Shown: positions 1 to 64,000 of the stretch, piece by piece
Position numbering within the stretch: position 1 is the first letter of the stretch
Layout of the letters: the number at the start of each line of letters is the position of its first letter
Assembly (NCBI RefSeq): GCF_054482525.1
Contig: NZ_CM137006.1
Length of the DNA stretch: 64,000 nucleotides
Direction: 5' to 3' (one strand)
Translations under genes and position numbers: made by a program
The notes under the pieces: generated by a model
What the model saw: only the letters and a program-made list of their open reading frames with translations
Databases searched by the model: none
Told to the model about the DNA's origin: nothing

Positions 1-1014
1 TTTCTCGCCTAATAACGGACTGGCTTTACACCCTTCCGGCACTACCGGTAACGAGCCAAACCAGGCCGCCACATCACCCTGCACTTTTGGCGTTAATGAC
101 CAGTTCATCCATTTGTAGGCGCAAACCGGATGTTTCGCTTCGCTATGTAGCATGGTGGTGTCAGCCCAACCGGTAACGCCCTCTTTCGGGAAAACGGTAG
201 CGACAGGCTGGCCTTCGGCTTTCAGGGCGTTGGCCTGATAGGGCCAGGCACTGGATGCAACCACACCCTCGTTTTTGAAATCGCTCATTTGTACGGTAGT
301 GTCATGCCAGTAGCGATGGATCAAACTATGTTGATCGCGCAGCACTTTCAGCACCGCCTGGTACTGTTCTTCGGTGAGTTGATACGGATCGCTGATGCCC
401 AACTGCGGCTGAGTGGCTTTAACGAACAACGCAGCGTCCGCAATGTAGATAGGGCCATCATAGGCCTGTACGCGGCCTTTATTGCTCTTGCCGTCCGGCA
501 GATTCTGCTCAACAAAAACCACTTGCCAGCTATCCGGCGGCGTCGGGAAGGTTTTAGTGTTGTACATCAACAGGTTCGGCCCCCATTGATAAGGTGTGCC
601 ATAAACTTTGCCACTAACGTTAAACCAGTCGCCTTTAACCACGCGCGGATCGAGCGTTTTCCAGTTGGGAATCAATGCGGTATTAATCGGCTGCACGCGT
701 TTACCCATAATCAAACGCAGCGAGGCATCGCCGGATGCCGTAACCAGATCGTAACCCCCTTTGGTCATCAGACTGACCATTTCATCGGAAGTCGCGGCGG
801 TTTTCACATTCACCGCGCAGCCTGTCTCTTTTTCGAACTGCGTTACCCAGTCGTATTGTTTATCAGTTTGTCCGCGTTCGATGTATCCCGGCCAGGCGAT
901 AATATCCAGTCGCCCTTCCGGTTTATCTAAATTGGTAGGCGGTTCGGCGGCATGAGCGGTGATTATTGTCATGGTGAGCGCACACAGGCTGCTGCGGGCA
1001 AATGTCTTGCTCAT
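1..1014 (-). CDS. ydcS: Periplasmic solute-binding protein of a putative polyamine ABC transporter; 5' part only, 3' end lies beyond the window start
   Basis: Minus-strand reading from the ATG at 1014 gives MSKTFARSSLCALTMTIITAHAAEPPTNLDKPEGRLDIIAWPGY..., a signal peptide plus binding-protein fold; open to the window edge. Confidence 0.85.
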   Translation of the reverse strand, partial: MSKTFARSSLCALTMTIITAHAAEPPTNLDKPEGRLDIIAWPGYIERGQTDKQYDWVTQFEKETGCAVNVKTAATSDEMVSLMTKGGYDLVTASGDASLRLIMGKRVQPINTALIPNWKTLDPRVVKGDWFNVSGKVYGTPYQWGPNLLMYNTKTFPTPPDSWQVVFVEQNLPDGKSNKGRVQAYDGPIYIADAALFVKATQPQLGISDPYQLTEEQYQAVLKVLRDQHSLIHRYWHDTTVQMSDFKNEGVVASSAWPYQANALKAEGQPVATVFPKEGVTGWADTTMLHSEAKHPVCAYKWMNWSLTPKVQGDVAAWFGSLPVVPEGCKASPLLGEK

Positions 1015-1258
1015 AAGGTTTTACTCCTGTCGTAATTAATTGTTCAGCCGCCGTGCCGTAAAAATATCTCCTTGTTTAACCATAGACGGCGGCTTGCAGG
1101 CACACCTTCGCCCCTGAGAAAATTTAATCAGGTTGTGAGCTACCGCGCATTATGCCGTCTGTAAGGTTATCTTCTGGAGTATAGACAAGGAGTTAGGAAA
1201 TATGACTGCTATTCGAAATTCATATTACCCAACCTGAGAGGAATTTAATTAAACGCTA

Positions 1259-2665
1259 TTACAGCCGTTCTTGAATAAGTGTGCCTAATTGTTTTACCGC
1301 CTGTTCTTCACGTTCTCCCCACTGCCACGCGGTATTAAAACGGAAAAAACGTGACCAGTTTTCACCGGTAGAAAACATTTTACCCGGCGCAATACTGATA
1401 TGATGCGTCAGTGCCGCCAGGCTTAATTCGCCCGCATCTAACGGCTCGGGGAGCTCCAGCCAGAGAAAATAACCGCTGTCATTATGATGAATTTTCACTT
1501 CCGCAGGCAGATAACGCAGCAGTGCCTGCCAGGCACGTTGTTTACGTTCCGCAAGCTGGCGACGCAGGCGACGAAGATGGGCGTCGTAACGGCGCGTGGA
1601 AAGGTAATCCACCAGCGCAAGCTGCATCGGTGAGCTGGTGGAAAGCGTACTCATCAACTGCAAGCGTTGAATTTTACGTGCATGTTTTCCGGCGGCGACC
1701 CAACCAATACGAAAACCAGGCACCAGACATTTCGAAAACGAAGAGCAATGCAAAACGCCATCGTGGCGATCCCACGCTTTCGCAGGCAGCGGTTTTTCCC
1801 GTCCAAAATAAAGTTCGCTGTACACGTCATCTTCAATCAGCGTTACGTTGTACTGATTGAGCAACGCTACCAGCCGCGCTTTTTTCTGCGGCGTTAAGGT
1901 AAATCCGAGTGGATTCTGGCTATTAGTCATCAGCCAGCACGCTTTCACCGGATACTCCTGCAACGCCAGTTCCAGCGCCTTGAGATCAATCCCTTCGTTA
2001 ACATCCGTCGCCACCGATAACGCCTTCAGCCGTAACCGCTCCAGCGCCTGCAACGCGCCGTAGAAACAAGGATTCTCTACTATCACCCAATCGCCCGGTT
2101 CAGTGACCGCTTGCAAACTGAGGTTTAATGCCTCTAACGCCCCGGCGGTGATGACAATTTCATCAGGAGAAATAGTAATGCCCTGTAAGGCATAGCGACG
2201 AGCAATAGCCTGACGCAGTTCTGCGTTTCCTGGCGGTAAGTTTTCAATCACGCTCATCGCCGTGGCGGTTTTGCTTACCTGCGCCAGCGAGCGGTTTAGT
2301 TGTTGGAGGGGGAAAAGTCGCGGGTCGGGAAAGGCCGAGGCAAACGGAACTACCGACGGATCGCGACTGGCCTGCAACATATCAAAAATATAGGTGTTGA
2401 TATCGACTGCTTCATCTCGAGTGACTGGAATGACTGGCGCTTTCGGCATTTTTATTGCCTGTGGCGCAACGTAATAACCCGACTGCGGTCGCGCGATAAT
2501 ATATCCCTGACTTTCGAGCAACTGATAGGCATGGCTGACAGTCATAAAGCTCATGCCAGAAAGCGCCACCTGGTCACGCAACGAAGGCAAACGATCGCCA
2601 GGTTGCCAGATACCCGACGCAATCTGCTCGCGTAATTGTTCTGCAAGCTGCTGGTATTTTTTCAT
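1259..2665 (-). CDS. ydcR: MocR-like GntR-family regulator with fused aminotransferase domain
   Basis: 468-aa ORF; N-terminal GntR helix-turn-helix region followed by a fold-type I PLP aminotransferase-like domain. Confidence 0.9.
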   Translation of the reverse strand: MKKYQQLAEQLREQIASGIWQPGDRLPSLRDQVALSGMSFMTVSHAYQLLESQGYIIARPQSGYYVAPQAIKMPKAPVIPVTRDEAVDINTYIFDMLQASRDPSVVPFASAFPDPRLFPLQQLNRSLAQVSKTATAMSVIENLPPGNAELRQAIARRYALQGITISPDEIVITAGALEALNLSLQAVTEPGDWVIVENPCFYGALQALERLRLKALSVATDVNEGIDLKALELALQEYPVKACWLMTNSQNPLGFTLTPQKKARLVALLNQYNVTLIEDDVYSELYFGREKPLPAKAWDRHDGVLHCSSFSKCLVPGFRIGWVAAGKHARKIQRLQLMSTLSTSSPMQLALVDYLSTRRYDAHLRRLRRQLAERKQRAWQALLRYLPAEVKIHHNDSGYFLWLELPEPLDAGELSLAALTHHISIAPGKMFSTGENWSRFFRFNTAWQWGEREEQAVKQLGTLIQERL

Positions 2666-2743
2666 TATCGAATCGTTATTATGTGCAGGTGATTCGGCAG
2701 TCTATATCAGTTGTTAAAAATGACAACTTTTCATAAACTGTTA

Positions 2744-3181
<438 letters not shown>

Positions 3182-3205
3182 GTCATTAACCTTTTTAATT
3201 GGCGA

Positions 3206-3382
3206 TTAACTCAAACCGAGTTGTTTCAGAATAGCTTTATGCAAGGGTTCTTTAATCTCTTCGCTGGGGAGACGCGGCATGACACTGCGCCTCCCGTGAA
3301 AACTGAGTTTTAAATGGTTGCTGCCATTCGCTACATCGACGCCCTGAGATTCGAGCCAACGTCTGAACTCGCTTTGTTTCAC
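3206..3382 (-). CDS. hicA: HicA mRNA-interferase toxin, GTG start
   Basis: Not in the ORF track (58 aa, GTG start). Hand translation of the reverse complement: VKQSEFRRWLESQGVDVANGSNHLKLSFHGRRSVMPRLPSEEIKEPLHKAILKQLGLS, stop at 3206-3208. Confidence 0.85.
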   Translation of the reverse strand: MKQSEFRRWLESQGVDVANGSNHLKLSFHGRRSVMPRLPSEEIKEPLHKAILKQLGLS

Positions 3383-3603
3383 ATCGCCTCCCTGCCGCTG
3401 AGTATATCAACAAAGTAAACATTAGTGTTTACCTCCGTATGTAATTTGCTCGAAAATAGCACTTAATCGCCGCAACGGCAGAATGCAATGCAAAATCAGG
3501 AAGGAAGATTCCAGAATTTCTTTGCGCTAATTTGCAAAACTGAATAAGAACCTCAAGAAACGATCGGCATCATAGCGGCAAAAGGTGAGAAAAAGGTGGC
3601 GGG

Positions 3604-3834
3604 ATGTTTACGAAGGCGTTATCGGTTGTCTTATTAACGTGTGCGCTGTTCTCAGGACAACTCATGGCAGGGCACAAAGGACATGAATTTATGTGGGTAA
3701 AGAATGTGGATCATCAGCTACGTCATGAAGCGGACAGCGATGAATTGCGTGCCGTGGCGGAAGAGTCGGCGGAAGGTTTGCGCGAGCATTTTTACTGGCA
3801 AAAATCGCGCAAACCAGAAGCGGGACAACGTTAA
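3604..3834 (+). CDS. yncJ: Small secreted protein of unknown function (DUF2554)
   Basis: 76-aa ORF with N-terminal signal-peptide-like segment MFTKALSVVLLTCALFSGQLMA. Confidence 0.8.
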   Translation: MFTKALSVVLLTCALFSGQLMAGHKGHEFMWVKNVDHQLRHEADSDELRAVAEESAEGLREHFYWQKSRKPEAGQR

Positions 3835-3844
3835 GTCGTTTGAT

Positions 3845-3875
3845 GCCGGATGCGGCGTAACGCCTTACCCGGCAG
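3845..3875. repeat. REP (repetitive extragenic palindromic) element
   Basis: gccggatgcggcgtaacgccttacccggc closely matches the E. coli REP consensus GCCGGATGCGGCGTGAACGCCTTATCCGGCCTAC; lies between convergent yncJ and ydcP. Confidence 0.7.
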
Positions 3876-3925
3876 GCAATATCATGCAGATTCAATAAGT
3901 TGTGAGTAACCAGAAAACTGGCGTT

Positions 3926-5887
3926 TTACCCTTTTCGCTTCGGCAATGTTTTCAGCAGCTCATCCGGACTTACGGATGCCACTACGCTTCCCGGTAACGG
4001 CATTTTCAGTATGTGATTTTTGATTTTGCCAATGACGTGCATCTCGCATGGGCGGCAATCAAACTTTAGCGTTAATACTTCATCGCCGTTAACCAGTTGC
4101 ATTGGCGTCGCCTTCCAGCTTTTGATATTGCCTTTCGCCTGTTTCGGGCACAGATTAAAGGCAAAGCGCAGACAATGCTTGGTGATCATCACCGGGACTT
4201 CGCCCTTCTCTTCATGTGCCTCATACGCCGCGTCAATCAGCTGCACACCATAGCGATGATAAAATTCACGCGCTTTCTGGTTGTATACGTTCGCGAGGAA
4301 ACTCAGATGCGTTTGCGGATAAACCGGCGCAGGATCAGCAACCGGTTTACGGCTGCCCCGCTGGTAACTGGCAAGACGTGCAGCATCCAGCATGTCGGCG
4401 GCTTCACGGCGGAACTGGTTTAACAGACTGTTTGATACAAACAGCGCACCCGGCAAATTAATTTGCACATCGCGGGCGTAATAGATGGTTTGCCCCAGTT
4501 TTGCCAGACCATCCTTTAGATTGTTCATTGCTTTTTCGGCGTTATTGGCTTCGTCGAAATGCCCGTCCAGCGTATGCGTGATGCTGACACCCTCTTCACT
4601 GGTGAGGGTCAGAATCAGTTGTTCCTGCCAGCCGCCCAGTTCAATGTCTACCGCCACCCGACGTTCGCTGGATGTTTTTGTCAGTGCCTGCTGCCAGTTA
4701 TGATCAAGATTACGGTTTAGTGGGTGATGCGGGCGAATTTTGTGCAACTCTGCTGGCATTTCATTGGGCCAGACGCGGTACTGATTTTCTCCGGTTTTCT
4801 CGACCGTATTGGCACGAAAGCCGACGACTTCACGTTTAATCATCACGTTCAGGCCATCGCCATTTGCCAGTGGTTCGGAAACGGCAACATCGAGATGATC
4901 TTTCGCCACTTTCAATACTTCACCCACCGGCAGGCCGATAAATTTCGGCGAATCGAACGCGCCAATATCGCCTTTACGGGCATTCACAAAATAATCTGTG
5001 CTACCACGGTTGAAAGTCTTTTCCGTCGATGGAACAAAGAAATGTTCAGTACGACCTGATGAAGCACGCGCCAGATCGCCACGTTCTTCAATAATGGCAT
5101 CCAGCATTTGGCGATAATGCGCGGTGATATTCTTCACGTAGCTCATATCTTTGTAACGCCCTTCAATCTTGAAGGAGCGTACGCCAGCATCAATCAGCGC
5201 GCCGAGGTTGGCAGTCTGATCGTTATCTTTCATCGACAGCAGATGTTTTTCATAGGAAACCACCCGCCCCTGATCGTCTTTCAATGTGTATGGCAAACGG
5301 CACGCCTGCGAGCAATCGCCACGGTTGGCGCTACGCCCTGTTTGCGCATGAGAAATGTAGCACTGACCCGAATAGGCCACGCACAGTGCGCCATGAATAA
5401 AGAATTCAATGGTCGCGTCCGTGGCCTGGTGAATCGCGCGGATCTGCTCAAGATTCAGCTCTCGCGCCAGCACAATCTGCGTAAAGCCAACATCAGAGAG
5501 GAACTTCGCTTTTTCGACTGTACGAATATCGCACTGCGTACTGGCGTGCAGTTCAATCGGCGGAATATCAAGTTCCAGAATCCCCATATCCTGAACAATC
5601 AGCGCATCGACGCCGGTCTGGTAGAGGTTGGTAATCAGCCGTTGCGCAGGTTCCAGCTCATCATCATGCAAAATGGTGTTAAGCGTGACAAAAATTTTTG
5701 CACCATAACGATGGGCAAACGGCACCAGTTCGGCAATATCTTTCAGGCTATTACTGGCATTATGACGGGCACCAAAACCAGGGCCGCCGATATAAACAGC
5801 ATCGGCACCGTGCAAAATAGCTTCGCGGGCAATGGCGGCATCGCGTGCCGGGCTTAACAGTTCAAGTCGATGAGAAGATACGGTCAC
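3926..5887 (-). CDS. ydcP: Peptidase U32-family protein (23S rRNA 5-hydroxycytidine synthase RlhA)
   Basis: Track ORF 3926..5929 (667 aa). The 653-aa form I recall for K-12 starts at the in-frame GTG at 5887 (VTVSSHRLELLSPARDAAIAREAILHGADAVYIGGPGF...). Confidence 0.85.
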   Translation of the reverse strand: MTVSSHRLELLSPARDAAIAREAILHGADAVYIGGPGFGARHNASNSLKDIAELVPFAHRYGAKIFVTLNTILHDDELEPAQRLITNLYQTGVDALIVQDMGILELDIPPIELHASTQCDIRTVEKAKFLSDVGFTQIVLARELNLEQIRAIHQATDATIEFFIHGALCVAYSGQCYISHAQTGRSANRGDCSQACRLPYTLKDDQGRVVSYEKHLLSMKDNDQTANLGALIDAGVRSFKIEGRYKDMSYVKNITAHYRQMLDAIIEERGDLARASSGRTEHFFVPSTEKTFNRGSTDYFVNARKGDIGAFDSPKFIGLPVGEVLKVAKDHLDVAVSEPLANGDGLNVMIKREVVGFRANTVEKTGENQYRVWPNEMPAELHKIRPHHPLNRNLDHNWQQALTKTSSERRVAVDIELGGWQEQLILTLTSEEGVSITHTLDGHFDEANNAEKAMNNLKDGLAKLGQTIYYARDVQINLPGALFVSNSLLNQFRREAADMLDAARLASYQRGSRKPVADPAPVYPQTHLSFLANVYNQKAREFYHRYGVQLIDAAYEAHEEKGEVPVMITKHCLRFAFNLCPKQAKGNIKSWKATPMQLVNGDEVLTLKFDCRPCEMHVIGKIKNHILKMPLPGSVVASVSPDELLKTLPKRKG

Positions 5888-5959
5888 ATTCTTATCCAGT
5901 AGCTGAAAAATGGCGGCTATTTTAGCCACAAGCGCGACGTTGCGAAATAGTTTTCCCGC

Positions 5960-6496
5960 TTAACTGCGTGGGTAATGGATGAGAGAATGAAAATGTACGA
6001 TTTGCTCCCCACCATTACGATAGATATGCGTAACGTCTGCAGCAAATCGAGCGCCTTCTCCACAATTAAGGCTCTGCCATTCACCATCAACGCACAGATC
6101 AAGTTGCCCATCAATGACGACAACATGTTCGATTACTCCCTTCTCATGGGGCGTCGATTCACTTAATGCACCTGGTGCCATCTGAATCGAGAAGTGTTCA
6201 AAGCAGAGTTGTGGATCATAAGGAAACAGTGAAGTGATCACCATCGCCTGCTGTTGCGGATCATAAACTGAAGGCGTATCGGACTGCGGCGGAGAAATAA
6301 ATGTCGAAAATGGCACGTTCAACCCGGTGGCAATTTTCCATAATGTCGCGACCGTCGGGCTGGACTCATTACGCTCAATCTGCCCTAACATCGCTTTAGA
6401 AACGCCCGTCGCTTCTGCCAGTCGCGAAAGACTCCAGCCGCGCTGCTGACGTAGCTGTTTAAGTGTGGTGGATAAAAAGCGAGTGAGATTTTCCAT
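5960..6496 (-). CDS. ydcN: XRE-family HTH transcriptional regulator with C-terminal cupin domain
   Basis: 178-aa ORF MENLTRFLSTTLKQLRQQRGWSLSRLAEATGVSKAMLGQIERNESSPTV... (HTH) followed by a cupin-like C-terminus. Confidence 0.85.
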   Translation of the reverse strand: MENLTRFLSTTLKQLRQQRGWSLSRLAEATGVSKAMLGQIERNESSPTVATLWKIATGLNVPFSTFISPPQSDTPSVYDPQQQAMVITSLFPYDPQLCFEHFSIQMAPGALSESTPHEKGVIEHVVVIDGQLDLCVDGEWQSLNCGEGARFAADVTHIYRNGGEQIVHFHSLIHYPRS

Positions 6497-6587
6497 GTGA
6501 CTCCTCCGGCAAAGCGGAAGTTTATCACTTGTGCGTTATAACGGACAAATGCTACGGTGCCTGTACGCTATAACGCACGAGGTGACC

Positions 6588-7760
6588 ATGCGTCTGTTTT
6601 CTATTCCTCCACCCACGCTACTGGCGGGGTTTCTGGCGGTATTAATTGGCTACGCCAGTTCAGCGGCAATAATCTGGCAAGCAGCGATTGTCGCCGGAGC
6701 CACCACTGCACAAATCTCTGGCTGGATGACGGCGCTGGGGCTGGCAATGGGCGTCAGTACGCTGGCTCTGACATTATGGTATCGCGTACCTGTTCTCACC
6801 ACATGGTCAACGCCTGGCGCGGCTTTGTTGGTCACCGGATTACAGGGACTAACACTTAACGAAGCCATCGGCGTTTTTATTGTCACCAACGCGTTAATAG
6901 TCCTCTGCGGCATAACGGGACTCTTTGCTCGTCTGATGCGCATTATTCCGCACTCGCTTGCGGCGGCAATGCTTGCCGGGATTTTATTACGCTTTGGTTT
7001 ACAGGCGTTTGCCAGTCTGGATGGTCAATTTACGTTGTGTGGCAGTATGTTGCTGGTATGGCTGGCAACCAGGGCCGTTGCGCCGCGCTATGCGGTAATT
7101 GCCGCGATGATTATTGGGATCGTGATCGTTATCGCGCAAGGTGACGTTGTCACAACTGATGTTGTCTTTAAACCCGTTCTCCCCACTTATATTACCCCTG
7201 ATTTTTCGTTTGCTCACAGCCTGAGCGTTGCACTCCCCCTTTTTCTGGTGACGATGGCATCGCAAAACGCACCGGGTATCGCAGCAATGAAAGCAGCTGG
7301 ATATTCGGCTCCTGTTTCGCCATTAATTGTATTTACTGGATTGCTGGCACTGGTTTTTTCCCCTTTCGGCGTTTATTCCGTCGGCATTGCGGCAATCACC
7401 GCGGCTATTTGCCAAAGCCCGGAAGCGCATCCGGATAAAGATCAACGTTGGCTGGCAGCTGCCGTTGCCGGCATTTTCTATTTGCTCGCAGGTCTGTTTG
7501 GTAGTGCCATTACCGGGATGATGGCTGCCCTGCCCGTAAGTTGGATCCAGATGCTGGCAGGTCTGGCGCTGTTGAGTACCATTGGCGGCAGTTTGTATCA
7601 GGCGCTGCATAATGAGCGTGAGCGCGACGCGGCGGTGGTGGCATTTCTGGTAACGGCAAGTGGATTGACGCTGTTCGGGATTGGTTCTGCGTTTTGGGGA
7701 TTAATTGCCGGAGGCGTTTGTTACGTGGTGTTGAATTTAATCGCTGACAGAAACCGATAA
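6588..7760 (+). CDS. ydcO: BenE-family (benzoate-like) inner-membrane transporter
   Basis: Track ORF begins at GTG 6531; the 391-aa form starts at ATG 6588 (MRLFSIPPPTLLAGFLAVLIGYASS...). Polytopic hydrophobic protein. Confidence 0.85.
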   Translation: MRLFSIPPPTLLAGFLAVLIGYASSAAIIWQAAIVAGATTAQISGWMTALGLAMGVSTLALTLWYRVPVLTTWSTPGAALLVTGLQGLTLNEAIGVFIVTNALIVLCGITGLFARLMRIIPHSLAAAMLAGILLRFGLQAFASLDGQFTLCGSMLLVWLATRAVAPRYAVIAAMIIGIVIVIAQGDVVTTDVVFKPVLPTYITPDFSFAHSLSVALPLFLVTMASQNAPGIAAMKAAGYSAPVSPLIVFTGLLALVFSPFGVYSVGIAAITAAICQSPEAHPDKDQRWLAAAVAGIFYLLAGLFGSAITGMMAALPVSWIQMLAGLALLSTIGGSLYQALHNERERDAAVVAFLVTASGLTLFGIGSAFWGLIAGGVCYVVLNLIADRNR

Positions 7761-7794
7761 TAAAAAGCGCCATCTAACGATGGCGCGTCTGGAA

Positions 7795-8463
7795 CTACTT
7801 TTTGTTAACGTCAAACATGGTGGCATCGGTCGCCATGTCATCAATAACTTGTTTAATATTTTCGAAAGCCATTGGCGTACTTTCGTTATTCAGGTCTTTA
7901 CCTTCGCCCTGACGAACGACTTTGATAACCGGTTTATTAGTCGCTGCATCAATCAGCTCACCTTCAAAATACAGGCGAGTATCCATGGTACGGTGGCCCG
8001 TCGCCATTTGCGTCCCCGCGACCACTAATGCGACAGGAACCACTTCATAGAATTGCAGCCCTTCTTTGCTGGTATCAACACCGGTAATGGCCCCACGGAA
8101 AATCAGACTACGCGGCCCAGCGGTGGTAACCAGTGGTTTACGCTGCGCTATCGCTTCTTTCATTTCGGTGTTGGTATAGTTCAAAATTTTATCCAGAACT
8201 TTCTGCCCTACCTGGGTTGAAGGTTTCGGTACCGGATAATAAGTGACTGGGTTCCAGACTATGCTGTCATATTTGCTTTGATCAAAACTCGGGTCTACCC
8301 AACGTAAAACAGGTTTACCTGTTGCTGAGGTTGTTTCTTTTAAATCAGAGTAATTGTTTAAAAAACCAGAATATTTATCTGGCTGGGTGATTTTAGAGGC
8401 ACAACCAGACAGAGCCAACAAGCCGCATAAAGCTGCAACTTTCGCAATTGATGTGGTACGCAT
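7795..8463 (-). CDS. ydcL: Lipoprotein (DUF3313)
   Basis: 222-aa ORF with lipobox MRTTSIAKVAALCGLLALSGC. Confidence 0.85.
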   Translation of the reverse strand: MRTTSIAKVAALCGLLALSGCASKITQPDKYSGFLNNYSDLKETTSATGKPVLRWVDPSFDQSKYDSIVWNPVTYYPVPKPSTQVGQKVLDKILNYTNTEMKEAIAQRKPLVTTAGPRSLIFRGAITGVDTSKEGLQFYEVVPVALVVAGTQMATGHRTMDTRLYFEGELIDAATNKPVIKVVRQGEGKDLNNESTPMAFENIKQVIDDMATDATMFDVNKK

Positions 8464-8561
8464 GAATAGTTTCCTGAGATGATTATATTACTTTCTAAGT
8501 TATAGCAAAAAGCGCCGCTTCGTGTTGTGGCAAAAAAAGTGTTGGTGAAAATAAATTTTTC

Positions 8562-8603
8562 AGCCCCTTTTCAGACGACATAGTCAATGCCGAAAAAGGG
8601 GCT
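8562..8603 (-). terminator. Putative terminator hairpin downstream of tehAB
   Basis: Inverted repeat agcccctttt / aaaaggggct with ~20-nt loop, flanked by A/T runs, about 160 nt below the tehB stop. Confidence 0.35.
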
Positions 8604-8765
8604 AAGTCAATCATCAGTAGTTAAATTTCAGTGAGTTAAGCGGCTAAAAAACTTCGACTACTGTGATTAATTTCACATCCCTTCGATAAAAAATATGCTT
8701 ACCGAAAAGAAGAACAGTAAACCATCTCAGCGTGGGGAATTTTCACGCGCTTTGTTCTTACCGGA

Positions 8766-9359
8766 TCATTTTTTACGTGCCAGCATCGTGGCGAAACGCA
8801 GTTTAATACGATTACCGTTGGCGTCGGTGCGGTGCAGCTCGCCGACGTCTTCATTGTATTTCACCCTCTCCCAGCCTTCGTAATATCGACGTAATTCTCC
8901 CTCTTTGAAGGCAAACGGGAAGCCGACGGTACATGGATAATCAGCGGTATCCATCGCCGCCACAATCAGGTTGTAACCGCCAGGTTTCGTGCAACGTTGC
9001 ATATTGGCAATCAGCCCTGGGATGGTTTTAGCCTCAAGGAACATCAGCACCACAGTCGAAATAATAAAATCGTACTGTCCATCAAATGTGAGGTTATTCA
9101 GATCAACGACCCGGGTGTGTAAATTATCCAGATTTTCAATGGACTTAATGCGCTCGACGTTGGCGATACTCATGGCATTTTTATCCCATGCGTCAACATC
9201 ATAACCATTGGCTGCCAGGTAAAGACTGTTACGACCATTGCCACAGCCCAGATCCAGCGTTTTACCCGGTTTAACCACTTTCACCGCTTCCAGCACTTCA
9301 GAGTGTGTGCGGGTTAATTCATATTTATCAGTAAAATAGTTTTCATCACGAATGATCAT
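8766..9359 (-). CDS. tehB: Tellurite methyltransferase (SAM-dependent)
   Basis: 197-aa ORF with SAM-binding motif [15 protein letters not shown]; start overlaps the tehA stop by 4 nt. Confidence 0.95.
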
Positions 9360-10348
9360 TCTTTGTCCTCTGCTTTCATTAAAACGGCGCGCTCGGTTCT
9401 GACTAACAATTTTCCCTGCATCAGAAGCGCAAAAGTACGGATGAGCAGTATTGCAATAATAAAATTGGTAAAGATAAACAGCGGCACCGCCAGCGTATGG
9501 AAAAATCCATTATCGCTGCCACTCCCCAGATGCAAACCGGTGGTTGCCAGTGCAGATACGCCGAACGAGAAACTCCAGAATGAAGCATTAAATGGCTGGG
9601 AGAGATACCATGGCATCAGACGTAGCATAAACAGCAGTTGCAGCAGTCCATAACCGAAAAGCATTTTCGCCAGCGTGTCACCCTCGCCGCCGTTGACGCT
9701 CAGCCAGGCACTACAGGCCACCAGCGCAGGAGCGAGCTGAATGCCGAGTGATGTCCGCAGCGCCGTGGGTAATTCTCCCGAACTGCGCAGACGCTGCAAG
9801 ATCACCGGTTCAAGGCTTAGCCATGAGAAAACGCCTGCGCCTAAAAACACCAGACCGGCGTCGGTGTAGCCCAACGCACCACAGGCCATTGCGCTGATAA
9901 AGTTGTTGGCAACTGTCGGCAGATACAGTCCAGGCGTGGTAGCTTCTTCAGGGTGAGATCCGCGCCATAATCCCGCAGTTTGCCATGCGGCATAAGCCAG
10001 TTGCACCACGACACCAAAACTGAACAGGCACACCGCCAGTGGGCGAAACCACGGAACAAAACCAATCGCCACCAACATCGTCGTTGCCGGAAACAAACTC
10101 ACAAAACTGCTCAGCACTGGATGGCGAACTTCCGCCAGCACGCTATGCGGAAAGCGTATGAGTCGGGTAATAAATGCGCTAGTTAATAATCCCCAGATGA
10201 TCATCGCCAGAATCACCAGCCCATCCCCTAACCAGTGGCTGACCTGCCAAACCTGGCTGGCATAGCGCCAGGCAAATCCCATCCCTATCGTCCCCAACAC
10301 AATACCAAAGTAGCCTGCCGGCAAATTGAGCACTTTATCGCTCTGCAT
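9356..10348 (-). CDS. tehA: Tellurite-resistance / C4-dicarboxylate-transporter-family membrane protein
   Basis: Track ORF extends to 10456; the 330-aa form starts at the internal ATG 10348 ([30 protein letters not shown]...). Confidence 0.9.
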
Positions 10349-10471
10349 CTTCTTACTCATTTTGTTTAATTTATAAAGTATATTTGAAATGCATTTTATG
10401 GAATTTTCTCGAGCATAGCCAGAGCCGCAGAATTTGCTACGGTTATAGTAAGTCACCTGTGAGAAAACGCT

Positions 10472-11452
10472 ATGCGCAAATATCGTCTAAGTGAAGAACA
10501 GCGAGCCTTTAGTTATCAGGAAGATGGCACTAAAAAAAGTGTGTTATTACGGCAGATTATCGCCATTAGCGATTTTAACGATGTGATAGCAGGAACCGCT
10601 GGCGGCTGGATCGATCGCGAAACGGTGTTAGCGCAGGAAGGAAATTGCTGGATTTACGACCAGAATGCTATTGCGTTCGGCGGAACGGTGATTTCCGGTA
10701 ATACGCGTATCACCGGCACCAGCGTACTGTGGGGAGAGGTTTACGCAACGGATAACGTCTGGATCGATAATAGTGAAATCAGCCAGGGTGCATATATAAG
10801 TGACAGCGTCACCATTCGTGACTCATTAGTTTGTGGTCAATGTAGAATATTTGGTCACGCCTTAATTGATCAACATTCTATGATCGTCGCCGCACAAGGC
10901 TTAACGCCCGACCATCAACTCCTGCTACAAATTTATGATCGCGCAAGGGTTAGCGCCTCGCGTATTGTCCACCAGGCACAAATTTATGGCGATGCCGTCG
11001 TCCGGTATGCTTTTATTGAACATCGCGCCGAAGTTTTTGATTTTGCCAGTGTTGAAGGTAATGAAGAGAACAACGTCTGGCTATGCGATTGCGCTAAAGT
11101 TTACGGTCACGCGCAGGTGAAAGCTGGCATAGAAGAAGATGCCATTCCGACGATTCATTACAGTTCACAGGTGGCGGAATATGCCATTGTGGAAGGTAAT
11201 TGTGTGTTAAAACATCATGTCTTGATTGGCGGAAGTGCTGTGGTACGTGGTGGACCGATTCTGCTCGACGAGCACGTTGTAATACAAGGTGAGAGCCGTA
11301 TTACAGGTGCGGTGATAATTGAAAACCATGTGGAGTTAACCGACCACGCCGTCGTTGAAGCCTTTGATGGCGACACGGTTCATGTCCGTGGTCCAAAAGT
11401 CATTAACGGCGAGGAGCGCATTACGCGAACGCCGCTGGCAGGGTTATTGTGA
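10472..11452 (+). CDS. ydcK: Left-handed beta-helix (hexapeptide-repeat) protein of unknown function
   Basis: 326-aa ORF with repeated hexapeptide-like segments; 3' end overlaps convergent rimL by 9 bp. Confidence 0.85.
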
Positions 11453-11983
11453 ATCGATAATACGCGCGTATAAGTTCACATCATCATAGGCATCATTCAG
11501 GAACTCAGCCTGTTTCAGACAACCTTCAAGGATAAAACCATTGCGCAAAGCGACCTGGTTGCTTTGCGCATTGTCCACCCGACATTTGATCACGAAGCGT
11601 CTAAGTTCACCAGACTGAGCGTAATGATGAATCAATGCCTGCAGCGCCTGAGAAATGATCCCCTGCCCCTGATGAGATTCGTCCAGCCAGTAGCCGATTT
11701 CAGCGGTTTTATTCAGTGGTTCAATACGATTAAACGAGATAACGCCGATAAGTTCATCTTCTTTGAAAATCATGAACATTTTGGCATATCCGCGTTGATG
11801 CAACATTACATTGCCCTGCACCGTTTTTCGTGTGTCCTCTTCACTTTGAACAAACTGCGGCCAGTTTAGCGACTGCTGTAACCAGGTTCTATTTTTACAG
11901 ATTAACTGATAAAGAGGTGTGACATGACTTTCTGCAACAGCATGTAATTCAAGTGATTCACTTACTTTTATCGTTTCGGTCAT
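11444..11983 (-). CDS. rimL: Ribosomal protein L7/L12 serine N-acetyltransferase
   Basis: 179-aa form from the internal Met ([27 protein letters not shown]...); GNAT fold; track ORF starts 5 codons upstream. Confidence 0.9.
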
Positions 11984-12045
11984 CTTATCTCCAGTCAATC
12001 CATGCAGTTGTTAAAAAAGCCGCCTGGCTGGCGGCTTAGGAAAGT

Positions 12046-12270
12046 TTACACCTCTTTGACGCTCTCCTGCTGCAGGATTTTGAGCATCTCATCTTTTAAC
12101 TGTAGCTTTTGTTTTTTCATGCGGACCACTTCCGCATTGTACCCTCGACCGTCGGAACCTTCCTTTTTGGCAATTTCATGATCAAGTTTATTGTGTTTAT
12201 CGAACAAGGACATAAAGCGAGGATTTTCGTTTTTCAGACGGGATATTAAATCTCGGTATTCTGGAAACAT
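12046..12270 (-). CDS. ydcH: Small DUF465 protein
   Basis: Track ORF 76 aa; 74-aa form MFPEYRDLISRLKNENPRFMSLFDKHNKLDHEIAKK... Confidence 0.8.
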   Translation of the reverse strand: MFPEYRDLISRLKNENPRFMSLFDKHNKLDHEIAKKEGSDGRGYNAEVVRMKKQKLQLKDEMLKILQQESVKEV

Positions 12271-12409
12271 ACGCACTCCCTGTTAGTGGCTGACAAGGTG
12301 TATCTGAAATACACACCATCAGATTACTCATTTAACTTAGGGAAAAATGCGAGCGGGATCGTGTTTAACCAGACGGCACCTCCCGAAGAAGGTACCGAAG
12401 AAAAAACGA

Positions 12410-14065
12410 TTAACTCATCACGCGGTCGTCAACATACTGACGTTTATCGGGCGCTGGCGGGAAATACTGATACAGCCATGTTTCACTGATAGCGTCGCCC
12501 TGACAACGCAGATACATCCGCATATCGACCGGATCAGTGGAGTCCGAAGTCGGATACCAGTCAAACTGAATACGATAACCATCAATGGGTTCAATATAGA
12601 GAATTTCGATTTGCTTCGCTTCCCCACTGGAAAGCGTAATCACCGGCTCAATGCCTTTTGGCGCGGCAGCTTTCAGATCACCACCAACGAAATCGACGGC
12701 AAAACGACGCGCCCATTTTTCGGGATAGTGTTCACCTGGAGCCCAACCTTCCGGGAAACCGCCCATGCCGGTACGCGTCGCCATAACGCGCGCTAATGGG
12801 CAATGAACAGGCGGTTGCGCACTCCAGTACAGACGATACTGGAATGCAAACTCATCACCCGCTTTTACAGCTTTTTCTGGCTGCCAGAAGCAGACAATGT
12901 TATCCAGCGTTTCGCCCGTTGTTGGGATTTCCATCAGGCCGATGGTGCCCTTACCCCACTTGTTACGCGGCTCCACCCACAGACTTGGGCGTTTGTTATA
13001 CCAGCCCATAATGTCCTGATAATGGGAGAAATCACGATCCAGTTGCAATAAACCAAACCCTTTCGGGTTGTTGTCGGTGTAAGCATTGAACTGCAATTTT
13101 TGCGGATTATTCAGCGGACGGCAAATCCACTCGCCATTGCCCCGCCACATGGACAGACGATCTGAGTCATGGATTTGCGGATGAATGGTGTCGCACATCC
13201 GACGTTCATTAGTACCGCAGCTGAACATGCTGGTCATCGGCGCAATGCCCAGCTGTTTAATGTCTTTGCGCGCATACAGGTGATTTTCCACATCCATAAT
13301 CACCTGACTTTTCTCACAATGGATAGTGAACTTATAGGCACCAGTAATGCTGGCGCTATCGAGCAACGCATAAACGGTAAAGGTGGTTGCCCCCGGTTTT
13401 ACCGTATCAAACCAGAAGGCGGTAAAGTCGGGGAACTCTTCTTTACTGTCGGTGTAAGTGTCGATCGCCAGGCCGCGAGCCGACAAACCGTATTGATATG
13501 TATCATCAACCGCGCGGAAATAACTCGCGCCGAGGAATGATACGACATCACGGCGCGCCAGTTCGGGGGCTTTAAACACGCGAAAACCGGCAAAACCGAG
13601 ATCGCTTTGCCCTTCTAATTGTTTGGTATCAACACCCGCATCGTTGTATTTGAACAACTCCGGGCGAAAGTGAATTTCACGCGCCAGATGTGTTGCGGGA
13701 TCAACAGAAAACATACGAACGCGGCGACGGAATCCCATTCCCATATGGAAGAACTGAGCGTCCAGTTGACGGTTCTCAACGTTATGCCAGAGCGATTTTT
13801 CGGCGTCGTATTGAATACTGTTATAAGCCTGCGGCGTCATTGTCGCCAGAGTGTCAGGTAACGGACGCGGCGCACTACGCCACGCGGTTTGCGCTAAGTC
13901 GTGCGCCATTGACTGTAGAATGGAGAAGTCAAAACGCTGGGTTTGCCCGTCGGCAATATCAGAATCTGCCGCGAATGCCGCCTGAGAAAAAAGAGAAGCA
14001 ATGCCGCTGGTACCGCACACGGCGGCCATAGCCATTGAACCTTTAATAAATCGTCTACGATCCAT
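12410..14065 (-). CDS. opgD: Glucans biosynthesis protein D (periplasmic, Tat-exported)
   Basis: 551-aa ORF with twin-arginine signal [32 protein letters not shown]. Confidence 0.95.
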
Positions 14066-14289
14066 ACCTGAAAGTGAGTCCTTCTGGTGTTGTGAATGGT
14101 CCCGCGCTGGTCGTTTTCAGCGGCAAGAAAGTGCTTATTTATGACCGCTCACTCTAGACAATATTTATTAATAATCCAATTGTTGAACTCAGAGAATATG
14201 CATTAATCGGCAATTTTTTTATGTCGATGGGATGAGCCTGATTCGTTTGTAAAATCAGGCAAATTTTTGCAAAGGCGGATGGTCAGAAT

Positions 14290-15633
14290 TTAAAGCAAAC
14301 CACAGCGACGTTTACTGCGTTCTTCCGCTTCCTGATAAAGCTGGAACTCATCCAAAACCGGGCAGCCCAACGCCTGCTCAAATGCTTCGCGACTGGCATT
14401 ACCGTGACTGCGTGCCTGCGTTTCATTACCCAGATTTGACTGGAAGATCCCCGCCGCGCTAACAGGCAAGAAATCTTCATAGGTAATGGGTTGCGCCACT
14501 ACCCAACCACGTTCAATTAAGGGCTGTGGATCGTCTCCGGAATGAATCGCCTGACGATGCGCCTCACCTGAAGGCGTCAGACGGTACCGGAACCATGCCA
14601 ACCCTTGCTGACGCATTAAAAACTCACTGTCAGGAAAAGTGCGGAAGGTTTCCTGTAAATGCATTTGGTGAGTGAGATTATCCTGACCGGTTCCAGCGTT
14701 ACGCAGAAGATCATCATACAGTTGTCGCCCTTTCGGCGTTAATGCCACACCACGCTGCTCTATTTCACCAAAGCGCGCGGTATGCGTACCCTGTTTCTGC
14801 CCTGCAAACAACACCGTCTCTTCCAGTGCTTTAAAGCTGGTCTGGCGTAGTAAAATAGGTACCTCGCGGCGCGGCGGCCCTTCGATCAGAATTTTGGGTT
14901 CAATCCCGCATTCAGGCATCATCGACTGCACCCGGTCAATATCCAGCGTACGTGGCGTCAGGTGGTTGATATGGCATCCAGGAAAACAGACCACATCAGC
15001 AATCAACCGATGTTCGTTGTGCAAGGCGCGATAGGTTTCTTCATCTACCGTTGCTGACTGGTGCCAACGAAACGTTTCCAGGGCTTCCTGCACAAACTCC
15101 TGTGCCTGTGTTTCGTTAAAACCGCCCCGCTGCTCATATTCCTCTAACAGTTGTCGACAACGTGGGGTGAAGATATCGCGCTGACGCAGAATCTCCGCCG
15201 CTTTCTGGCGCAAAATTTCGTTCTCGATAAGCTCAAGGCGGAGTAATGAAGTAAAAACGCGGAAGGGATTACGCGCCAGAGAAGCATCATCAATGGGCCG
15301 AAATGCTGTCGAATGTACCGGCACCCCCGCCTGCGAGAGATCGTAATAGCTCACCGGGTACATCCCCATAATGGCAAACATCCGCCGAAGAGTAGCAAGC
15401 TCTTGTGCAGTCCCAACACGAATCGCCCCATGACGTTCAACATTCAGTCGCGCCAGCTCGTCTGCATTTACCATTTTTTCGTGCAGTTGAGGATTGTTTT
15501 CCAGCACAGCCAGATTCACATCAGCTACCAGTTCCAGCAGCGTGCCGTACTGCGGAACTTCTTGCTGGTACATGGCTGACATTGCCTGCGAAAACTGTTC
15601 CCGAATCTCATCCGCCGTGATGCTGTTCGCCAT
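14290..15633 (-). CDS. ydcJ: DUF1338-family protein of unknown function
   Basis: 447-aa ORF MANSITADEIREQFSQAMSAMYQQEVPQYGTLLELV...; position between opgD and ydcI. Confidence 0.85.
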   Translation of the reverse strand: MANSITADEIREQFSQAMSAMYQQEVPQYGTLLELVADVNLAVLENNPQLHEKMVNADELARLNVERHGAIRVGTAQELATLRRMFAIMGMYPVSYYDLSQAGVPVHSTAFRPIDDASLARNPFRVFTSLLRLELIENEILRQKAAEILRQRDIFTPRCRQLLEEYEQRGGFNETQAQEFVQEALETFRWHQSATVDEETYRALHNEHRLIADVVCFPGCHINHLTPRTLDIDRVQSMMPECGIEPKILIEGPPRREVPILLRQTSFKALEETVLFAGQKQGTHTARFGEIEQRGVALTPKGRQLYDDLLRNAGTGQDNLTHQMHLQETFRTFPDSEFLMRQQGLAWFRYRLTPSGEAHRQAIHSGDDPQPLIERGWVVAQPITYEDFLPVSAAGIFQSNLGNETQARSHGNASREAFEQALGCPVLDEFQLYQEAEERSKRRCGLL

Positions 15634-15849
15634 AGTGTCTGCCTCCAGTGGTCAGTAATCTGGAGTGTAGGTAACCGCATTCACTCCGGCGGGAAGAATT
15701 TACAAACTGTGATCTCGCCGCGAAAACATCAATATTATCCATTTTGCTGTAACATAATTGCTTTAATTGTTAATAATATTTTGCAATCAAGTTATCATAA
15801 TCAAACAACTTCACTTGTCAGCGACACCGCTTCGTTTTTAACATCGCTT

Positions 15850-16773
15850 ATGGAAAAAAATAGTCTGTTTAGTCAGCGCATCCGTTTGCGCCACCTTCAT
15901 ACATTCGTAGCTGTCGCACAACAAGGAACTTTGGGGCGCGCGGCTGAAACCCTTAATTTGAGTCAACCTGCGCTCTCTAAGACATTGAATGAACTGGAGC
16001 AACTGACGGGCGCTCGCTTGTTTGAGCGTGGTCGTCAGGGGGCGCAACTTACCTTACCCGGCGAACAATTTTTAACGCATGCAGTCAGAGTTCTTGACGC
16101 CATCAACACTGCCGGACAGTCGCTTCATCGTAAAGAAGGTCTTAATAATGATGTCGTCAGGGTTGGTGCACTACCTACTGCGGCACTGGGGATATTACCT
16201 TCGGTTATAGGTCAGTTTCATCAGCAACAAAAAGAGACGACCTTGCAAGTTGCGACAATGAGTAACCCTATGATTCTTGCGGGTTTAAAAACCGGGGAAA
16301 TCGATATCGGCATTGGTCGGATGTCAGATCCTGAACTGATGACCGGGCTTAATTACGAACTGCTGTTTCTTGAATCGCTGAAGCTGGTTGTCCGCCCCAA
16401 TCATCCGCTACTTCAGGAGAACGTAACGCTAAGCCGGGTGCTGGAATGGCCGGTCGTTGTATCACCAGAAGGCACTGCGCCACGCCAGCATTCAGATGCA
16501 TTAGTGCAGAGCCAGGGATGTAAAATTCCTTCGGGTTGTATCGAAACGCTGTCTGCTTCGCTATCTCGTCAACTTACGGTTGAATACGACTACGTGTGGT
16601 TTGTCCCTTCTGGCGCGGTAAAAGACGACCTGCGTCATGCCACGCTGGTGGCCCTGCCTGTTCCGGGACATGGTGCAGGCGAACCGATTGGAATACTGAC
16701 CCGCGTAGATGCAACGTTCTCTTCTGGTTGCCAGTTGATGATTAACGCTATTCGAAAATCAATGCCGTTCTGA
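15850..16773 (+). CDS. ydcI: LysR-family transcriptional regulator
   Basis: 307-aa form from ATG 15850 (MEKNSLFSQRIRLRHLHTFVAVAQQGTLGRAAETLNLSQPALSKTLNELE...); track ORF starts 47 codons upstream. Confidence 0.9.
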   Translation: MEKNSLFSQRIRLRHLHTFVAVAQQGTLGRAAETLNLSQPALSKTLNELEQLTGARLFERGRQGAQLTLPGEQFLTHAVRVLDAINTAGQSLHRKEGLNNDVVRVGALPTAALGILPSVIGQFHQQQKETTLQVATMSNPMILAGLKTGEIDIGIGRMSDPELMTGLNYELLFLESLKLVVRPNHPLLQENVTLSRVLEWPVVVSPEGTAPRQHSDALVQSQGCKIPSGCIETLSASLSRQLTVEYDYVWFVPSGAVKDDLRHATLVALPVPGHGAGEPIGILTRVDATFSSGCQLMINAIRKSMPF

Positions 16774-16811
16774 AAGGTGAAGGGATCTGTCGATCCCTTC
16801 CTTGAACATTT

Positions 16812-18452
16812 TCACACCGTAGCGAAACTAACTTGTTCACCCGCTCCGCGAGGTTCTGCCAACACAGAATGTTTGTTCAGACGGAATACGTCCACCGCCT
16901 CAGTTAATCGTGCCGCCTGTTCTTCAAGGGACACCGCCGCCGCTGAGGCCTCTTCTACCAGAGAAGCATTCTGTTGCGTCACCTTATCCATTTCAGAAAT
17001 CGCCTGGCTAACCTGAGTTATGCCTCTGCTTTGTTCATCCGAGGCAGCGGCGATTTCCTGCATGATATGTGTGACACTCGCGACGGCATCAACAATAGTG
17101 CTCATGGTTTTCCCTGCCATTGCCACCTCATCCGACCCCAGGTCAATTAACCTGACTGATTCACTGATCAAGCCTTCAATCTCTTTCGCCGCCTGAGCGC
17201 TGCGGCTTGCGAGTGTCCGTACTTCGCTGGCGACAACGGCAAATCCACGCCCTTGCTCACCCGCTCGCGCGGCTTCAACGGCAGCATTCAGTGCCAGAAT
17301 ATTCGTCTGGAAAGCAATACTGTTGATGACGGAAGTGATCTCGGAAATTTTCTTCGAACTCGTGGAGATAGCGCCCATCGTTTTTACTACACCGGAAACC
17401 GTCTGCCCGCCATCGCTGGCTTTAATAGAAGCCTCCTGCGCCAGTTTGCTGGCATGATGCGCGTTATCCGCATTCTGTTTCACCGTCGCAGTGAGTTGCT
17501 CCATGCTGGCGGCAGTTTGTTCAATTGCCGCCGCTTGTTCTTCGGTGCGAGATGACAGGTCCGCATTGCCAGCTGAAATTTCGCTGGTGCCACGATAAAT
17601 CTCTTCCGCACCCTGTCGAACAGTCCCTACTGTCGTCCCCAGTGAATGCTGCATTTGCTGTAAATGACGACTTAAGCGACCGATTTCATTACGACCCGCC
17701 GGTTCATCATTCATCGTCAGATCGCCACTGGCGATTTTTTCAATCCGTTGTGCGGCATGTTGCAGTGGACGAATGACGATCCGACGTAGCACTATAAATG
17801 TTATCAGCGTCATGACCAGGGCAAGCACAAACGCGCCAATCATGAACATCCCACCCAGGCGGGTGCGCTGATGGGCCAGTTCCGCCAGTTGGTTGGCTCT
17901 GGTGCTACGTATCTTAACGGCTTTGCTCAAAATATCGGTATAAGCATTATCCAGCGGTCGGATCTGCTCACTTTCATGATTGATAATCGCTTCAAACATG
18001 CCATTTTTGGCATATTTCAACATAGGTTGCATACCCGTGATATAAGCCTGGAAGCGTTGATTTAATTCAGTGTCGAGGGCTTCATCAGCAGGTGTTTTCA
18101 CCGACCGATTCTGATAAGCACGATAACCTTGCTGCGACTGTTTAATCTCCGATTCGGCTTGCGCAATATTTCGCTTCATTGCCTCCATTTCCGCAATACG
18201 ACTCGCAGCCCCGGCCTGAATCATATTGATCCGGGCTGAACGCAAAAAATCTGAACTGTTCGCTAACCCGGTCCGAATCTCAATCTCCGCAGTAACATCC
18301 CGCTGATCGCGATCGGCCTGCCAAAGGAAATAGCCGGCCAGGGCTGAACTTAATGCGAATAGAACTAAGATACCGCCAAGAATGCAGGCAAATAACGGAA
18401 CCAGCCTGATGTGATGCAAAAAACCTAATCGCTGTGAGGGAGTTGTATTCAT
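16812..18452 (-). CDS. trg: Methyl-accepting chemotaxis protein III (ribose/galactose transducer)
   Basis: 546-aa ORF with two TM segments, HAMP region and conserved MCP signalling domain. Confidence 0.95.
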
Positions 18453-18491
18453 TACCGTTGTCTCTCTTCCAGGTTTACTCCTGATAGAAAG

Positions 18492-18518
18492 TCATCGGCA
18501 CTTGACGGTAATTACTTA
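18492..18518 (-). promoter_or_regulatory. Candidate sigma-28 (FliA) promoter for trg
   Basis: On the trg strand: TAAGTAAT-N11-GCCGATGA against consensus TAAAGTTT-N11-GCCGATAA; -10 matches 7/8, -35 is weak; about 40-65 nt upstream of the trg ATG. Confidence 0.4.
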
Positions 18519-18744
18519 CGACCAAAAACCTCTTTGCGTCACATTTTTACAACAATTATGGCAGAGAAGAATAATGCCATTGGAATGAAGAGAGTAACGA
18601 ATGATTAAACTGGCTAAACCGAATGACGAAAAATTCTGGAAAACAGCACGCAATTTCGTCAGGTGATTATTTTCGTCCCTAAGGAAACCACATAGGATGC
18701 TCACGGGTGCCTGAGACTTTCTGTTTTCAGGCTAACCGGGAATC

Positions 18745-18810
18745 AGAAAGACGAAGGCCCCGACCGATATTTCTATCAACCGAGGCCAACGAATGAACCA
18801 AGCAATTCAG
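18745..18810 (-). ncRNA. sokB: SokB antisense RNA; approximate placement
   Basis: Placed by analogy with hok/sok architecture (Sok lies antisense to the hok leader / mok start). Ends not determined from sequence. Confidence 0.3.
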
Positions 18811-18850
18811 ATGTTAGCCTCTTACCCGCCATCCGGCAAGGAAAAAGGCT

Positions 18851-19000
<150 letters not shown>

Positions 19001-19071
19001 GGGCAAGCGCGGGGATTTTCCCCGCGCATCTGACTAGCGGATTCATTTTCTCATGGCACCCCTTTTACACT

Positions 19072-19245
19072 TCAGTTAGTGCATGTTTTTTTCGATGCAC
19101 TAATAGAACCATCATTACAGACAAATTTGCCGCCTGCCGTACAGTGTGAGACCCCCCCTTTCGAACCAGAACAGGGTTTGCGCCCGGCATCGGCATAAAA
19201 GGAAGCAAGCGCTCCCATAACCAAGATAAGTGCCAATTTTTTCAT
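19072..19245 (-). CDS. ydcA: Small secreted cysteine-rich protein
   Basis: Hand translation: MKKLALILVMGALASFYADAGRKPCSGSKGGVSHCTAGGKFVCNDGSISASKKTCTN (57 aa). Confidence 0.8.
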   Translation of the reverse strand: MKKLALILVMGALASFYADAGRKPCSGSKGGVSHCTAGGKFVCNDGSISASKKTCTN

Positions 19246-19415
19246 ATAACCTCCATGGTTTATCGAATCTTATGTTCGATTTGAACGTTATACGTTGGTT
19301 TATTTTGATACCGTTGATGAGATCAAAGATCGGGTGAATTGATTAAAAATAAGCCAGATGGACGTATGGGCAAGGATTATGGTTTTATTTGTCATACAAA
19401 TAAATATAATAGGCG

Positions 19416-19479
19416 CTTCCGATGTAGACCCGTATTCTTCGCCTGTACCACGGGTCGGTTTTAGTACAGGCGTTTTCTT
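19416..19479 (+). ncRNA. rydC: RydC small regulatory RNA (Hfq-dependent)
   Basis: cttccgatgtagacccgtattcttcgcctgtaccacgggtcggttttagtacaggcgttttctt matches my recollection of RydC including the 5' seed CUUCCGAUGUAGACCCGU; perfect TATAAT at 19405-19410 just upstream; ends in hairpin plus U-tract; convergent with cybB. Confidence 0.7.
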
Positions 19480-19489
19480 TAAATATCCT

Positions 19490-20020
19490 TCAGGAACGTT
19501 TACGCGGCATCATGCGTAGAAGTGTGTTGTCCTTCCAGAAATAGTGGTGTGCCAGTGCAGCCGCAGCGTGCAACCCGATGACAAAATATCCCAGATTCGC
19601 CAGCGTCTCATGCCACGACTTTAAGCTATCAACCCGTTCGAAATTGGCCTCTGATGCATAAGGCATCGTCATACCAAACGCAAACCACGGGTTACCCCGG
19701 TTATACATCATCACCAAACCAATCACTGGCAGCGCAATAAACAGGAGATAGATCACCAAATGTCCCAAATGCGCCAGTCCCGTCATCATCGGTTTTGGCT
19801 TAGGTATAATCGGCGGGGTTGGGTATTTCAGCCTTAACAAAAGACGAACCACCATCAGCACGAGAATTGTGATGCCACAGGAAACATGAATCATGTTGAT
19901 GAGTGGCCGATCGCTACGTGGGAAGAAACCACGAAACTCCATTGCGCAATACGCTGCGATAACCAGTAAAAAGACCAGCCAGTGAATGCTGATTTGTAAC
20001 CTTGAGTATTTATTTTCCAT
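19490..20020 (-). CDS. cybB: Cytochrome b561
   Basis: 176-aa form from the internal Met (MENKYSRLQISIHWLVFLLVIAAYCAMEFRGFF...); track ORF starts 12 codons upstream. Confidence 0.9.
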   Translation of the reverse strand: MENKYSRLQISIHWLVFLLVIAAYCAMEFRGFFPRSDRPLINMIHVSCGITILVLMVVRLLLRLKYPTPPIIPKPKPMMTGLAHLGHLVIYLLFIALPVIGLVMMYNRGNPWFAFGMTMPYASEANFERVDSLKSWHETLANLGYFVIGLHAAAALAHHYFWKDNTLLRMMPRKRS

Positions 20021-20208
20021 AACATTTCCTGCTTTAAAACAATTTGCCGTTAACATAACGAGCTTTTCTTAAAATTTCATTAAATATTGTTCACCCGTTT
20101 TCAGTACGTTACGTTTCACGGCAAGAATGTAGATTGCCCATCCCGCCATCCTGGTCTAAGCCTGGAAAGGATCAATTTTCATCCGAACGTTCCTGACAGG
20201 AGAAGACC

Positions 20209-21210
20209 ATGAGTAAAGTTGGTATTAACGGTTTTGGTCGTATCGGTCGACTGGTGTTGCGTCGATTACTTGAAGTCAAAAGCAACATAGACATTGTTGC
20301 TATTAATGATCTCACTTCCCCAAAAATTCTCGCCTACCTGCTGAAACATGATTCAAACTACGGACCGTTCCCCTGGAGCGTTGATTTTACGGAAGATTCA
20401 CTTATCGTTGATGGAAAAAGTATCGCGGTTTACGCCGAAAAAGAGGCTAAAAATATTCCATGGAAAGCGAAAGGCGCAGAAATCATTGTCGAATGTACTG
20501 GCTTTTATACCTCCGCCGAGAAATCGCAGGCGCACCTTGATGCTGGTGCGAAGAAGGTGTTGATTTCCGCCCCTGCCGGTGAAATGAAAACCATCGTTTA
20601 TAACGTCAATGACGACACACTGGATGGCAACGACACCATTGTTTCCGTGGCGTCATGCACCACTAACTGCCTTGCGCCGATGGCCAAAGCCTTGCATGAC
20701 AGTTTCGGGATAGAAGTCGGCACGATGACGACCATTCATGCCTATACCGGCACTCAGTCACTGGTGGATGGCCCGCGTGGTAAAGATCTACGCGCTTCAC
20801 GTGCAGCGGCAGAAAATATCATTCCCCACACTACAGGTGCGGCAAAAGCCATTGGTCTGGTGATCCCAGAACTGAGCGGCAAACTGAAAGGTCATGCGCA
20901 ACGCGTACCCGTGAAAACCGGTTCGGTGACTGAACTGGTGTCTATTCTTGGAAAAAAAGTGACTGCCGAAGAAGTGAACAACGCGCTTAAAAAGGCGACA
21001 AACAATAACGAGTCATTTGGTTATACCGATGAAGAAATAGTCTCTTCTGATATCATAGGCAGCCATTTCGGGTCGGTGTTTGATGCCACGCAAACCGAAA
21101 TTACCGCCGTGGGCGATTTACAACTGGTGAAAACGGTCGCCTGGTACGATAACGAATATGGCTTCGTCACGCAGCTTATTCGCACCCTCGAAAAATTCGC
21201 TAAACTCTGA
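20209..21210 (+). CDS. gapC: Glyceraldehyde-3-phosphate dehydrogenase C, intact reading frame
   Basis: Uninterrupted 333-aa [26 protein letters not shown]... with catalytic motif [10 protein letters not shown]. Confidence 0.9.
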
Positions 21211-21215
21211 CGCGC

Positions 21216-21245
21216 AAAGGCGGAGAGAAAAGCCTCCGCCTCTTT
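21216..21245. terminator. Bidirectional rho-independent terminator between convergent gapC and aldA
   Basis: aaaggcggagagaaaagcctccgcctcttt: stem ggcggag / ctccgcc with A-run before and T-run after. Confidence 0.65.
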
Positions 21246-21251
21246 CACTCA

Positions 21252-22691
21252 TTACGACTGTAAATAAACCACCTGGGTCTGCAGATATTCATGCAGGCCA
21301 TGTTTACCATCTGCGCCGCCAATACCGGATTTACGCCATCCGGCGTGGAAGCCTTGCATAGCTTCGAAGTTTTCACGGTTAATGTAAGTTTCACCAAACT
21401 TCAGCCCTTTAATGGCTTTCATCGCGACGTTCAAATTTTGGGTATAGATTGATGAGGTCAGGCCGTAATCACTGTCATTAGCCATTGCGATAGCCTCTTC
21501 CAGCGTGTCAAATGCGACCAATGGCAGCACCGGGCCAAAGGTTTCCTCGTGCATAATCGACATTTCCTGGCGAACATCCAGTAGCAATGTCGGCGGATAA
21601 TAATATCCTTTCCCCTCTACCGCTTTGCCACCCAACGCCACTCTCGCCCCTTCTTCTACTGCGCGCGCCACTTTTTGCTCGACCCTTTCCAGCGCCGCGG
21701 CGTTAATCAACGGCCCCATCGCAATGTCGTTGCGTTCAGCGGGGTTACCAAATTGAACCGCCTGCATCGCTTCACCCAGCCGATTGACGAACTGATCATA
21801 AATGCCTTTCTGTACATAAACACGTTCTGCACAGTTACACACTTGCCCACTATTAATGACGCGTGAATCAACGATGGCTTTGACTGCCAGTTCAAGATCG
21901 GCATCGTCCATTACGATAGCTGGTGCTTTACCACCCAATTCCAGACACACTTTGGTGATGTTTTTCGCCGCAGTCGCCATGATCTTTTCACCTGCAGAGA
22001 CGCTGCCTGTCATACTGACCATTGCGACCTTTGGGTTACCCGCCAGTTCTTGCCCAACGGTTTCACCACGCCCCAGAACAAGGTTAAACACGCCGCGCGG
22101 AAGGCCTATTTCATCGACGATTTTGGCGAATGCAATCGCATTGTTTGGCGTAAATTCACTGGGTTTAATGACAATGGTATTACCGGTCAAAAGAGCGGGA
22201 GCCATTTTGCGGGCAATGAGGAAGAACGGGAAGTTCCACGGCAGAATGCCGGTAGTCACACCAAGCGCACGTTTAAACAGAAGAATATTTTCTCCTGGAC
22301 GATCGCTTTGAATAATCTCGCCCTCGTAACGCCGTGCCCACTCCGCCATGTAATCGATATAGTCCGCAGTAAAAGCCACTTCGACTTCAGCCAGCTGCTG
22401 GATCTTGCCCCCTTCTTCAACAATCAGCGCACTGATTTCACTGGCGCGTTCGCGGATCCCGGCGGAGATTTTGCGCAACCAACTGGCGCGTTCAATGGCA
22501 GGCAATGCTTCCCATTCTGGTTGTGCACGTTCTGCTGCATCGATTGCCTTACGGGCATCCTCGGCCTGACCATCGGGAATGCGGGAAATGACAGCCTCAG
22601 TAGCAGGGTTTACCACATCAATCCATGCGTCTCCACGCCAGGTAACAAACTGTCCATCGATATACATAGGATGTTGAACGTGTACTGACAT
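21252..22691 (-). CDS. aldA: Lactaldehyde dehydrogenase (NAD-dependent aldehyde dehydrogenase)
   Basis: 479-aa ORF MSVHVQHPMYIDGQFVTWRGDAWIDVVNPATEAVISRIPDGQ...; aldehyde dehydrogenase family. Confidence 0.95.
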   Translation of the reverse strand: MSVHVQHPMYIDGQFVTWRGDAWIDVVNPATEAVISRIPDGQAEDARKAIDAAERAQPEWEALPAIERASWLRKISAGIRERASEISALIVEEGGKIQQLAEVEVAFTADYIDYMAEWARRYEGEIIQSDRPGENILLFKRALGVTTGILPWNFPFFLIARKMAPALLTGNTIVIKPSEFTPNNAIAFAKIVDEIGLPRGVFNLVLGRGETVGQELAGNPKVAMVSMTGSVSAGEKIMATAAKNITKVCLELGGKAPAIVMDDADLELAVKAIVDSRVINSGQVCNCAERVYVQKGIYDQFVNRLGEAMQAVQFGNPAERNDIAMGPLINAAALERVEQKVARAVEEGARVALGGKAVEGKGYYYPPTLLLDVRQEMSIMHEETFGPVLPLVAFDTLEEAIAMANDSDYGLTSSIYTQNLNVAMKAIKGLKFGETYINRENFEAMQGFHAGWRKSGIGGADGKHGLHEYLQTQVVYLQS

Positions 22692-22887
22692 GGGCGACTC
22701 CTGTGATTTATATGTTTGTTTTCGGTGAATACATTGTTAATTAACATCAATCATCAAAGAGACGGCATCGTGAAAGGACAATTCTGTGAAGGGCTTCATA
22801 AAAACAAGTGTAAAAGGAATAAAAGGCAGAAATAAACGTCAGGAGTCATGCCCGTTTGCAAACAAGTGGTTCACAAACGGGCAATTT

Positions 22888-23688
22888 TTAACGTAACGAG
22901 CGACTTTCCATCGCCTCGATGAGCACCGCATCGTGTTTCAGCGTTTGCCATGCATGGATGACTTCTGCCGGAAAATCAACGTGAACGATAAAATCTCGCC
23001 CGCGGGGACCGTAGCCATCGCTATCATCGCGTAAACGCGGCAGCTCGCCAGTGAGTAGTGAGAGATAACGCTCAACCGGCCATAATCCTTGCAACGGATT
23101 AACAAAGATTACACTGTCTGCGTTGTTTCCTAGCTGAGGAACGAATCCGGGATAACTTAACCAGCGTGGTGCATCGGGATTGTCCCCAGTCATACGGCGG
23201 AACGTCGCCATCGTGCGCCGCTGCATGGTGGGGTCCTGAACAACGATAGCCGTATGAACTCGTTCTACGGCCTGATTCAATAGCGCGATGCTAAAGCGTG
23301 CGTTTTCACCGCAGTTTGTTGACTGGTCTTCAATCCAGATTTTTTCATGCGGAATGTGCCAGAACTGATGAGCGATATCCGCCAGGATGGTAGCTTCTGC
23401 TCTGCCAGTGGTGCGGATAGTGTTGTAGTGCGGATGCTGTGCGATGGCACTATACAAAAAAGTTGTCGAGTGACCGATACCACCACTAATCAGTAGAGGA
23501 ATTTGCTGATCGCGGGCAATCTTGCATGCCGCATCGATAGTTGGCATAACCGCATTGCCTGCAAGGATCACGCAATCGGCCTGATACGGCATCTCACCGG
23601 AGAAATCATCCTGCGCCAGCCACTGACCGATAACATTTATGGCATCTATGGTTGCCGGCGAAAGCGTCGGAAACGGGGTAATGTTCAT
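22888..23688 (-). CDS. ydcF: DUF218-domain protein
   Basis: 266-aa [32 protein letters not shown]... Confidence 0.85.
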
Positions 23689-23902
23689 GGTTCCTCCTTA
23701 TCGTTCCCTTAAGAATACTGCGCGAGATAATAATGAGAAGCGGAGCACTCTGAAAGGAGGAAGTCGTATTTCCTTAACCGCCACTCCGCAAGCCTGCCAT
23801 ATCTTTTAAGGAAATGCTGTAGATAAACATTATTCATCTTGCAGCTGAGAATTGTATTTTTCTGAATTCCTGAATTTTTGCCCTTACCGTTTTAGAATTA
23901 AT

Positions 23903-23932
23903 AAAAAACCCGGCGCTAAATGCTTACCGGGT
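23903..23932 (-). terminator. Rho-independent terminator downstream of hrpA
   Basis: On the minus strand: hairpin acccgg...ccgggt followed by a T-run (plus-strand aaaaaacccggcgctaaatgcttaccgggtttt). Confidence 0.6.
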
Positions 23933-23959
23933 TTTAGATTTATCAGGCAAATAGCAGTG

Positions 23960-26900
23960 TTAACTGCTAATCTGCTCCATCGCCTGCAAAATACGCTTAT
24001 CTGAAATCGGATAAGGCGTACCAAGTTGTTGAGCGAAGTAACTAACGCGCAACTCTTCTATCATCCAGCGGATCTCTTTCACGTCTTCATCCTCACGACG
24101 TGCGGGCGGCAGTTTGTTGATCCATTGCTGCCACGCCTGCTGGACGTTTTCGACTTTCAGCATCTGAGCACGGTCGCGATGCGGATCAACCGCCAGTTTT
24201 TCCAGTCGTTTTTCAATCGCCTGCAAATAACGCAGCGTGTCGCCCAGCCGTTTAAAACCGTTGCCAGTGACAAAACCGCGATACACCAGCCCGCCCATCT
24301 GCGCTTTAATGTCAGAAAGCCCCAGCGCCATGGTCATATCCACCCGCCCTTTCAGGCGTTTGTTGATATTGAACACTGCCGTAAGGATTTGCTCGACCTG
24401 CTTTGCAATATCCACCACCGTGTCGTTCAGTTCAGCGCGAACTTTTTCATGCAGCGCAGCAAAGCCTTCTTCCGTCCAGACCGGGCCACCATTGGCGTCG
24501 ATCAGTTGATCCACACCGCAGGAGATACAGTCGTCGATCAGCTCCAGCACTTTGCCATACGGGTTAAAGTACAGCCCAAGTTTGGCTTTGTTTGGCAACT
24601 TTTCATGCAAGTATTTGATTGGTGAAGGAATATTCAGCAGCAGTAAACGACGAAGACCGTTCCACATCGCTTGCTTTTGTTCCAGCGGGTTATCAAACAG
24701 TTTGATCGCCACGCTGTCGCGCTCATCCACCAACGCTGGCCACGCCTTCACTTTGTAGTTGCCACGCTTCTGTTCGTAGCTTTCCGGCAGTTGCCCAAAA
24801 CTCCAGATATGTAAGCCGCTCTGCTCGATACCGTCATCCGCCACCGCAGACAGCGTTTCCTGCACTTTGCCTTTCAGAGCATCTTTCAGATCCTGTAATG
24901 AGCGCCCTTCTTTTAGCTTCTTGTTTTTGTCATCCACCACACGGAAGGTGATTTTCAGGTGATCGGGCACCTGATTCCAGTGCCAGTCTTCGCGGTCAAC
25001 GGTGACGCCAGTCATCCGCCGTAGCTCTCGTTCAAGACTGTCGAGCAACGGCAATTCCAGCGGTGTGACGCGGCCTAGAAACGCTTCGGCGTAGTTTGGC
25101 GCGGGCACAAAATTACGGCGTACTGGTTTCGGCAACGATTTAATCAGTGCGATGATCAGTTCACGACGCAGGCCGGGGATCTGCCACTCAAACCCGTTCT
25201 CCTCAACCTGATTAAGCAGCGGCAGTGGAATATGTACGGTCACGCCGTCAGCATCCGCGCCGGGCTCAAACTGATAGCTCAAACGCAGCTTGAGATTGCC
25301 CTGATGCCAGAAGTTCGGGTAATCCAGCTTGCTGATTTTTTCCGCCCCTTCTTTGATCAACATGCTCTTTTCAAAGTTGAGCAAATCAGGCGTATCGCGG
25401 CTGACTTTTTTCCACCAGCTGTCGAAGTGACGTGCGGAGATCACATCGTGGCTGATGCGCTGGTCGTAAAACTCAAACAGCGTTTCGTCATCCACCAGAA
25501 TATCGCGGCGACGTGTTTTGTGTTCCAGTTCTTCCACTTCGGCCCGTAGTTTCAGGTTTTCACGGAAGAATGCATGACGCGTCTGCCAGTCACCTTCCAC
25601 CAGCGCGTGGCGAATAAAGAGTTCACGACATAACGCCGGATCGATCTGGCTGTAGTTGACCTTGCGCGCGGCAACAATCGGCAAGCCATAAACAGTGACT
25701 TTTTCCGTTGCCATCACCGCGCCCTGCGCCCGTTCCCAGTGCGGTTCGCTGTAGGTGCGTTTAATCAAATGCTGAGCAACGGGTTCTACCCATTCAGGGT
25801 CGATACGCGCAGCAATGCGCCCCCACAGGCGGCTGGTTTCTACCAGTTCCGCCACCATTACCCATTTCGGCGGCTTTTTGAATAAACCAGAACCGGGGAA
25901 GATGGAGAAACGCGCGTTACGTGCACCGGTATATTCTTGTTTATCGGCATCTTTCATGCCGATATGGGAAAGCAAACCGGTCAGTAAAGCGATGTGAATT
26001 TCGCGATACTCCGCCGGTTCGCTGTTAACCGGAATGCCAAGTTCTTTCACCACCTGGCGCAACTGGGTGTAGATATCCTGCCATTCGCGCACGCGCAGAT
26101 AGTTGAGATAATCGGTACGACACAGGCGACGGAAGGCGTTGGAAGAAAGCGCCTTTTGCTGCTCGCCAAGATAATTCCACAGATTTACAAACGCGAGGAA
26201 GTCAGACTCTTTGTCGTGGAAGCGACGATGTTTTTCGTCCGATGCCTGCTGTTTGTCCATCGGTCGTTCGCGCGGATCCTGGATGGAGAGCGCGGACGTG
26301 ATAATCATCGCCTCACGCACGCAGCCATGTTTTTGCGCTTCCAGCACCATACGCGCCAGACGAGGATCGACAGGCAACTGCGAGAGCTGGCGACCGAGCG
26401 GCGTCAGTTTATAGGCGCTGGCCTGTTCATCCGTGGTGATCGCGCCCAGCTCTTCGAGCAGACGCACGCCATCCTGGATATTACGTTTATCCGGTGCTTC
26501 GACAAATGGGAACGCGGCGATATCGCCCAACCCCAGCGCAGTCATCTGCAAAATAACCGAGGCCAGGTTGGTACGCAGAATCTCCGGATCGGTAAACTCC
26601 GGGCGCGAAAGGAAATCGTCTTCGGAATAGAGACGAATACAGATCCCTTCGGACACACGACCACAGCGGCCTTTACGCTGATTGGCAGACGCCTGCGAAA
26701 TGGGTTCAATCGGCAAACGCTGCACTTTGGTGCGATAGCTGTAGCGGCTGATACGCGCTGTACCGGGGTCGATAACGTATTTAATCCCCGGTACGGTCAG
26801 CGACGTTTCCGCGACGTTGGTCGCCAGCACAATGCGTCGCCCGCTGTGCGACTGGAACACCCTATTTTGTTCGCTGTTCGAAAGCCGCGCATAAAGCGGC

Positions 26901-27862
26901 AAGATTTCGGTATGCCGCAGATTTAGCTTGTTCAGCGCATCGGCGGTATCGCGAATTTCCCGCTCACCACTCATAAAGATCAGAATGTCGCCTGGGCTTT
27001 CCTGACTCAGTTCGTCTACGGCGTCAAAAATCGCCTGCAACTGATCGCGCTCGGTGTCATCGGCTTCTTCAACAATCGGGCGATAGCGCACTTCCACCGG
27101 ATAGGTCCGACCGGAGACTTCGATAATCGGCGCATTATTAAAGTGGCGCGAAAAGCGTTCCGGGTCGATAGTCGCGGAAGTGATAATGATTTTTAAGTCA
27201 GGACGCCGCGGCAGCAACTCTTTCAAATAGCCGAGCAGAAAATCGATATTCAGGCTGCGTTCGTGCGCTTCGTCAATAATGATGGTGTCGTACTGCATCA
27301 GCAGGCGGTCTTGCTGGATCTCCGCCAGCAGGATACCGTCGGTCATCAGCTTGACCATCGTGTTATCACTTACGTGATCGCTGAAACGCACTTTGTAACC
27401 GATGCAACCACCCGGCTCCGTTTTCAGCTCTTCCGCAATACGGTTCGCCACCGTTCGAGCCGCCAGACGACGCGGCTGGGTATGGCCGATCAGCCCTTTA
27501 ATCCCGCGGCCCAGCTCCATACAGATTTTCGGTAGCTGAGTCGTTTTACCGGAACCCGTTTCCCCGGCGACGATCACCACCTGGTGATCACGAATCGCTT
27601 CGAGAATGTCCTGCTTTTTCTGACTAACCGGCAAATTGTCCGGATAAGTGATTTCCGGTCGTGCCGCTTCACGCAGCAGGACTTTCCCTGCCGCATGGTC
27701 AATCTCTTTCGCCATCTCCTGGAAAATGGCCTGTTGTGCATCAGGATTTTTAACCTTCTTCACGCCGTGCAGACGGCGAGAAGAACGCAGTCTGTCGCGC
27801 AGCATCAGCGAATCCAGCCGCTGCTGCAAGGCCGTAAAGGTCAATTTTTGTTGTTCTGTCAT
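23960..27862 (-). CDS. hrpA: ATP-dependent RNA helicase HrpA (DEAH-box)
   Basis: 1300-aa ORF with Walker A (GETGSGKTTQ) and DEAH box (IIIDEAHERS). Confidence 0.95.
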   Translation of the reverse strand: MTEQQKLTFTALQQRLDSLMLRDRLRSSRRLHGVKKVKNPDAQQAIFQEMAKEIDHAAGKVLLREAARPEITYPDNLPVSQKKQDILEAIRDHQVVIVAGETGSGKTTQLPKICMELGRGIKGLIGHTQPRRLAARTVANRIAEELKTEPGGCIGYKVRFSDHVSDNTMVKLMTDGILLAEIQQDRLLMQYDTIIIDEAHERSLNIDFLLGYLKELLPRRPDLKIIITSATIDPERFSRHFNNAPIIEVSGRTYPVEVRYRPIVEEADDTERDQLQAIFDAVDELSQESPGDILIFMSGEREIRDTADALNKLNLRHTEILPLYARLSNSEQNRVFQSHSGRRIVLATNVAETSLTVPGIKYVIDPGTARISRYSYRTKVQRLPIEPISQASANQRKGRCGRVSEGICIRLYSEDDFLSRPEFTDPEILRTNLASVILQMTALGLGDIAAFPFVEAPDKRNIQDGVRLLEELGAITTDEQASAYKLTPLGRQLSQLPVDPRLARMVLEAQKHGCVREAMIITSALSIQDPRERPMDKQQASDEKHRRFHDKESDFLAFVNLWNYLGEQQKALSSNAFRRLCRTDYLNYLRVREWQDIYTQLRQVVKELGIPVNSEPAEYREIHIALLTGLLSHIGMKDADKQEYTGARNARFSIFPGSGLFKKPPKWVMVAELVETSRLWGRIAARIDPEWVEPVAQHLIKRTYSEPHWERAQGAVMATEKVTVYGLPIVAARKVNYSQIDPALCRELFIRHALVEGDWQTRHAFFRENLKLRAEVEELEHKTRRRDILVDDETLFEFYDQRISHDVISARHFDSWWKKVSRDTPDLLNFEKSMLIKEGAEKISKLDYPNFWHQGNLKLRLSYQFEPGADADGVTVHIPLPLLNQVEENGFEWQIPGLRRELIIALIKSLPKPVRRNFVPAPNYAEAFLGRVTPLELPLLDSLERELRRMTGVTVDREDWHWNQVPDHLKITFRVVDDKNKKLKEGRSLQDLKDALKGKVQETLSAVADDGIEQSGLHIWSFGQLPESYEQKRGNYKVKAWPALVDERDSVAIKLFDNPLEQKQAMWNGLRRLLLLNIPSPIKYLHEKLPNKAKLGLYFNPYGKVLELIDDCISCGVDQLIDANGGPVWTEEGFAALHEKVRAELNDTVVDIAKQVEQILTAVFNINKRLKGRVDMTMALGLSDIKAQMGGLVYRGFVTGNGFKRLGDTLRYLQAIEKRLEKLAVDPHRDRAQMLKVENVQQAWQQWINKLPPARREDEDVKEIRWMIEELRVSYFAQQLGTPYPISDKRILQAMEQISS

Positions 27863-28053
27863 AACGTTAGTGGGCAGTAGTCTGCCTGATTAATTTTCTT
27901 TTAAATGATAGATATAGAGTACCACATCGCGGCTTTCAATGCGTTGTTCAATAAATTCGAACATAGGCTTCGATTTATTGCGCTATCTCTGTGGCAGGAT
28001 TGTGAATAAAGTGTCAACAAGCAACGGGGCATCGCCCATTCAAACATCTATAA

Positions 28054-28668
<615 letters not shown>

Positions 28669-28721
28669 CCGGACACGGTCTTGATGTGGACTGTAGATAT
28701 TCAGTCCACATCTCAATCCAC

Positions 28722-31785
<3,064 letters not shown>

Positions 31786-31800
31786 TTTCTCTATTTTCCT

Positions 31801-32547
31801 TCAGTAACAGCAGTAGCGAATAAAATAAAAAAATACCGGAGCGGTGAAAATTAATGAGTCAATCCTGTCAAGGAGTCCGTCATGTCCTGGTAATAGTTTT
31901 CCACTATCTTTAACACCAATATCTCGTTTGATGGCTGACATCACTACATCGCCGCAAAAACCACTAATACCAATTAACAAACCCGTTAATAATGCCTGTA
32001 ATGTATTTAGCGGTGTCAGTAACGGTCCAATAATCAGTGACACAATCATGGTAGTGATTACGCCCCCCACCAGACCTTCCAGCGTTTTTCCCGGGCTGAC
32101 TTTGGGGACCACTTTTCTTCTGCCGCAGGATTTCCCCCATAAATACTGTGCAATATCGTTTGACTCGGTTAATGCCAAAAGAAATAACACCAGTAACGCC
32201 TCGCCCTGGATATTTATGGTTGGCAACATTAACAACCAGGCGGCATGACTCAAGGCGAAAACGATCATTATCCAGCCCCAAAAAATGGCGCTCACAGTAT
32301 GCAGAAAACCGGAGGGGTCCCCCACAAAAACTTGCCCGGTGGCTAATATCAGAAACCCAGCCAAAGGTATAAATAACAGATACAGCTCAAAGCAATTAAA
32401 ACCGATAAACAAATAGTTAAGAGGAATACCCCAATATAACCAACGCGGAAAATGTACAGATATAAGCGTACAATATTCTTTCAATGCCAGAAAACTTATC
32501 AGCGCAAAAAACGTCAACGTCATCCAGCGTGGACCTGAAATCACCAT
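31801..32547 (-). CDS. ynbB: CDP-diglyceride synthetase (CdsA)-family membrane protein; longest intact frame, apparently N-terminally interrupted (see findings)
   Basis: 248-aa intact ORF. The 298-aa frame from ATG 32697 (overlapping the ynbA stop) contains an in-frame TAG at 32662-32664. Confidence 0.7.
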   Translation of the reverse strand: MVISGPRWMTLTFFALISFLALKEYCTLISVHFPRWLYWGIPLNYLFIGFNCFELYLLFIPLAGFLILATGQVFVGDPSGFLHTVSAIFWGWIMIVFALSHAAWLLMLPTINIQGEALLVLFLLALTESNDIAQYLWGKSCGRRKVVPKVSPGKTLEGLVGGVITTMIVSLIIGPLLTPLNTLQALLTGLLIGISGFCGDVVMSAIKRDIGVKDSGKLLPGHDGLLDRIDSLIFTAPVFFYFIRYCCY

Positions 32548-32696
32548 TGAAAAACAAATGACGATGCCCCACCAGGTACGAATACGTAATGTAACTTCAT
32601 CCCCTTTTCTCTCCGGTAACCGCCATATCAGAAAACGGTTTATCAGCGTTGCTAAAATTAACTACGCGAAAAGTGTTGCCAGAGATTTTTCCAGCA

Positions 32697-33302
32697 TTAT
32701 CTTTCAGCACTCATCAGGAGCACACTCCGACAACGATTAATCGCAGTCCAGATAAGCAGAATTGAAGCAATGCCCCATAAAAGATTATTCCATTGCATCC
32801 ACTGTGGATAAATGGCAACGGCCAGCCCCCACAACCCAAATATTAACGCACGATCGCTTTTGCCGAATGGACCGGCATAACTGCGAATACCGTTAATCGT
32901 CTGCGCGAGTAAACCGCAAAACTCAGTCAATATGGTGCAAAATAACATGAGTATTACGAGTGATGCGTTTCTTTCCGGTAAAAATAAAAACGGTAAATAG
33001 AGCGCAATATCGGAAATAACATCGCCAGTTTCATTCAAAATCGCCCCCAGACGTGTTTGCTGATTGCACTCACGCGCCAACATGCCATCCAGCGCATTGA
33101 GCGCCATACGGATAAAAAGCACGATGGGCAATAGCAAAAAGAGGATGGGTTGTGCGACCAACATCAACAGCAATCCGGTAAAAAGAGAAAGCGCCAGTGC
33201 AGCAAGAGTGATGTGATTCGCTGTAACATGGTGCTTATAAAGCCAAAACATCGTCGGTCTTAACAGCGTCTGAAAGAGCGGTTTTATCTGGTAGAGCGTC
33301 AT
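32697..33302 (-). CDS. ynbA: CDP-alcohol phosphatidyltransferase-family inner-membrane protein
   Basis: 201-aa form MTLYQIKPLFQTLLRPTMFWLYKHHV...; contains the D-G-x2-A-R core motif (ALDGMLAR); track ORF starts 2 codons upstream. Confidence 0.85.
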   Translation of the reverse strand: MTLYQIKPLFQTLLRPTMFWLYKHHVTANHITLAALALSLFTGLLLMLVAQPILFLLLPIVLFIRMALNALDGMLARECNQQTRLGAILNETGDVISDIALYLPFLFLPERNASLVILMLFCTILTEFCGLLAQTINGIRSYAGPFGKSDRALIFGLWGLAVAIYPQWMQWNNLLWGIASILLIWTAINRCRSVLLMSAER

Positions 33303-33470
33303 TATCAATCCTTGATAATTCTGTTTGCGCTATGGTGCATCAATTGCCCTGACAGAGATATCGCAACACGCCGCTTCATTAAAAATTCAGAATATATCAA
33401 GGTATTGGGGCTCACTGTCAGGAATGATTATCCCCAATTAATCAAATAGTTAAAAATATTACGCTGTTAT

Positions 33471-35783
33471 TCAATGCAACTCATCAAGTTTTCTCATCGC
33501 TTGTTCCCGTATTGCGCGCGTCTTAGCGTTAAGCGCCAGCTGGCGGACTAAATCCAGTTCAGGTTTAACAAGCTCTAACGCCAGCAAAGGATCACGTTTC
33601 AGCCTCGCCTTCAATACATCAACTGGGAAACGGGGATTATTCATCGCCATAATCCACCACTCGGGATCAATTTCTGCCGCCAGTGCCGCAGACGGTGTAT
33701 GGCGATTGTTAAGTGCGCCGAACTTGAAAAATGTAAGATTGCTTTTCGCCAGCGTACTCCACCATATACGATCCGGTTGTTTTGCCAGTTTATCCAGTTG
33801 CGCTAACGCATCGGGGTCAAGTGCATAATAAACACGTAACGCTTCGTTAACCTGCGCACGAGAGCTGTTTTCCTGCCTCAGAAAAAACTTCGCCCAAATA
33901 TCATTGCGTGGCATATTTTGCTGTAATTCCTTGAGGACAACAGCGGGTAAATTATCCCAACTAACTAATGCACTCTCTAAAAAGTCCCAGCCTTCCGAAC
34001 GTATCAGAGAGGTGGCATTTAATAGCATCTGGTCATCAACTTCACCGTGGCTAATCAGCTCAGACAAAATCATATCAGCGCTGGTTTCATATGCATCTGA
34101 ATCTGCTTTGGGATTATTTTTTCGATGCGATAAAGCGCGATGCCAAATTTTTTGTTTCATCGCCGTACTCAGATACTGATTTTTCGCCAGATTACTCCAC
34201 CCCGCAGGATCGTTGAAACGTGTCAATAATCGTTGTAAAGCAGCGTCAGAGTGAATTACCTGCATATCCCGACAGCAAAAATAGGCAGGTAATTTTTTCT
34301 CCATCTTTTTAACAAAATTAAACTGTAAGTTATCTGGCAATGCTAAAAATAACACACGTATTAGATCATCGTCATTCTCGAATTTTTGGTGTAAATATAC
34401 TGCTATTTTGTCACTCTCTTGTGGCGTCATCCGCAACAATTGACCATGGTGTTTCATCTCTGCCAGCTTTGACGCTAAGCTTGTGACAACATCGTTTGAT
34501 GAATCGTTCGCCAACTGCATTGCCTGATTGTAGGTGAGTTGTCCTCCAGCACCGACCTGACGAATAGAGAAATCATCACTGCGGATATAGCCATCAATAA
34601 TGGATTCGGGCAATAACCACGCATCTTTATAAAGCTCCTGAATGATCATATCCCAATCTCTTTTCGCCAGAGTCATGACGATATCCAGAGGGAGATTTTC
34701 ACGTAGCGCAAGATTCAACGGACCGACACCATCAGGTAGATGACTCATTCGCGTCATTATTTCGACAGAGAGCGGTTCACGGTCGAGCAACCCCAGAACA
34801 ACAGGCTGGTAACCCAATTGCTGATCGGTCAACTCCAGAATCTCATTGTCAGGCATATATCTCGCCATACTTTCAATCGTTTGTTCATCATTGCTATTAA
34901 TAAGTTGTTTGCGTAGGTTAGCTGAAATTCCTTTAAGCCTTGGGAGAGTTCGCATTATGGCAAGATCAAATGTCGCAATGTCTCGCCCTTCAAATGCAGC
35001 AACTTTGCCTTCATCCAGCATTTGCAATTCCTGCACTAACTCAGGAGAAGGCTTAGGGCGAAACAGCGCTTCTTTTTTCATCAGATTACAGACATTCCCT
35101 GCCATGCGAATATTGCTTCGCTTAAAAATTTCTTTCAGAGCATCTTTATCATTTATTAGGCCCCAATAATATGCATCAGGATTTATTATCGTCAGCGCTT
35201 TTTTGACATTTTCAGTGTCATTTTTGTCTCCCGCACGGACCATGAATTCACTATTTGTCGAAGACACAACAACAGGTGCAATTATGTCATTGATAAATAT
35301 CCCGCGCGCATTAATACTTCCCTTAATCGTAGACGGATTATCGTAATATGAGTCGATAAATACCAGTCCACTTGCATTTATCGAACCGGTAATTAACAGT
35401 GGTGAATCCGTAACTATATTCGTTGCCGTCACATCACCGAGAATAACCCATGGATTAGAAAGAGAGAAAGTGGAAATATTACCTTTGACTGTCAAATTGC
35501 CAAGAACAATCAATTTTTGATTACTCTCTATATTACCTTCTACCACTAAATCGCCACGATGCACTTTCCAGTCCGATGCAGATAAACCGAAGGGGACAAG
35601 ATTCACACTACTGTTGATAGCTTGTTCAACTTGTTGTTTATCTTCAGCGGTAGCCGCAGAAAAAAATGGTTCAATATCAAATACATTTGCAACACATCGA
35701 AGTTCCGCCTGTACTGGAAGACTCAGCATAAACAGGGGAAGTAAACCTATCCAGCTGCAAATCCTGGGCTTAAACATATGCAC
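33471..35783 (-). CDS. ydbD: Large secreted protein of unknown function
   Basis: 770-aa ORF with N-terminal signal peptide (MFKPRICSWIGLLPLFMLSLPVQA); true start may be the ATG two codons in. Confidence 0.8.
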   Translation of the reverse strand: MHMFKPRICSWIGLLPLFMLSLPVQAELRCVANVFDIEPFFSAATAEDKQQVEQAINSSVNLVPFGLSASDWKVHRGDLVVEGNIESNQKLIVLGNLTVKGNISTFSLSNPWVILGDVTATNIVTDSPLLITGSINASGLVFIDSYYDNPSTIKGSINARGIFINDIIAPVVVSSTNSEFMVRAGDKNDTENVKKALTIINPDAYYWGLINDKDALKEIFKRSNIRMAGNVCNLMKKEALFRPKPSPELVQELQMLDEGKVAAFEGRDIATFDLAIMRTLPRLKGISANLRKQLINSNDEQTIESMARYMPDNEILELTDQQLGYQPVVLGLLDREPLSVEIMTRMSHLPDGVGPLNLALRENLPLDIVMTLAKRDWDMIIQELYKDAWLLPESIIDGYIRSDDFSIRQVGAGGQLTYNQAMQLANDSSNDVVTSLASKLAEMKHHGQLLRMTPQESDKIAVYLHQKFENDDDLIRVLFLALPDNLQFNFVKKMEKKLPAYFCCRDMQVIHSDAALQRLLTRFNDPAGWSNLAKNQYLSTAMKQKIWHRALSHRKNNPKADSDAYETSADMILSELISHGEVDDQMLLNATSLIRSEGWDFLESALVSWDNLPAVVLKELQQNMPRNDIWAKFFLRQENSSRAQVNEALRVYYALDPDALAQLDKLAKQPDRIWWSTLAKSNLTFFKFGALNNRHTPSAALAAEIDPEWWIMAMNNPRFPVDVLKARLKRDPLLALELVKPELDLVRQLALNAKTRAIREQAMRKLDELH

Positions 35784-35840
35784 TCCATGCCATTAAAAAA
35801 GAAACAAAAGGGAAATGCATCTTTCCCTTTTGTATATTCG

Positions 35841-36701
35841 TTATTCTCGCGAAATACCATCCAACGTAGACAACACTTCCTCAGAAAGATGCAATTTTTC
35901 AGCAGCCATATTCTCCCGTAAATGCGCAACAGAAGACGTCCCTGGGATCAGCAAAATATTCGGTGAACGTTGTAACAGCCACGCCAGCGCCACCTGCATT
36001 GGTGTTGCGCCCAGGCTCGCTGCTACATCCGAAAGTGTGGAGGATTGCAGCGGCGTAAAGCCCCCAAGCGGGAAGAACGGCACGTAAGCAATGCCATCGC
36101 GGGCCAAATCATCAATCATTGCGTCATCAGCACGATGAGCAATGTTGTATTCGTTCTGCACACAGACGATTTCGGTAATCTTACGCGCCTCTGCAACCTG
36201 CGTCGGTGTAACGTTGCTCAGACCAATATGTTTTACCAGGCCTTGTTGTTGCATCTCTGCCAGCACGGTCAGGCTGGCTTCAATCGATCCTTCCGCCGGG
36301 CCATGACCATCCCCCATCATGACGCGCAGGTTAACCACATCCAGTACGTCCAGGCCGAGATTACGTAGATTATCGTGTACCGCTTTTTGCAGCTCTGCCG
36401 GAGAAAATGCGGGCAACCAGGAAGCATCCTCACCACGCCGTGCACCAATTTTAGTGACAATTGTCAGGTCGTCAGAGTAAGGATGTAGCGCTTCGCGGAT
36501 AATCTGATTGGTGACGTGCGGACCATAAAAGTCGCTGGTATCAATATGATTGACGCCCAATGCCAGCGCCTCGCGCAGCACGGTTATAGCAACGTGGCGA
36601 TCTCTTGGGGGGCCAAAAACCCCAGGGCCTGCCAGTTGCATCGCGCCATAACCAAGACGGTTAACGGATTTTGTACCGAGAGTAAATGTGTTGCTGCTCA
36701 T
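35841..36701 (-). CDS. ydbC: Aldo-keto reductase
   Basis: 286-aa ORF MSSNTFTLGTKSVNRLGYGAMQLAGPGVFGPP...; AKR family. Confidence 0.9.
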   Translation of the reverse strand: MSSNTFTLGTKSVNRLGYGAMQLAGPGVFGPPRDRHVAITVLREALALGVNHIDTSDFYGPHVTNQIIREALHPYSDDLTIVTKIGARRGEDASWLPAFSPAELQKAVHDNLRNLGLDVLDVVNLRVMMGDGHGPAEGSIEASLTVLAEMQQQGLVKHIGLSNVTPTQVAEARKITEIVCVQNEYNIAHRADDAMIDDLARDGIAYVPFFPLGGFTPLQSSTLSDVAASLGATPMQVALAWLLQRSPNILLIPGTSSVAHLRENMAAEKLHLSEEVLSTLDGISRE

Positions 36702-36832
36702 CGCACCCTGCCCTGTAATAAAACGGATTAAGAAAAATCAGTATAGAAACGAAAAGAGATAAATAATGCGAAGGCGTAAACAAGATTACTGGATAAGTTG
36801 CTCTATTGTCCTTGAAGACACCAAAACAAAAC

Positions 36833-36854
36833 GCCTAAAGCATCGCATCCGGCA
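36833..36854. repeat. REP-like remnant
   Basis: gcctaaagcatcgcatccggca partially matches the reverse complement of the REP consensus (...CGCCGCATCCGGC). Confidence 0.35.
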
Positions 36855-36855
36855 A

Positions 36856-36889
36856 TAAAAAACCGCAACCTGTATCAGCGTTGCGGTTT
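36856..36889 (-). terminator. Rho-independent terminator downstream of paaY
   Basis: Plus strand aaaaaaccgcaacctgtatcagcgttgcggttt: stem aaccgcaac / gttgcggtt; the A-run on plus equals a U-tract after the hairpin on the paaY strand. Confidence 0.65.
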
Positions 36890-36931
36890 GTGTATCACAT
36901 GCTAAAAATTAGAACGTCCAGCATCAGGACG

Positions 36932-37522
36932 TTACTGTTTCGGACGCAGATCCTCATCAAATACCAGACGCTGCCTGCCAGGTTCAACTTCCCGCAATGG
37001 CTCGACTTGATGCAACGTCTGCTTACAGCGTGTCACCAGCACCTGGTACTCATGCGTGCCCTGCTTTTTCCATGCCAACTCCTGCTCACTGAGTTCACGA
37101 ATCGCTTTCGCCGGGCTGCCGACAATCAGGTAATTAGCAGGCATTTCTGCTTTGGCTTTCACAAATGCGGATGCGCCAACAATGCTGTTCTCGCCAATCA
37201 CCGCACCGTCCATCACTACCGCGTTCATTCCCACTAATGCATTGCGGCGGATAATGCAGCCGTGAAGGATAGCGCTATGACCAATATGTCCATCTTCTTC
37301 CACGACAGTATCCTGCTCGGGAAAACCGTGCATAACGCAATTATCCTGAATGTTCGCGCCATCTTTCACCACGATACGACCAAAATCGCCACGCAGGCTG
37401 GCATTTGGCCCAACGTAAACACCCTTGCCGAGAATAACATCGCCGATCAATACCGCTGTCGGATGAACAAAACTCTCTTCTGGCACAACCGGAGTCAGAC
37501 CGTCTATCTGATAAATTGGCAT
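36932..37522 (-). CDS. paaY: PaaY, hexapeptide-repeat thioesterase of the phenylacetate pathway
   Basis: 196-aa [51 protein letters not shown]...; left-handed beta-helix repeats. Confidence 0.9.
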
Positions 37523-38454
37523 AACGCCTCCTGTTCAATATTCAAGCCGCCAAAACGTTGAAAATACAGGCTTCCCGGCGCAGGCAGTTCACCGACCGAG
37601 GTTTCACCTTTTTCACTAACGAACGCTAAAGCAGCAGGCGCTACGCGCTGATAAATGTTGATACACAGCTGACGCGCCGTATGCCCTGCCCAGTGAGCCG
37701 GAAGCAACTCCTCCGGCAACAATGGGTCTTTAAGGACGACACGGCGATAAAAATGGATCAGTAAAAGCTGAATATGAAATGCACGCTCCGGGGTTAACTC
37801 GTCTGCCGCCTCTTTTAACAGCGGCACCAGCGGGCGGAATGACTGAATAAAGGTTTCGTACATGGCATTTTGTTCAGTTAAATGCCAGCACTCTTCTACT
37901 CTGGCACGCAGTGCTGCACGAGAAAGCGCCAGTGGTATTTGCGCTTCAAAACAAATCACGTTATCCGCCACACCCGCTTCATGCAAAAGTGTCTGTACAT
38001 CGGCCAGTTTTTGCGACGGCGATGCCATCAGGCTGGGTGCCAGTGCGCCAAAACCTTGCCAGATCAACTGCTTTTTGACATCAGCCAGCGTTGATTTATC
38101 TAAACCTTCCGAGAGCAACAGGAGCCATTTACCATCCCATGCAGGTTGCTCTGCGCGATAAATTTTACTTTCTGCCCGTCGCGTCAGGCGCAAGCCTTTA
38201 TCACTGAGGCTATAGAAACTGCGTCGCCCGATGCGGGAAACATCCAGCCAGCCTTCTTTATTAAGACGAAACAAAGCGGTGCGCACGAAACGCTCACCAA
38301 ATCCCAGCCCTTCCAGCAAAGCAGCCAGACTACCCAGCCAGATTTCACCACCACGATGGGAAAGTGAATCACCATACAGAGAGGAGATCAAAGATGTGCC
38401 ACTGACAGGAACAGCGTTTACAGCATGTTGGATAAAAGTATCAAGTTTACTCAT
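37504..38454 (-). CDS. paaX: PaaX, repressor of the phenylacetate catabolon
   Basis: 316-aa [55 protein letters not shown]... Confidence 0.9.
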
Positions 38455-38554
38455 TCGATTCAGTCTGTTGTTATTGTTGTGATTTATGAATCATAGCACA
38501 GGTCGTATCGACTTCTGGCCCTGGCGGTTTACCTCACCAGGGCCAGGCGACACG

Positions 38555-39868
38555 TCAGGCACCAACAATATTGCGCAGATCAAACACCCGACACGCCTTG
38601 CCTTCTGAACGCGGGATACTGCCACAGTTAACGATCATCACATCGGTAGAGATCCCCACCATCGACTTAATCCGATGGCGTAGCTGGTGGCACACCTGGC
38701 AACGCTGCTCATGCGTCAATGTCAGGCTACTTTCTTTCAACTCCACTTTCACAGAAAGTGAATCAAGATGCCCCCGGCGGTTCACCTCCAGTTGGTAATG
38801 GGGCGATAAATGTTCGAATTTGACAATCTCTTCTTCCAGTTGTGACGGAAAGACATTTACACCGCGAATAATCAACATGTCATCGCTGCGTCCGCTGATG
38901 CGATCCATGCGGCGCATAGTCCGCGCCGTTCCTGGTAACAGTCGGGTTAAATCACGCGTGCGGTAACGAATGACCGGCAATGCTTCTTTGGTCAGAGTGG
39001 TGAATAACAGTTCGCCATGTTCACCATCGGCAAGCGGTGTGCCGTCATGAGGATTAACAATTTCAGGATAGAAATGATCTTCCCAAATGGTTGGGCCGTC
39101 AGTAGTTTCCAGACACTCCATCGCCACCCCCGGCCCCATCACTTCTGACAGGCCATAAATATCCAGTGCGGTGATCCCCAGGCGACGCTCAATCTCTTTA
39201 CGCATGGCCTGTGTCCACGGCTCAGCACCAAACACTCCAACTCGTAGCGAGCAACCGCTGGCATCACCGCCCAACTGACGCTCCAGCTCTTCAATCAGGT
39301 TAAGGCAATAAGATGGCGTAACCATGATCATATCTGGTTGAAAATCGCGGATCAGTTGCGCTTGTTTTTCTGTCTGCCCACCAGACATCGGGATCACCGT
39401 AGCGCCCAGACGTTCGGCCCCATAGTGCGCACCCAGCCCACCAGTAAACAGGCCGTAACCATAGGCGACATGAATTTTATCTTTGGGCGTGCCACCTGCC
39501 GCACGCAAGGAACGCGCTACAATATTGGCCCAGTTATCAATATCGTTTTGCGTATAGCCAACAACTGTCGGTTTACCTGTGGTTCCCGAAGAAGCATGAA
39601 TGCGCACCACTTGTTCCATCGGCACGGCAAAGGTGTCGAAAGGATAGTTGTCGCGCAGATCCTGTTTGGTGGTACAGGGAAATTTACGCAGGTCAGAAAG
39701 TTCCCTGAAATCATCAGGATGTACGCCTGCTGCGTCGAATTTGCGCCGATACATCGGGACATTTTCATACGCGTGTTTGAGCGTCCATTTCAGACGCTGT
39801 GTTTGCAACGCCTGTAACTCATCTACAGACGCGGTTTCAATCGGGTCAAGCTTTGTATTGGTTATCAT
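38555..39868 (-). CDS. paaK: Phenylacetate-CoA ligase
   Basis: 437-aa form from internal Met (MITNTKLDPIETASVDELQALQTQRLKWTLKHAYENVPMYRRKFD...). Confidence 0.9.
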   Translation of the reverse strand: MITNTKLDPIETASVDELQALQTQRLKWTLKHAYENVPMYRRKFDAAGVHPDDFRELSDLRKFPCTTKQDLRDNYPFDTFAVPMEQVVRIHASSGTTGKPTVVGYTQNDIDNWANIVARSLRAAGGTPKDKIHVAYGYGLFTGGLGAHYGAERLGATVIPMSGGQTEKQAQLIRDFQPDMIMVTPSYCLNLIEELERQLGGDASGCSLRVGVFGAEPWTQAMRKEIERRLGITALDIYGLSEVMGPGVAMECLETTDGPTIWEDHFYPEIVNPHDGTPLADGEHGELLFTTLTKEALPVIRYRTRDLTRLLPGTARTMRRMDRISGRSDDMLIIRGVNVFPSQLEEEIVKFEHLSPHYQLEVNRRGHLDSLSVKVELKESSLTLTHEQRCQVCHQLRHRIKSMVGISTDVMIVNCGSIPRSEGKACRVFDLRNIVGA

Positions 39869-39894
39869 TGTAGGGTACTCGCAGGTTGATATGC

Positions 39895-41100
39895 TCAAAC
39901 ACGCTCCAGAATCATGGCGATGCCCTGACCGACACCGATGCACATGGTGCATAATGCGTAACGACCGTTACGCCGATGCAGCTCATGGCTGGCAGCCAGT
40001 ACCAGGCGGGCACCACTCATTCCCAACGGATGGCCCAAGGCGATAGCGCCTCCGTTGGGGTTAACATATGGGGCATCATCAGGCAGCCCCAATTCGCGTA
40101 GTACACCCAATGCCTGGGCCGCGAACGCTTCGTTCAGTTCAATCACATCCATATCGTGAATACTCAGCCCTGCGCGTTCCAGCACCCGGCGAGTTGCAGG
40201 CACCGGACCAAGCCCCATCAGGCGCGGTTCCACCCCGGCGGTTGCCATGGCTACGATACGCGCCCGCGGTGTCAGTCCTTGCGCTGCTGCCATCTGTTCA
40301 CTGGCAATAATCAACGCAGCGGCTCCGTCATTCACCCCGGAAGCATTGCCTGCGGTAATCACCCCATTGGCACGAAATGGTGCTTTTAACCCACGTAACT
40401 GTTCCAGCGTCGTTTCCGGGCGCAGATGCTCATCATGTTGTATTTCTGTTACAACACCTTTCTTATTTTTCAAGACGACCGGAACAATCTCCTCAGCCAG
40501 AATGCCTGAGAATTGCGCTTTTGCCGTACGTTGCTGACTGCGTAGCGCAAAACTATCTTGATCTTCTCGTGATATTTTTAACAGTTCAGCTACATTCTCT
40601 GCCGTTTCCGGCATGCTGTCCGTTCCAAATTGCTGAGCCATGAGCGGGTTCACAAATCGCCAGCCAATAGTGGTATCGAACATCTCTGCCTGACGAGAAA
40701 ATGCACTGGCTGCCTTGCCCATAACAAACGGTGCCCGTGACATTGACTCCACGCCACCGGCGATTAGCAAATCGCCATCGCCCGCTTTAATCGCCCGTGC
40801 GGCATACCCCAGTGCGTCCAGCCCGGAACCACACAAGCGGTTAATCGTTGTGCCGGAAACACTCTGCGGCAGCCCCGCCAGTAAAGTCGCCATCCGGGCT
40901 ACGTTACGGTTATCTTCTCCCGCCTGATTAGCACAGCCGAGGATCACATCATCGATACATTCCGCATCGAGACGCGGGTTTCGCACCAGCAGCTCCCGCA
41001 AAGGGATAGCAGCCAGATCGTCAGCCCGAACACCTGATAATGCCCCGCCGTAGCGACCAATTGGCGTACGAATTCCGTCACAGATAAAGGCTTCACGCAT
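39895..41100 (-). CDS. paaJ: 3-oxoadipyl-CoA / 3-oxo-5,6-dehydrosuberyl-CoA thiolase
   Basis: 401-aa thiolase-family ORF; start overlaps the paaI stop (ATGA). Confidence 0.9.
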
Positions 41101-41522
41101 CAGGCTTCTCCTGTAATGGTGCCGCCGATGCGGTGAGATTTACCGCGAAACAGCGCAACCGTTTTTTGTTGTTGGTTAACAATTTCGATGTCGTAAACAC
41201 CGGTTTGCTTGCCCTGATGACGTACCTGCGCAGTAGCAGTTAAGGTGTCTCCGGCAAAGCCTGGACGCAAAAAATCAATCGTGCAGGCAGAAGCGACGGC
41301 TGCCAGCCCCTGGCTATTGCAGGCGTAGGCAAAGGCAGTATCAGCCAGTGAAAATAGCTGCCCGCCGTGGCAACTTTGATGACCATTAAGCATTTGTGCA
41401 GTGACGGTCATGGTCACTACAGCAAAGCCTTCATCCATTGAGATAATGTCGATGCCAAGCGCTTTGGCGCAGGCATCGTTCTCATACATTGCATGGGCAT
41501 TTTGCCAGGCCTTATGACTCAT
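41100..41522 (-). CDS. paaI: Hotdog-fold acyl-CoA thioesterase PaaI
   Basis: 140-aa form MSHKAWQNAHAMYENDACAKALGIDIISMDEGFAVVTMTV... Confidence 0.9.
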   Translation of the reverse strand: MSHKAWQNAHAMYENDACAKALGIDIISMDEGFAVVTMTVTAQMLNGHQSCHGGQLFSLADTAFAYACNSQGLAAVASACTIDFLRPGFAGDTLTATAQVRHQGKQTGVYDIEIVNQQQKTVALFRGKSHRIGGTITGEA

Positions 41523-42939
41523 AACCGCTCTCCAGAAGCGCTCGTTGGCGCAGCAATGAACATGGGCGATAGCGTTCTTCGCCATAGTGATGTTGTAGAT
41601 TTTCCAGGAGCCTTAATATTCGCTGCCAGCCAAGTTGCGCTCCCCAGGCAAGCGGGCCATATGGATAATTCACCCCAAGACGCATGGCGGTATCGATATC
41701 CTGTTCAGAGGCCACACCTTTTTGCAGCGCATCGAGGGCTTCATTGATGATCATTGCTACCGTTCGCCAAATCAGCATTCCTGGGTAATCTGCAATTTGC
41801 AGCACTGTTTTGCCCTGCTGTTGCAGGTAATAAATGGCTTTGCGGGTCGCTGAGTCCGGGTTCACCGCTGCAGCAGCAATGGTCACCACCTTGCCCGCCA
41901 TTTTGTCGATCACTACCACCGGGCGCGCCAGTCGTGTTGCCAACGCCTGTGCCGTCTCGCCTTGTGTCTCAATCAATAAAACATCGTCAATTTCCGTGAC
42001 GCCGTCACTTTTATTTTCTACTTTCATTGGGCTAAAACTGTCGCTTACCGCTTCCAGGCCAACAACTGCCTCACGTTCCGCGCGCCAGTCGTACACGCCA
42101 AGCCCACTTTTTTTGCCCAACCGTCCACCAATCACCAGTTCTTGTTGCACCAGCGAAGGTAAAAAACGACGCTCCTGCCAGAAAGCGTTAAACACCGAAC
42201 AGGTGACAGCAAAATTGACGTCCTGACCAATCAGATCGGTTAATTCCAGCGGCCCCATCGGGAAACCAGCACCATCGCGAAGCGCAGCGTCAATCACTTC
42301 TGGTGAAGCAACCTGCTCTTCCAGTGCCCGCCAGGCCTCGGAATAATAAGGACGCGCAACACGGTTAACGATAAATCCAGGTGTCGAATGACAGCGCACA
42401 GGCTGCTTACCCCAACTCAACGTCAGTTCACACAACTGCTCAACAACTTCCGCCGCCGTTGCCAGCCCACTGACCACCTCCACCAACTTCATGACAGGTG
42501 CCGGGTTAAAAAAATGCAGCCCCGCAACACGTTCAGGATTTTTTACCTCCGCAGCAATCGCGGTAATAGAGATTGACGATGTGTTAGTGGTCAATAGCGT
42601 TTGTGGCGGGCAAACTTCTGCCAGTTGTGCAAAGAGCGCTTTTTTAACTTCCAGACGTTCAGACGCCGCTTCAATGACCAGCTCCGCTGCTGCCAGCGCG
42701 TGAATATCGGTCACCGGGATCAGGCGTTTCAATGTGCGTTCACAGGTTTCAGCAGTCAGTTTTCCCCGCGTCACGCGTGAATTTAGCCGCGCGTGTATCC
42801 CGTCGATTGCGCGGGTCAGCGCTTCAGCAGAAATGTCATACAGTAAAACCTGATGTCCATGACTGGCGGCAACTTCAGCAATGCCAGCCCCCATGGTGCC
42901 GCTCCCAATCACTGCCACAGTTTGCACATTTATCATCAT
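41512..42939 (-). CDS. paaH: 3-hydroxyadipyl-CoA dehydrogenase
   Basis: 475-aa form MMINVQTVAVIGSGTMGAGIAEVAASHGHQVLLYDIS...; NAD-binding GxGxxG. Confidence 0.9.
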   Translation of the reverse strand: MMINVQTVAVIGSGTMGAGIAEVAASHGHQVLLYDISAEALTRAIDGIHARLNSRVTRGKLTAETCERTLKRLIPVTDIHALAAAELVIEAASERLEVKKALFAQLAEVCPPQTLLTTNTSSISITAIAAEVKNPERVAGLHFFNPAPVMKLVEVVSGLATAAEVVEQLCELTLSWGKQPVRCHSTPGFIVNRVARPYYSEAWRALEEQVASPEVIDAALRDGAGFPMGPLELTDLIGQDVNFAVTCSVFNAFWQERRFLPSLVQQELVIGGRLGKKSGLGVYDWRAEREAVVGLEAVSDSFSPMKVENKSDGVTEIDDVLLIETQGETAQALATRLARPVVVIDKMAGKVVTIAAAAVNPDSATRKAIYYLQQQGKTVLQIADYPGMLIWRTVAMIINEALDALQKGVASEQDIDTAMRLGVNYPYGPLAWGAQLGWQRILRLLENLQHHYGEERYRPCSLLRQRALLESGYES

Positions 42940-42940
42940 G

Positions 42941-43729
42941 CTATTTCCCCGTGAACTGCGGTGAGCGTTTAGCCAGGAACGCACTGACACCTTCACGATA
43001 ATCTGCGCTCCGTCCGGCAAGTCGCTGATAGTCACGTTCCAGATCCAGTTGCGTATCGAGCGTATTGGTTTCAGCGCTATTTATCGCTTGCTTGATAAGT
43101 CCAAGACCAAATGTCGGTTGTGTCGCCAGATGCCGTGCTAGCTGTTGCGCGGTATCTGCCAGCGTTTCATCATCAACAACCTGCCAGATCATCCCCCATT
43201 CGTGCGCCTGTTCAGCACTCAGTTGATTCCCCAGCAGTGCCAGCCCTAGGGCGCGCGCTCGTCCGGCAACGCGTGGCAGTAACCAGGTACCACCGCAGTC
43301 GGGTACTAAACCTAATTTACTAAACGCCATGACGAATTTTGCTGAACGGGCAGCAATAACGATGTCGCATCCCAGTGCCAGTGTTGCGCCAGCTCCTGCC
43401 GCCACGCCATTGACTGCACAGATCACCGGTTTTGGCAGTTTTGCAAGGCGACGTACCAGTGGGTTATAGAAACGCTCCACTGACATACCTAAATCCGGTG
43501 CGGGGCCTGTGGGATCAACATTACGATCGTTAAGATCCTGACCAGCACAAAATCCGCGCCCGGCACCTGTAATTAACAGGCAACGGATAGTGTCGTCGCG
43601 CTCGGCCTGTTTCAGGCTCTCTGCGAGTTGTGCGTGCATCTCATCATTAAAACTGTTCAGGCGTTCCGGGCGGTTGAGCGTTAGTGTCATCACGCCCTTT
43701 TCTACATGACTGAGGATGAATTCCATCAT
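42941..43729 (-). CDS. paaG: Crotonase-family isomerase (1,2-epoxyphenylacetyl-CoA isomerase)
   Basis: 262-aa enoyl-CoA hydratase/isomerase-fold ORF. Confidence 0.9.
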   Translation of the reverse strand: MMEFILSHVEKGVMTLTLNRPERLNSFNDEMHAQLAESLKQAERDDTIRCLLITGAGRGFCAGQDLNDRNVDPTGPAPDLGMSVERFYNPLVRRLAKLPKPVICAVNGVAAGAGATLALGCDIVIAARSAKFVMAFSKLGLVPDCGGTWLLPRVAGRARALGLALLGNQLSAEQAHEWGMIWQVVDDETLADTAQQLARHLATQPTFGLGLIKQAINSAETNTLDTQLDLERDYQRLAGRSADYREGVSAFLAKRSPQFTGK

Positions 43730-44496
43730 TAGCGTCCTTTAAAGTCGGGCGTGCGTTTTTGTAAGAAAGCGGAGATGCCTTCATGACGATCTTCTGTTGC
43801 CGCCAGCAAGGTGAATAACTGTCGCTCCTGGGCAAGTCCGGCTTGCAAAGCCACTTCCTGCGACTGGCGCAGCGCTTGCTTTGCCGCTTGTAAGGCCAGC
43901 GGCGAGTGACGTGCCATTTTCGACGCCAGCTGTAAGGCGTATTCGAGGGTTAAATCGCTGGGGAAGACGTCGCTAACCAGCCCGGCCTGCAGTGCTTGCT
44001 GGGCGGTGATGCTTTCTCCGCTCAGCACCATTTTGCTGGCTAACGATTTACCGACACTACGGATTAAACGTTGCGTTCCGCCTGCGCCCGGCATGATGCC
44101 GAGAGTGATTTCCGGCAACCCAAAACGCGCGCTCTCTCCGGCAACCACCACATCGCACAACAATGCCAGTTCGCAACCCGCACCAAGCGCGTAACCATTG
44201 ACGGCTGCGATGAGTGGTTTGTTAAAGGCCTGCAATCGCGCCCATAGCTGGGGACGTGTATCGTTTAAGGTGGCCGCAAGATCTTTTTCCGCCATTTCGT
44301 TGAGATCGGCCCCGGCGGCAAAAAAGCGTGCATTACCGGTAATCACACAGACCGAAATACTGCTATCGGTAGCCGCAGCTTCCAGTTCATTTACCAGTTG
44401 CGTCAGCAGAGCATTATTCAGTGCATTACGTGCGGCGGGACGGTTAAGGGTCAGTAACAATACTTGTTGCTGACGGCTGACGATCAGTTCGCTCAT
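43729..44496 (-). CDS. paaF: Enoyl-CoA hydratase (2,3-dehydroadipyl-CoA hydratase)
   Basis: 255-aa crotonase-fold ORF. Confidence 0.9.
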   Translation of the reverse strand: MSELIVSRQQQVLLLTLNRPAARNALNNALLTQLVNELEAAATDSSISVCVITGNARFFAAGADLNEMAEKDLAATLNDTRPQLWARLQAFNKPLIAAVNGYALGAGCELALLCDVVVAGESARFGLPEITLGIMPGAGGTQRLIRSVGKSLASKMVLSGESITAQQALQAGLVSDVFPSDLTLEYALQLASKMARHSPLALQAAKQALRQSQEVALQAGLAQERQLFTLLAATEDRHEGISAFLQKRTPDFKGR

Positions 44497-45563
44497 GCCA
44501 TCCCCTTCGCGTCAAAGTCAACCACCACATCGCTGGTCAGCGGCAGTGCCTGGCAACTCAACACATAGCCTGCGGCCAGTTCATCCGGTTCCAGACTGTA
44601 ATTGGTTTCCATCGCCACTTTGCCACGCAGCACTTTGCATTTGCAGGTCGCACAGACGCCGCCTTTGCAGGCATAGGGCAGATCAGCCCCCTGGCGCAAT
44701 GCCGCATCGAGAATGCTTTCATCGTCGGCATTAAGCACGATTTCCCGATCCCGCCCATCCTGACGTACAGTCACTTTTTGTCCGTCACTTTGCACGTTAA
44801 CGCTACGTTTGACGCGCGTGCCAGGCGTATTAAACCGCTCCAGATGAATCGCTTTTTCTGGCATTCCCAGTGCTTTTAAGGCGGTTTCCGCGTCATCCAT
44901 CATCGCCGCCGGACCACAAATAAACGCCTCATCATAAAGACGAAAATTAATGAGCGAGGCCCCAAGTGACTGTAATTTTTCACCGTCAATACGCCCGTGA
45001 AGCAGATCGCTGTCGAGAGTTTCCTGACTGAAAATGCACAACAACTGTAAACGCTGAGGATATTTGTCTTTCAGGTCTGCCAGTGCCTGGCGAAACATCA
45101 TGCTCTGGCTGGTACGGTTACCGTAGATCAGGGTGAACTGACTTTCAGACTCGGTTTGTAAAGTGGTGGCGATAATCGCCAGCATTGGCGTAATACCTGA
45201 TCCTGCTGCAATTGCCAGATAGCGGCCCTGACGTTCGGCCTGCGGCTGATAGCCGAAATGCCCCTGCGGCACCATGACCTCCAGCGTCATACCCTGGCGG
45301 ATGTGTTCGCGGGCATAGCGGGAGAAATGTCCGCCTTCAATGGCTTTCACCGCCACACTAATTTCGCCAGGCAGGTAGCTGCGGCAAATGGAGTAACAAC
45401 GGCGTAATTCTTCACCATTAAGGCTGGCTTTTAAGGTCAAATGTTGACCGGGGCGAAAGCGATACGCCTCCTGCAAAGGCTGGGGCACCGCAAAGGTAAT
45501 GGTCACCGCATCACGGGTTTCCGGCTCCACTTTTGCCACCGTTAAGGAATGAAACGTTGTCAT
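44493..45563 (-). CDS. paaE: Reductase subunit of the ring 1,2-phenylacetyl-CoA epoxidase (ferredoxin-NADP reductase-like with 2Fe-2S domain)
   Basis: 356-aa form from internal Met (MTTFHSLTVAKVEPETRDAVTITFAVPQPL...); C-terminal CxxxxCxxC...C plant-type ferredoxin motif; track ORF extends 70 codons upstream. Confidence 0.9.
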   Translation of the reverse strand: MTTFHSLTVAKVEPETRDAVTITFAVPQPLQEAYRFRPGQHLTLKASLNGEELRRCYSICRSYLPGEISVAVKAIEGGHFSRYAREHIRQGMTLEVMVPQGHFGYQPQAERQGRYLAIAAGSGITPMLAIIATTLQTESESQFTLIYGNRTSQSMMFRQALADLKDKYPQRLQLLCIFSQETLDSDLLHGRIDGEKLQSLGASLINFRLYDEAFICGPAAMMDDAETALKALGMPEKAIHLERFNTPGTRVKRSVNVQSDGQKVTVRQDGRDREIVLNADDESILDAALRQGADLPYACKGGVCATCKCKVLRGKVAMETNYSLEPDELAAGYVLSCQALPLTSDVVVDFDAKGMA

Positions 45564-45570
45564 GGCATCC

Positions 45571-46068
45571 TCAAATACATTTGAAATAATCGAAAGGTTC
45601 GCGACAGCTATCGCAGCGATACAATGCTTTGCAGGCCGTGGAACCAAATTCACTGATAAGTGTGGTATGGACGCTGGCGCAACGCGGGCAACGTACTTCT
45701 GGCGGCAAATGGGCATGACAACTGTGCCCGGCGGGCGGGCTAATGCCATACTGTCGCAGACGCTCACGGGCATCGGGGGTCATCCAGTCGGTGGTCCATG
45801 CCGGGTCGAGTTGCAGCACAACCTGAACGGGGGTAAACCCGTTGGTTGTCATTGCCTCACGTATCGCGCCAATCAAATGTTCCGTTGCCGGACAACCGGA
45901 ATATGTCGGCGTAAAGCCGATCACCCATCCTTCTCCCATCTGTGTCACATTACGCACCATGCCTAAATCGGTAATGGTCAGCACCGGGATCTCCGGGTCC
46001 GGGATCTGGCTGAGTAGCGCCCATATCTCATGCACCTGTGGAGGTGCAATGGTGGCCAGACGTTGCAT
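45571..46068 (-). CDS. paaD: PaaD, epoxidase assembly/maturation subunit
   Basis: 165-aa form MQRLATIAPPQVHEIWALLSQIPDPEIPVLTITDLGMVRNV... Confidence 0.85.
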   Translation of the reverse strand: MQRLATIAPPQVHEIWALLSQIPDPEIPVLTITDLGMVRNVTQMGEGWVIGFTPTYSGCPATEHLIGAIREAMTTNGFTPVQVVLQLDPAWTTDWMTPDARERLRQYGISPPAGHSCHAHLPPEVRCPRCASVHTTLISEFGSTACKALYRCDSCREPFDYFKCI

Positions 46069-46082
46069 ACCCATCTCCTCTG

Positions 46083-46829
46083 TTACCATTGCTGACCGGG
46101 CAAGACACGCTGGAGATACTGCATTTCTGCCAGCATGGGTCCAAGGTGTTCGGTATGCAGTCCTTTTTTACCGCCAGTGCGATACGCCTGCTCTTGCGGT
46201 ACGTTCAATGTGGCTTCGTTGATCCCGGCAAAAACTTCGGCTTCCCACGCTGCACGTAAAGTGCGTGGATCAACCGCAATACCCTCTTCACTCAGTGCAA
46301 TATCAATCTCGTCGGCATCGAACAGTTCGGCGGTAAAACGCCACAACTTGTCGATGGCCTGCTGCATCTTTTGCCCTGATACGTCAGTCCCATTGCCCAG
46401 TCGCTCCAGCCAACCACGACTAAAACGCAGGTGATAACGCGCTTCTTTGATTGCTTTGGCAGAAATCGCCGCCAGTTGCGGATCACGGCTTTCCATCAGA
46501 CGGGTAAAGAGCGCCACATGCCATGCATCGATGAAATACTGACGTGCAATGGTGTCGGCAAAATTGCCGTTTGGTTGTTCAACCAACAATAAGTTGCTGA
46601 ACTGGCGCTCGTCTCGGGTGAAGGTCAGGGTATCTTCATCGCCTTCTCCCGCTAATTCAGCGGCATACGATAAGAAGTTGCGTGCCTGACCTAATAAATC
46701 GAGGCCAATGTTTGCCAGTGCGAGATCGATTTCCAGTTCCGGTGCGTGACCGCACCATTCACCCAACCGCTGGGAGAGCACCAGGCAGTTATCGCCCAGG
46801 CGCAAGGTGTAAGCCGTTAACTGATTCAT
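46083..46829 (-). CDS. paaC: PaaC, structural subunit of the ring 1,2-phenylacetyl-CoA epoxidase
   Basis: 248-aa form MNQLTAYTLRLGDNCLVLSQRLGEWCGHAPELEIDLALANIGLD... Confidence 0.9.
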   Translation of the reverse strand: MNQLTAYTLRLGDNCLVLSQRLGEWCGHAPELEIDLALANIGLDLLGQARNFLSYAAELAGEGDEDTLTFTRDERQFSNLLLVEQPNGNFADTIARQYFIDAWHVALFTRLMESRDPQLAAISAKAIKEARYHLRFSRGWLERLGNGTDVSGQKMQQAIDKLWRFTAELFDADEIDIALSEEGIAVDPRTLRAAWEAEVFAGINEATLNVPQEQAYRTGGKKGLHTEHLGPMLAEMQYLQRVLPGQQW

Positions 46830-46837
46830 TTCCGACC

Positions 46838-47125
46838 TCACATGTGCTCAATGCCATCAGGGATGGTGTAAAACGTTGGATGGCGATAGACCTTGCTTTC
46901 AGCCGGATCAAAAAATTCACCGCGTTCTTCCGGTTGCGAGGCAACAATTTCACTCGCCTTCACCACCCAAATTGAACATCCTTCGCTACGACGGGTATAA
47001 GCATCACGGGCATTTTCCAGTGCCATCCGCTCATCGGCAGCATGTAAACTGCCAACATGGCGGTGTGATAATCCCTGTTTGCCACGCACGAAAACTTCGT
47101 ATAACGGCCAGTAAACATTACTCAT
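46838..47125 (-). CDS. paaB: PaaB, small subunit of the epoxidase
   Basis: 95-aa ORF MSNVYWPLYEVFVRGKQGLSHRHVGSLHAADERMALENARDAYTRRSEG... Confidence 0.9.
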   Translation of the reverse strand: MSNVYWPLYEVFVRGKQGLSHRHVGSLHAADERMALENARDAYTRRSEGCSIWVVKASEIVASQPEERGEFFDPAESKVYRHPTFYTIPDGIEHM

Positions 47126-47136
47126 TTTGAAACTCC

Positions 47137-48066
47137 TTATGCGACCTTACAGGCATGTTGTTTTTGTGCATGGGCCAGCGCTGCTTCCCGTACCCAGGTA
47201 CCTTCTTCCCAGGCTTTACGTTTGGCGTCGAGCCGCTCCTGATTACAAATTCCGCGACCGTTTATCACTTCGTTAAACTCCTGCCAGTCGATCTCACCAA
47301 AGCGGTAGTGACCGCTTTCAGTATCAAAATGCAGATCCGGGTCAGGAACGGTCATACCGAGCATTTCAACCTGTGGAACGGTGTTATCCACGAAACGCTG
47401 GCGGAGTTCGTCGTTGGTGAAACGTTTGATTTTCCAGGCGAGACTTCTGGCGCTGTTTGGCGAGTTATCATCGTTTGGCCCGAACATCATTAAGGCTGGC
47501 CACCAGAAACGGTTAATGGCGTCTTGCAACATCTGCTTTTGAGCTTCGCTGCCCTGCGCCAGTGCCATGCAGGCTTCAAACCCCTGACGCTGGTGAAAAC
47601 TCTCTTCTTTGCAGATTTTCACCATTGCTCTGGCATACGGGCCATAAGAAGTGCGGCATAACGCCACCTGATTGACGATCGCTGCGCCATCCACCAGCCA
47701 GCCGATAACGCCGATATCAGCCCAACTCAATGTCGGATAATTAAAGATGGAGGAATATTTCATCCGTCCGTCGAGCATTTTTTGGTAGATGTCTTCTCTG
47801 GCACAGCCCAGTGTTTCGGCGGCGCTATAGAGATACAGACCATGACCGGCTTCATCCTGCACTTTGGCTAACAGAATGGCTTTACGCCGCAAGGTTGGTG
47901 CGCGAGTGATCCAGTTACCTTCAGGCAACATACCAACAATCTCGGAGTGCGCATGCTGCCCAATCTGGCGGATCAATGTCTTTCGGTAAGCATCGGGCAT
48001 CCAGTCCTGCGGCTCGATAGCCGTTTCCTGGGCTATCCGTTGCTCAAAGCGTTCTTCTTGGGTCAC
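47137..48066 (-). CDS. paaA: PaaA, catalytic subunit of the ring 1,2-phenylacetyl-CoA epoxidase (di-iron)
   Basis: 309-aa ORF beginning with GTG ([50 protein letters not shown]...). Confidence 0.9.
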
Positions 48067-48351
48067 GTCATCACCTTTACGATTCCAGTTTTCGTGATTT
48101 AATTAAAAACACGAATCACGTTGTTTTATGAAAGTTACACAATGGTTAACTAAAATCACAAATTTTGTATGTTTGAACTGTGACGGATTTCGCACCCTAT
48201 TTTTATAAATCATTATTTATCAGTGCATTAATGTTTTTCGCAGTTGCTATACAGATTGCATAGTTAACATTTCGTTAAAAGACCACTTGCTTTTTTATGA
48301 TTCGCGGTTTAACTATTAGCAACAGAAATGTGAAACATCTGGAGAGTAGCG
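48067..48351. promoter_or_regulatory. Divergent paaA / paaZ promoter region
   Basis: 285-bp AT-rich spacer between divergent paaA and paaZ; contains the inverted repeats listed next and a CRP-like half-site (tgtgacggatttcgca, 48179-48194). Confidence 0.6.
48080..48120. promoter_or_regulatory. Candidate PaaX operator
   Basis: cGATTC at 48080-48085 and GAATCA at 48113-48118 separated by 27 bp (remembered PaaX motif TGATTC-N26-28-GAATCA); nested inverted repeat CGTGATT (48093-48099) / AATCACG (48114-48120). Confidence 0.45.
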
Positions 48352-50397
48352 ATGCAGCAGTTAGCCAGTTTCTTATCCGGTACCTGGCAGTCTGGCCGGG
48401 GCCGTAGCCGTTTGATTCACCACGCTATTAGCGGCGAGGCGTTATGGGAAGTGACCAGTGAAGGTCTTGATATGGCGGCTGCCCGCCAGTTTGCCATTGA
48501 AAAAGGTGCCCCCGCCCTCCGCGCGATGACCTTTATCGAACGTGCGGCGATGCTTAAAGCGGTCGCTAAACATCTGCTGAGTGAAAAAGAGCGTTTCTAT
48601 GCTCTTTCTGCACAAACAGGCGCAACGCGGGCAGACAGTTGGGTTGATATTGAAGGTGGCATTGGGACGTTATTTACATACGCCAGCCTCGGTAGCCGGG
48701 AGCTGCCTGACGATACGCTGTGGCCGGAAGATGAATTGATCCCCTTATCGAAAGAAGGTGGATTTGCCGCGCGCCATGTACTGACCTCAAAGTCAGGCGT
48801 GGCAGTGCATATTAACGCCTTTAACTTCCCCTGCTGGGGAATGCTGGAAAAGCTGGCACCAACGTGGCTGGGCGGAATGCCAGCCATCATCAAACCAGCT
48901 ACCGCGACGGCCCAACTGACTCAGGCGATGGTGAAATCAATTGTCGATAGTGGTCTTGTTCCCGAAGGCGCAATTAGTCTGATCTGCGGTAGTGCGGGCG
49001 ACCTTTTGGATCATCTGGACAGCCAAGATGTGGTGACTTTCACGGGGTCCGCGACGACCGGACAGATGCTGCGAGTTCAGCCAAATATCGTTGCCAAATC
49101 TATCCCCTTCACCATGGAAGCTGATTCCCTGAACTGCTGCGTACTGGGCGAAGATGTCACCCCGGATCAACCGGAGTTTGCGCTGTTTATTCGTGAAGTT
49201 GTGCGTGAGATGACCACAAAAGCTGGGCAAAAATGTACGGCAATCCGGCGGATTATTGTGCCGCAGGCATTGGTTAATGCTGTCAGTGATGCTCTGGTTG
49301 CGCGATTACAGAAAGTCGTGGTCGGTGATCCTGCGCAGGAAGGCGTGAAAATGGGCGCACTGGTAAATGCTGAGCAGCGTGCCGATGTGCAGGAAAAAGT
49401 GAACACATTGCTGGCTGCAGGATGCGAGATTCGCCTCGGTGGTCAGGCGGATTTATCTGCTGCGGGTGCCTTCTTCCCGCCAACCTTATTGTACTGTCCG
49501 CAGCCGGATGAAACACCGGCGGTACATGCAACAGAAGCCTTTGGCCCTGTCGCAACACTGATGCCTGCACAAAACCAGCAACATGCTCTGCAACTGGCTT
49601 GTGCAGGCGGCGGTAGCCTTGCGGGAACGCTGGTGACGGCTGATCCGCAAATTGCGCGTCAGTTTATTGCCGACGCGGCACGTACGCATGGGCGAATTCA
49701 GATCCTCAATGAAGAATCGGCAAAAGAATCCACCGGGCATGGCTCCCCACTGCCACAACTGGTACATGGTGGGCCTGGTCGCGCAGGAGGCGGTGAAGAA
49801 TTAGGTGGTTTACGGGCGGTGAAACATTACATGCAGCGAACCGCTGTTCAGGGTAGTCCGACGATGCTTGCCGCTATCAGTAAACAGTGGGTGCGTGGTG
49901 CGAAAGTCGAAGAAGATCGTATTCATCCGTTCCGCAAATATTTTGAGGAGCTGCAACCAGGCGACAGCCTGTTGACTCCCCGCCGCACAATGACAGAGGC
50001 CGATATTGTGAACTTTGCTTGCCTCAGCGGCGATCATTTCTATGCACATATGGATAAGATTGCTGCTGCCGAATCTATTTTTGGTGAGCGTGTAGTACAT
50101 GGGTATTTTGTGCTTTCTGCGGCTGCGGGTCTGTTTGTCGATGCCGGAGTTGGTCCGGTCATTGCTAACTACGGGCTGGAAAACTTGCGTTTTATCGAAC
50201 CCGTAAAACCAGGCGATACCATCCAGGTGCGTCTCACCTGTAAGCGCAAGACGCTGAAAAAACAGCGTAGCGCAGAAGAAAAACCAACAGGTGTAGTGGA
50301 ATGGGCGGTAGAGGTATTCAATCAGCATCAAACCCCGGTGGCGCTGTATTCAATTCTGACGCTGGTGGCCAGGCAGCACGGTGATTTTGTCGATTAA
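48352..50397 (+). CDS. paaZ: Bifunctional oxepin-CoA hydrolase / 3-oxo-5,6-dehydrosuberyl-CoA semialdehyde dehydrogenase
   Basis: 681-aa ORF; N-terminal aldehyde dehydrogenase domain plus C-terminal MaoC-like hotdog domain. Confidence 0.95.
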
Positions 50398-50407
50398 TCG
50401 GTGAATG

Positions 50408-50438
50408 AAGGGCAACGGCGAATAGTTGCCCTTTTATT
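50408..50438 (+). terminator. Rho-independent terminator of paaZ
   Basis: gggcaacggcgaatagttgccc followed by ttttattt. Confidence 0.65.
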
Positions 50439-50644
50439 TCACCAAATTTTGTGACGTTGTCACGTTATGCATGATGTGTATCTGTATTTTCAGGGCACCC
50501 ACTGTATGAAAAGCTGGCACACCTGCCAAACAACCTGGCAGGTGCAGGCAATCCCCTTTACATCAGTACTGATAATGTGAACCTGACTAAACCGCCCACA
50601 GAGCGCGGTTGCTAACAAGAACACAACATCTGACGAGGTTAATA

Positions 50645-52918
50645 ATGGGAAGCCCCTCTCTGTATTCTGCCCGTAAAACAGCCGTGGCGTTGGCAGTCGC
50701 CTTAAGTTTCGCCTGGCAAGCGCCGGTATTTGCCCACGGTGGCGAAGCGCATATGGTGCCAATGGATGAAACGCTTAAAGAATTTGGTGCCGATGTGCAG
50801 TGGGACGACTACGCCCAGATCTTTACCCTGATTAAAGATGGCGCGTACGTGAAAGTGAAACCGGGTGCGCAAACAGCAATTGTTAATGGTCAGCCTCTGG
50901 CACTGCAAGTACCGGTAGTGATGAAAGACAATAAAGCCTGGGTTTCTGACACCTTTATTAACGATGTTTTCCAGTCCGGGCTGGATCAAACCTTTCAGGT
51001 AGAAAAGCGCCCTCACCCACTTAATGCGCTAACTGCGGACGAAATTAAACAGGCCGTTGAAATTGTTAAAGCTTCCGCGGACTTCAAACCCAATACCCGT
51101 TTTACTGAGATTTCCCTGCTACCGCCAGATAAAGAAGCTGTCTGGGCGTTTGCGCTGGAAAACAAACCGGTTGACCAGCCACGCAAAGCCGACGTCATTA
51201 TGCTCGACGGCAAACATATCATCGAAGCGGTGGTGGATCTGCAAAACAACAAACTGCTCTCCTGGCAACCCATTAAAGACGCCCACGGTATGGTGTTGCT
51301 GGATGATTTCGCCAGTGTGCAGAACATTATTAACAACAGTGAAGAATTTGCCGCTGCCGTGAAGAAGCGCGGTATTACTGATGCGAAGAAAGTGATTACC
51401 ACGCCGCTGACCGTAGGTTATTTCGATGGTAAAGATGGCCTGAAACAAAATGCCCGGTTGCTCAAAGTCATCAGCTATCTTGATGTCGGTGATGGCAACT
51501 ACTGGGCACATCCCATCGAAAACCTGGTGGCGGTCGTTGACTTAGAACAGAAAAAAATCGTTAAGATTGAAGAAGGTCCGGTAGTTCCGGTGCCAATGAC
51601 CGCACGCCCATTTGATGGCCGTGACCGCGTTGCTCCGGCAGTTAAACCTATGCAAATCATCGAGCCTGAAGGTAAAAATTACACCATTACTGGCGATATG
51701 ATTCACTGGCGTAACTGGGATTTTCACCTCAGCATGAACTCTCGCGTCGGGCCGATGATCTCCACCGTGACTTATAACGACAATGGCACCAAACGCAAAG
51801 TCATGTACGAAGGTTCTCTCGGCGGCATGATTGTGCCTTACGGTGATCCTGATATTGGCTGGTACTTTAAAGCGTATCTGGACTCTGGTGACTACGGTAT
51901 GGGCACGCTAACCTCACCAATTGCTCGTGGTAAAGATGCACCGTCTAACGCAGTGCTCCTTAATGAAACCATCGCCGACTACACTGGCGTGCCGATTGAG
52001 ATCCCTCGCGCTATCGCGGTATTTGAACGTTATGCCGGGCCGGAGTATAAGCATCAGGAAATGGGCCAGCCCAACGTCAGTACCGAACGCCGGGAGTTAG
52101 TGGTGCGCTGGATCAGTACAGTGGGTAACTATGACTACATTTTTGACTGGATCTTCCATGAAAACGGCACTATTGGCATTGATGCCGGTGCTACGGGCAT
52201 CGAAGCGGTGAAAGGTGTTAAAGCGAAAACCATGCACGATGAGACGGCGAAAGATGACACGCGCTACGGCACGCTTATCGATCACAATATCGTGGGTACT
52301 ACACACCAGCATATTTATAATTTCCGCCTCGATCTGGATGTAGATGGCGAGAATAACAGCCTGGTGGCGATGGACCCAGTGGTAAAACCGAATACTGCCG
52401 GTGGCCCACGCACCAGTACCATGCAAGTTAATCAGTACAACATCGGCAATGAACAGGATGCCGCGCAGAAGTTTGATCCGGGCACGATTCGTCTGTTGAG
52501 TAACCTGAACAAAGAGAATCGCATGGGCAATCCGGTTTCCTATCAAATTATTCCTTATGCAGGTGGTACTCACCCGGTAGCAAAAGGTGCCCAGTTCGCG
52601 CCGGACGAGTGGATCTATCATCGTTTAAGCTTTATGGACAAGCAGCTCTGGGTAACGCGTTATCATCCTGGCGAGCGTTTCCCGGAAGGCAAATATCCAA
52701 ACCGTTCTACTCATGACACCGGTCTTGGACAATACAGTAAAGATAACGAGTCGCTGGACAACACCGACGCCGTTGTCTGGATGACCACCGGCACCACACA
52801 TGTGGCCCGTGCCGAAGAGTGGCCGATTATGCCGACCGAATGGGTACATACCCTGCTGAAACCATGGAACTTCTTTGACGAAACGCCAACGCTTGGGGCG
52901 ATAAAGAAAGATAAGTGA
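50645..52918 (+). CDS. tynA: Periplasmic copper/topaquinone primary-amine oxidase
   Basis: 757-aa form from ATG 50645 with signal peptide MGSPSLYSARKTAVALAVALSFAWQAPVFA; track ORF starts 12 codons upstream. Confidence 0.95.
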   Translation: MGSPSLYSARKTAVALAVALSFAWQAPVFAHGGEAHMVPMDETLKEFGADVQWDDYAQIFTLIKDGAYVKVKPGAQTAIVNGQPLALQVPVVMKDNKAWVSDTFINDVFQSGLDQTFQVEKRPHPLNALTADEIKQAVEIVKASADFKPNTRFTEISLLPPDKEAVWAFALENKPVDQPRKADVIMLDGKHIIEAVVDLQNNKLLSWQPIKDAHGMVLLDDFASVQNIINNSEEFAAAVKKRGITDAKKVITTPLTVGYFDGKDGLKQNARLLKVISYLDVGDGNYWAHPIENLVAVVDLEQKKIVKIEEGPVVPVPMTARPFDGRDRVAPAVKPMQIIEPEGKNYTITGDMIHWRNWDFHLSMNSRVGPMISTVTYNDNGTKRKVMYEGSLGGMIVPYGDPDIGWYFKAYLDSGDYGMGTLTSPIARGKDAPSNAVLLNETIADYTGVPIEIPRAIAVFERYAGPEYKHQEMGQPNVSTERRELVVRWISTVGNYDYIFDWIFHENGTIGIDAGATGIEAVKGVKAKTMHDETAKDDTRYGTLIDHNIVGTTHQHIYNFRLDLDVDGENNSLVAMDPVVKPNTAGGPRTSTMQVNQYNIGNEQDAAQKFDPGTIRLLSNLNKENRMGNPVSYQIIPYAGGTHPVAKGAQFAPDEWIYHRLSFMDKQLWVTRYHPGERFPEGKYPNRSTHDTGLGQYSKDNESLDNTDAVVWMTTGTTHVARAEEWPIMPTEWVHTLLKPWNFFDETPTLGAIKKDK

Positions 52919-52930
52919 TTGTTTCAGACT

Positions 52931-52959
52931 AAAAAAACGGCACCAGGTGCCGTTTTTTA
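52931..52959. terminator. Bidirectional rho-independent terminator between convergent tynA and feaB
   Basis: aaaaaaacggcaccaggtgccgtttttt: perfect stem cggcacc / ggtgccg with A-run and T-run on either side. Confidence 0.75.
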
Positions 52960-52976
52960 CTTATGAGCGAACCAGA

Positions 52977-54476
52977 TTAATACCGTACACACACCGACTT
53001 AGTTTCACACCAACCGTCCAGCCAATCCGGGCCAAAATCACGGCCTGTTCCTGACTGCTTCATCCCACCAAACGGTAAGTTAGCGTCAATTAAGGTATGG
53101 CTGTTTACCCACACCGTACCTGCCTGTAAGCGATCGCTATATTCCAGAGCCTGGGAGAGATTTTGCGTCCAGACGCTGGCAGTTAAGCCATATTCCGTGT
53201 CGTTTGCCAGTTGTAACGCCTCTTCTCCATCCGCTACTCGCACCAGGTTAACCACCGGACCAAACACCTCTTCACGAGTTAAGCGCAATTTAGCATCGGG
53301 ATTAACCACCAGCGTTGGCGCAACATAATATCCCTCTCCGGCAGGTCCACTCGACCCGCGAATCAGTTCTGCTTGCTGTGCCTGCGCATCGTCGAGGAAT
53401 GAACGCACTTTGTCGCAATGCGCACGAGAAACCAAAGGGTTAATCTGTGCAACAAGTGACATCCCCGGTCCCACTTGCAACGATTTTACCGCCTGCTCAA
53501 ATCCACTAACCAGCGTGTCAAACAACGGCGCTTCAATATAAATTCGCGAACTGGCGGCGCATACTTGCCCCTGATTCAGGAAACTTCCGGTCATCAAACC
53601 TTCAATAACCCATTGCGGATCAGCATCTTTTAATACAATTGCCGGGTTTTTACCGCCCAGCTCCAGCGTTACACGCGTTAAGCGATCAGCCGCAGTTCTG
53701 GCAATACCTTTGCCCGTCGCGGTTGAACCGGTAAAACTAATTTTCGCGACATGAGGATGTGACGTCAGGGCCGCGCCGCATACAGCACCTGACCCGGTGA
53801 CCACATTAAAAACGCCATCAGGGATACCAGCCTCGCTGGCCAGTTCCGCCACGCGCAACATCGTCAGTGGCGTGGTTTCCGAAGGCTTAATCACGATTGA
53901 ACAGCCTGCTGCCAGTGCTGGCATCACCTTCCACATACCAATCATCAACGGAAAGTTCCATGGCACAATTCCCGCCACTACGCCAACCGGCTCTTTACGC
54001 GTCCAGGCCTGATAACGCGCCCCCTGGGGTAAGGGAATCGACAAGTCCAGCGTTTTACCCGCGATTTTGGTCGTTAACCCGGCGGTATAACGCATCCAGT
54101 TCAGCGTACAGCCCACTTCAAAAGCACGGGAAATGGCAATTGACTTGCCTTGCTCCAGGGTTTCCAGTTGCGCCAGCTCCTCACTGTGCTGCTCCACCAG
54201 ATCAGCAAAACGTAGCAGAATACGTTCACGCTCTGCGGGTAATCGCCCGGCCCAGCGACGCGAGACAAAGGCCCGCCAGGCAGACATGACTGCGTTATCT
54301 ACATCCGCTTCGTTGGCATCAGCAGTAGACGCAATTTCTTGCCCGGTGGCCGGATCAAAGATCGCCAACCGTTTTTCACTTTGTGCGGGGCCAGGACGAC
54401 CATCAATATAAAGACCGTGTTGACGATCGAGAAACTGTTGGACCTGGCTTAATACTGCTACATGCGGCTCTGTCAT
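52977..54476 (-). CDS. feaB: Phenylacetaldehyde dehydrogenase
   Basis: 499-aa form [37 protein letters not shown]...; aldehyde dehydrogenase family; track ORF starts one Met earlier. Confidence 0.95.
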
Positions 54477-54545
54477 CACTTTTCCTTATCATTTACCCAG
54501 TGTGATTTCAGTGTACGCAGCGACAAGAAAAGTCACTTTTTTCGC

Positions 54546-54592
54546 TGTGACATTCGCTTTGTCAGCTGTGACAAGCTCCGCAAATCGTGACA
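54546..54592. promoter_or_regulatory. Three phased direct repeats (C/T)GTGACA upstream of feaB; candidate FeaR activator site
   Basis: gcTGTGACA at 54546-54552, gcTGTGACA at 54567-54573, tCGTGACA at 54586-54592; spacing 21 and 19 bp; 67-113 bp upstream of the feaB start in the divergent feaB/feaR spacer. Confidence 0.45.
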
Positions 54593-54711
54593 ATAACCGC
54601 TTATGTCTCTATGCCTGACAAGACTTATTTCCTATAGTCAGGCTCATTAGCTTCGATTATCGCAACACAAATGCAACAATAAAAATACATTTCACAGAGC
54701 GAAAACGTGCC

Positions 54712-55617
54712 ATGAACCCCGCAGTGGATAATGAGTTTCAGCAATGGCTTTCCCAAATCAATCAGGTATGCGGAAATTTTACCGGGCGCCTGCTGACTGA
54801 GCGTTACACGGGTGTACTGGATACGCATTTTGCCAAAGGACTAAAGCTGAGTACCGTGACAACCAACGGGGTGAATTTATCCCGCACCTGGCAGGAAGTA
54901 AAAGGCAGCGACGATGCCTGGTTTTACACCGTTTTTCAGCTTAGTGGTCAGGCAATAATGGAGCAGGATGAGCGTCAGGTGCAGATTGGCGCTGGCGATA
55001 TTACGTTACTCGATGCCTCACGCCCCTGTTCGCTTTACTGGCAGGAGTCTTCTAAACAGATTTCATTACTTTTACCACGCACTCTGCTGGAACAATATTT
55101 TCCCCATCAAAAACCTGTCTGCGCAGAAAGACTGGACGCTGACTTACCTATGGTGCAACTCAGTCATCGCCTGTTGCAGGAGAGCATGAATAACCCGGCA
55201 CTTTCTGAAACAGAAAGTGAAGCTGCGCTACAGGCGATGGTGTGTCTGCTTCGCCCGGTACTTCATCAGCGGGAATCTGTTCAACCTCGGCGTGAACGTC
55301 AGTTTCAAAAAGTGGTTACGTTGATAGACGATAATATTCGCGAAGAGATATTACGCCCGGAGTGGATAGCCGGAGAGACAGGTATGTCAGTACGTAGTTT
55401 GTACCGAATGTTTGCCGATAAAGGTTTGGTGGTCGCGCAATATATTCGTAACCGTCGTCTCGATTTTTGTGCTGATGCGATTCGCCATGCCGCAGATGAT
55501 GAAAAACTGGCAGGCATTGGCTTTCATTGGGGATTTTCCGACCAGAGTCATTTTTCAACGGTATTTAAGCAACGCTTTGGGATGACGCCAGGCGAGTATC
55601 GCCGTAAATTCCGCTAA
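54712..55617 (+). CDS. feaR: AraC-family activator of tynA/feaB
   Basis: 301-aa ORF with C-terminal AraC-type HTH (...GFSDQSHFSTVFKQRFGMTPGEYRRKFR). Confidence 0.9.
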   Translation: MNPAVDNEFQQWLSQINQVCGNFTGRLLTERYTGVLDTHFAKGLKLSTVTTNGVNLSRTWQEVKGSDDAWFYTVFQLSGQAIMEQDERQVQIGAGDITLLDASRPCSLYWQESSKQISLLLPRTLLEQYFPHQKPVCAERLDADLPMVQLSHRLLQESMNNPALSETESEAALQAMVCLLRPVLHQRESVQPRRERQFQKVVTLIDDNIREEILRPEWIAGETGMSVRSLYRMFADKGLVVAQYIRNRRLDFCADAIRHAADDEKLAGIGFHWGFSDQSHFSTVFKQRFGMTPGEYRRKFR

Positions 55618-55788
55618 CTAATTCGCGTTGTGTGTACTGCAACGCCAATTAGTTAAAACAGATATTTGACTACGCATATTTCAGGGCGAAAGGCAATTTG
55701 ACAGGAGCTTTTGAATATTCACCTTGTTTCAGGAAAATAGATCAATCGTTTTCTCCTGTAGCGTTATCCCGATAGTGCGGTTTTGCTA

Positions 55789-56115
55789 TTAAAATTTTCG
55801 CACCCATTTACCGTTTATCCCTTGTACATATTCCCCCGGTTTGGCCCGAGCTACGAGCTTTTGCCCGGCGAGTTTCGCGATATCATCTACCGACACATTA
55901 TTTTGCTTTGCCAGTTGTTGGTAACTCGCTTTACGTTCGGCATTAATGTCGGTTACTAATTTCTCTGTTTCAGCATCCGTTTTCAGCGCAACCAGATAAC
56001 CATAAAATGTTTCACCTACCCGCCCCTGAGTTCTGGCTTCATCCAGAGTCAATGCCATTACATTGCTGCTTACCAGCCCAACAAGAAACGCACAAAGAAG
56101 TAATGTTTTCTTCAT
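55789..56115 (-). CDS. ydbL: Periplasmic DUF1318 protein
   Basis: 108-aa form MKKTLLLCAFLVGLVSSNVMALTLDEARTQGRVGETFYGYLV...; track ORF starts 27 codons upstream. Confidence 0.85.
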   Translation of the reverse strand: MKKTLLLCAFLVGLVSSNVMALTLDEARTQGRVGETFYGYLVALKTDAETEKLVTDINAERKASYQQLAKQNNVSVDDIAKLAGQKLVARAKPGEYVQGINGKWVRKF

Positions 56116-56122
56116 CATCGCC

Positions 56123-56308
56123 TCAGAAAAGATCGCTACGAGTTTCAAGCAGCTCTTCGACATCTTTGTCTGCCTTGATGATGATCTCATGCTCAATTTT
56201 AACGTTCATATTGATAGTGATCGGTTCCTTAGGTGCAGCGACTTCAATGCGAGGCGTACAGCCAACCAGCATAAAAGATGACGTCAACGCAGCCAGTAAA
56301 ATTTTCAT
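56123..56308 (-). CDS. ynbE: Small lipoprotein
   Basis: 61-aa ORF with lipobox MKILLAALTSSFMLVGC; start overlaps the ydbH stop by 4 nt. Confidence 0.85.
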   Translation of the reverse strand: MKILLAALTSSFMLVGCTPRIEVAAPKEPITINMNVKIEHEIIIKADKDVEELLETRSDLF

Positions 56309-58944
56309 TGTTTTTCCTCACACTCTTTTCCTTGCGGACAGTCATTTCCCGGCAGACGTGCGTTCTGCTCCAACCATGCCTGGAGATTATCGCCAAAGCG
56401 TAAACTGCGCCACAGCGTAAAAATATTCTCTTCGTGATGGTAATTAAGGTTTACCGTACCGCTTTTACCATCAACGCGACTGGTACCTGTAATGTTGGCC
56501 TGCATGGTTAATAAACCGAGATTATTTAAATTAATTTTTGTCGATGAACGGCTAATTTCCATATAGCGCAACCAGTTAATTGCTGAACCCGCAGTCATAT
56601 TGTCTTTCACCACCGCATCTGCGGTGTCTTTATCCAGCCGCAAGGTCATTGGCCCGCTATTTGCCAGCCAACCATCTTTCACTATCCATTTTTCGTTGTT
56701 TAGCCATAACGGCAATGCACCACTAAATGCCCCGGACATGGCGAATTGTTTCGGATTGACGGCGCTAACCAGTTCGCTGGATGAGAGATTATTCAGCCGC
56801 AACAGCGCCGGGTCATGTTGCGGCATACGTAATTGTTTCATCAGCACGTTACCGCCTAACACATCGACGCTAACATCAGTCAACAGCAATGGTTCTTCTT
56901 CTGTCCACGGATAACGCCCTTGCAAATCAGCCGTAATATTTTTCGCTGTCACCAGATTAATCACTTCGGCAATTCGCAACGTAACGGGGCCGCGAGTCCC
57001 CAGATGCCAGGCTCCATCGGCAAAACGGAAAGGCAGGACAAAATCGACACCGTTAACTTGATTATCTGGCATCCAGGCACTACCGCCTTTCAACACACCG
57101 TGCCCTCCCGCGCGGAATCCTTGTTCAGGCGCAGCAGAAAATGCAACCTGGGCATACAGTTCGCCATCGCGTAAGTTCATCTTCCAGTCGGGTGGCACCA
57201 GCGGCTGGAATACAGTTAGTGATTGTTTAGGCCACCAGGCGTTACCGCGCAGACGAATACCGTCCCAGCGACCATTTACCCGAACCGGGCCAATCTCACC
57301 AGCATGTAAATCGCCTTTAAAGAGGAAATACGTCGGATCGCGCCCATCGACGCTAAATTTTAAGGTTGATGGCGGTAACACACTGCCGCCAGTGAACAGC
57401 GTTTGCCCGGCGTCCAGTGACAGCGCGCCGCTAAAGGAGGGATGCTGTGCGTCACGTACCCAGACGACGGGCTTGTCGAGAATTAGTCGCGGCTTTTCTA
57501 CCGTCATCGTACCGTATTGTAACTGGTCGAAACCGGTGGAGAGATCGGTCAGCGTAATCGTGCTGTCATGCCACTCACCCTTTCCTGCGACATCCCAGGT
57601 GGCATTCATCGGTGTAAAACTGCCTTTTCCCCAGTAGCGCCACTGCCAGCGGCCAGCGTCAGGGAGAAAATCATTCGCCAGTCCATCCATATGCAGCACG
57701 AAATCGCCCAGTTCATTTTCATGCGCCTGCAAAATGGCCTGCAAACGTCCGTCAACACCACGTTGGGTGACTTTTACACCCGCTAAAGGCCAGCGGATTT
57801 CATCGATGTCCAGCGAATCGATGACTCTTCCCTTCGAACGTAATAACGCGCCTGGCTCAAAGGCCAGCGTTGGGTCAGTCAGACTTCCGCTTAGCTGCGC
57901 AGGTAAGCGGGCATATAAAATGAGATCCGCCTGTTTCGCTTCACCGGTCAGCTGCAAAGGCAGCTGGCTGTTATCCATGCTTAATTTTCCAGGGCCAAAA
58001 TTAAGCACCGCGTTGCCCTTACCCGCTTGCCCCTGGGTCAGCACACTCAGTCGTCCGCTGACCAGAGCGTTCTCAAGCCCTGCCTGCCAGTTGTCGACTT
58101 TGACACCCAGTCGGCCACTCAAAGGAAAACCTGCATACGGCCAGCTCCAGCGACCATCGCTTACGGTCAATTGTTGACGAGTAATTTGCCACGGCAAATC
58201 GAGCAACGGATCGCCGTTATCCTGTGCCAGCACAATCAATTGCCCGCTATTTTCCTGCCAGTCCAGCTCGGCATCCACCAGTGACGGTTCCTGCGGCAAG
58301 TTTAACATCGCAGTAGCATGGCCACTGACAGGAAGTCCATCCGGCACGAGCGGCATAGTAAATTCCCCCACCAGTTTTACCGGTGGCTGATTTTCAAACG
58401 CGGCGACATCCAGTTCGCTGACTGTAAGTTGTTGCCCTTTAAGCTGGCCTTGAAATTTAACTTTTTCGCCCTGATAACGCAGTTGCTGGATATCAGAGGT
58501 TAACGCGAGAGAGAGTTTTCCCTGCCACTCCTGCCAGGGAGAAAAAATCAGTTTATCGATATTGATCCAGGTGTTAGGCAACATGGCCTGCCACTGCGCG
58601 AGGGTTTTTGGAGCGGCAGGCGATTGCTCCGTCTGCGGCAATTTCGCCAGACAAGCAGAATCAAGTTCTACCGTGCCGACGTTCAATAACCAGCGGCTCG
58701 GATGTGAAAGGCTGGCGTTGGTGATATGCGCAAGCTGACAATCTCCCACCAGATAACGGAGATCGGGAATGATTAAACCTTTACGCGTAATGCGTGGGCT
58801 TTCATCTAATGCAATACGTGTCCCGAGCGGTAGCCAGATGCCCGCCAGCGTGGGAACCCACAAGCCGAGCGTCATCAGCAGCGTCAACGGCACAAGAATA
58901 ATCAGTAATAACAGCGCGAGAACGGCTTTATATTTACCCAGCAT
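56305..58944 (-). CDS. ydbH: AsmA-like inner-membrane-anchored periplasmic protein
   Basis: 879-aa ORF with N-terminal TM anchor (MLGKYKAVLALLLLIILVPLTLLMTLGLWVP...). Confidence 0.9.
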   Translation of the reverse strand: MLGKYKAVLALLLLIILVPLTLLMTLGLWVPTLAGIWLPLGTRIALDESPRITRKGLIIPDLRYLVGDCQLAHITNASLSHPSRWLLNVGTVELDSACLAKLPQTEQSPAAPKTLAQWQAMLPNTWINIDKLIFSPWQEWQGKLSLALTSDIQQLRYQGEKVKFQGQLKGQQLTVSELDVAAFENQPPVKLVGEFTMPLVPDGLPVSGHATAMLNLPQEPSLVDAELDWQENSGQLIVLAQDNGDPLLDLPWQITRQQLTVSDGRWSWPYAGFPLSGRLGVKVDNWQAGLENALVSGRLSVLTQGQAGKGNAVLNFGPGKLSMDNSQLPLQLTGEAKQADLILYARLPAQLSGSLTDPTLAFEPGALLRSKGRVIDSLDIDEIRWPLAGVKVTQRGVDGRLQAILQAHENELGDFVLHMDGLANDFLPDAGRWQWRYWGKGSFTPMNATWDVAGKGEWHDSTITLTDLSTGFDQLQYGTMTVEKPRLILDKPVVWVRDAQHPSFSGALSLDAGQTLFTGGSVLPPSTLKFSVDGRDPTYFLFKGDLHAGEIGPVRVNGRWDGIRLRGNAWWPKQSLTVFQPLVPPDWKMNLRDGELYAQVAFSAAPEQGFRAGGHGVLKGGSAWMPDNQVNGVDFVLPFRFADGAWHLGTRGPVTLRIAEVINLVTAKNITADLQGRYPWTEEEPLLLTDVSVDVLGGNVLMKQLRMPQHDPALLRLNNLSSSELVSAVNPKQFAMSGAFSGALPLWLNNEKWIVKDGWLANSGPMTLRLDKDTADAVVKDNMTAGSAINWLRYMEISRSSTKINLNNLGLLTMQANITGTSRVDGKSGTVNLNYHHEENIFTLWRSLRFGDNLQAWLEQNARLPGNDCPQGKECEEKQ

Positions 58945-59151
58945 GGGTAGTTAATATCCTGATTTAGCGAAAAATTAAGCATTCAATACGGGTATTGTGG
59001 CATGTTTAACCGTTCAGTTGAAGGTTGCGCCTACACTAAGCATAGTTGTTGATGAATTTTTCAATATCGCCATGGCTTTCAATTATATTTGAAATTTTGT
59101 AAAATATTTTTAGTAGCTTAAATGTGATTCAACATCACTGGAGAAAGTCTT

Positions 59152-60141
59152 ATGAAACTCGCCGTTTATAGCACAAAACAGTACGACAAGAAGTACCTGC
59201 AACAGGTGAACGAGTCCTTTGGCTTTGAGCTGGAATTTTTTGACTTTCTGCTGACGGAAAAAACCGCTAAAACTGCCAATGGCTGCGAAGCGGTATGTAT
59301 TTTCGTAAACGATGACGGCAGCCGCCCGGTGCTGGAAGAGCTGAAAAAGCACGGCGTTAAATATATCGCCCTGCGCTGTGCCGGTTTCAATAACGTCGAC
59401 CTTGACGCGGCAAAAGAACTGGGGCTGAAAGTAGTCCGTGTTCCAGCCTATGATCCAGAAGCCGTTGCTGAACACGCCATCGGTATGATGATGACGCTGA
59501 ACCGCCGTATTCATCGCGCGTATCAGCGTACTCGTGACGCCAACTTCTCTCTGGAAGGTCTGACCGGCTTTACTATGTATGGCAAAACGGCAGGCGTTAT
59601 CGGTACCGGTAAAATCGGTGTGGCGATGCTGCGCATTCTGAAAGGTTTTGGTATGCGTCTGCTGGCGTTCGATCCGTATCCAAGTGCGGCGGCACTTGAA
59701 CTCGGTGTGGAGTATGTCGATCTGCCAACCCTGTTCTCTGAATCAGACGTTATCTCTCTGCACTGCCCGCTGACACAGGAAAACTACCATCTGTTGAACG
59801 AAGCCGCCTTCGATCAGATGAAAAATGGCGTGATGATCGTCAATACCAGTCGCGGTGCATTGATTGATTCTCAGGCGGCAATTGAAGCGCTGAAAAATCA
59901 GAAAATTGGTTCGTTGGGTATGGACGTGTATGAGAACGAACGCGATCTGTTCTTTGAAGACAAATCCAACGACGTGATCCAGGATGACGTGTTCCGTCGT
60001 CTGTCTGCCTGCCACAACGTGCTGTTTACCGGGCACCAGGCATTCCTGACAGCAGAAGCACTGACCAGTATTTCTCAGACTACGCTGCAAAACTTAAGCA
60101 ATCTGGAAAAAGGCGAAACCTGCCCGAACGAACTGGTTTAA
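59152..60141 (+). CDS. ldhA: Fermentative D-lactate dehydrogenase (NAD-dependent)
   Basis: 329-aa ORF MKLAVYSTKQYDKKYLQQVNESFGFELEFFDFLLTEKTAKTANGCEAVCIFVNDD...; D-2-hydroxyacid dehydrogenase family. Confidence 0.95.
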   Translation: MKLAVYSTKQYDKKYLQQVNESFGFELEFFDFLLTEKTAKTANGCEAVCIFVNDDGSRPVLEELKKHGVKYIALRCAGFNNVDLDAAKELGLKVVRVPAYDPEAVAEHAIGMMMTLNRRIHRAYQRTRDANFSLEGLTGFTMYGKTAGVIGTGKIGVAMLRILKGFGMRLLAFDPYPSAAALELGVEYVDLPTLFSESDVISLHCPLTQENYHLLNEAAFDQMKNGVMIVNTSRGALIDSQAAIEALKNQKIGSLGMDVYENERDLFFEDKSNDVIQDDVFRRLSACHNVLFTGHQAFLTAEALTSISQTTLQNLSNLEKGETCPNELV

Positions 60142-60148
60142 TCTTGCC

Positions 60149-60171
60149 GCTCCCCTGCATTCCAGGGGAGC
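60149..60171 (+). terminator. Stable hairpin after ldhA; possible terminator without a clear U-tract
   Basis: gctcccctgcattccaggggagc: perfect 9-bp stem with 5-nt loop, 8 nt after the ldhA stop. Confidence 0.4.
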
Positions 60172-60251
60172 TGATTCAGATAATCCCCAATGACCTTTCA
60201 TCCTCTATTCTTAAAATAGTCCTGAGTCAGAAACTGTAATTGAGAACCACA

Positions 60252-60674
60252 ATGAAGAAAGTAGCCGCGTTTGTTGCGCTAAGCCTGCTGATGGCGGGAT
60301 GTGTAAGTAATGACAAAATTGCTGTAACCCCAGAACAGTTACAGCATCATCGCTTTGTGCTGGAAAGCGTAAACGGTAAGCCCGTGACCAGCGATAAAAA
60401 TCCGCCAGAAATCAGCTTTGGTGAAAAGATGATGATTTCCGGCAGCATGTGTAACCGCTTTAGCGGTGAAGGCAAACTGTCTAATGGTGAACTGACAGCC
60501 AAAGGGCTGGCAATGACCCGTATGATGTGCGCTAACCCGCAGCTTAATGAACTCGATAACACCATTAGCGAAATGCTGAAAGAAGGTGCACAAGTGGATC
60601 TGACCGCGAACCAGTTAACGCTGGCGACCGCGAAACAGACATTAACTTATAAGCTGGCGGATTTAATGAATTAA
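60252..60674 (+). CDS. hslJ: Heat-inducible outer-membrane lipoprotein HslJ
   Basis: 140-aa form MKKVAAFVALSLLMAGCVSNDK... (lipobox); 3' end overlaps convergent ydbJ by 4 nt. Confidence 0.9.
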   Translation: MKKVAAFVALSLLMAGCVSNDKIAVTPEQLQHHRFVLESVNGKPVTSDKNPPEISFGEKMMISGSMCNRFSGEGKLSNGELTAKGLAMTRMMCANPQLNELDNTISEMLKEGAQVDLTANQLTLATAKQTLTYKLADLMN

Positions 60675-60937
60675 TAGCTGCCACAGCTCCCGGCGGCAAG
60701 TGACTGTTCGCTACAGCGTTTGCCGTTGGGTAATGCACACATCCCAATCGCCGTACCATCCAGTTGACGGGCAACAGAAAGCGAACCGCCGATCATTGCA
60801 CAATTTGCTTCTCCACTACTGGACATCGACGCTTTTAAACCTGGCGCTACGTGCGCCGCAGTCGCCTGCTGAACAGGTTCACTACTACACGCCGACAACA
60901 ATAAAGCGGCACACCCTACCCAAAACGCTGCTCGCAT
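60671..60937 (-). CDS. ydbJ: Small DUF333 lipoprotein
   Basis: 88-aa ORF MRAAFWVGCAALLLSACSSEPVQQ... Confidence 0.8.
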   Translation of the reverse strand: MRAAFWVGCAALLLSACSSEPVQQATAAHVAPGLKASMSSSGEANCAMIGGSLSVARQLDGTAIGMCALPNGKRCSEQSLAAGSCGSY

Positions 60938-61210
60938 CTTTTCTTCCTCTGATCTTCAAGCCAAACGACACCGCCATAAATAATAGGCAGCACAGAGGGC
61001 GACGTCGAGAGCTGTCCTGCGCGTTGCCCCGCATTTTTACTTTTTTATGTCTATTTTTTTGCCCTCTGTTTGATCAAAACATTCATTACGCTGATGTGGG
61101 GGACACAAAAGCGAAAATGCAGAAGAAAGCCATTTGCTAAAATTGAAAGATAACTACTGGGCGCGCAGCAATTTCGTGCGCCCCTCATTTGCGCAATGTA
61201 AGGGTGTCAT

Positions 61211-64000
61211 ATGATTACTATTGACGGTAATGGCGCGGTTGCTTCGGTGGCGTTTCGCACCAGTGAAGTTATCGCCATCTACCCTATTACCCCCAGTTCC
61301 ACGATGGCAGAACAGGCTGATGCCTGGGCCGGAAACGGCTTGAAGAACGTTTGGGGAGACACACCACGCGTGGTTGAAATGCAGTCGGAAGCGGGTGCTA
61401 TCGCTACCGTGCATGGCGCTTTGCAGACGGGTGCCCTTTCAACATCGTTTACGTCATCGCAGGGTTTGCTGCTGATGATCCCGACGCTGTACAAACTGGC
61501 AGGCGAACTGACGCCATTTGTCCTGCATGTAGCGGCACGTACCGTTGCCACACATGCACTCTCTATTTTTGGCGATCATTCCGACGTTATGGCGGTGCGC
61601 CAGACGGGTTGCGCGATGTTGTGTGCGGCTAACGTCCAGGAAGCGCAAGACTTTGCTCTCATTTCGCACATCGCAACGCTGAAGAGCCGCGTGCCATTTA
61701 TTCATTTCTTTGATGGTTTCCGCACGTCCCACGAAATCAATAAAATTGTCCCGCTGGCCGATGACACGATTCTTGATCTCATGCCGCAGGCCGAAATTGA
61801 TGCTCATCGCGCCCGGGCACTCAACCCGGAACATCCGGTGATCCGCGGTACGTCCGCCAATCCTGACACTTATTTCCAGTCTCGCGAAGCCACCAACCCA
61901 TGGTACAACGCGGTCTATGACCATGTTGAGCAGGCGATGAATGATTTCGCTGCCGCGACAGGTCGTCAGTATCAGCCGTTTGAGTATTACGGGCATCCGC
62001 AAGCGGAACGAGTGATTATCCTGATGGGCTCAGCCATTGGCACATGTGAAGAAGTGGTTGATGAATTGCTAACCCGTGGCGAAAAAGTCGGCGTGCTGAA
62101 AATTCGCCTGTACCGCCCCTTCTCAGCCAAACACTTGCTACAAGCTCTGCCGGGATCCGTACGCAGCGTGGCGGTACTGGACAGAACCAAAGAACCCGGT
62201 GCCCAGGCAGAACCGCTCTATCTGGATGTGATGACCGCACTGGCAGAAGCCTTTAATAATGGCGAGCGCGAAACCCTGCCCCGTGTCATTGGTGGGCGCT
62301 ATGGTCTTTCATCCAAAGAATTTGGCCCGGACTGTGTACTGGCGGTATTTGCCGAGCTCAACGCGGCTAAACCGAAAGCGCGCTTTACGGTTGGTATTTA
62401 CGATGATGTGACCAATCTGTCACTGCCGTTGCCGGAAAACACCCTGCCAAACTCGGCGAAACTTGAAGCCTTGTTTTATGGCCTTGGTAGTGATGGCAGC
62501 GTTTCCGCGACCAAAAACAATATCAAGATTATCGGTAATTCCACGCCGTGGTACGCACAGGGCTATTTTGTTTACGACTCCAAAAAGGCGGGCGGCCTGA
62601 CGGTTTCTCACCTTCGCGTGAGCGAGCAGCCGATTCGTTCCGCTTATCTGATTTCCCAGGCTGATTTTGTTGGCTGCCACCAGTTGCAGTTTATCGATAA
62701 ATATCAGATGGCTGAACGTTTAAAACCTGGCGGCATTTTCCTGCTCAACACGCCGTACAGCGCAGATGAAGTATGGTCGCGCTTGCCGCAGGAAGTTCAG
62801 GCCGTGTTAAACCAGAAAAAAGCGCGCTTCTATGTGATTAACGCGGCGAAAATCGCCCGTGAATGTGACCTGGCGGCCCGTATTAATACCGTCATGCAGA
62901 TGGCTTTTTTCCATCTGACGCAAATTCTGCCTGGCGATAGCGCCCTCGCAGAATTGCAGGGTGCGATTGCCAAAAGTTACAGTAGCAAAGGTCAGGATCT
63001 GGTGGAACGCAACTGGCAGGCTCTTGCGCTGGCACGTGAATCCGTAGAAGAAGTTCCGCTGCAACAGGTAAATCCGCACAGCGCCAATCGACCGCCAGTG
63101 GTTTCCGATGCCGCCCCTGATTTCGTGAAAACCGTAACCGCGGCGATGCTCGCCGGGCTTGGTGATGCCCTCCCCGTTTCGGCGCTGCCGCCAGACGGCA
63201 CCTGGCCGATGGGCACCACGCGCTGGGAAAAACGCAATATCGCCGAAGAGATCCCCATCTGGAAAGAGGAACTCTGTACCCAATGTAACCACTGCGTCGC
63301 CGCTTGCCCACACTCAGCTATTCGCGCAAAAGTGGTGCCGCCTGAAGCGATGGAAAACGCCCCTGCCAGCCTGCATTCGCTGGATGTGAAATCGCGTGAT
63401 ATGCGCGGGCAGAAATATGTCTTGCAGGTGGCTCCGGAAGATTGCACCGGTTGTAACCTGTGCGTCGAAGTTTGCCCGGCGAAAGACCGTCAGAATCCAG
63501 AGATTAAAGCCATCAATATGATGTCGCGGCTGGAACATGTCGAAGAAGAGAAAATCAATTACGATTTCTTCCTCAACCTGCCAGAAATCGACCGTAGCAA
63601 ACTGGAACGTATTGATATTCGTACATCGCAGCTGATTACACCGCTGTTTGAATATTCCGGTGCTTGCTCCGGTTGTGGCGAGACGCCGTATATTAAATTG
63701 CTGACTCAGCTCTATGGCGACCGGATGTTGATCGCTAACGCCACCGGCTGTTCTTCAATTTATGGCGGTAACCTGCCCTCTACACCGTATACCACCGATA
63801 CCAACGGTCGCGGGCCGGCATGGGCGAACTCTCTATTTGAAGATAATGCCGAATTTGGCCTTGGTTTCCGCCTGACGGTCGATCAACACCGTGTCCGCGT
63901 GCTGCGTCTGCTGGATCAATTTGCCGATAAAATCCCGGCGGAATTACTGACTGCGTTGAAATCAGACGCCACGCCAGAGGTTCGTCGAGAACAGGTCGCA
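61211..64000 (+). CDS. ydbK: Pyruvate:flavodoxin/ferredoxin oxidoreductase, N-terminal ~930 codons; continues beyond the window end
   Basis: Hand translation from ATG 61211: MITIDGNGAVASVAFRTSEVIAIYPITPSSTMAEQADAWAGNGLKNVWGDTPRVVEMQSEAGA...; two 4Fe-4S ferredoxin motifs (CTQCNHCVAACP, CTGCNLCVEVCP) near 63280-63480. Absent from the ORF track because no stop lies in the window. Confidence 0.9.
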   Translation, partial: MITIDGNGAVASVAFRTSEVIAIYPITPSSTMAEQADAWAGNGLKNVWGDTPRVVEMQSEAGAIATVHGALQTGALSTSFTSSQGLLLMIPTLYKLAGELTPFVLHVAARTVATHALSIFGDHSDVMAVRQTGCAMLCAANVQEAQDFALISHIATLKSRVPFIHFFDGFRTSHEINKIVPLADDTILDLMPQAEIDAHRARALNPEHPVIRGTSANPDTYFQSREATNPWYNAVYDHVEQAMNDFAAATGRQYQPFEYYGHPQAERVIILMGSAIGTCEEVVDELLTRGEKVGVLKIRLYRPFSAKHLLQALPGSVRSVAVLDRTKEPGAQAEPLYLDVMTALAEAFNNGERETLPRVIGGRYGLSSKEFGPDCVLAVFAELNAAKPKARFTVGIYDDVTNLSLPLPENTLPNSAKLEALFYGLGSDGSVSATKNNIKIIGNSTPWYAQGYFVYDSKKAGGLTVSHLRVSEQPIRSAYLISQADFVGCHQLQFIDKYQMAERLKPGGIFLLNTPYSADEVWSRLPQEVQAVLNQKKARFYVINAAKIARECDLAARINTVMQMAFFHLTQILPGDSALAELQGAIAKSYSSKGQDLVERNWQALALARESVEEVPLQQVNPHSANRPPVVSDAAPDFVKTVTAAMLAGLGDALPVSALPPDGTWPMGTTRWEKRNIAEEIPIWKEELCTQCNHCVAACPHSAIRAKVVPPEAMENAPASLHSLDVKSRDMRGQKYVLQVAPEDCTGCNLCVEVCPAKDRQNPEIKAINMMSRLEHVEEEKINYDFFLNLPEIDRSKLERIDIRTSQLITPLFEYSGACSGCGETPYIKLLTQLYGDRMLIANATGCSSIYGGNLPSTPYTTDTNGRGPAWANSLFEDNAEFGLGFRLTVDQHRVRVLRLLDQFADKIPAELLTALKSDATPEVRREQVA

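Follow-up and report, generated by a model that had tools for sequence, protein, structure and literature searches.

A base-exact unoccupied IS609 target between ydcO and ydcL in a PCN033-like Escherichia coli

The genes ydcL and ydcO of Escherichia coli K-12 are separated by a copy of the insertion sequence IS609. In the DNA analysed here (64,000 nucleotides of contig NZ_CM137006.1, assembly GCF_054482525.1; hereafter the window), the same two genes lie only 34 bp apart. This raises the question of whether the short junction is a site that the element never entered or one that it has left. An earlier note had read it, by comparison with an IS609-family transposase gene (insQ/ydcM) placed between the two genes in K-12, as an empty insertion site in a non-K-12 lineage. 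The genes concerned are the following.

6531 to 7760, + strand: open reading frame of ydcO (reading-frame listing)
6549 to 7760, + strand: ydcO gene, with the start used in the RefSeq annotation of strain PCN033 (reading-frame list, translation, Pfam)
7795 to 8463, − strand: ydcL (reading-frame list, Pfam, RefSeq annotation of PCN033)

The ydcO start equivalent to that of K-12 is at 6588, and the stop codon TAA occupies 7758-7760. The product is a transporter of the BenE family (Pfam PF03594, E 1e-161), and ydcL encodes a DUF3313 lipoprotein (PF11769, E 1e-63). Both genes converge on the spacer 7761-7794, which in the reading-frame listing is all the DNA between the two frames. The noted separation of 34 bp is correct: the frames end at 7760 and 7795, and the same gap is annotated in E. 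coli PCN033, where RefSeq names the genes ydcO and ydcL and the sequence is identical to the window. The 34-bp spacer is also found in O157:H7, ABU 83972, strain 550 and SW070912. Over 1 kb spanning the junction, the window matches PCN033 at 100% identity, and over 5 kb it matches SCU-102 and 19KM1776 equally well, which agrees with the assignment to a non-K-12 lineage.

The spacer reads ATAAAAA-GCGCCATC-TAAC-GATGGCGC-GTCTGGAAC on the + strand. A G+C-rich hairpin followed by a T-run stands here at the 3' end of ydcL, so that the spacer is essentially the predicted rho-independent terminator of this gene.

7757 to 7786, − strand: predicted intrinsic terminator of ydcL (terminator scan and RNA fold)

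On the − strand, the hairpin runs from 7786 to 7767 and consists of the stem GCGCCATC, the loop GTTA and the stem GATGGCGC. According to the consensus terminator scan of this strand, it is perfect, with eight pairs, six of which are G-C. The tail TTTTTATTAT after the hairpin (7766 to 7757, − strand) overlaps the TAA stop codon of ydcO. The fold has an energy of -16.7 kcal/mol and a z-score of -3.8; 200 shuffled sequences were all less stable.

The annotation of MG1655 (NC_000913) bears out the arrangement that the earlier note gave for K-12. The record places IS609, 1748 bp in length, at 1503161-1504908 between ydcL and ydcO, so it is this element and not a 34-bp junction that K-12 has at the locus. 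The element contains insQ/ydcM (b1432), described in the record as a 'putative RNA-guided DNA endonuclease', and the pseudogene yncK (b4578). When IS609 was removed from K-12 in silico, the remaining sequence aligned with window positions 8019 to 7470 over 550 bp with no gaps and seven mismatches (98.7% identity), just as expected of an empty insertion site. The left flank of K-12, ending in GCGCTTTTTAT, and the right flank, beginning with TATCGGTTTC, are joined seamlessly in the window. With a slash marking the boundary, the K-12 junctions are ...GATGGCGCTTTTTAT/CCGGTGCGCC... on the left and ...GGAGGATGTCAA/TATCGGTTTCTGTCAGCG... on the right, and the − strand of the window at the same point is ...GATGGCGCTTTTTAT/TATCGGTTTCTGTCAGCG.... 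The gapless alignment and the junction readings therefore put the insertion point between 7760 and 7759, within the stop codon of ydcO, with no bases duplicated or lost. The parts of the site are the following.

7760 to 7763, − strand: TTAT, the target tetranucleotide of IS609 (comparison of the K-12 and window junctions)
7730 to 7759, − strand: right-hand flank of the unoccupied site, formed by the 3' tail of ydcO (sequence comparison with K-12)

The left end of the K-12 element starts directly 3' of TTAT on the − strand of the window, which is the ydcL sense, and the 30 nucleotides of 7730-7759 are identical to the sequence abutting the right end of the K-12 element. The reading frames carry the same trace. 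In the window, ydcO ends in CGA TAA (...RNR); in K-12, it ends in CGA TAT TGA (...RNRY), where TGA comes from the right end of the element. YdcO of K-12 is one residue longer because IS609 splits the TAA stop codon, and the ydcO annotation of K-12 overlaps the last four bases of IS609, in agreement with a stop codon supplied by the element. The two loci thus share their chromosomal place and flanking genes. The window differs from MG1655 in having the K-12 flanks joined base for base without the element, so that the tail of the ydcL terminator directly abuts ydcO. The site is a base-exact unoccupied IS609 target, and the 34-bp spacing is due to the strain lacking the element that K-12 carries at that spot. 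The absence of an IS609-type insQ element holds for the whole 64-kb window, in which blastn with the 1748-bp query for IS609-like DNA and tblastn for InsQ- or TnpA-like coding sequence gave chance-level matches only.

The earlier note had named insQ as an IS609-family transposase gene. Its family and its place at the K-12 locus are right; the word transposase is not, since insQ corresponds to tnpB and the transposase gene tnpA is yncK. The K-12 InsQ protein matches the Pfam families OrfB_IS605, Cas12f1-like TNB and HTH_OrfB_IS605, and by this domain content it is a predicted TnpB RNA-guided nuclease. The yncK gene of K-12 is a pseudogene with an internal stop, and TnpA of an O157:H7 copy is intact (Y1_Tnp, E 2e-41). 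Taken with K-12 as the reference, IS609 has the content of the IS200/IS605 family, namely the domains of a Y1 HUH transposase and of TnpB.

Target specificity was read at six independent sites: ydcL/ydcO, yedK, DUF3251/nrdR, TetR/ytfB (three strains) and gltX/yfeD. In all six, TTAT is followed directly by CC(G/A)GTGCGCC at the left end, and GGAGGATGTCAA closes the right end; the latter always ends in GATGTCAA, terminating in TCAA. The right-end hairpin CCACGTCC-TTCA-GGGCGTGG has a fold z-score of -2.1. The left end folds no better than shuffled sequences (z = -0.4), and the related motif CCCCATCCTTCAGGGCGGGG is visible there. In terms of known systems, IS608 of Helicobacter pylori, on which the mechanism of the IS200/IS605 family is modelled, uses the target TTAC and has a right end in TCAA. 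IS609 is like it in the fixed tetranucleotide, the lack of target duplication and the TCAA terminus; the IS608 model includes subterminal hairpins and scarless excision, as in the IS200/IS605 family. The two elements differ in the tetranucleotide, TTAT in IS609 and TTAC in IS608, and in the arrangement of genes, tnpA and tnpB being divergent in IS609, which is compared here at the level of sequence only. The top strand of the K-12 copy is the + strand at 1.50 Mb, which we take from the positions of oriC and dif to be the lagging-strand template. This orientation agrees with the bias towards the lagging-strand template that the IS200/IS605 family reportedly shows.

Elements of the IS200/IS605 family move by 'peel-and-paste', in which insertion occurs 3' of a fixed short motif with no target duplication and excision leaves no scar (PMC10055086). 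By this route, IS609 would have entered K-12-type chromosomes as a single strand 3' of TTAT, between 7760 and 7759, splitting the TAA of ydcO without duplicating the target. The junction of the window is regarded as the unoccupied allele of a well-known IS609 polymorphism, and the PCN033-like lineage has most likely never had the element at this place.

The polymorphism is already known, very common and ordinary. Of 5,426 complete genomes of E. coli, 5,015 contain IS609-like sequence. The ydcL/ydcO site is occupied in 3,251 of these 5,426 genomes (about 60%), occupied meaning at least 80% coverage of a query made of the K-12 IS609 with 600-bp flanks. The junction is contiguous in 2,135 (about 4 in 10), where contiguity means at least 80% coverage of the window-junction query and small insertions can count as contiguous. 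In the remaining genomes, the match breaks at query position 460/461, equivalent to 7759/7760 of the window. Among the strains listed, the site is empty in ABU 83972, O157:H7 strains and the ST131 strain 81009, and occupied in K-12 derivatives and BL21. By phylogroup, the listed strains with an empty site are presumably B2, E and D; those with the element there are presumably A. Such a pattern fits a gain of IS609 in a single A/B1-like clade comprising the occupied genomes, the named strains being few. The empty state is common and therefore says only that the window does not come from a lineage carrying IS609 at this site.

Outgroup loci were collected by a scan seeded with the YdcL peptide, one genome per species, which returned 80 loci. 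Three Escherichia lineages (L014-L016) share 86-89% identity with the window across 4 kb, where K-12 reaches 98.3%. In all three, ydcL and ydcO are convergent and the empty 34-bp junction is kept. Because these more distant lineages have the empty junction, the empty state appears most likely to be ancestral; likewise, it was most likely kept from an ancestor rather than restored in the PCN033-like lineage, as far as the compared sequences can indicate. The T-runs of the outgroups differ slightly (TTCGGAT, TTCTGAT and TTCTTAT), which is why the 23-mer of the empty joint, AAYCGNTAATAAAAAGCGCCATC, had no matches in the collection of species-representative genomes. The flanks of the window are 98.7% identical to K-12 over 550 bp and 97.2-98.4% identical to other empty-site strains over 1 kb. 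This divergence is comparable and gives no sign that the window descends recently from a chromosome with IS609 at the site.

One more divergent genome has a trace of IS609 at the same point. Escherichia sp. MOD1-EC7003 (L013) carries a 46-bp IS609 relic at 4705-4750, exactly after TTTTTAT. In this relic, the start of the left end is fused to the terminus of the right end through the shared hairpin core CGTCCTTCAG. Directly beyond it, most of ydcO and a part of sutR have been deleted. The genome has 90-96% identity to the window, which places it further away than every E. coli strain in the comparison. Either the site was struck independently in this organism, or the insertion is older than a single event in one clade, or it has passed from lineage to lineage.

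The locus differs in other species and genera as well. E. albertii NBRC 107761 (L017, about 4690-4730) has lost ydcO from its place downstream of ydcL, and only approximately 20 bp resembling the 3' tail of ydcO are left after the terminator. In most other Enterobacteriaceae, among them Citrobacter, Enterobacter, Klebsiella, Kluyvera and Raoultella (L018-L092), some 2.0 kb separate ydcL from ydcO. The idea that an insertion sequence fills this interval was rejected, since it holds a transporter gene of the EamA/DMT family (302 amino acids) and a regulator gene of the AraC family (289 amino acids). An example is the following.

4707 to 6670 of the Citrobacter youngae locus (L020): interval with the EamA and AraC gene pair

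The pair is missing from Escherichia, Atlantibacter, one Salmonella subspecies and a few Citrobacter. The tight ydcL-ydcO junction of Escherichia may therefore itself be derived.

The PCN033-like lineage is not free of IS609. The earlier note had advised a search for copies elsewhere in the genome, and such a copy was found in PCN033, the strain identical to the window. Its chromosome has two additional places matching the composite query, one of which was located next to ytfB. This is a full-length IS609 of 1748 bp at 4731465-4733212, within a TetR-family gene adjoining ytfB. It is 98.2% identical to the K-12 copy and is flanked by TTAT on the left, with TCAA closing the right end. Its TnpB reading frame is intact and agrees with InsQ at 393 of 402 residues; the annotation lists its tnpA as a pseudogene, and the sequence flanking its right end is unrelated to the ydcO tail. 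IS609 is also seen at the ytfB site in O157:H7 and in an ST131 strain.

The ytfB copy gives some ground for the first alternative, that an ancestor was once occupied and TnpA excised IS609 precisely, leaving a scarless 'donor joint' between 7759 and 7760: the element has evidently been active in the lineage, and the MOD1-EC7003 relic at the same point could mean an old insertion. The family is known to excise without a scar (PMC10055086), so that a site never occupied and one precisely vacated look alike in sequence. Yet the junction is empty in the three more distant Escherichia lineages, and it is also empty in 2,135 genomes, including strains presumably of groups B2, D and E, which excision could explain only by repeated, independent losses, each of them exact. 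Moreover, the copies examined at ydcL/ydcO of K-12 and at ytfB of PCN033 both carry tnpA as a pseudogene, and a functional TnpB guided to the joint would select against the cells surviving excision (PMC10055086). Excision is accordingly considered an unlikely origin of this junction.

A second possibility is that an occupied allele was replaced by an empty one through homologous recombination, or that the occupied allele spreads, by recombination or TnpB homing, and was not received here. E. coli recombines frequently, and the rise of identity between MOD1-EC7003 and the window from 90% to 96% near ydcL hints at mosaicism. In addition, TTAT and the next 30 nucleotides, which are the same as those flanking the right end in K-12, make the site a formal target of homing. 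Against this stand the putative nature of homing by E. coli InsQ and the flanks of the window, which are about as divergent from K-12 as from the empty-site strains. This second possibility, in either form, is very improbable. That a repeat was collapsed or omitted in assembly can practically be dismissed, since no point in its favour was found, the flanks of K-12 meet here to the exact base, and the identical junction recurs in the complete genomes of many independent strains. The reading preferred here remains that of a site never occupied in the PCN033-like lineage.

TnpB with its omega-RNA cuts donor joints in the case of ISDra2 and of Geobacillus elements of the IS605 family (PMC8612924, PMC10055086). 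The window resembles the targets of these homing systems in that a putative TAM, TTAT, stands directly before a sequence identical to the right-end flank of the K-12 element. The nucleases of ISDra2 and Geobacillus do cut such joints, whereas cutting by InsQ of E. coli with its guide RNA is putative. By analogy, 7730 to 7759 would be the place where a guide RNA read from the right end and loaded on a K-12-type TnpB is expected to pair, and the site would be a substrate for the complex of this TnpB with its guide. The ytfB copy of PCN033 differs in this respect, because its right-end flank, from which the guide would be templated, is not the ydcO tail. The presence of IS609 in 60% of E. coli at the site, the MOD1-EC7003 relic and a nearby IS200C give rise to the further proposal that the tail of the ydcL terminator and the ydcO stop codon form a recurrent hot spot of IS200/IS605 elements instead of having received a single past insertion, the polymorphism being shaped by TnpB homing into empty alleles. 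This proposal is tentative and rather doubtful. As for the IS200C, strain 103 (L003) carries it at 1966-2671 (709 bp, tnpA annotated) in the A5/T5 run corresponding to 7762-7766 of the window, 2-7 bp from the insertion point of IS609. CFSAN018748 has approximately 710 extra bp, which are probably IS200C too.

Searches of the literature on IS609, insQ and ydcM returned incidental mentions only, with no study of the ydcL/ydcO site. The significance of the empty site is small, and no new biological question is opened by it. It confirms the window as non-K-12, PCN033-like E. coli with a clean base-exact unoccupied IS609 site. The site could be used as a presence/absence marker in lineage typing, and TTAT with the ydcO tail could serve as a natural 'donor-joint' sequence for testing InsQ/TnpB of E. 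coli as a putative guided nuclease. With respect to RNA families, when the window and the K-12 locus were searched against Rfam at the gathering threshold, neither the junction nor the IS609 right end gave a match. Elsewhere in the window, the same search matched the sok antitoxin RNA at 18705-18856 (+ strand, 110.6 bits) and the small RNA RydC at 19416-19479 (+ strand, 92.5 bits).

Follow-up and report, generated by a model that had tools for sequence, protein, structure and literature searches.

Stem-loops at RNA 3' ends that lack a U-tract correspond to the 'I-shaped' terminators of WebGeSTer, and protective hairpins reportedly sit at the trimmed 3' ends of Rho-terminated mRNAs. Bidirectional intrinsic terminators are said to consist of an A-tract, a hairpin and a U-tract placed between convergent genes. 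REP elements have a stem base that resembles GCCTGAT...ATCAGGC. The hairpin described here lies between ydcJ (hglS) and opgD (mdoD), in a window of 64,000 nucleotides that is the whole stretch of DNA analysed. We tentatively read it, with a probability of about 0.4, as a U-tract-less 3' stem-loop of ydcJ mRNA that arose in Escherichia at a gene-loss scar and overlaps the upstream regulatory DNA of opgD. Its role would lie in the formation of the ydcJ 3' end.

The two flanking genes are both on the minus strand, as the preliminary description had stated, and are arranged in tandem, not convergently. In the following, sense denotes the strand of ydcJ and opgD. The features of the region are:

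14290..15633, minus strand: ydcJ/hglS, 2-oxoadipate dioxygenase/decarboxylase family (Pfam HGLS, E 3e-161).
14275..14289, minus strand: hypervariable 15-nt spacer that adjoins the ydcJ stop (10 of 15 sites variable among Escherichia species).
14261..14274: supposed terminator T-run, AAATTTTTGCAAAG on the plus strand and CTTTGCAAAAATTT in sense (0 of 14 sites variable in 8 Escherichia sequences).
14253..14260: hairpin arm AATCAGGC (plus strand), in which sense GCCTGA(T) is Escherichia-specific.
14244..14252: hairpin loop CGTTTGTAA (plus strand), shortened to 7 nt by a U.G pair in sense; it holds the conserved sense TTTACA.
14236..14243: hairpin arm GCCTGATT (plus strand), within the ancient block upstream of opgD; sense GA(A/T)TC(A/G)G(G/T)C is kept in genera without the hairpin.
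14217..14253, minus strand: ancient conserved block upstream of opgD, sense TTTACAAACGAATCAGGCTCATCCCATCGACATAAAA, at about -73 to -110 from the opgD TSS.
14143..14179, minus strand: opgD promoter and start (-35 TTGGAT, 14179..14174; -10 TAGAGT, 14156..14151; TSS 14143).
12410..14065, minus strand: opgD (mdoD), periplasmic glucan biosynthesis protein (Pfam MdoG, E 8e-181).

The preliminary description had reported a hairpin at 14236-14268 with an 8-bp stem followed by AAATTTTT, and both the sequence and the coordinates proved exact. The two arms form eight perfect pairs, four of them G-C, around a loop of 9 nt; on the sense strand the arm at 14236-14243 reads AATCAGGC and the arm at 14253-14260 reads GCCTGATT. 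Directly 3' of the stem the plus strand continues as AAATTTTTG, positions 14261-14268 being AAATTTTT, and the sequence that follows the hairpin on the ydcJ-sense strand is UCAUCCCAUCG. The hairpin lies 29 nt past the ydcJ stop codon and at -93 to -117 relative to the mapped opgD TSS. The window is E. coli DNA. MG1655 carries an identical copy at 1496661-1496685, and the 401 nt around the hairpin show 100% identity to E. coli PCN033 and 98.3% to K-12-type strains. A second, imperfect inverted repeat is present at 14206-14228 (ATCGGCA-N9-TGTCGAT on the plus strand, seven pairs including one G.U); it has a counterpart in the C. freundii complex (ATCGA-N12-TCGAT) and is absent from Salmonella.

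Perfect hairpins, counted as stems of at least 8 bp with loops of 3-10 nt, number 24 in the window versus 7.4 +/- 2.4 in dinucleotide shuffles. Hairpins followed by a T-run (at least 5 T in 8 nt, beginning 0-3 nt past the stem) number 9 on the two strands versus 0.8 +/- 1.1 in shuffles, an enrichment of ~11-fold. The class exceeds chance, yet its member between ydcJ and opgD is the least stable of the 24, with a plus-strand energy of -9.1 kcal/mol compared with -13.6 to -19.7 for the controls tested. These numbers bear on the explanation that the hairpin is a chance palindrome without function, persisting through its overlap with constrained opgD upstream DNA and the low divergence within Escherichia. 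That ~7 of the 24 perfect hairpins are expected by chance, and that this one is the weakest, agrees with such an origin, whereas the ~0.03 such hairpins expected in the 224-nt spacer and the excess of the hairpin-plus-T-run class argue against it. A consensus terminator scanner made no call at the hairpin on either strand, and on the plus strand its rule was missed on loop length alone (9 versus a maximum of 8). An Rfam scan of 13500-15000 (E <= 10) gave no match on the hairpin, the RefSeq records have no annotated feature at it, and its sequence was not found in a literature search. The absence of an Rfam match, of an annotated RefSeq feature and of a mapped RNA end is consistent with a chance palindrome, which we consider unlikely but a serious rival.

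Conservation was followed from single genomes to the genus. Of 5417 complete E. coli genomes, 5401 share the same 50 nt around the hairpin, and the remaining 16 show one or two differences in this stretch; the hairpin is also identical in all 108 of 108 metagenome contigs. The stretch occurs at one place per genome, and a REP or other dispersed repeat was rejected as a candidate on this ground; a search of the window for further copies of the dyad, allowing up to 3 mismatches, found none beyond chance. Among matches to the ydcJ-opgD spacer in E. coli genomes, 5 of 5420 are carried by plasmid-labelled records. The hairpin is kept in E. albertii, E. whittamii and the cryptic clades. Counted over 8 Escherichia sequences that include these lineages, the variable sites are 10/15 in the 15 nt after the ydcJ stop, 0/14 in CTTTGCAAAAATTT, 2/25 in the hairpin, 4/25 in the next 25 nt and 20/145 in the rest of the spacer up to the opgD ATG. 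Constraint sets in sharply at CTTTGC, 15 nt past the ydcJ stop, and is unbroken to opgD; the conserved stretch reaches past the hairpin both ways, to CTTTGCAAAAATTT and TCATCCCATCGACAT, and constraint on the hairpin is not clearly stronger than on the DNA around it. Since the conserved stretch exceeds the hairpin, and the hairpin varies at 2/25 sites against 20/145 upstream of opgD, the conservation is explicable without an RNA role, and constraint at the DNA level on the opgD regulatory region can account for it.

The variants found in the hairpin are one in the loop (Escherichia sp. E1V33) and a C>T in the Escherichia-specific arm of L005 (Escherichia sp. MOD1-EC7003), that arm being otherwise invariant. 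Its invariance across species, next to a spacer diverged at 10 of 15 sites, speaks against a chance palindrome; the similar variability of hairpin and neighbouring non-hairpin DNA speaks for one. In E. coli MS 200-1 (L001 4239-6935) an IS21-family element (istA/istB, ISSso4-like) is inserted at the opgD-proximal base of the hairpin, at ~14233-14236, with sense GCTC apparently duplicated on both sides; the insertion parts the hairpin and ydcJ from the opgD promoter.

The two strands are not equivalent. The sense-strand hairpin gains an extra U.G pair, giving 9 bp, a 7-nt loop and -10.7 kcal/mol compared with 8 bp and -9.1 kcal/mol on the plus strand. In folds of 50 nt, the sense strand reached z = -3.9 with 0 of 200 shuffles as stable, and the plus strand z = -1.8 with 12 of 200. 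The sole stem substitution, the C>T (sense strand) in L005, leaves a U.G wobble and -8.0 kcal/mol in sense, while on the plus strand it creates a C.A break and leaves -2.6 kcal/mol; being one substitution in one genome, this is a hint. No covariation was detected: 8 of 9 pairs never vary, no pair has changed on both sides, and shuffle controls equalled the observed values, a result that would also suit a chance palindrome. The asymmetry weakly favours the ydcJ-sense strand, and the association with ydcJ is suggestive because of the position 29 nt past its stop, the ninth U.G pair and the wobble-compatible variant.

The preliminary description had oriented the hairpin as a terminator of plus-strand transcription, possibly marking a short unannotated plus-strand transcript. 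Such a terminator would halt antisense or pervasive transcripts of the opgD 5' region before ydcJ, or would end a short non-coding RNA. In its favour are the five T within 8 nt of the stem, the scanner rule that fails only on loop length, and membership in the nine hairpin-plus-T-run sites where 0.8 are expected under the relaxed rule. The U-tract does not abut the stem, however: the plus-strand tail is AAAUUUUUG, with AAA between stem and T-run, and its T-tail score is 0.80 versus 3.1-4.5 for canonical terminators in the window. A d'Aubenton-Carafa-type score was -67 on the plus strand, the worst in the window, and -53 on the sense strand, whereas canonical terminators in the window scored positive, for example +36 at 7767-7786 on the minus strand. 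The T-run is, moreover, older than the hairpin, lying within a block that predates it, and the L005 variant breaks the plus-strand hairpin and spares the sense one.

Nor was a transcript found for such a terminator to end. Weak plus-strand promoter-like sites exist, namely TTGAAC-15-TACGAT (ending at 14061), TAGACA-17-AATTGT (14183) and TTAATA-18-GAGAAT (14197), but a PWM scan placed plus-strand candidates at background frequency, ~1 per 285 nt per strand, and the scanner found no plus-strand sigma-70-like promoter. There is no plus-strand gene at the hairpin. A small gene at 14096..14206 (a 36-aa plus-strand ORF, antisense to the opgD promoter and 5' UTR, ending 30 nt before the hairpin and the sole such ORF ending nearby) was considered and rejected, its length not being conserved: the K-12 version has 31 aa, those of other Escherichia extend across the hairpin and reach 63-65 aa, and Citrobacter ranges from 6 to 76 aa.

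SMRT-Cappable-seq size-selects long transcripts, and RNAs of 60-200 nt could escape it, which leaves some room for a short plus-strand RNA. Its published tables (Yan et al. 2018) list no reverse-strand TSS or transcription unit at MG1655 14966xx-14968xx. The 3' ends by which a terminator might be recognised are also missing from published Term-seq (Adams et al. 2021): none was listed at the hairpin on either strand, the tables of this one study, covering three conditions and limited by expression, passing from 1495034(-) straight to 1498877(+). Nor does the ydcJ-opgD locus appear in the TERMITe supplements. With a weak stem, AAA before the T-run, no same-strand unit and no 3' end, the plus-strand terminator is not supported, and we regard it as improbable; as for the short transcript that was to accompany it, promoter candidates do not exceed background, the ORF is not conserved, and neither a TSS nor a 3' end is listed.

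The same Term-seq study reports a very strong 3' end (score ~80,000) at MG1655 1495034 on the minus strand (Adams et al. 2021). This position corresponds to 15887 of the window (plus strand), 37 nt into ydcI (ATG at 15850) and just past a small hairpin, GCGCATCCGTTTGCGC, which suggests premature termination or processing of ydcI mRNA.

The history of the locus was traced in 80 Enterobacteriaceae loci with YdcJ orthologues, one genome per species. In most genera another gene begins ~40 nt past the ydcJ stop. In Salmonella this gene encodes a 502-aa carboxylesterase (PF00135, E 6e-100), and opgD lies ~1.8 kb further. An example is found at L025 4394-5902, from Salmonella enterica subsp. arizonae, and most other loci among L011-L084 are arranged likewise. 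The carboxylesterase gene is missing in Escherichia and in the C. freundii complex, where ydcJ adjoins opgD across spacers of 224 and 193 nt, respectively. The end points of the deletion differ between Escherichia and the C. freundii complex.

An alignment of the 260 nt 5' of opgD showed that the ancient block accompanies opgD whether ydcJ, the carboxylesterase gene or another gene sits upstream. In sense it reads TTTAC(A)-N3-GA(A/T)TC(A/G)G(G/T)C-...-TC(C/T)CATCGACA(T/G)AAAA and takes in, of the hairpin in E. coli, one arm together with the loop; it matched no known binding motif. The block (TTTACA..GAATCAGGC..TCCCATCGACATAAAA) was found in Salmonella, Citrobacter, Kosakonia and Pseudocitrobacter. 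On the other side of the hairpin, sense CTTTGCAAAAATTT has a homologue in C. sedlakii and C. amalonaticus: there CTTTGCAAAAGTTGAA comes immediately after the carboxylesterase stop, at a site without any hairpin. The plus-strand T-run is the complement of this older CTTTGCAAAA block that follows the carboxylesterase gene. What is specific to Escherichia amounts to ~7 nt only (sense GCCTGAT); the arm GCCTGA(T) is absent from Citrobacter, Salmonella, Kosakonia and others. Because only these ~7 nt are new and the other pieces are older, the terminator-like look is, as judged from the alignments, put together from two older pieces that a gene loss brought side by side, and the run of five T on the plus strand is the complement of an inherited A-run and not a terminator tail.

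The position of the ancient block also bears on a reading at the DNA level, in which the dyad at -93 to -117 belongs to the opgD regulatory region and makes up all or part of a putative site where a nucleoid protein or a dimeric regulator would bind; of the two half-sites, the ancient conserved block would supply one, and the other would be an acquisition of Escherichia. Half the repeat and the loop do lie within the block conserved upstream of opgD across genera, the constraint within Escherichia begins at CTTTGC and runs unbroken to opgD, and the location relative to the mapped TSS suits sites of upstream activators or nucleoid-associated proteins. In form, the dyad with its 9-nt spacer also agrees with a T-N11-A LysR-type box, and a LysR-type gene, ydcI, lies two genes from it. 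The partner half-site, however, is missing in Salmonella, C. amalonaticus, C. koseri and Kosakonia: the dyad as a whole is confined to Escherichia, in contrast to one half-site and the opgD promoter, which are widely conserved. No second copy of the dyad occurs in the window, the ydcI-ydcJ spacer included, and neither ydcJ nor opgD is named in the main text of the paper on YdcI ChIP-exo; a literature search turned up no binding data for the dyad. We consider an element of this kind somewhat unlikely, yet a serious rival.

Two specific sites were tried and rejected. A YdcI operator was dismissed because no similar dyad is present in the ydcI-ydcJ spacer and no literature support was found. The tandem consensus of CpxR is GTAAA-N5-GTAAA, and the match GTAAAATCAGGCAAA (GTAAA-N5-GCAAA, 14249-14263, plus strand) agrees at 9 of 10 positions; with 8 such sites in the window versus 3.7 expected it is at chance level, and it is not conserved outside Escherichia.

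For opgD, TTGGAT-17-TAGAGT is the best promoter match in the spacer, its PWM score being in the top 0.007% of window positions, and with TGTC just 5' of the -10 hexamer it is a sigma-S-like candidate. The sequence TTGTCTAGAGTG at this promoter is near-invariant from Escherichia to Klebsiella and Kosakonia. The arrangement ATTGGATTATTAAT...TTGTCTAGAGTG in the opgD spacer is kept across many genera, beyond the need of a plain promoter. SMRT-Cappable-seq mapped a forward opgD TSS at MG1655 1496778 (Yan et al. 2018), which corresponds to 14143 of the window, 8 nt past the -10 hexamer. The units reported are opgD, opgD-ydcH and opgD-ydcH-rimL, with reverse TSSs for ydcI (Yan et al. 2018); the tables contain no ydcJ unit and no ydcJ-opgD unit. 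Since no ydcJ transcription unit was detected, ydcJ was probably too weakly expressed for the lack of listed 3' ends at the hairpin to be judged. Of this neighbourhood, genomic SELEX for RpoD reported the ydcI/ydcJ divergent spacer only, and a literature search found no paper linking ydcJ with opgD.

For the favoured ydcJ 3' stem-loop, these data can be arranged as follows. Escherichia lost the carboxylesterase gene between ydcJ/hglS and opgD, and the loss joined ~15 nt of old ydcJ-downstream spacer, the esterase-downstream CTTTGCAAAA... and the conserved DNA upstream of opgD. Complementarity to part of the ancient block (sense ...AATCAGGC) then arose through ~7 new nucleotides (sense GCCTGAT). 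If the element acts as RNA, it would do so on the minus, ydcJ-sense, strand, as a 9-bp U-tract-less stem-loop 29 nt past the ydcJ stop. Such a structure would mark the ydcJ mRNA 3' end or shield it, whether by terminating transcription weakly and in a non-canonical way or by stopping 3' exonucleases once Rho has ended the transcript, and would limit read-through into the opgD promoter ~100 nt downstream.

Several observations point to this ydcJ stem-loop. A stable sense-strand hairpin soon after the stop was found (29 nt, 9 bp, -10.7 kcal/mol, z -3.9), and 29 nt is a spacing typical of 3' stem-loops. Transcription of opgD starts separately, at a TSS 93 nt past the hairpin, and no listed unit joins opgD to ydcJ. 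In those related genera whose ydcJ has no carboxylesterase gene behind it, a hairpin directly follows the ydcJ stop: canonical terminators in L035 and L057, and a GC-rich stem without a U-tract in L041. These cases fit the idea that a stem-loop closes ydcJ wherever no further gene follows it in its unit. Against the stem-loop are the sense strand, which has no U-tract (UCAUCCCAU) and a strongly negative d'Aubenton-Carafa-type score, the lack of covariation, and the lack of a 3' end at MG1655 1496xxx in the Term-seq data, although ydcJ appears barely expressed.

The preliminary description had also proposed that ydcJ uses a bidirectional terminator in reverse. The ydcJ side of this proposal comes closer to the favoured explanation, the sense-strand position and folding being suggestive, and the bidirectional side does not. 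A true bidirectional intrinsic terminator would serve ydcJ one way and antisense transcription the other; the hairpin does fold on both strands, and an A-run precedes it on the sense strand, as bidirectional terminators have. The ydcJ-sense side carries UCAUCCCAU and no T-run, the T-run being confined to one flank, the flanking genes are in tandem and not convergent, both strands score far below the canonical terminators of the window, and 3' ends are mapped on neither strand, which together make this reading highly improbable.

The RNA and DNA readings could also be combined. After the gene loss, ~7 nt complementary to the ancient operator-like block of opgD may have produced a dual-use element, at once an RNA insulator and a putative two-half-site DNA element, although we think this quite doubtful. 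If it were true, the sense-strand RNA would insulate the sigma-S-like opgD promoter from ydcJ read-through, a regulator would have acquired a new site with two half-sites, and the locus would let one trace how a deletion scar gave rise to a regulatory hairpin de novo. In more sober terms, the hairpin exists and is fixed throughout Escherichia, and it is ordinary: two genes read in the same direction flank a gene-loss scar that carries a weak stem-loop, and evidence of plus-strand termination was not found; nothing in it would surprise a specialist. At most it would sharpen the picture of where, in E. coli, the ydcJ/hglS transcription unit gives way to that of opgD. The analysis also places the opgD promoter (TTGGAT-17-TAGAGT, TSS 14143) together with its conserved upstream block, and it offers a caution for scans based on sequence only: a gene deletion can join older conserved pieces into a hairpin-plus-T-run look without making a terminator for the strand concerned.

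Compared with known systems, the hairpin resembles REP/BIME elements in its stem base, GCCTGAT...ATCAGGC, and differs from them in being single-copy, with an AT-rich interior and no REP tail. With LysR-type T-N11-A operators it shares an interrupted dyad (TGATT-N9-AATCA) with a 9-nt spacer near ydcI, but the dyad is absent in genera that keep ydcI-ydcJ, and the ydcI-ydcJ spacer has no related site. Like a canonical intrinsic terminator it has, on the plus strand, a perfect 8-bp stem-loop and five T that end 8 nt past the stem. It departs from that class in its AT-rich stem, its 9-nt loop, where 3-8 nt is typical, and the three A before the T-run, in the lack of a same-strand gene, conserved ORF, credible promoter or mapped 3' end, and in a T-run inherited from a block that has no hairpin beside it in Citrobacter. 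Bidirectional intrinsic terminators likewise have a symmetric hairpin that can fold in both transcripts and an A/T-rich flank, whereas here the A/T run is on one flank only and the genes are co-directional. From U-tract-less 3' stem-loops the hairpin differs in its modest stability, in having no mapped 3' end or compensatory change, and in its overlap with DNA that is otherwise conserved; it resembles them in lying on the sense strand 29 nt past a stop codon, in having no U-tract there, and in being more stable in sense than in antisense.

Follow-up and report, generated by a model that had tools for sequence, protein, structure and literature searches.

Which promoter drives trg in this strain, and can a sigma-28 promoter with a poor -35 element be recognized from sequence and gene context? 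The question is raised by an interval directly upstream of trg, in which the original prediction had placed a promoter read by FliA (sigma-28). Our analysis of the whole stretch of DNA that contains it (64,000 nucleotides, hereafter the window) indicates that this feature is almost certainly a class 3 flagellar promoter of trg, read by FliA and assisted by CRP, the transfer of this description from K-12 to the present strain being the part that we infer.

Regarding the gene itself, the window is E. coli DNA and the reading frame at 16812..18452 (minus strand), whose ATG lies at 18452, encodes Trg, the ribose/galactose methyl-accepting chemotaxis protein (546 aa). With 98% identity to K-12 Trg and matches to the methyl-accepting chemotaxis protein families, it is the chemoreceptor gene that had been proposed, and PGAP calls the identical sequence Trg in strain PCN033. 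The truncated Trg-like protein Tls of phylogroup B2 was considered as the identity of 16812..18452 and rejected, the gene being full-length Trg. Moreover, the neighbours of trg are those found in K-12, i.e., ydcI downstream and hokB/mokB/sokB, ydcA and cybB upstream. Next to cybB, at 20209..21210 on the plus strand, the window carries an intact gap open reading frame of 333 aa, for which the annotation gives a type I glyceraldehyde-3-phosphate dehydrogenase; in K-12, the counterpart gapC is a pseudogene. An 801-nt stretch around the promoter is 100% identical to that of E. coli PCN033 and of two other strains and is matched in 5,416 of 5,426 complete E. coli genomes.

Upstream of the ATG, the following features, all on the minus strand, can be delineated:

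18525..18546, minus strand: CRP binding site, the 22-mer AAATGTGACGCAAAGAGGTTTT, agreeing with the consensus at 13 of 22 positions, with a perfect left half (TGTGA) and a poor right half.
18519..18524, minus strand: linker TGGTCG between the CRP 22-mer and the -35 element.
18511..18518, minus strand: sigma-28 -35 element TAAGTAAT, matching the published trg FliA motif and keeping the leading TAA.
18500..18510, minus strand: 11-nt spacer TACCGTCAAGT, of the sigma-28 consensus length.
18492..18499, minus strand: sigma-28 -10 element GCCGATGA.
18484..18491, minus strand: segment CTTTCTAT between the -10 element and the start.
18483..18486, minus strand: probable start region as mapped from published data, with the C of RegulonDB trgp1 at 18483 and the equivalent of the aer primer-extension start at 18486.
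18453..18483, minus strand: 5' untranslated leader of trg, 31 nt, CAGGAGTAAACCTGGAAGAGAGACAACGGTA, from the published start and the ATG.
18453..18482, minus strand: the leader after the start C, AGGAGTAAACCTGGAAGAGAGACAACGGTA.

The -10 element, the 11-bp spacer and the -35-like octamer named in the original prediction were thus all found as described, at 18518..18492 (minus strand). The -10 element agrees with the consensus GCCGATAA at 7 of 8 positions and supplies 10.2 of the 14.8 bits that the site scores on a FliA weight matrix; the -35 element, with 4 of 8 positions of TAAAGTTT, supplies 4.2 bits and is as poor as had been stated. The TAA triplet of the -35 element is present and includes T1 and A3, which are essential at aer, and the octamers stand 11 nt apart, as they do in the orthologues. 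The CRP site lies a few bases beyond the upstream end of the flagged interval, and CRP dependence is the one omission of the earlier description.

A trg promoter that depends on FliA and is activated by CRP is already described in the literature and recorded in RegulonDB. Indeed, the motif obtained for trg by FliA ChIP-seq in K-12 is TAAGTAATTACCGTCAAGTGCCGATGAC, with a fold-above-threshold score of 23 (Fitzgerald et al., 2014; PMC4183435, Table 2), and the 28-mer of the window is identical to it at every letter. In the same study, trg RNA fell significantly, from 108 in motile MG1655 to 4 in the fliA deletion, i.e., 27-fold, and its Table S3 reproduces the RegulonDB promoter trgp1, whose start C lies 8 nt past the -10 octamer and whose evidence codes are HIPP and HTTIM (PMC4183435). 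It has also been demonstrated that a trg100::lacZ fusion needs sigma-28 and is activated by CRP (crp-plus versus crp-minus backgrounds), that CRP gel-shifts the trg100 fragment and that trg and aer have equal distances between the CRP site and the promoter (Hollands et al., 2010; PMC2859248). The elements proposed upstream of trg are hence the very ones of the published FliA motif, of trgp1 and of the sigma-28-dependent lacZ fusion. As for Salmonella, bioRxiv 2020.09.09.289983 holds no FliA data on trg, trg appearing there in a strain genotype only.

With the MG1655 record as the K-12 reference, the window shows two base differences over 98 nt (18550 to 18453). One, at 18519, is a single base upstream of the -35 element (G on the minus strand in the window, A in K-12), and the other, at 18467, is located in the leader (A in the window, C in K-12). 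Neither falls inside the -35 element, the spacer, the -10 element or the CRP 22-mer, all of which are the same in K-12, as are the distance to the ATG and the downstream gene. The core elements on which K-12 work has established the binding of FliA and of CRP, the need for fliA and the activation by CRP are identical in the window, and the same behaviour is to be expected in this strain. Five complete E. coli genomes contain the 71-mer exactly as it stands in the window, with its rare G allele at 18519; of the 4,056 genomes having the region, 3,241 carry the K-12 version. About 1,370 of the 5,426 complete genomes are without the trg promoter region, an absence consistent with the phylogroup B2 deletion in which mokB and the 5' portion of trg are lost and the Tls regulator is created (PMC12623472).

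How far the sequence alone speaks for a promoter depends on the scale at which it is considered. The octamer GCCGATGA has six copies in the window, where 2.7 would be expected, and is thus uninformative as evidence on its own, while the bipartite pattern TAA-N16-GCCGATNA has a single occurrence, at the trg promoter, against 0.16 expected. On a weight matrix made from 51 FliA ChIP-seq motifs (Fitzgerald et al., 2014), trg being left out, the site ranks third among the 127,946 positions of the window. Matches as good as this one are expected about 0.61 times per simulated 64-kb window and about 7e-4 times per 150-nt upstream region read on one strand. The trg site is therefore modest as a sequence and unexceptional window-wide, and its position directly before a chemoreceptor gene is far beyond chance. 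Its score falls among those of the bound sites of aer (15.7 bits), fliC (15.4) and fliL (15.1). Two other sites of the window score higher, namely CAAATTTCACATCAGTAATGCCGATAAA at the very start of hrpA, in sense orientation (28549..28576, minus strand; 15.4 bits), and a FliA-like match in the feaR-feaB intergenic region, pointing to feaR (55308..55335, plus strand; 15.3 bits); a further FliA-like match is located inside tynA (51673..51700, plus strand; 13.6 bits). None of these three is among the 52 published K-12 FliA ChIP-seq motifs and, since the hrpA and feaR-feaB sites score as well as trg, the matrix score alone cannot predict function.

It could be argued that the resemblance to a sigma-28 promoter is fortuitous and that trg is read from another promoter, such as a sigma-70 promoter elsewhere in the 295 nt that separate the ATG from the sokB terminator, a view to which the third rank of the site, the 0.6 or so equally good matches expected per 64 kb and the -35 match of only 4 of 8 lend some support. 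Against it, the FliA ChIP-seq peak of K-12 lies on the exact 28-mer and trg RNA is 27-fold lower without fliA; a search of the trg strand (minus) over 18400..19100 showed no sigma-70-like promoter; and, from genus to genus, the -10 and -35 elements are kept at a constant distance from each other, whereas the sequence of the spacer drifts. We consequently hold a chance resemblance to be very improbable.

Another possibility is that trg is mainly transcribed by read-through from cybB, ydcA and sokB, which share its orientation, with the sigma-28 site making a minor contribution. However, a terminator-like hairpin followed by a T-run is present at the annotated 3' end of sokB (18787..18756, minus strand), and the trg RNA left in the fliA deletion amounts to only ~4%, so that dominant read-through has scarcely any probability. 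Taken together, the lack of a sigma-70-like promoter in the region searched, the hairpin and the ~4% of residual RNA make both explanations very unlikely, and the FliA-read, CRP-assisted promoter, against which no observation speaks, is the reading that we retain.

By K-12 homology, the sokB antisense RNA is placed at 18747..18803 (minus strand), with the hairpin and T-run between sokB and the trg promoter, and its position is overlapped by mokB (18793..18960, plus strand) and hokB. A sigma-70-like promoter, TTTACA-18-AATAAT (10 of 12 positions), lies at 18546..18575 on the plus strand, facing mokB/hokB and away from trg, and its -35 element abuts the trg CRP site. It could be the promoter of the hokB mRNA.

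The conservation of the trg promoter was followed beyond E. coli by scanning species-representative genomes, which gave 80 loci of Trg orthologues from about 25 genera of Enterobacteriaceae, including Escherichia, Citrobacter, Enterobacter, Lelliottia, Leclercia, Kosakonia, Kluyvera, Phytobacter, Trabulsiella, Cedecea, Buttiauxella, Pluralibacter, Siccibacter, Mangrovibacter, Pantoea and others, and 78 distinct promoter sequences. The alignment was anchored on GCCGAT, the looser G[CT]CGAT catching in many loci a GTCGAT near the ribosome-binding site. In 79 of the 80 loci, a GCCGAT lies upstream of the gene at a distance of at most 140 nt, the sole exception (locus L053) carrying GTCGATAA. Among the 78 distinct promoters, the full octamer GCCGATGA is present in 60, the TAA at the -35 offset in 66 and a TGTGA upstream of the -35 element in 68. 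With the -10 element as anchor, a column carries on average 1.84 bits of information in the -10 octamer and 1.62 in the -35 TAA, compared with 0.48 in the far upstream flank and 0.33 in the spacer. A drifting spacer framed by conserved elements whose distances stay constant is the footprint to be expected when a bipartite promoter and its activator site are functional. An AAGAGAG motif before the trg ATG is likewise kept across genera.

The distance from TGTGA to the -35 element (18542..18518 in the window) is 25 nt in Escherichia, as at aer, and 26 nt in 54 promoters of other genera. This shift of 1 bp deserves mention because activation by CRP is position-sensitive at aer.

The conserved positions include one that departs from the consensus. 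Indeed, the G at position 7 of the -10 element (18493 in the window) is kept in 74 of the 78 distinct promoters and is more conserved than position 8. With a non-consensus G, a weak -35 element and a CRP half-site all being kept, the promoter may be selected as sub-optimal. Selection may thus hold it below the consensus and thereby keep trg CRP-dependent, and the rare G at 18519, which by position falls in the stretch occupied at aer by the alpha subunit of the polymerase, could tune this dependence in the present strain. We put forward these two proposals tentatively, as possibilities that we consider rather doubtful.

As to how the promoter would operate, FliA RNA polymerase would recognize the -10 element GCCGATGA and the weak -35 element TAAGTAAT across the 11-nt spacer, and transcription would begin about 6 to 8 nt past the -10 element, at 18486..18483 (minus strand), leaving a leader of ~31 nt. 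Because the -35 element is poor and the -10 element has one mismatch, the promoter would also rely on cAMP-CRP which, bound to AAATGTGACGCAAAGAGGTTTT (18546..18525), probably recruits or stabilizes the FliA holoenzyme in an arrangement similar to that of aer. By this analogy, we infer that CRP touches RNA polymerase at trg in the way demonstrated at aer. In the flagellar cascade, FlhDC comes before FliA, with FlgM acting as anti-sigma factor, and trg would be expressed only when FliA has been freed from FlgM by this cascade and catabolite repression is lifted.

The position of the start deserves some caution. The RegulonDB start at 18483 exceeds the usual sigma-28 distance from the -10 element by 2 to 3 nt, and the CRP site is centred at -52.5 from this start or at -49.5 from the aer-equivalent start at 18486. 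Either the high-throughput mapping may be a few bases off, or the start of trg may be located slightly further downstream.

Beyond correct annotation, the importance of these results is small. They illustrate that a real but weak sigma-28 promoter is recognizable from the sequence and the gene context alone, and what they add to the published work is the cross-genus footprint of the -10 element, including its non-consensus G, of the -35 TAA and of the CRP half-site.

Among known systems, a close counterpart of the trg promoter, besides that of K-12 trg itself, is the promoter of aer, another gene of the chemoreceptor family; it too is a weak sigma-28 promoter, has 11 nt between its octamers and responds to activation by CRP. 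The elements are TAAAGATA and GCCGACAT at aer and TAAGTAAT and GCCGATGA at trg and, measured on the RegulonDB strings, both promoters have 25 nt from the CRP half-site (TGTGA at trg, TGCGA at aer) to the -35 element and 19 nt from the -35 to the -10 element. At aer, where CRP is centred at -49.5, changes at -35 T1 or A3, or in the CGA of the -10 element, abolish activity; trg keeps all of these bases, its CGA being at 18497..18495. The two promoters differ in their recorded start, which is 3 nt further from the -10 element at trg. Regarding the canonical class 3 promoters, of the TAAAGTTT-N11-GCCGATAA type, those of tar, motA, flgM, fliC and tsr are FliA-bound and fliA-dependent like trg, but lie between 20 and 27 bits on the matrix, where trg has 14.8; fliC, with 15.4, is the exception. 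Moreover, no CRP binding was observed at fliC/fliD, flgMN, flgKL, motA and tar, unlike at trg, and at tsr CRP binds without a direct effect on expression (Hollands et al., 2010; PMC2859248).

Follow-up and report, generated by a model that had tools for sequence, protein, structure and literature searches.

An intact rydC small RNA gene between ydcA and cybB of Escherichia coli, with a candidate YieP operator in its core promoter

RydC is a small RNA (sRNA) already described in E. coli. In K-12 MG1655 its gene (b4597; NC_000913.3 1491442..1491506, minus strand) lies between cybB and ydcA, and the RNA adopts a published H-type pseudoknot (PMC4337610, PMC3985669). This fold is unusual in that the knot is compact and the terminator stem is itself one of the knot helices (PMC4337610). 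In the crystal structure with Hfq, nucleotides U61, U62, C63 and U64 sit in the proximal channel of the protein, and the UU steps at nt 23-24 and 45-46 contact its rim (PMC4337610). Binding of RydC to its site in the long isoform of the cfa mRNA reportedly blocks RNase E and Rho (PMC11340327); csgD and yejABEF are also targets (PMC3985669). The sRNAs ArrS and CpxQ resemble RydC because they depend on Hfq, pair with the long cfa 5'UTR and modulate the access of RNase E and Rho (PMC11340327), whereas the sequences and loci of these and other 5'-seed Hfq sRNAs are unrelated to RydC. Transcription of rydC relies on a sigma-70 promoter published as a perfect -10 TATAAT with no obvious -35, and is repressed by YieP 20-fold in E. 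coli (measured with rydC'-lacZ) and 7.5-fold in Salmonella (PMC11340327). This repression has so far been demonstrated only genetically.

We analyzed a window of 64,000 nucleotides, the whole stretch of DNA taken from contig NZ_CM137006.1 (assembly GCF_054482525.1). The window comes from E. coli: 24 kb are 100% identical to strains SCU-102, 19KM1776 and PCN033, and there are two differences from 19KM1776 in the first 40 kb, with coinciding coordinates. When the entire window was scanned with Rfam, only two families exceeded their gathering thresholds, namely RydC (RF00505) and sok antitoxin (RF01794). The RydC match (19416..19479, + strand) scored 92.5 bits against a gathering score of 48 (E-value 5.2e-17) and covered positions 1-64 of the 64 in the model, with no truncation. 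An earlier reading made from the letters of the window, hereafter the sequence-only reading, had proposed RydC at this place, and the covariance model returned that identity at nearly twice the gathering score. The element starts at 19416 with CTTCCGATGT... (CTTCCGATGTAGACCC...) and its 3' end consists of GTACAGGCG followed by TTTTCTT. Its length is 64 nt according to Rfam and 65 nt according to the K-12 annotation, which corresponds to 19416..19480.

Comparison with K-12 leaves little room for another assignment. In pairwise alignment the gene is 100% identical to b4597. The two genomes also agree in the -10 hexamer, in the discriminator of 5 nt, in the 10 bp that separate rydC from cybB, and in having ydcA and cybB on either side. 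The order of genes (trg, sokB/hokB, ydcA, rydC, cybB, gapC, aldA) is that of K-12, on the other strand. Over the whole ydcA-cybB intergenic region the identity is 99%, with two SNPs in 255 aligned bp (T in the window and C in K-12 at 19295, G and A at 19391), both located between ydcA and rydC. The position given in the sequence-only reading, between ydcA and cybB and 10 bp from the stop codon of cybB on the opposite strand, agrees with the annotations and with K-12: the stop codon (19490..19492) reads TCA on the + strand and TGA on the - strand, and the gap spans 19480..19489. Judging by this identity, the element is almost certainly the known sRNA gene rydC, already described, and its biology adds nothing new. 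Using a 351-bp query around rydC, we found that 5415 of the 5426 complete E. coli genomes contain the locus. The region matched 5427 places in total, of which five are on records labelled as plasmids; mislabelling of the replicon or mobilisation of a chromosomal segment may explain them. The features of the locus are listed in Table 1.

Table 1. Features of the rydC locus in window coordinates
Feature	Coordinates	Strand	Evidence
ydcA (57 aa), divergent 5' neighbour	19072..19245	-	ORF list; K-12 ydcA b1419
Candidate YieP operator, 6-3-6 palindrome ATTTGTCATACAAAT, -29..-15, ending 3 bp before the -10	19387..19401	.	motif match, conservation
-10 hexamer TATAAT of the rydC sigma-70 promoter (-11..-6)	19405..19410	+	sequence, conservation
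rydC (RydC sRNA)	19416..19480	+	RF00505 full length; identical to b4597
5' seed, nt 1-11 single-stranded; cfa-pairing stretch, nt 3-13	19416..19428	+	homologue alignment, duplex folding
Pseudoknot helix 1, GACCCGU (19427..19433) with ACGGGUC (19450..19456)	19427..19456	+	Rfam consensus structure
Pseudoknot helix 2 = terminator stem, CGCCUGUAC (19440..19448) with GUACAGGCG (19464..19472)	19440..19472	+	MFE/centroid
3' U-rich tail UUUUCUU(U), terminator T-tract and Hfq proximal-face binding site	19473..19480	+	sequence; PMC4337610
cybB (cytochrome b561, 176 aa), convergent 3' neighbour	19490..20020	-	annotations and ORF list

Unlike the K-12 annotation, the public annotation of the window lineage omits rydC. 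As the sequence-only reading had anticipated for annotation based on open reading frames (ORFs), the PGAP tables of PCN033 and 19KM1776 contain no feature between ydcA and cybB, and ydcA itself is listed as 'hypothetical protein'. A well-characterised regulator of membrane lipids through cfa, of curli through csgD and of peptide uptake through yejABEF is therefore absent from the RefSeq/PGAP tables, and analyses of such strains that start from gene lists overlook it. By analogy with the identical K-12 gene, for which Northern blots are available, a transcript of approximately 64 nt is expected from the + strand in this lineage.

The sequence-only reading had described the RNA as a 5' seed plus a terminal hairpin with a U-tract. 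The terminator stem and the following UUUUCUUU are both present at the 3' end of rydC, but the RNA is not a simple seed-plus-hairpin, since the hairpin is helix 2 of the pseudoknot and its loop of 15 nt contains half of a second helix. In the proposed fold, helix 1 would join nt 12-18 with nt 35-41 and helix 2 nt 25-33 with nt 49-57, which would leave the first 11 nt free as the seed. Helix 2 has an energy of -13.8 kcal/mol and is the sole stem in nested folding (MFE and centroid); helix 1, folded alone, reaches -10.5 kcal/mol. The nested MFE of rydC is no better than that of shuffled sequences (z = -0.48). This value is uninformative because nested folding cannot model a pseudoknot, and the two helices were scored separately. 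Thermodynamics alone does not single out the rydC element.

We scanned one genome per species with an 18-mer and obtained 13 loci, nine of which were confirmed by Rfam as RydC. Three loci from metagenome-assembled genomes (L006, L009 and L015) contained no RydC according to Rfam and were put down to chance hits of a 17-base pattern in 298 Gb; in the S. diarizonae locus (L013), RydC is cut off by the end of the locus. Aligned with the window, the nine homologues yielded seven distinct sequences from Escherichia, Salmonella and Citrobacter. When the pseudoknot is written explicitly, 99.2% of the cells of this seven-sequence alignment pair. All nine pairs of helix 2 are 100% paired, and four of them show compensatory double changes across species (G-C/A-U, U-A/C-G, A-U/G-C and C-G/U-A). 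The covariation score is 0.258, compared to a shuffle mean of 0.128, and was reached by none of 500 shuffles. Sliding the helix register by one to three columns lowers the pairing to 26-44%.

Helix 1 behaves differently. Its seven core pairs can form in all sequences and never vary, and the search pattern fixed the 5' arm GACCCGU. Being invariant, this helix is neither supported nor contradicted by covariation; it is backed by published mutants and by the Hfq-RydC crystal structure (PMC4337610). In particular, the G37C/G39C mutants destabilise RydC in vivo (PMC4337610). The seed CUUCCGAUGU is identical to that of K-12 and invariant in the nine homologues, although it was contained in the search pattern, and the invariance of nt 1-18 in the same homologues is likewise partly forced by that pattern. 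Both UU steps (nt 23-24 and nt 45-46) are likewise invariant, and the U-tail is conserved. Hfq binding by the RydC of the window is predicted from the literature on the identical sequence, in which Hfq would hold the 3' U-tail and the UU steps of the loops. The pair A11-N42, which closes helix 1, is A·G in the allele of the window and K-12 and A-U in other lineages. In three Escherichia loci (L004, 2726..2789; L005, 1087..1150; L014, 735..798) RydC departs from the allele of the window and K-12 at three positions, nt 42 (G to U), nt 44 (U to G) and nt 58 (U to C), and its U42 restores the A11-U42 pair, lengthening helix 1.

The same alignment bears on the possibility that the + strand encodes a small protein, as the six-frame list contains ORFs of 53 aa (19358..19519) and 41 aa (19339..19464) across this region. 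Indels of 1 and 2 nt in the homologues break any frame through the rydC element, and the substitutions are compensatory pairs in an RNA helix, not codon-like changes. Moreover, the region upstream of -30 where both ORFs begin is not conserved between genera, and the ORFs would run into cybB on the opposite strand. We consider a coding origin of the signal extremely improbable, and an RNA gene accounts for the pattern of change. Beyond the species level, RydC of Salmonella enterica and Citrobacter shares with the window the first 18 nt, helix 1, the UU steps, the U-tail, the topology of the pseudoknot, the -10 and the upstream palindrome. It differs in the four compensatory pairs of helix 2 and in loop indels of 1-2 nt. 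On the 5' side, ydcA (E. coli and Shigella) is replaced by STM1638 in Salmonella and by frmR in C. koseri; on the 3' side, most species have cybB (PMC11340327).

According to the proposed model, transcription of rydC would end at the intrinsic terminator made of helix 2 and the U-tract, 10 bp before the convergent stop codon of cybB. A scan for terminators misses this structure, whose 15-nt loop exceeds the 3-8 nt that the scan allows. The scan reports instead a 6-pair alternative at 19441..19455, which we regard as a chance candidate. The short distance between the stem and the cybB stop raises the question of whether the hairpin and U-tract are simply the 3' end of the cybB transcript, that is, a shared or bidirectional terminator with no separate RNA gene, and an A-rich run (AAGAAAA) does precede the stem on the - strand. 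On that strand, however, the stem is followed by AAGAAUACGGG and not by a U-tract, and the scan called no - strand terminator there. A cybB terminator would also leave unexplained the invariant seed, helix 1, the conserved -10, the upstream operator and the full-length match to the covariance model. In addition, rydC does not adjoin cybB in Klebsiella and Enterobacter (PMC11340327), and a primary transcript with its 5' end at the start of rydC has been mapped in K-12 and Salmonella, according to annotation and literature. We give almost no credence to the shared-terminator explanation and retain rydC as a gene with a terminator of its own.

In the model, rydC encodes a trans-acting sRNA dependent on Hfq, and one of its targets, cfa, was inspected in the same strain. 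Since cfa lies outside the window, we took its 290-nt leader from 19KM1776 and K-12 and folded it as a duplex with RydC nt 1-16. The stretch UCCGAUGUAGA (nt 3-13) pairs with UCUACGUCGGA at -109..-99 of the cfa 5'UTR, forming 11 bp with one G·U. K-12 and 19KM1776 give the same duplex, their leaders differing at -144 only. Its energy is -18.3 kcal/mol, compared to a mean of -12.1 kcal/mol for shuffled UTRs, and 7 of 500 shuffled UTRs were equally good. The exact complement of the 12-mer seed, allowing up to two mismatches, is absent from the K-12 cfa region; the true pairing is shifted to nt 3-13 and includes a G·U, and it emerged from duplex folding. At the sequence level, the validated cfa target site is intact in the same strain. 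Pairing of the seed with the long-isoform cfa mRNA at this site would shield it from RNase E and Rho and lead to more cyclopropane fatty acid synthase. From the literature, the seed would also repress csgD, yejABEF, trpE and pheA.

Transcription would start at 19416 from a sigma-70 promoter with a consensus -10 and no real -35. The perfect TATAAT recognised in the sequence-only reading is indeed present (19405..19410). Its final T precedes the 5' end of the RNA by 6 nt, and AGGCG (19411..19415) separates the hexamer from the start of rydC. This is the only TATAAT between 19300 and 19420, and the whole 64 kb contain three on the + strand and two on the - strand. The hexamer is kept in 10 of 11 aligned sequences and reads TATACT in C. 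koseri. The best candidates for a -35 match 2-3 of 6 positions and there is no TG extension. A sigma-70 consensus scan of 19000..20300 returned no promoters, because the rydC promoter has no -35. As the published promoter shares this property (PMC11340327), we did not count the empty scan against rydC.

Upstream of rydC, we aligned 80 nt from 11 loci of Escherichia, Salmonella and Citrobacter. Conservation starts abruptly at approximately -30 with the block of the palindrome, whose ACAAAT half-site is invariant in 11 of 11 sequences. The reverse complement of the palindrome, ATTTGTATGACAAAT, fits the YieP ChIP-exo motif atTTGTaTGAcaAAT (PMC7642389) at 15 of 15 positions. It is the only site of the window with no mismatch, the others found having three; the total of four sites with up to three mismatches is within the range expected by chance. 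The position of the palindrome in the core promoter suggests how repression may work. YieP, a repressor of the GntR/FadR type that according to the literature would normally keep rydC off, may bind 19387..19401, and a dimer that covers -29..-15 and ends 3 bp short of the -10 would block the access of RNA polymerase. We infer that YieP represses rydC through this candidate site by promoter occlusion. A study combining ChIP-exo and RNA-seq chose rydC and ydcA as candidate YieP target genes (PMC7642389). According to a J Bacteriol 2024 paper, one YieP ChIP-exo regulon lacked rydC, so direct binding of YieP at 19387..19401 remains putative. An operator at -29..-15 of rydC is apparently not stated explicitly in the RydC and YieP papers cited here. 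The exact correspondence between the published motif and the rydC core promoter provides a concrete candidate operator, together with a common natural variant.

This variant is the SNP at 19391 (-25), where the window has G (15 of 15 motif positions) and K-12 has A (14 of 15). We counted the two alleles with 41-nt queries centred on the SNP, for which megablast cannot cross from one allele to the other, so that the counts are lower bounds. The G allele is carried by 3995 or more of the 5426 complete E. coli genomes, including the window, and the A allele by 1239 or more, K-12 among them. Should the substitution alter the affinity of YieP, which we regard as possible but doubtful, basal RydC and the activation of cfa would vary among E. 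coli lineages, and measurements in K-12 would understate repression in most strains.

The perfect operator of the window strain, compared to 14 of 15 positions in K-12, could also mean that rydC is intact but silent in this lineage, with repression possibly tighter than in K-12 and never relieved. Wild-type K-12 yields no detectable RydC under laboratory conditions, and a Northern signal appears only in a yieP deletion (PMC11340327), and the literature names no signal that induces it. On the other hand, the RNA, the promoter, the operator and the cfa site are strictly conserved in approximately 5400 genomes and across several genera, which argues for continuing selection, and the repression of yieP by FnrS offers a route to derepression. 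Permanent silence is very unlikely, and we favour a functional rydC under YieP control.

The palindrome (19387..19401) sits between the divergent ydcA and rydC and could serve both. In C. koseri (L007, approximately 8630..8660) the operator arms are kept and the central triplet is reverse-complemented (GT-ATG-AC compared to GT-CAT-AC); in this rydC promoter the + strand equals the YieP consensus, next to the TATACT hexamer. The same C. koseri locus carries a fluoride riboswitch (RF01734, 50.2 bits) at 3981..4053 on the - strand, approximately 4.6 kb from rydC and unrelated to it.

Within the window, no recognisable intrinsic terminator follows the stop codon of cybB (19480..19492 and the - strand of 19416..19489), and read-through from cybB would run antisense through rydC. 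The second Rfam family, sok antitoxin, matches 18705..18856 on the + strand with 110.6 bits. This is the strand of the hokB/mokB mRNA, and the match ends at the ATG of hokB (18851). K-12 sokB maps to 18747..18803 on the - strand with 98% identity, which indicates that the model matches the leader of the hok mRNA and not the antisense RNA. Like rydC, sokB has no PGAP annotation in the window lineage. An ORF of 22 aa (18978..19046, - strand), antisense to the 3' end of hokB, is named yncP in K-12 and 'hypothetical protein' in the window lineage. Finally, gapC (20209..21210, + strand) is intact in the window and encodes a type I glyceraldehyde-3-phosphate dehydrogenase of 333 aa, whereas its K-12 counterpart (b4493) is a pseudogene.

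Follow-up and report, generated by a model that had tools for sequence, protein, structure and literature searches.

The GAPDH-family proteins of Escherichia coli itself are the closest described relatives of the gene analysed here. GapA is the housekeeping glycolytic GAPDH (PDB 1S7C/1GAD), and Epd/GapB is an erythrose-4-phosphate dehydrogenase. In addition, K-12 carries a gapC pseudogene (gapC_1/gapC_2, b1417/b1416), which is flagged by PGAP in MG1655 as 'frameshifted; internal stop'. Reports of an intact E. coli gapC go back to Espinosa-Urgel & Kolter 1998 (summarized in PMC2949598); PMC2949598 states that environmental isolates have an intact gene and that expression is preferential in fresh water. 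Moreover, the 'type 1 GAPDH' EcGAPDH1, for which crystal structures are available (PDB 7C5F/7C5G/7C5H and related entries), is an active NAD-dependent GAPDH with a high turnover of glyceraldehyde-3-phosphate (G3P) with NAD+ and a Km for G3P of 0.73 mM; its activity is abolished by C150A and drops about 8000-fold in H177A (Zhang et al., Biomolecules 2021, PMC8615399). Neither the word gapC nor the source of EcGAPDH1 appears in PMC8615399.

The window, which is the whole 64,000-nt stretch of contig NZ_CM137006.1 (NCBI RefSeq assembly GCF_054482525.1) that was analysed, carries a gapC that we consider, with a probability of about 93%, to be a functional, intact chromosomal gene for a second type I, NAD+-dependent GAPDH at the ancestral cybB-aldA site, with activity and structure taken from a 99%-identical allele and with expression and role presumed. 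An intact gapC is already known: most E. coli carry one, the gene is annotated as intact, and there are crystal structures and assays of its product.

Reading frame, family and genomic position of gapC

The gapC frame is unbroken from its ATG to the TGA at 21208-21210, both in the list of open reading frames and in the raw sequence, and when the intergenic regions are aligned, the AGGAG in front of it does not vary among E. coli, E. albertii and Citrobacter (Table 1). The first-pass annotation had described an uninterrupted 333-aa GAPDH frame with the catalytic cysteine motif, and this description was confirmed by the frame, the ribosome-binding site, the domains, the SCTTNC motif and His177. 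The identical DNA of E. coli PCN033 is called by PGAP as an intact 'gap' CDS (WP_000048644.1). Several gene calls of 383 aa from metagenomes or assemblies (P0002-P0005, P0007, P0024 and P0028) are 99% identical and about 50 residues longer, which presumably reflects the calling of an upstream in-frame start; an in-frame stop rules out such an extension of about 50 residues in the window.

Table 1. Positions of gapC, its functional sites and its neighbours in the window.
Feature	Position	Strand	Basis or remark
cybB	19490-20020	-	adjoins gapC, divergent
Divergent cybB-gapC intergenic region, presumed promoter region	20021..20208		conserved blocks
Conserved block TGGTCTAAGCCTGG	20152-20165		candidate promoter or operator element
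Shine-Dalgarno AGGAG	20198..20202	+	6 nt 5' of the gapC ATG; read off the sequence
gapC CDS, type I glyceraldehyde-3-phosphate dehydrogenase	20209..21210	+	333 aa plus stop
GFGRIG, GxGxxG dinucleotide-binding (NAD) motif, codons 8-13	20230..20247	+	translation
Asp34 codon GAT, within AIND	20308..20310	+	sequence
Codon 39 AAA (Lys), site of the first K-12 lesion (TAA there)	20323..20325	+	pairwise alignment
Catalytic Cys150 codon TGC, SCTTNC motif	20656..20658	+	sequence
Catalytic His177 codon CAT, within TTIHAYTG	20737..20739	+	sequence
A7 homopolymer run, site of the second K-12 lesion (A6, -1 frameshift)	20952..20958	+	alignment
8-bp GC-rich hairpin AGGCGGAG / CUCCGCCU	21218..21241		between convergent gapC and aldA; folding
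aldA	21252-22691	-	adjoins gapC, convergent
ydcF	22888-23688	-	beyond aldA

The protein matched the NCBIfam model TIGR01534 for type I GAPDH far outside chance (447 bits against a cut-off of 367.2, E = 3.9e-134), with residues 3-325 corresponding to model positions 1-330, and it contains the Pfam domains Gp_dh_N (PF00044, residues 3-102, E = 9e-36) and Gp_dh_C (PF02800, residues 155-313, E = 4e-58). The sequence features of a type I GAPDH were found, namely a Rossmann GxGxxG motif together with a C-terminal catalytic domain, the cysteine of SCTTNC, and a histidine about 27 residues further on. By established GAPDH enzymology, Asp34 would be the acidic residue (Asp32 in the numbering of B. stearothermophilus) through which class I GAPDHs prefer NAD to NADP. 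The scores for the other subfamilies fell below their cut-offs, with 302.5 bits against 662 for the GapA-type equivalog PRK15425, 277 and 280 bits against 530 and 539 for the Epd models TIGR01532 and PRK13535, and 307 bits against 450 for the ArsJ-associated GAPDH NF033735. GapC of the window is thus a bona fide type I GAPDH and the orthologue of neither GapA nor Epd. It shares fold, catalytic motif, length and predicted chemistry with GapA, but the two are separate paralogues with 47% identity (GapA sequence from PDB 1S7C), encoded at different loci and differently regulated, gapC being sigma-S-associated according to the K-12 literature. Epd/GapB likewise has the superfamily and the domain pair in common with GapC, but differs in locus and in pathway, which is pyridoxal phosphate biosynthesis.

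The nearest enzyme with known structure is EcGAPDH1, which is identical to GapC of the window at 330 of 333 residues over the full length and has the same Cys150, His177 and length. The three differences (I29, K262 and N265 in the window; V, Q and T in EcGAPDH1) are conservative and lie away from the catalytic motifs. The EcGAPDH1 sequence is also that of the commonest intact gapC allele (WP_000048667.1) in the 20-genome sample described below. In the proposed reaction, Cys150 would attack D-glyceraldehyde-3-phosphate with His177 acting as the base, the hydride would pass to NAD+ held by the N-terminal Rossmann domain, and phosphate would resolve the thioacyl intermediate to give 1,3-bisphosphoglycerate. 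Knockout data on a Klebsiella pneumoniae 'gapC' (PMC8243499) were left out of the evidence, as the gene names in that paper may not denote orthologues.

The gene order in the window is that of the classical gapC locus, with trg, hokB, ydcA and cybB pointing leftward, gapC rightward, and aldA, ydcF and hrpA leftward. The cybB/gapC/aldA arrangement is likewise found in K-12 and Citrobacter, which places the gene where its orthologue group is expected. Citrobacter keeps the whole order from cybB through gapC and the convergent aldA to ydcF and hrpA, and Klebsiella keeps gapC with the convergent aldA and ydcF. GapC orthologues in Citrobacter, Klebsiella (oxytoca group), Enterobacter, Kluyvera and Trabulsiella are 87-90% identical to the window protein, and that of E. 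albertii is 97% identical. The gene is best explained as the 'eubacterial-type' second type I GAPDH of Enterobacteriaceae, in its ancestral position between cybB and aldA.

A few variations were observed around this locus. In E. albertii (L029, 4001-5852), ydcF directly follows gapC, with no aldA at that position. PGAP flagged aldA as 'frameshifted' in two of the 20 sampled genomes, 2013C-3250 (L010) and PSS-10 (L015), both with intact gapC; either true lesions or sequencing errors in homopolymers may underlie these flags. As well, the RefSeq record of PCN033 has a 705-bp IS200/IS605 tnpA insertion between hrpA and ydcF that the window lacks; its site corresponds to the ydcF-hrpA intergenic region at about 23689-23959 of the window, with a breakpoint near 23900-23905.

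Inactivation in K-12 and frequency of the intact gene

The K-12 pseudogene shares the cybB-aldA locus with the window and has 95.6% nucleotide identity to it over 1.2 kb, and its promoter region and ribosome-binding site are largely as in the window. Pairwise alignment located two disabling lesions in K-12: a nonsense change in codon 39 (AAA to TAA, K39*) at window position 20323, and a -1 frameshift in codons 248-250 (window 20952-20958), where the A7 run is one A shorter. Neither of these, nor the substitution R18G of K-12 gapC, is present in the window. Between the window and MG1655, the gapC alignment has 40 substitutions and one indel, 35 of the 40 being at third codon positions; against a repaired K-12 gapC, 35 differences are synonymous and 4 are non-synonymous. 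Four substitutions (R18G, K39* and two silent ones) and the frameshift are all that separate K-12 gapC from its nearest intact allele, so its inactivation was recent.

The first-pass annotation had described gapC of K-12 as a split pseudogene, and the PGAP flag and the mapped nonsense codon and frameshift bear this out; the alignment with K-12 that it proposed contained no identical intact frame. Its suggestion of a lineage other than K-12 was also upheld, the window being 99.99% identical to PCN033 and, over the gene region, 95.6% identical to K-12. Over 63 kb, the window and PCN033 differ by six mismatches, and the 1.2-kb gapC region is 100% identical; apart from the missing IS200/IS605 insertion, this near-identity points to a source very close to PCN033, either a relative or a different version of its genome.

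Of 5426 complete E. coli genomes, 5417 have the gapC region; in 5407 of the 5426 the match covers 80% or more of the 1.2-kb query, with identities of 90-100%. The nonsense allele was counted across all 5426 complete genomes with a 41-mer that matches only with the K-12 T (TAA) as its central base, and it is present in 1155 of them (~21%). The corresponding AAA 41-mer matches 3718 genomes. These two 41-mers left about 540 genomes unplaced owing to a third AAA haplotype with two flanking SNPs, which adds several hundred genomes; the AAA total is approximate, about 4100-4260, because the probe counts overlap. The frameshift was scored on sampled loci, SNPs at 20940, 20943, 20949 and 20973 leaving fewer than 28 conserved bases around the A run; the sampled loci were used instead of 41-mers since megablast counts would track the haplotype and not the length of the run.

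The sample consisted of every second genome of an evenly spaced ranking (n = 20), with all frames re-checked individually. An intact 333-aa gapC is present in 16 of these genomes, both K-12 lesions are present in three, and one has lost the 3' part of gapC through an IS1-associated deletion that also truncates aldA. The shortened A6 run occurs together with TAA in all four K-12-type loci examined. The k-mer and sample estimates agree, at ~80% intact and ~21% K-12-type; an intact gapC is the majority state of E. coli and not a rarity. In the truncated case, strain SCPM-O-B-7615 (L022, 3110-5287), IS1A has taken the place of four-fifths of gapC, on its 3' side, together with the 3' end of aldA, and this is an independent, IS-mediated route to the loss of gapC.

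Of the 40 carriers of the nonsense allele that were listed, laboratory or engineered strains make up only about a quarter, and the sources of the others are humans, pigs, poultry, dogs, cattle, a housefly, a bullfrog, sediment and seawater. The mostly natural sources among the listed carriers point to the K-12-type lesion as a natural lineage polymorphism and not laboratory decay alone. Five 'plasmid' matches to gapC were considered as mobile copies and rejected, being chromosomes or chromosome fragments labelled as plasmids; the 4.8-4.9 Mb 'plasmid' records NZ_CP141089.1, NZ_OL790696.1 and NZ_CP134663.1 in PLSDB, for example, carry the chromosomal gapC locus and are mislabelled chromosomes.

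Expression, selection and alternative readings

In K-12, a ChIP-seq peak of sigma-S RNA polymerase lies between gapC_1 and cybB (PMC4447067), gapC-1/gapC-2 transcripts drop upon rpoS inactivation and climb in slow-growing cells (PMC2759082), and gapC_1 is among the genes regulated in carbon-limited culture (PMC4512719). The cybB-gapC intergenic region of the window shows 11 differences from K-12 in its 188 positions, so that the K-12 promoter data can be applied to the window by inference only. Within that region, the block TGGTCTAAGCCTGG, about 45 nt 5' of the gapC ATG, is conserved from E. coli to Citrobacter, E. albertii included, and is almost unchanged in Klebsiella, and a second conserved block, TTCATTAAATATTGTTC, lies upstream of it; both are candidate promoter or operator elements judging from their conservation. 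A simple scan of 19900-21500 found no sigma-70 consensus promoter. Most likely, gapC is transcribed from a sigma-S-dependent promoter in this intergenic region when cells grow slowly, starve or live outside the host, and would then supply an isozyme auxiliary or alternative to GapA. At the other end of the gene, the hairpin between gapC and aldA (-15.5 kcal/mol, z = -1.75) is followed by only a weak T tract (CTTTC) and is a plausible, though weakly supported, candidate for a shared terminator; it was found by folding alone and was not called by the terminator scan.

The 14 distinct intact gapC alleles have a mean dS of 0.093, a mean dN of 0.0034 and a mean dN/dS of 0.037, and these rates indicate strong purifying selection. 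The potential functionality claimed by the first-pass annotation is thereby supported, both by a dN/dS of about 0.04 among intact alleles and by the active, 99.1%-identical enzyme. Between the window and K-12, the synonymous divergence of gapC is 2.5-3 times that of its neighbours, with a dS of 0.164 for gapC and 0.054-0.069 for cybB, aldA and ydcF, and dN is similar at about 0.005. The 40 differences from K-12 are unevenly distributed, 14 of them clustering at gapC positions 700-800, and mosaic (recombinant) haplotypes such as L004 are seen in the allele table. Intraspecific recombination and/or weak codon selection are candidate causes to which the high dS and the mosaicism are attributed.

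It may be argued that gapC of the window has an open frame but is silent or in decay, as a cryptic relic so far spared a disabling mutation in this lineage. The 1155 K-12-type genomes live without gapC and are mostly natural isolates among those listed, the promoter scan called no canonical sigma-70 promoter, and gapC has diverged more from K-12 than its neighbours have (4.1% versus 1.5-1.9%). This extra divergence, however, is nearly all synonymous (gapC dN 0.005), and neutral drift would bring dN/dS near 1; the frame is also intact in most of the sampled genomes and in other genera, and transcription from the gapC promoter region is documented even in K-12, all of which makes a relic very improbable. 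A physiological need for a second GAPDH is still conjectural, about one-fifth of E. coli genomes, mostly from natural sources among the matches listed, managing without gapC.

An even smaller chance is given to a different primary activity of GapC, which might be that of an Epd-like E4P dehydrogenase, an NADP-dependent gluconeogenic GAPDH such as B. subtilis GapB, or an arsenate-linked GAPDH. Models of the Epd, ArsJ-associated and further GAPDH subfamilies do match GapC with E < 1e-80, and gapC was grouped by expression with putative gluconeogenic genes (PMC2759082), but the subfamily scores stay far under the curated cut-offs, the flanking genes are cybB and aldA with no arsJ beside gapC, Asp34 favours NAD, and NAD+-linked turnover of G3P is rapid in the 99%-identical enzyme (PMC8615399). 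The least credible of the alternatives is that the intact gene was recently acquired horizontally, or that foreign DNA replaced a pseudogene in this lineage. A review does term gapC 'laterally acquired' (PMC1796617), and its dS above that of the flanking genes, its mosaic alleles and its slightly low GC content (47.9% versus 50.1% for the window) could be read in this way. Against this, the gene occupies the same position with the same neighbours in E. coli, E. albertii, Citrobacter and partly Klebsiella, it is nearly universal among the complete E. coli genomes, no mobile element adjoins it in the window, and the mosaicism is among E. coli alleles, all tested alleles having 87-88% identity to E. 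albertii and 78% to Citrobacter. A functional gapC encoding an NAD+-dependent type I GAPDH is the reading retained here; in K-12 and about 21% of sequenced E. coli the gene was recently lost, by a nonsense mutation together with a homopolymer frameshift.

Meaning for E. coli

The strain of the window has the usual copy of the second GAPDH gene, and K-12 is the exception. What is mildly new is quantitative, namely the presence of TAA in 1155 of 5426 genomes, the joint occurrence of the two lesions and the strong purifying selection indicated elsewhere; these counts refine an older statement that limited gapC mutations to laboratory strains. K-12-based metabolic models and gapA-knockout designs omit a GAPDH isozyme that is present in most wild and pathogenic E. 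coli. It is possible, if rather doubtful at present, that gapC is no redundant spare but a condition-specific, sigma-S-controlled GAPDH isozyme for slow growth, low temperature or life outside the host, retained by selection in most E. coli and in related genera, and that the strains with the K-12-type double lesion form a lineage, natural and widely distributed, that has shed this niche need, and are not a product of laboratory decay. If this were true, the state of gapC, intact or broken, would offer a simple genetic marker for an ecological division of the species.

Follow-up and report, generated by a model that had tools for sequence, protein, structure and literature searches.

A lineage-specific amber codon early in ynbB, a gene of the expendable ynb operon, in one clone of Escherichia coli

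We analysed a stretch of 64,000 nucleotides (hereafter the window) from contig NZ_CM137006.1 of the RefSeq assembly GCF_054482525.1, which carries the ynb operon on its minus strand. The gene order ydbD-ynbA-ynbB-ynbC-ynbD-azoR is the one found around ynbB (b1409) in E. coli K-12. The gene ynbA (32697..33302) is intact and encodes a protein of 201 aa of the CDP-alcohol phosphatidyltransferase family (PF01066, E = 2e-09). Further down the operon, ynbC (30028..31785; alpha/beta hydrolase + methyltransferase, 585 aa) and ynbD (28722..30014; PAP2 / dual-specificity phosphatase, 430 aa) are intact as well. Between ynbA and ynbC lies the full-length frame of ynbB (31801..32697, 298 codons plus stop), a paralog of CdsA (Pfam CTP_transf_1) whose frame is broken at codon 12. 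The start of ynbC is located 15 nt past the ynbB stop and is preceded by its own AAGGA/GAGA ribosome-binding region. Searches of both strands of the region for other features returned no Rfam family and a single promoter-like site, when 4.5 were expected by chance, and the predicted RNA fold at the TAG site was unremarkable (z = -1.75). An antisense ORF of 60 aa (32558-32740) was considered and discarded, as nothing supports it.

Read directly on the minus strand, the TAA of ynbA (32699-32697) and the native ATG of ynbB (32697-32695) overlap in the hexanucleotide ATAATG (32695..32700), which probably couples the translation of ynbB to that of ynbA. The native ATG has no real Shine-Dalgarno (SD) sequence (duplex energy of -2.2 kcal/mol), so that ynbB translation probably depends on termination-reinitiation at ATAATG. 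From this ATG, the frame encodes MLEKSLATLFA, a residual ORF of 11 codons (32662..32697) ending at the amber codon TAG (codon 12, 32662..32664). Past the TAG, the ynbB frame reads LILATLINRFLIWRLPERKGDEVTLRIRTWWGIVICFSMVISGP... and remains open for 286 more codons until the stop at 31801. The first-pass annotation of this DNA had described the overlapping ATG at 32697, the 11 residues, the TAG at 32664-32662 and the open frame behind it, and had given 298 aa as the length of YnbB in K-12; every one of these coordinates was confirmed and the length given is right (897 nt including the stop). K-12 ynbB shares with the window gene the 298-codon frame, the ATAATG overlap and the CTP_transf_1 domain. 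The two genes differ at 31 of 897 nt, and K-12 has TTG where the window has TAG at codon 12 and Gly where the window has Asp at codon 273. Full-length YnbB cannot be made from the window gene without suppression.

Alignment of E. coli ynbB alleles, the check that had been proposed from the sequence, recovered TTG (Leu) at codon 12 in K-12, O145, TUM14771, VCSW5, VCSW7 and H2. In the orthologs of Citrobacter, Klebsiella, Salmonella, Phytobacter and Serratia, the corresponding position is occupied by Leu or Val. Since TTG was present in all the other alleles examined, we attribute the amber codon to a single derived base at window position 32663 (T>A in the coding sense). The suggestion of a nonsense mutation was thus borne out, the TAG being limited to one clone. 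A 61-nt probe centred on the SNP and carrying the TAG matched exactly in 3 of the 4,246 genomes holding the segment, and the ancestral 61-mer with TTG matched exactly in 3,064 genomes. With a 41-nt probe, in which each 28-nt megablast seed spans the SNP, the TAG allele was found in 3 of 5,426 complete E. coli genomes, PCN033, SCU-102 and 19KM1776. SCU-102 was isolated from a human rectal swab in the USA and 19KM1776 from a dog in Switzerland; the host of PCN033 was a pig. The three genomes are identical to the window across the 6-kb operon. Over 25 kb they are ~100% identical to it, versus 98.2% for the next best genome, and we thus consider that they represent one clone.

A one-base departure from the consensus could be due to an error of base calling or assembly, the true codon 12 being TTG. 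However, the base is shared by three complete genomes that were sequenced independently from differing hosts and countries. An exact look-up of the products predicted from the TAG allele retrieved 113 contigs for the 285-aa product, one for the 248-aa product and 397 for the 240-aa product, and the two 240-aa contigs that were fetched (L016 and L017) have an identical ynbB including the TAG. The base call at 32662-32664, which had been marked for confirmation, is therefore the same in independent complete genomes and in draft contigs. As the identical ynbB recurs in independent assemblies, with at least 397 + 113 draft contigs carrying it, sequencing error is ruled out for all practical purposes, and we give it a negligible probability. 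We conclude that a genuine nonsense mutation, specific to this lineage, has arisen in a known and dispensable gene.

The interruption affects the full-length ORF of a CDP-diglyceride synthase at codon 12 from its conserved start. The CTP_transf_1 domain (PF01148) corresponds to residues 37-295 in K-12 and still matches the 248-aa remainder of the window protein with an E-value of 2e-63. Among 20 enterobacterial orthologs, YnbB residues 2-6, 10, 13, 16, 17, 20, 23 and 28 are invariant and M51 is variable. According to hydropathy, residues 5-27 form the first membrane helix. An AlphaFold2 model built from the 20-sequence alignment gave helices at residues 2-26, 33-54 and 57-79, in agreement with hydropathy; its mean pLDDT was 50, too poor for three-dimensional arguments or a fold search, which were rejected, and its secondary structure alone was used. 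The first-pass annotation had suggested that the roughly 50 residues upstream of the internal ATG probably correspond to the first transmembrane helix. This was not supported, since the predictions place two helices within residues 1-50, at 2-26 and over the larger part of 33-54. A product starting at codon 14 would be without the invariant residues L2-E3-K4-S5-L6, F10 and L13 as well as one half of helix 1, and according to the model a product starting at M51 would lack helix 1 and almost all of helix 2.

The in-frame candidate start codons past the TAG are ATT14, CTG18, ATA19, CTG23, ATA24, ATT39, ATC45, ATT47, ATG51, GTG52 and ATG59. ATT14 (32656..32658) is 3 nt past the TAG and CTG18 15 nt, and ATG51 (32545..32547), GTG52 and ATG59 (32521..32523) are at 114-138 nt. 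Searching by duplex energy for an SD upstream of ATT14, CTG18, ATG51, GTG52 and ATG59, we found none (+0.6 kcal/mol for ATT14, +1.2 for ATG51 and -3.2 for ATG59, with CTG18 and GTG52 within +0.6 to +1.2). Initiation at AUU reaches 0.02-3% of that at AUG even with a good ribosome-binding site, and the confirmed AUU starts of E. coli are those of infC and pcnB only (10.1101/063800). The ATG at 32547 had been proposed as the next usable start, and it is the first ATG, GTG or TTG in the frame (248 aa), but the ATT at 32658 and the ATG at 32523 have also been annotated as starts. At codon 51, E. coli O145 and H2, E. fergusonii and other genera have Leu; because many orthologs carry this residue there, ATG51 is not a conserved alternative start. 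The first-pass annotation had offered strain-specific reinitiation as the alternative to a nonsense mutation; restart at the ATG at 32547 would probably be weak.

The identical DNA has been annotated in three ways, as a protein of 285 aa starting at the ATT, of 248 aa starting at ATG51 or of 240 aa starting at ATG59. In RefSeq, all 3 complete genomes were given the 285-aa WP_225103962.1, called by PGAP from the ATT at 32658 as an intact gene; the 240-aa product comes from another gene caller. Among the records examined, none labels the TAG allele as a pseudogene. A 248-aa product annotated on the same TAG allele, which the first-pass annotation had named as an observation that would speak against its reading, is on record (EIH15447.1, E. 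coli 97.0259), yet this annotation corresponds to the choice of a gene caller. Since the same DNA has also received calls of 285 aa and 240 aa, the 248-aa call is no evidence of function. The type of event is ordinary, and public databases already list the TAG allele, with three annotations that do not agree.

The comparison with the nearest intact relatives, TUM14771 and VCSW5, identified only two lineage-specific changes in ynbB, L12amber and G273D, and no synonymous one. The second is a GGC>GAC change (codon 273, 31879..31881; derived base 31880). It breaks the C-terminal motif K-D-S-G-x-L-L-P-G-H-G-G-x-L-D-R-x-D of CTP_transf_1, which reads PGHDGLLDRID in the window in place of PGHGG-LDR-D. 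Gly273 is invariant in the 20 enterobacterial orthologs. It aligns with G242 in the PGHGG-LDR-D motif of the Thermotoga CdsA (TmCdsA, whose numbering was verified via the engineered S258C residue), where D246 and D249 follow it at distances of 4 and 7 residues. In TmCdsA, the D249A substitution removes 98% of activity (PMC4083444). The metal-binding/catalytic aspartates themselves are kept in the window gene, where D250, D277 and D280 correspond to D219, D246 and D249 of TmCdsA.

Elsewhere, G273D was found only in strain H2, whose divergent allele (33 differences) has TTG at codon 12. We considered using H2 to order the TAG and G273D and dropped it: at 33 differences, the G273D of this allele is independent or recombinant, so that it gives no order for the two mutations. 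The presence of G273D in the otherwise intact H2 allele suggests that this substitution is perhaps not fully inactivating. The two changes specific to the lineage in ynbB are both of a severe kind and neither is synonymous; they are only two, however, and G273D is also present in the intact H2 allele. That the 286 codons past the TAG are open carries little weight as a sign of function, because synonymous changes are equally absent from ynbB in this lineage. The counts of lineage-specific changes were 0 in ynbA, 2 in ynbB and 3 in the 5' part of ynbC, too small for a test of selection. They were obtained by ungapped polarisation over 2.7 kb, after discarding the positions upstream of about window position 33411, which were misaligned by an indel.

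We consider it most likely, with a probability of roughly 0.78, that a recent TTG(Leu12) to TAG change in one clone truncates ynbB after 11 codons and leaves a pseudogene or a severe hypomorph; in the former case, the pseudogene would most likely be young. Judging from the arrangement of the codons, ribosomes ending on ynbA would restart at the overlapping ATAATG, make MLEKSLATLFA and terminate 33 nt further on. The nearest codon for a further restart would be the near-cognate ATT, just behind the stop, the canonical ones being more than one hundred nucleotides away. Because no restart codon has an SD, ynbB output would be expected to stay within a few percent of the usual level or below. From any restart product, the invariant N-terminal residues (LEKSL, F10, L13) would be missing together with some or all of helix 1, or with helices 1 and 2, and the product would also bear G273D in the invariant motif of the catalytic site.

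Full-length YnbB could nevertheless be produced if the TAG were read through by an amber-suppressor tRNA or by natural near-cognate decoding. Natural readthrough of UAG at a low level is known, and amber suppressors exist in E. coli (glnV-CUA in 155 genomes, serU-CUA in one). However, all 60 genomes with glnV-CUA (supE) among the matches listed, of 155, are K-12 laboratory derivatives, and the fetched locus of PCN033 has the wild-type CUG anticodon in both glnV and glnX. Of the other suppressors, tyrT/V-CUA (supF) was found in 0 of 5,426 genomes and serU-CUA (supD) in DSM 498 only. For leuX-CUA (supP), the best full-coverage match among those listed had 98.8% identity, which corresponds to the wild type, seven further records at 99% or more being assumed to be partial matches. 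The CUA probes, which covered glnV, tyrT/V, serU and leuX, thus detected none of supD, supE, supF and supP in the TAG clone among the 5,426 genomes, and the window contains no tRNA gene. The glnV-CUA matches in the K-12 derivatives serve as a positive control for the suppressor probes. Among the 5,426 complete genomes, the in-frame TAG is absent from every other lineage, and since it is conserved in none of them, it is not a programmed signal. Basal readthrough of UAG yields well under 1%. Restoration of the full-length protein by readthrough thus appears extremely improbable. Another view would make the effect of the TAG mainly regulatory, Rho-dependent polarity over ~860 nt of untranslated ynbB lowering ynbC and ynbD and silencing the operon. 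Polarity is a classical effect of early nonsense mutations, and the stop at codon 12 does leave a long untranslated run upstream of ynbC and ynbD. In contrast, the ynbB mRNA contains more G (221) than C (162), a scan for Rho sites found no convincing C-rich, G-poor stretch and the C/G ratio does not exceed 1.38 in any segment of 78 nt, which makes this mRNA a poor substrate for Rho loading. In addition, ynbC has its own ribosome-binding region, and ynbA, ynbC and ynbD are intact. Strong Rho polarity is thus not predicted from the sequence, and we regard a mainly regulatory role as very unlikely.

The main alternative is that the allele is maintained as a hypomorph under selection, with ribosomes restarting at ATT14, ATG51 or ATG59 to make a shortened YnbB that still supports the synthesis of the MPIase precursor. 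The ATT lies next to the stop, and reinitiation probably drives the translation of ynbB in any case; since termination-reinitiation would bring ribosomes within 3 nt of it, restart at ATT14 could exceed the figures obtained for AUU with reporters. The 285-aa product would keep the whole Pfam domain, and the positively charged loop at residues 26-40 could still orient helix 2 correctly. The paralogous CdsA bypasses early stops via CTG and ATA, and its Δ1-36 form is partly functional in a heterodimer. Against this, every candidate start is devoid of an SD and AUU is a poor initiator, seven invariant positions are among the deleted residues 2-13, M51 is variable, CdsA Δ1-7 already fails to complement a knockout and G273D lies in an invariant catalytic motif. 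The wide spread of the lineage could be taken in favour of a selected function, but neutral loss of a dispensable gene predicts it equally well. We thus consider a functional restart product unlikely.

The CdsA system with its multiple initiation codons provides the closest comparison for such a restart, as it combines a paralogous enzyme, an early stop and downstream non-canonical codons. Stops at codons 1, 2 and 6 of CdsA are tolerated through the non-canonical internal starts CTG and ATA, complementation of the knockout is abolished when more than about 6-7 N-terminal residues are lost, and CdsA Δ1-36 works only as a heterodimer with CdsA8 (PMC11448367). For YnbB, CTG2 and CTG6 were suggested as backup starts by Hikage et al. 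2024 (PMC11448367). The window gene differs in that its stop, at codon 12, is downstream of both codons, which therefore cannot rescue the TAG allele; the next codons, ATT14 and CTG18, have no SD. It is quite doubtful that the PCN033-like clone is a natural case of the "backup initiation codon" idea put forward for CdsA and YnbB, with restart at the ATT and an active YnbB lacking the first transmembrane helix. If this were true, the conserved N-terminal helix would be dispensable for MPIase-precursor activity.

Nonsense mutations followed by translational restart are classical in lacI and T4 rIIB. The window gene has in common with them an early amber codon, in-frame potential restart codons and a dispensable gene, although restart in ynbB is only a candidate.

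The truncation favoured here, with a pseudogene or severe hypomorph as its outcome, affects a backup enzyme. YnbB is a non-essential paralog of CdsA that can make the first intermediate of the glycolipid MPIase but not bulk phospholipid. According to two studies, a ynbB knockout of K-12 grows normally with unchanged MPIase, and the knockout has an effect only in cells in which CdsA has been depleted or outcompeted (PMC6362211; PMC7018664). Cold induces both ynbB and cdsA, as two further reports indicate (PMC11413397; 10.64898/2026.06.05.730299). Loss of ynbB would be tolerated because CdsA is sufficient to provide CDP-diacylglycerol and the MPIase precursor, YnbB acting as a cold-induced backup.

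The operon has been damaged in several other ways in E. coli. No match to ynbA-ynbB was found in 882 of the 5,426 genomes, and an ynbA'-'ynbC deletion is present in about 290 E. coli genomes. An IS903B copy interrupts ynbA in one genome, VCSW7 has a frameshift in ynbB, and protein clusters revealed a ydbD-ynbB fusion (P0131) and a frameshift fusion (P0012). Its repeated loss across E. coli marks the ynb operon as expendable. The TAG allele resembles these lesions as one more independent and probable inactivation within the same dispensable operon. It differs from them in being a point nonsense mutation that leaves ynbA, ynbC and ynbD intact and that is confined to the PCN033-like clone.

The biological weight of the TAG allele is small. 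It marks a lineage, probably represents a naturally occurring null or hypomorphic form of a backup enzyme that is itself dispensable, and adds to the evidence from deletions, an insertion sequence and frameshifts that the ynb operon is expendable. The inconsistent calls made on this allele, none of which carries a pseudogene flag, inflate the diversity of the protein family and hide a likely gene loss. The allele would also allow termination-reinitiation at near-cognate codons to be studied in a simple setting. Finally, the clone provides a natural, probably ynbB-deficient background, with the rest of the operon intact, in which the contribution of YnbB to cold-induced MPIase synthesis could be studied in a pathogenic strain.

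Public records carrying the same DNA as window positions 31801-32697, that is, the ynbB allele with the amber codon at codon 12 (TAG allele), gave three different annotated starts for this one allele, numbered here on the 298-codon frame. PGAP placed the start at ATT14 (285 aa, 113 contigs), the record of E. coli 97.0259 placed it at ATG51, for a product of 248 aa, and on 397 contigs it was set at ATG59, for a product of 240 aa. The TAG allele bore no pseudogene flag in the three RefSeq records examined; by contrast, the ynbB frameshift allele of strain VCSW7 was flagged as a pseudogene. The strongest SD-like sequence of the region, GGAGAGAAAAGGGG (-6.6 kcal/mol), belonged to a 19-codon ORF, MKLHYVFVPGGASSFVFQW, located on the minus strand in the +1 frame within ynbB (window 32541-32600). 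The start of this ORF was joined to the ynbB frame by a frameshift in another E. coli lineage (protein cluster P0012), the fusion product being 266 aa long with the N-terminus MKLHYVFVPGG.

Among assemblies of the clone, SCU-102 and 19KM1776 were colinear with the window across 20000-44999. PCN033 (NZ_CP006632.1, 1552696-1578406) aligned to this 25-kb stretch as two pieces spanning 25,711 bp, implying about 711 bp extra somewhere within its interval, and the window is thus closer to the first two assemblies. In another assembly of the TAG lineage (GCA_964054925.1, OZ041018.1; positions 1-420 of the extracted locus), an IS1 transposase fragment lay directly upstream of ynbA, replacing the 3' end of ydbD; this locus had 70 mismatches to the window within its first 420 nt and was identical in the remainder. 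A small indel was also observed in the ydbD-ynbA intergenic region just upstream of ynbA (window about 33411-33432), where the window differed from TUM14771, VCSW5, O145 and K-12, and which disrupted the ungapped comparison of alleles.

The clone also carried G273D (GGC>GAC; window 31879-31881, minus strand) in the invariant CdsA-family motif PGHGG-LDR-D of ynbB, a change shared with a single unrelated strain, H2, whose ynbB was divergent yet intact. Judging from the allele sequences, G273D in H2 had an origin independent of that in the clone, or a recombinant one. The annotated ynbD of H2 was 24 nt longer (1,317 nt) and overlapped the end of ynbC (locus positions 4873-4883), whereas K-12 and the window lineage had a 14-nt gap between the two genes.

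When suppressor anticodons were surveyed in 5,426 complete E. coli genomes, glnV/X-CUA was found in 155, with K-12 derivatives accounting for 60/60 of the matches listed, and serU-CUA in one, DSM 498. No tyrT/V-CUA was present in any of the 5,426 genomes, and none of the matches listed for leuX-CUA was full-length in the same search. Classical amber-suppressor anticodon changes thus appear nearly confined to laboratory strains.

Lesions elsewhere in the species included a deletion in about 290 genomes that leaves ~190 nt from the 5' end of ynbA fused to the methyltransferase portion of ynbC, IS903B inside ynbA in one genome, the 1-nt insertion in VCSW7 ynbB and a ydbD-ynbB fusion in one protein cluster (P0131), and a ynb match was absent altogether from 882/5,426 genomes. 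The ynb operon has been lost many times independently among E. coli genomes (hits H119-H121, locus L002 and protein cluster P0131).

Follow-up and report, generated by a model that had tools for sequence, protein, structure and literature searches.

The product of ydbA is an autotransporter of the BigA/YdbA family with the Pfam domains BigA_N, BigA_beta and Autotransporter beta-domain. In E. coli K-12 (NC_000913.3), the gene lies in pieces upstream of pdxI, the order of the locus being paaY, ynbG, ydbA fragment 1, IS2D, a 50-bp fragment 2, IS30C, fragment 3 and pdxI. Differences in gene content have been described for this part of the chromosome. According to the available sections of Goldstone et al. 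2016 (PMC4951805), the stretch from paa to ydbA, flanked by the core genes ydbH/ynbE/ydbL and ynbC/ynbD/azoR, is variable, and full-length ydbA is present in about 42% of phylogroup A genomes; these sections treat gene carriage only and do not describe a remnant, a borrowed terminator or a hairpin. No description of the junction analysed here was found in the literature on ydbA with paaY. Presence or absence of ydbA is an already known polymorphism, i.e. common and ordinary strain variation, to which the present analysis makes a minor addition in the form of the remnant, the borrowed terminator, two junction haplotypes and the polarity given by outgroups.

A ydbA-less allele with the same breakpoints and junction architecture as the window (i.e. 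the whole 64-kb stretch of DNA that was analysed) is carried by O104:H4 2011C-3493, WCHEC115106, GF3-3, ETEC1701 and PCN033. The last of these, a phylogroup D porcine ExPEC strain (PMC4578781), is 100% identical to the window over the junction region (window 36402-37231) and differs from the whole 64 kb by 6 mismatches and by one ~705-bp IS200/IS605 copy that the window lacks. This copy is located between hrpA and ydcF of PCN033 (tnpA 1573939-1574397), the equivalent site of the window being ~23900-23905. The source of the window is thus either a relative almost identical to PCN033 or a different version of the PCN033 genome.

Layout of the paaY-pdxI interval

The gene ydbC is pdxI in current naming and is so labelled in the PCN033 and K-12 annotations. 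In agreement with the distance reported in the initial annotation, the ORF ends show that the paaY stop codon (TAA, 36934-36932 on the minus strand) and the pdxI start codon (ATG, 36701-36699) are separated by exactly 230 bp (36702-36931). The layout given there for K-12, with ydbA split by IS2 and IS30 and occupying several kb between paaY and ydbC, agrees with NC_000913.3; in K-12 MG1655 (b1400-b1406), the paaY stop and the pdxI start are 9,159 bp apart, and the interval is not a short one like that of the window. The reported absence of the ydbA/IS2/IS30 block from this DNA was confirmed, as blastn with the K-12 paaY-ydbA spacer and ydbA fragments 1 and 3 as queries returned 0 matches in the 64-kb window. 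No blastn match to ydbA, ynbG or IS sequence was obtained anywhere in this stretch, which has no coding capacity for the YdbA autotransporter and does not contain the ydbA fragments flanking IS2D and IS30C that constitute the K-12-type pseudogene.

The flanking genes, their order and their orientation are shared with K-12, as are the ydbA terminator and a half-REP, whereas ynbG, the terminator of paaY itself, ydbA, IS2D and IS30C are found in K-12 but not in the window. Identity to K-12 was 98.5% for paaX-paaY and 95.6% for the spacer and pdxI-ydbD (blastn), the latter block pairing window positions 36917..35001 with K-12 positions 1474005..1475920. The blastn alignment ends 1 nt beyond the paaY stop and restarts 9 nt ahead of the ydbA stop, leaving 13 nt of the window unaligned between the two blocks. 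In addition to the 21-codon gene ynbG, the missing block holds the ydbA promoter region, almost all of ydbA and the terminator-like hairpin of paaY (3093-3125 of the extracted K-12 locus, L001). The 207-bp ydbA-pdxI spacer is complete in the window, including the ydbA terminator hairpin and the half-REP, and the deletion is predicted to have left the upstream region of pdxI unaffected. Features of the locus are listed in Table 1.

Table 1. Features at and around the paaY-pdxI junction of the window
Feature	Position	Strand	Evidence and remarks
pdxI (ydbC)	35841-36701	-	ORF; pyridoxine 4-dehydrogenase / pyridoxal reductase, 286 aa, intact
Spacer, 207 bp	36702-36908	-	Full-length homologue of the K-12 ydbA-pdxI intergenic region (blastn); also aligned among five short alleles; pdxI upstream region
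REP-like remnant	36830-36855	-	Left arm GCCGGATGCG and loop; right arm ATCCGGC missing
Intrinsic terminator from ydbA, predicted	36852-36889	-	Inverted repeat and RNA fold; 10-bp stem AAACCGCAAC/GTTGCGGTTT, then TTTTTTATT
Last 9 nt of ydbA reading frame, exact	36909-36917	-	ACGTTCTAA, i.e. ACG TTC TAA, T-F-stop
Junction hairpin, putative weak terminator	36913-36933	-	Perfect 7-bp stem AACGTCC-TGATGCT-GGACGTT, then CTAATTTTTA
Further ydbA 3' remnant	36918-36926	-	TGATGCTG(G), as against TGATGCTG(A) in ydbA
Junction nucleotides C+GTCC	36927-36931	-	Between the paaY stop and the ydbA remnant
paaY	36932-37522	-	ORF and annotation; 196 aa, intact; closes the paaXY unit

A promoter scan detected no sigma-70 promoter-like site in 36600-37050, so that the pdxI promoter was not placed. 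When 35500-38000 was compared with Rfam using a permissive threshold, the sole match was to the patAB leader, in the ydbC-ydbD spacer (35794-35839, minus strand); with a score of 25.9 bits (gathering score 92) and E = 0.22, this match is most likely due to chance and was discarded.

A remnant of ydbA at the junction

On the minus strand, the junction reads ...CAG TAA C GTCC TGATGCTG G ACGTTCTAA TTTTTAGC..., with the left breakpoint at the paaY stop codon or 1 nt after it. The right-hand part of this sequence was compared with the 3' end of ydbA in K-12, O157:H7, ST131, GN4738, strain 315, a divergent Escherichia (L009) and Pseudocitrobacter faecalis. Across this set, the gene ends in the conserved sequence ...GATAAAGG[C/T]GTGATGCT[G/A]AAC[T/G]T[C/T]AAGAAAAC[G/A]TTCT[A/G]A, the core of which is TGATGCT[G/A]AAC-N11-[G/A]TTCT[A/G]A. 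Conservation extends to genomes in which the downstream DNA is unrelated, indicating that the sequence is part of ydbA itself rather than of a target site. In intact alleles, TGATGCTG(A) is followed by 11 nt and then by the terminal 9 nt. These two elements adjoin one another in the window, implying an internal loss of 11 nt (ACTTCAAGAAA/TTCAAGAAAAC), and the string TGATGCTG-G-ACGTTCTAA is equivalent to the conserved ydbA 3' end with one substitution and without these 11 nt. A total of ~18 nt of the ydbA 3' end is retained. The nucleotides C+GTCC to the left of the remnant may be either filler or a remodelled form of AGGCG in ydbA.

The likelihood of a chance match was assessed by randomization. 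Among shuffled versions of the filler, 368 of 200,000 reached an 8-mer match in the final 60 nt of ydbA, as did 759 of 200,000 random 13-mers. As TGATGCTG occurs three times on both strands of the 8.9-kb K-12 block, the significance of the match rests on its position (p about 0.002-0.004). The possibility that the 13-nt filler was copied from another part of the deleted block was also considered and was set aside; there are five 8-nt sub-matches of the filler on the two strands of this block, and these are uninformative except for the match beside the ydbA stop. In K-12, GTCC is also present 21 nt downstream of the paaY stop; a model of three deletions making use of this GTCC is possible, is no simpler and was left aside.

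A repeat search identified no target-site duplication, IS end, IS terminal repeats, att-like repeats or direct repeats flanking the junction, and no IS end within the 13 unaligned nucleotides. The only repeats in its vicinity are two hairpins and two chance direct repeats of 7-8 nt away from the junction, which bears no mark of an IS- or transposon-mediated deletion or of an excision scar. Of the two traces suggested in the initial annotation as worth seeking, ydbA-derived remnants were recovered (i.e. the exact last 9 nt and the TGATGCTG 8-mer) and a target-site duplication was not found at the junction.

Hairpins and terminators downstream of paaY

Two sites on the minus strand, 36860-36889 and 36913-36933, have the sequence of a rho-independent terminator, i.e. 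a GC-rich stem-loop followed by a U-tract. The former comprises the 10-bp stem of the ydbA terminator with TTTTTTATT as its U-tract. This terminator is kept directly after the ydbA stop in K-12, O157, ST131, GN4738 and strain 315, and in the window the ydbA-derived hairpin is now predicted to be the first strong terminator past paaY. The second site arises at the junction itself, overlaps the paaY stop codon and is the first hairpin past paaY; it was identified as a terminator-like site in a scan, as an inverted repeat and by RNA folding. Its stem is imperfect (5/7) in the type II short alleles described below, e.g. O104:H4, and this degradation gives no sign of selection on the hairpin.

The initial annotation described the interval as holding a REP-like remnant and the paaY terminator. 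The first part of this description stands, the left REP arm GCCGGATGCG being present, but the strong hairpin in the interval is that of ydbA and the terminator belonging to paaY is located in the deleted block. A REP has two arms, GCCGGATG...CATCCGGC, of which only the left is found in the window; a complete REP occupies the orthologous site downstream of ydbA in the divergent Escherichia and in Pseudocitrobacter. The remnant is also present in K-12 and is therefore unrelated to the deletion.

Distribution of the short allele

A contiguous short junction was detected by megablast with an 830-nt query across the junction in 2,032 of 5,426 complete E. coli genomes (about 37%), these and the following genome counts being megablast coverage classes and not curated calls. 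A 100-nt junction query undercounts, with 534 genomes as compared to 2,032 for the 830-nt query, because SNPs in the junction interfere with the exact 28-nt seed that megablast requires. With a K-12 right-junction query, the ydbA 3' end was found beside pdxI in 3,077 genomes, and the remaining matches start at query position 506/507, i.e. at the same right breakpoint. For the K-12 left-junction query, many genomes match positions 1-301 only, giving the same left breakpoint. Judged by alignment ends, the breakpoints agree to within 1 nt across about 2,000 genomes. The IS2-50 bp-IS30 signature of K-12 was found in only 366/5,426 genomes, and the full-length IS2/IS30 examples listed, ER1709 and C600, are laboratory derivatives of K-12. 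In RefSeq annotations of the short allele, paaY stands beside pdxI without remark.

These counts bear on whether the short interval could be an assembly artefact produced by collapse or drop-out of a repetitive ydbA. The gene does contain long tandem repeats (294 bp) and its length differs among assemblies (1,673-2,838 aa). However, neither breakpoint falls within these repeats, one being placed at the paaY stop and the other at the very 3' end of ydbA, and about 2,032 complete genomes, sequenced in many laboratories and on many platforms, have an identical junction. An artefact can be discounted almost entirely.

All nine short alleles that were inspected have the arrangement TAAC-GTCC-...-TTCTAA and the same 11-nt internal loss. 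Their common string, TAAC-GTCC-(T/A)GAT(G/A)CTG(G/A)AC(G/A)TTCTAA followed by the ydbA terminator, is that of the window, which shares with the common deletion allele a junction within ~1 nt of the paaY stop and a spacer of ~230 bp. The paaY-pdxI spacer measures 229-231 bp in O104:H4, WCHEC115106, GF3-3 and USMARC-49610. Two junction haplotypes were distinguished. Type I, GTCCTGATGCTGGACGTTCTAA, forms a perfect hairpin and is carried by the window, ETEC1701, Ecol_881 and CFSAN061761, with strain 300444 having the type I string and one extra substitution. Type II, GTCCAGATACTGAAC[A/G]TTCTAA, forms an imperfect hairpin and is found in O104:H4, WCHEC115106, GF3-3 and USMARC-49610. With ydbA as the outgroup, parsimony suggests TGATGCTGAACGTTCTAA as the ancestral short allele. 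This sequence matches ydbA minus the 11 nt at 18/18 positions, strengthening the interpretation of the sequence as a ydbA remnant.

The stretch from ydbL to azoR is structurally variable among E. coli. The ydbD-ynbABCD genes are absent from strain 315 and ST131, and ydbD alone is absent from GN4738 and USMARC-49610. The fea-tynA-paa cluster is absent from O157:H7 and GN4738, is represented by feaR and paaY stubs in ST131 and is reduced to feaR/paaX stubs with an intact paaY in strains 300444 and Ecol_881.

Intact ydbA genes, outgroups and the polarity of the change

Intact ydbA genes are present at the locus in strain 315 (1,673 aa), ST131 (2,838 aa), GN4738 and Pseudocitrobacter faecalis (1,982 aa). 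They fill exactly the site that is empty in the window, where only their last nucleotides and terminator survive. The ST131 gene (2633-6158 of its extracted locus, L089) contains 294-bp tandem repeats, with about 8.6 copies at 92% identity as well as diverged copies, and such repeats probably explain the range of 1,673-2,838 aa among intact alleles. In O157:H7, ydbA is split into two ORFs. Several RefSeq genomes have a ydbA homologue beside pdxI labelled 'EntS/YbdA MFS transporter', which looks like a mix-up of the names ydbA and ybdA; a figure legend in Goldstone 2016 (PMC4951805) also has 'ybdA'.

Outgroups were drawn from a PdxI search of genome contigs. Many of the matches were distant aldo-keto reductases of rhizobia and Burkholderia; the useful ones among the matches listed were E. 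albertii, one divergent Escherichia, Pseudocitrobacter, Kluyvera and Enterobacter, with E. fergusonii, E. marmotae and E. ruysiae not among them. In Pseudocitrobacter faecalis, the order is paaK-paaX-paaY-ydbA-pdxI and the C-terminal domain of the YdbA orthologue is near-identical. The divergent Escherichia has ydbA-pdxI-azoR-hrpA and is 88.6% identical to ST131 over 11.5 kb. In E. albertii NBRC 107761 (L008 4896-6383), ydbL adjoins pdxI, the feaR-feaB-tynA-paa-ydbA block is absent and homology upstream of pdxI is limited to about 51 nt. This junction (ydbL-pdxI, without paa) is a different one and is therefore uninformative with respect to the short allele. DNA identity between E. albertii and E. 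coli is about 81% here, which seems low for this pair of species. Among the matches listed, there was no outgroup in which paaY adjoins pdxI without ydbA.

The presence of ydbA 3' nucleotides and of the ydbA terminator in the short allele, together with outgroups that have ydbA at the same site, indicates loss and not gain, and from these sequences the occupied state looks the older. We conclude that the 230-bp interval is very probably the scar of a single old deletion of ~6.4 kb which took the paaY-ydbA spacer and nearly all of ydbA. The initial annotation had left a choice between an uninterrupted ancestral junction and a deletion that removed ydbA entirely. The second option is the better description as far as the deletion is concerned, although 'entirely' has to be read as 'nearly', given the ~18 nt that are left of the 3' end; the first is contradicted by the ydbA 3' end, the ydbA terminator and the outgroups with ydbA at the site.

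If the short junction were an ancestral site that had never been occupied, ydbA and ynbG would have been inserted in the ancestors of K-12-like strains. The lack of ydbA upstream of pdxI in E. albertii, the high frequency of the short allele (37% of genomes) and the reputation of the region as a hot spot of gene-content variation would all fit such a history. A never-occupied site should nevertheless hold no sequence of the inserted gene, whereas the exact last 9 nt of ydbA, another ydbA 8-mer and the ydbA terminator are present. The target would already have had to encode the C-terminus of a conserved autotransporter, and a second insertion of 11 nt, restoring the frame, would also be required. 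Moreover, Pseudocitrobacter and the divergent Escherichia have ydbA at the same position, the E. albertii junction is not the same empty site, and neither mobile-element ends nor a target-site duplication were found at the junction. On this evidence insertion into an empty site is very improbable, and deletion of ydbA is preferred.

Two qualifications apply to the outgroups. As E. albertii has neither paa nor ydbA, it does not settle the state of the deepest Escherichia ancestor. The paa-ydbA-pdxI block of Pseudocitrobacter could reflect an old horizontal transfer of the whole block as opposed to vertical descent.

Probable origin and spread, and possible mechanism, of the deletion

The sequences flanking the junction were compared between alleles. 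The spacer and pdxI of the window are 99.2% identical to those of strain 315, which has ydbA, and only 95.3-95.7% identical to those of other short alleles, while the flank of K-12, likewise a strain with ydbA sequences, is 97.8-98.5% identical to those of the short alleles of O104:H4 and USMARC-49610. Flank haplotypes do not track presence or absence of ydbA. This discordance, together with the existence of two junction haplotypes, might be taken to mean that the short junction arose repeatedly, through recurrent deletion at a hot spot in different phylogroups. Such recurrence is improbable, since the nine short alleles inspected all share the left breakpoint, the GTCC and the 11-nt internal loss, and the alignment breakpoints of about 2,000 genomes differ by no more than 1 nt. 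A three-part junction of this kind, with microhomology of <=3 bp as a guide, is not expected to form twice. That the same complex junction is found between unrelated flanks favours a single old deletion moved by recombination, and the short junction appears to derive from one event that was then spread and reshuffled by homologous recombination.

The junction departs from a clean two-breakpoint deletion by the extra 11-nt loss and by 4-5 unexplained nucleotides (GTCC), and the exact path to it can be proposed only as a reconstruction. The TAA of the paaY stop (CAGTAAC) and a TAA in ydbA (...GATAAAGGCG..., GATAAAGG) may have served as microhomology, and the 11 nt may have been lost by slippage between AAC repeats, which are AACGT repeats in the Pseudocitrobacter version. 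Were the junction to lie in this TAA, CGTCC would have replaced AGGCG in the next 5 nt. Complementarity to GGACGTT would then have gone from that of a 4/7 quasipalindrome to a perfect match through three clustered changes (AAAGGCG to AACGTCC), all of which could stem from one quasipalindrome template-switch event. Quasipalindrome template-switch mutation is a class of event established in E. coli, and clustered changes are the signature that would be expected of it; confidence in this mechanism is low to moderate.

A more elaborate scenario is that deletion of ydbA is an ancient cross-phylogroup polymorphism under balancing or frequency-dependent selection, with the template-switch hairpin acting as a terminator for paaXY. 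Selection could in that case act on a large surface-exposed autotransporter, e.g. through phage or immune pressure. We regard this scenario as speculative and rather unlikely.

Discussion

The arrangement of K-12, paaY-ydbA::IS-pdxI, is a laboratory form found in a minority of genomes, and a clean deletion of ydbA is present in about 37% of the complete genomes. A strain with the short allele would lack the YdbA surface protein and YnbG. Transcripts of paaXY would now stop at the junction hairpin and/or at the ydbA terminator, so that the terminator predicted to serve paaXY would be one borrowed from the deleted gene. Loss could be told from gain by combining an 18-nt remnant with outgroup synteny. 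The significance of these findings is small; the locus illustrates neatly how the scar of a deletion may be interpreted and cautions against taking the layout of K-12 as ancestral.
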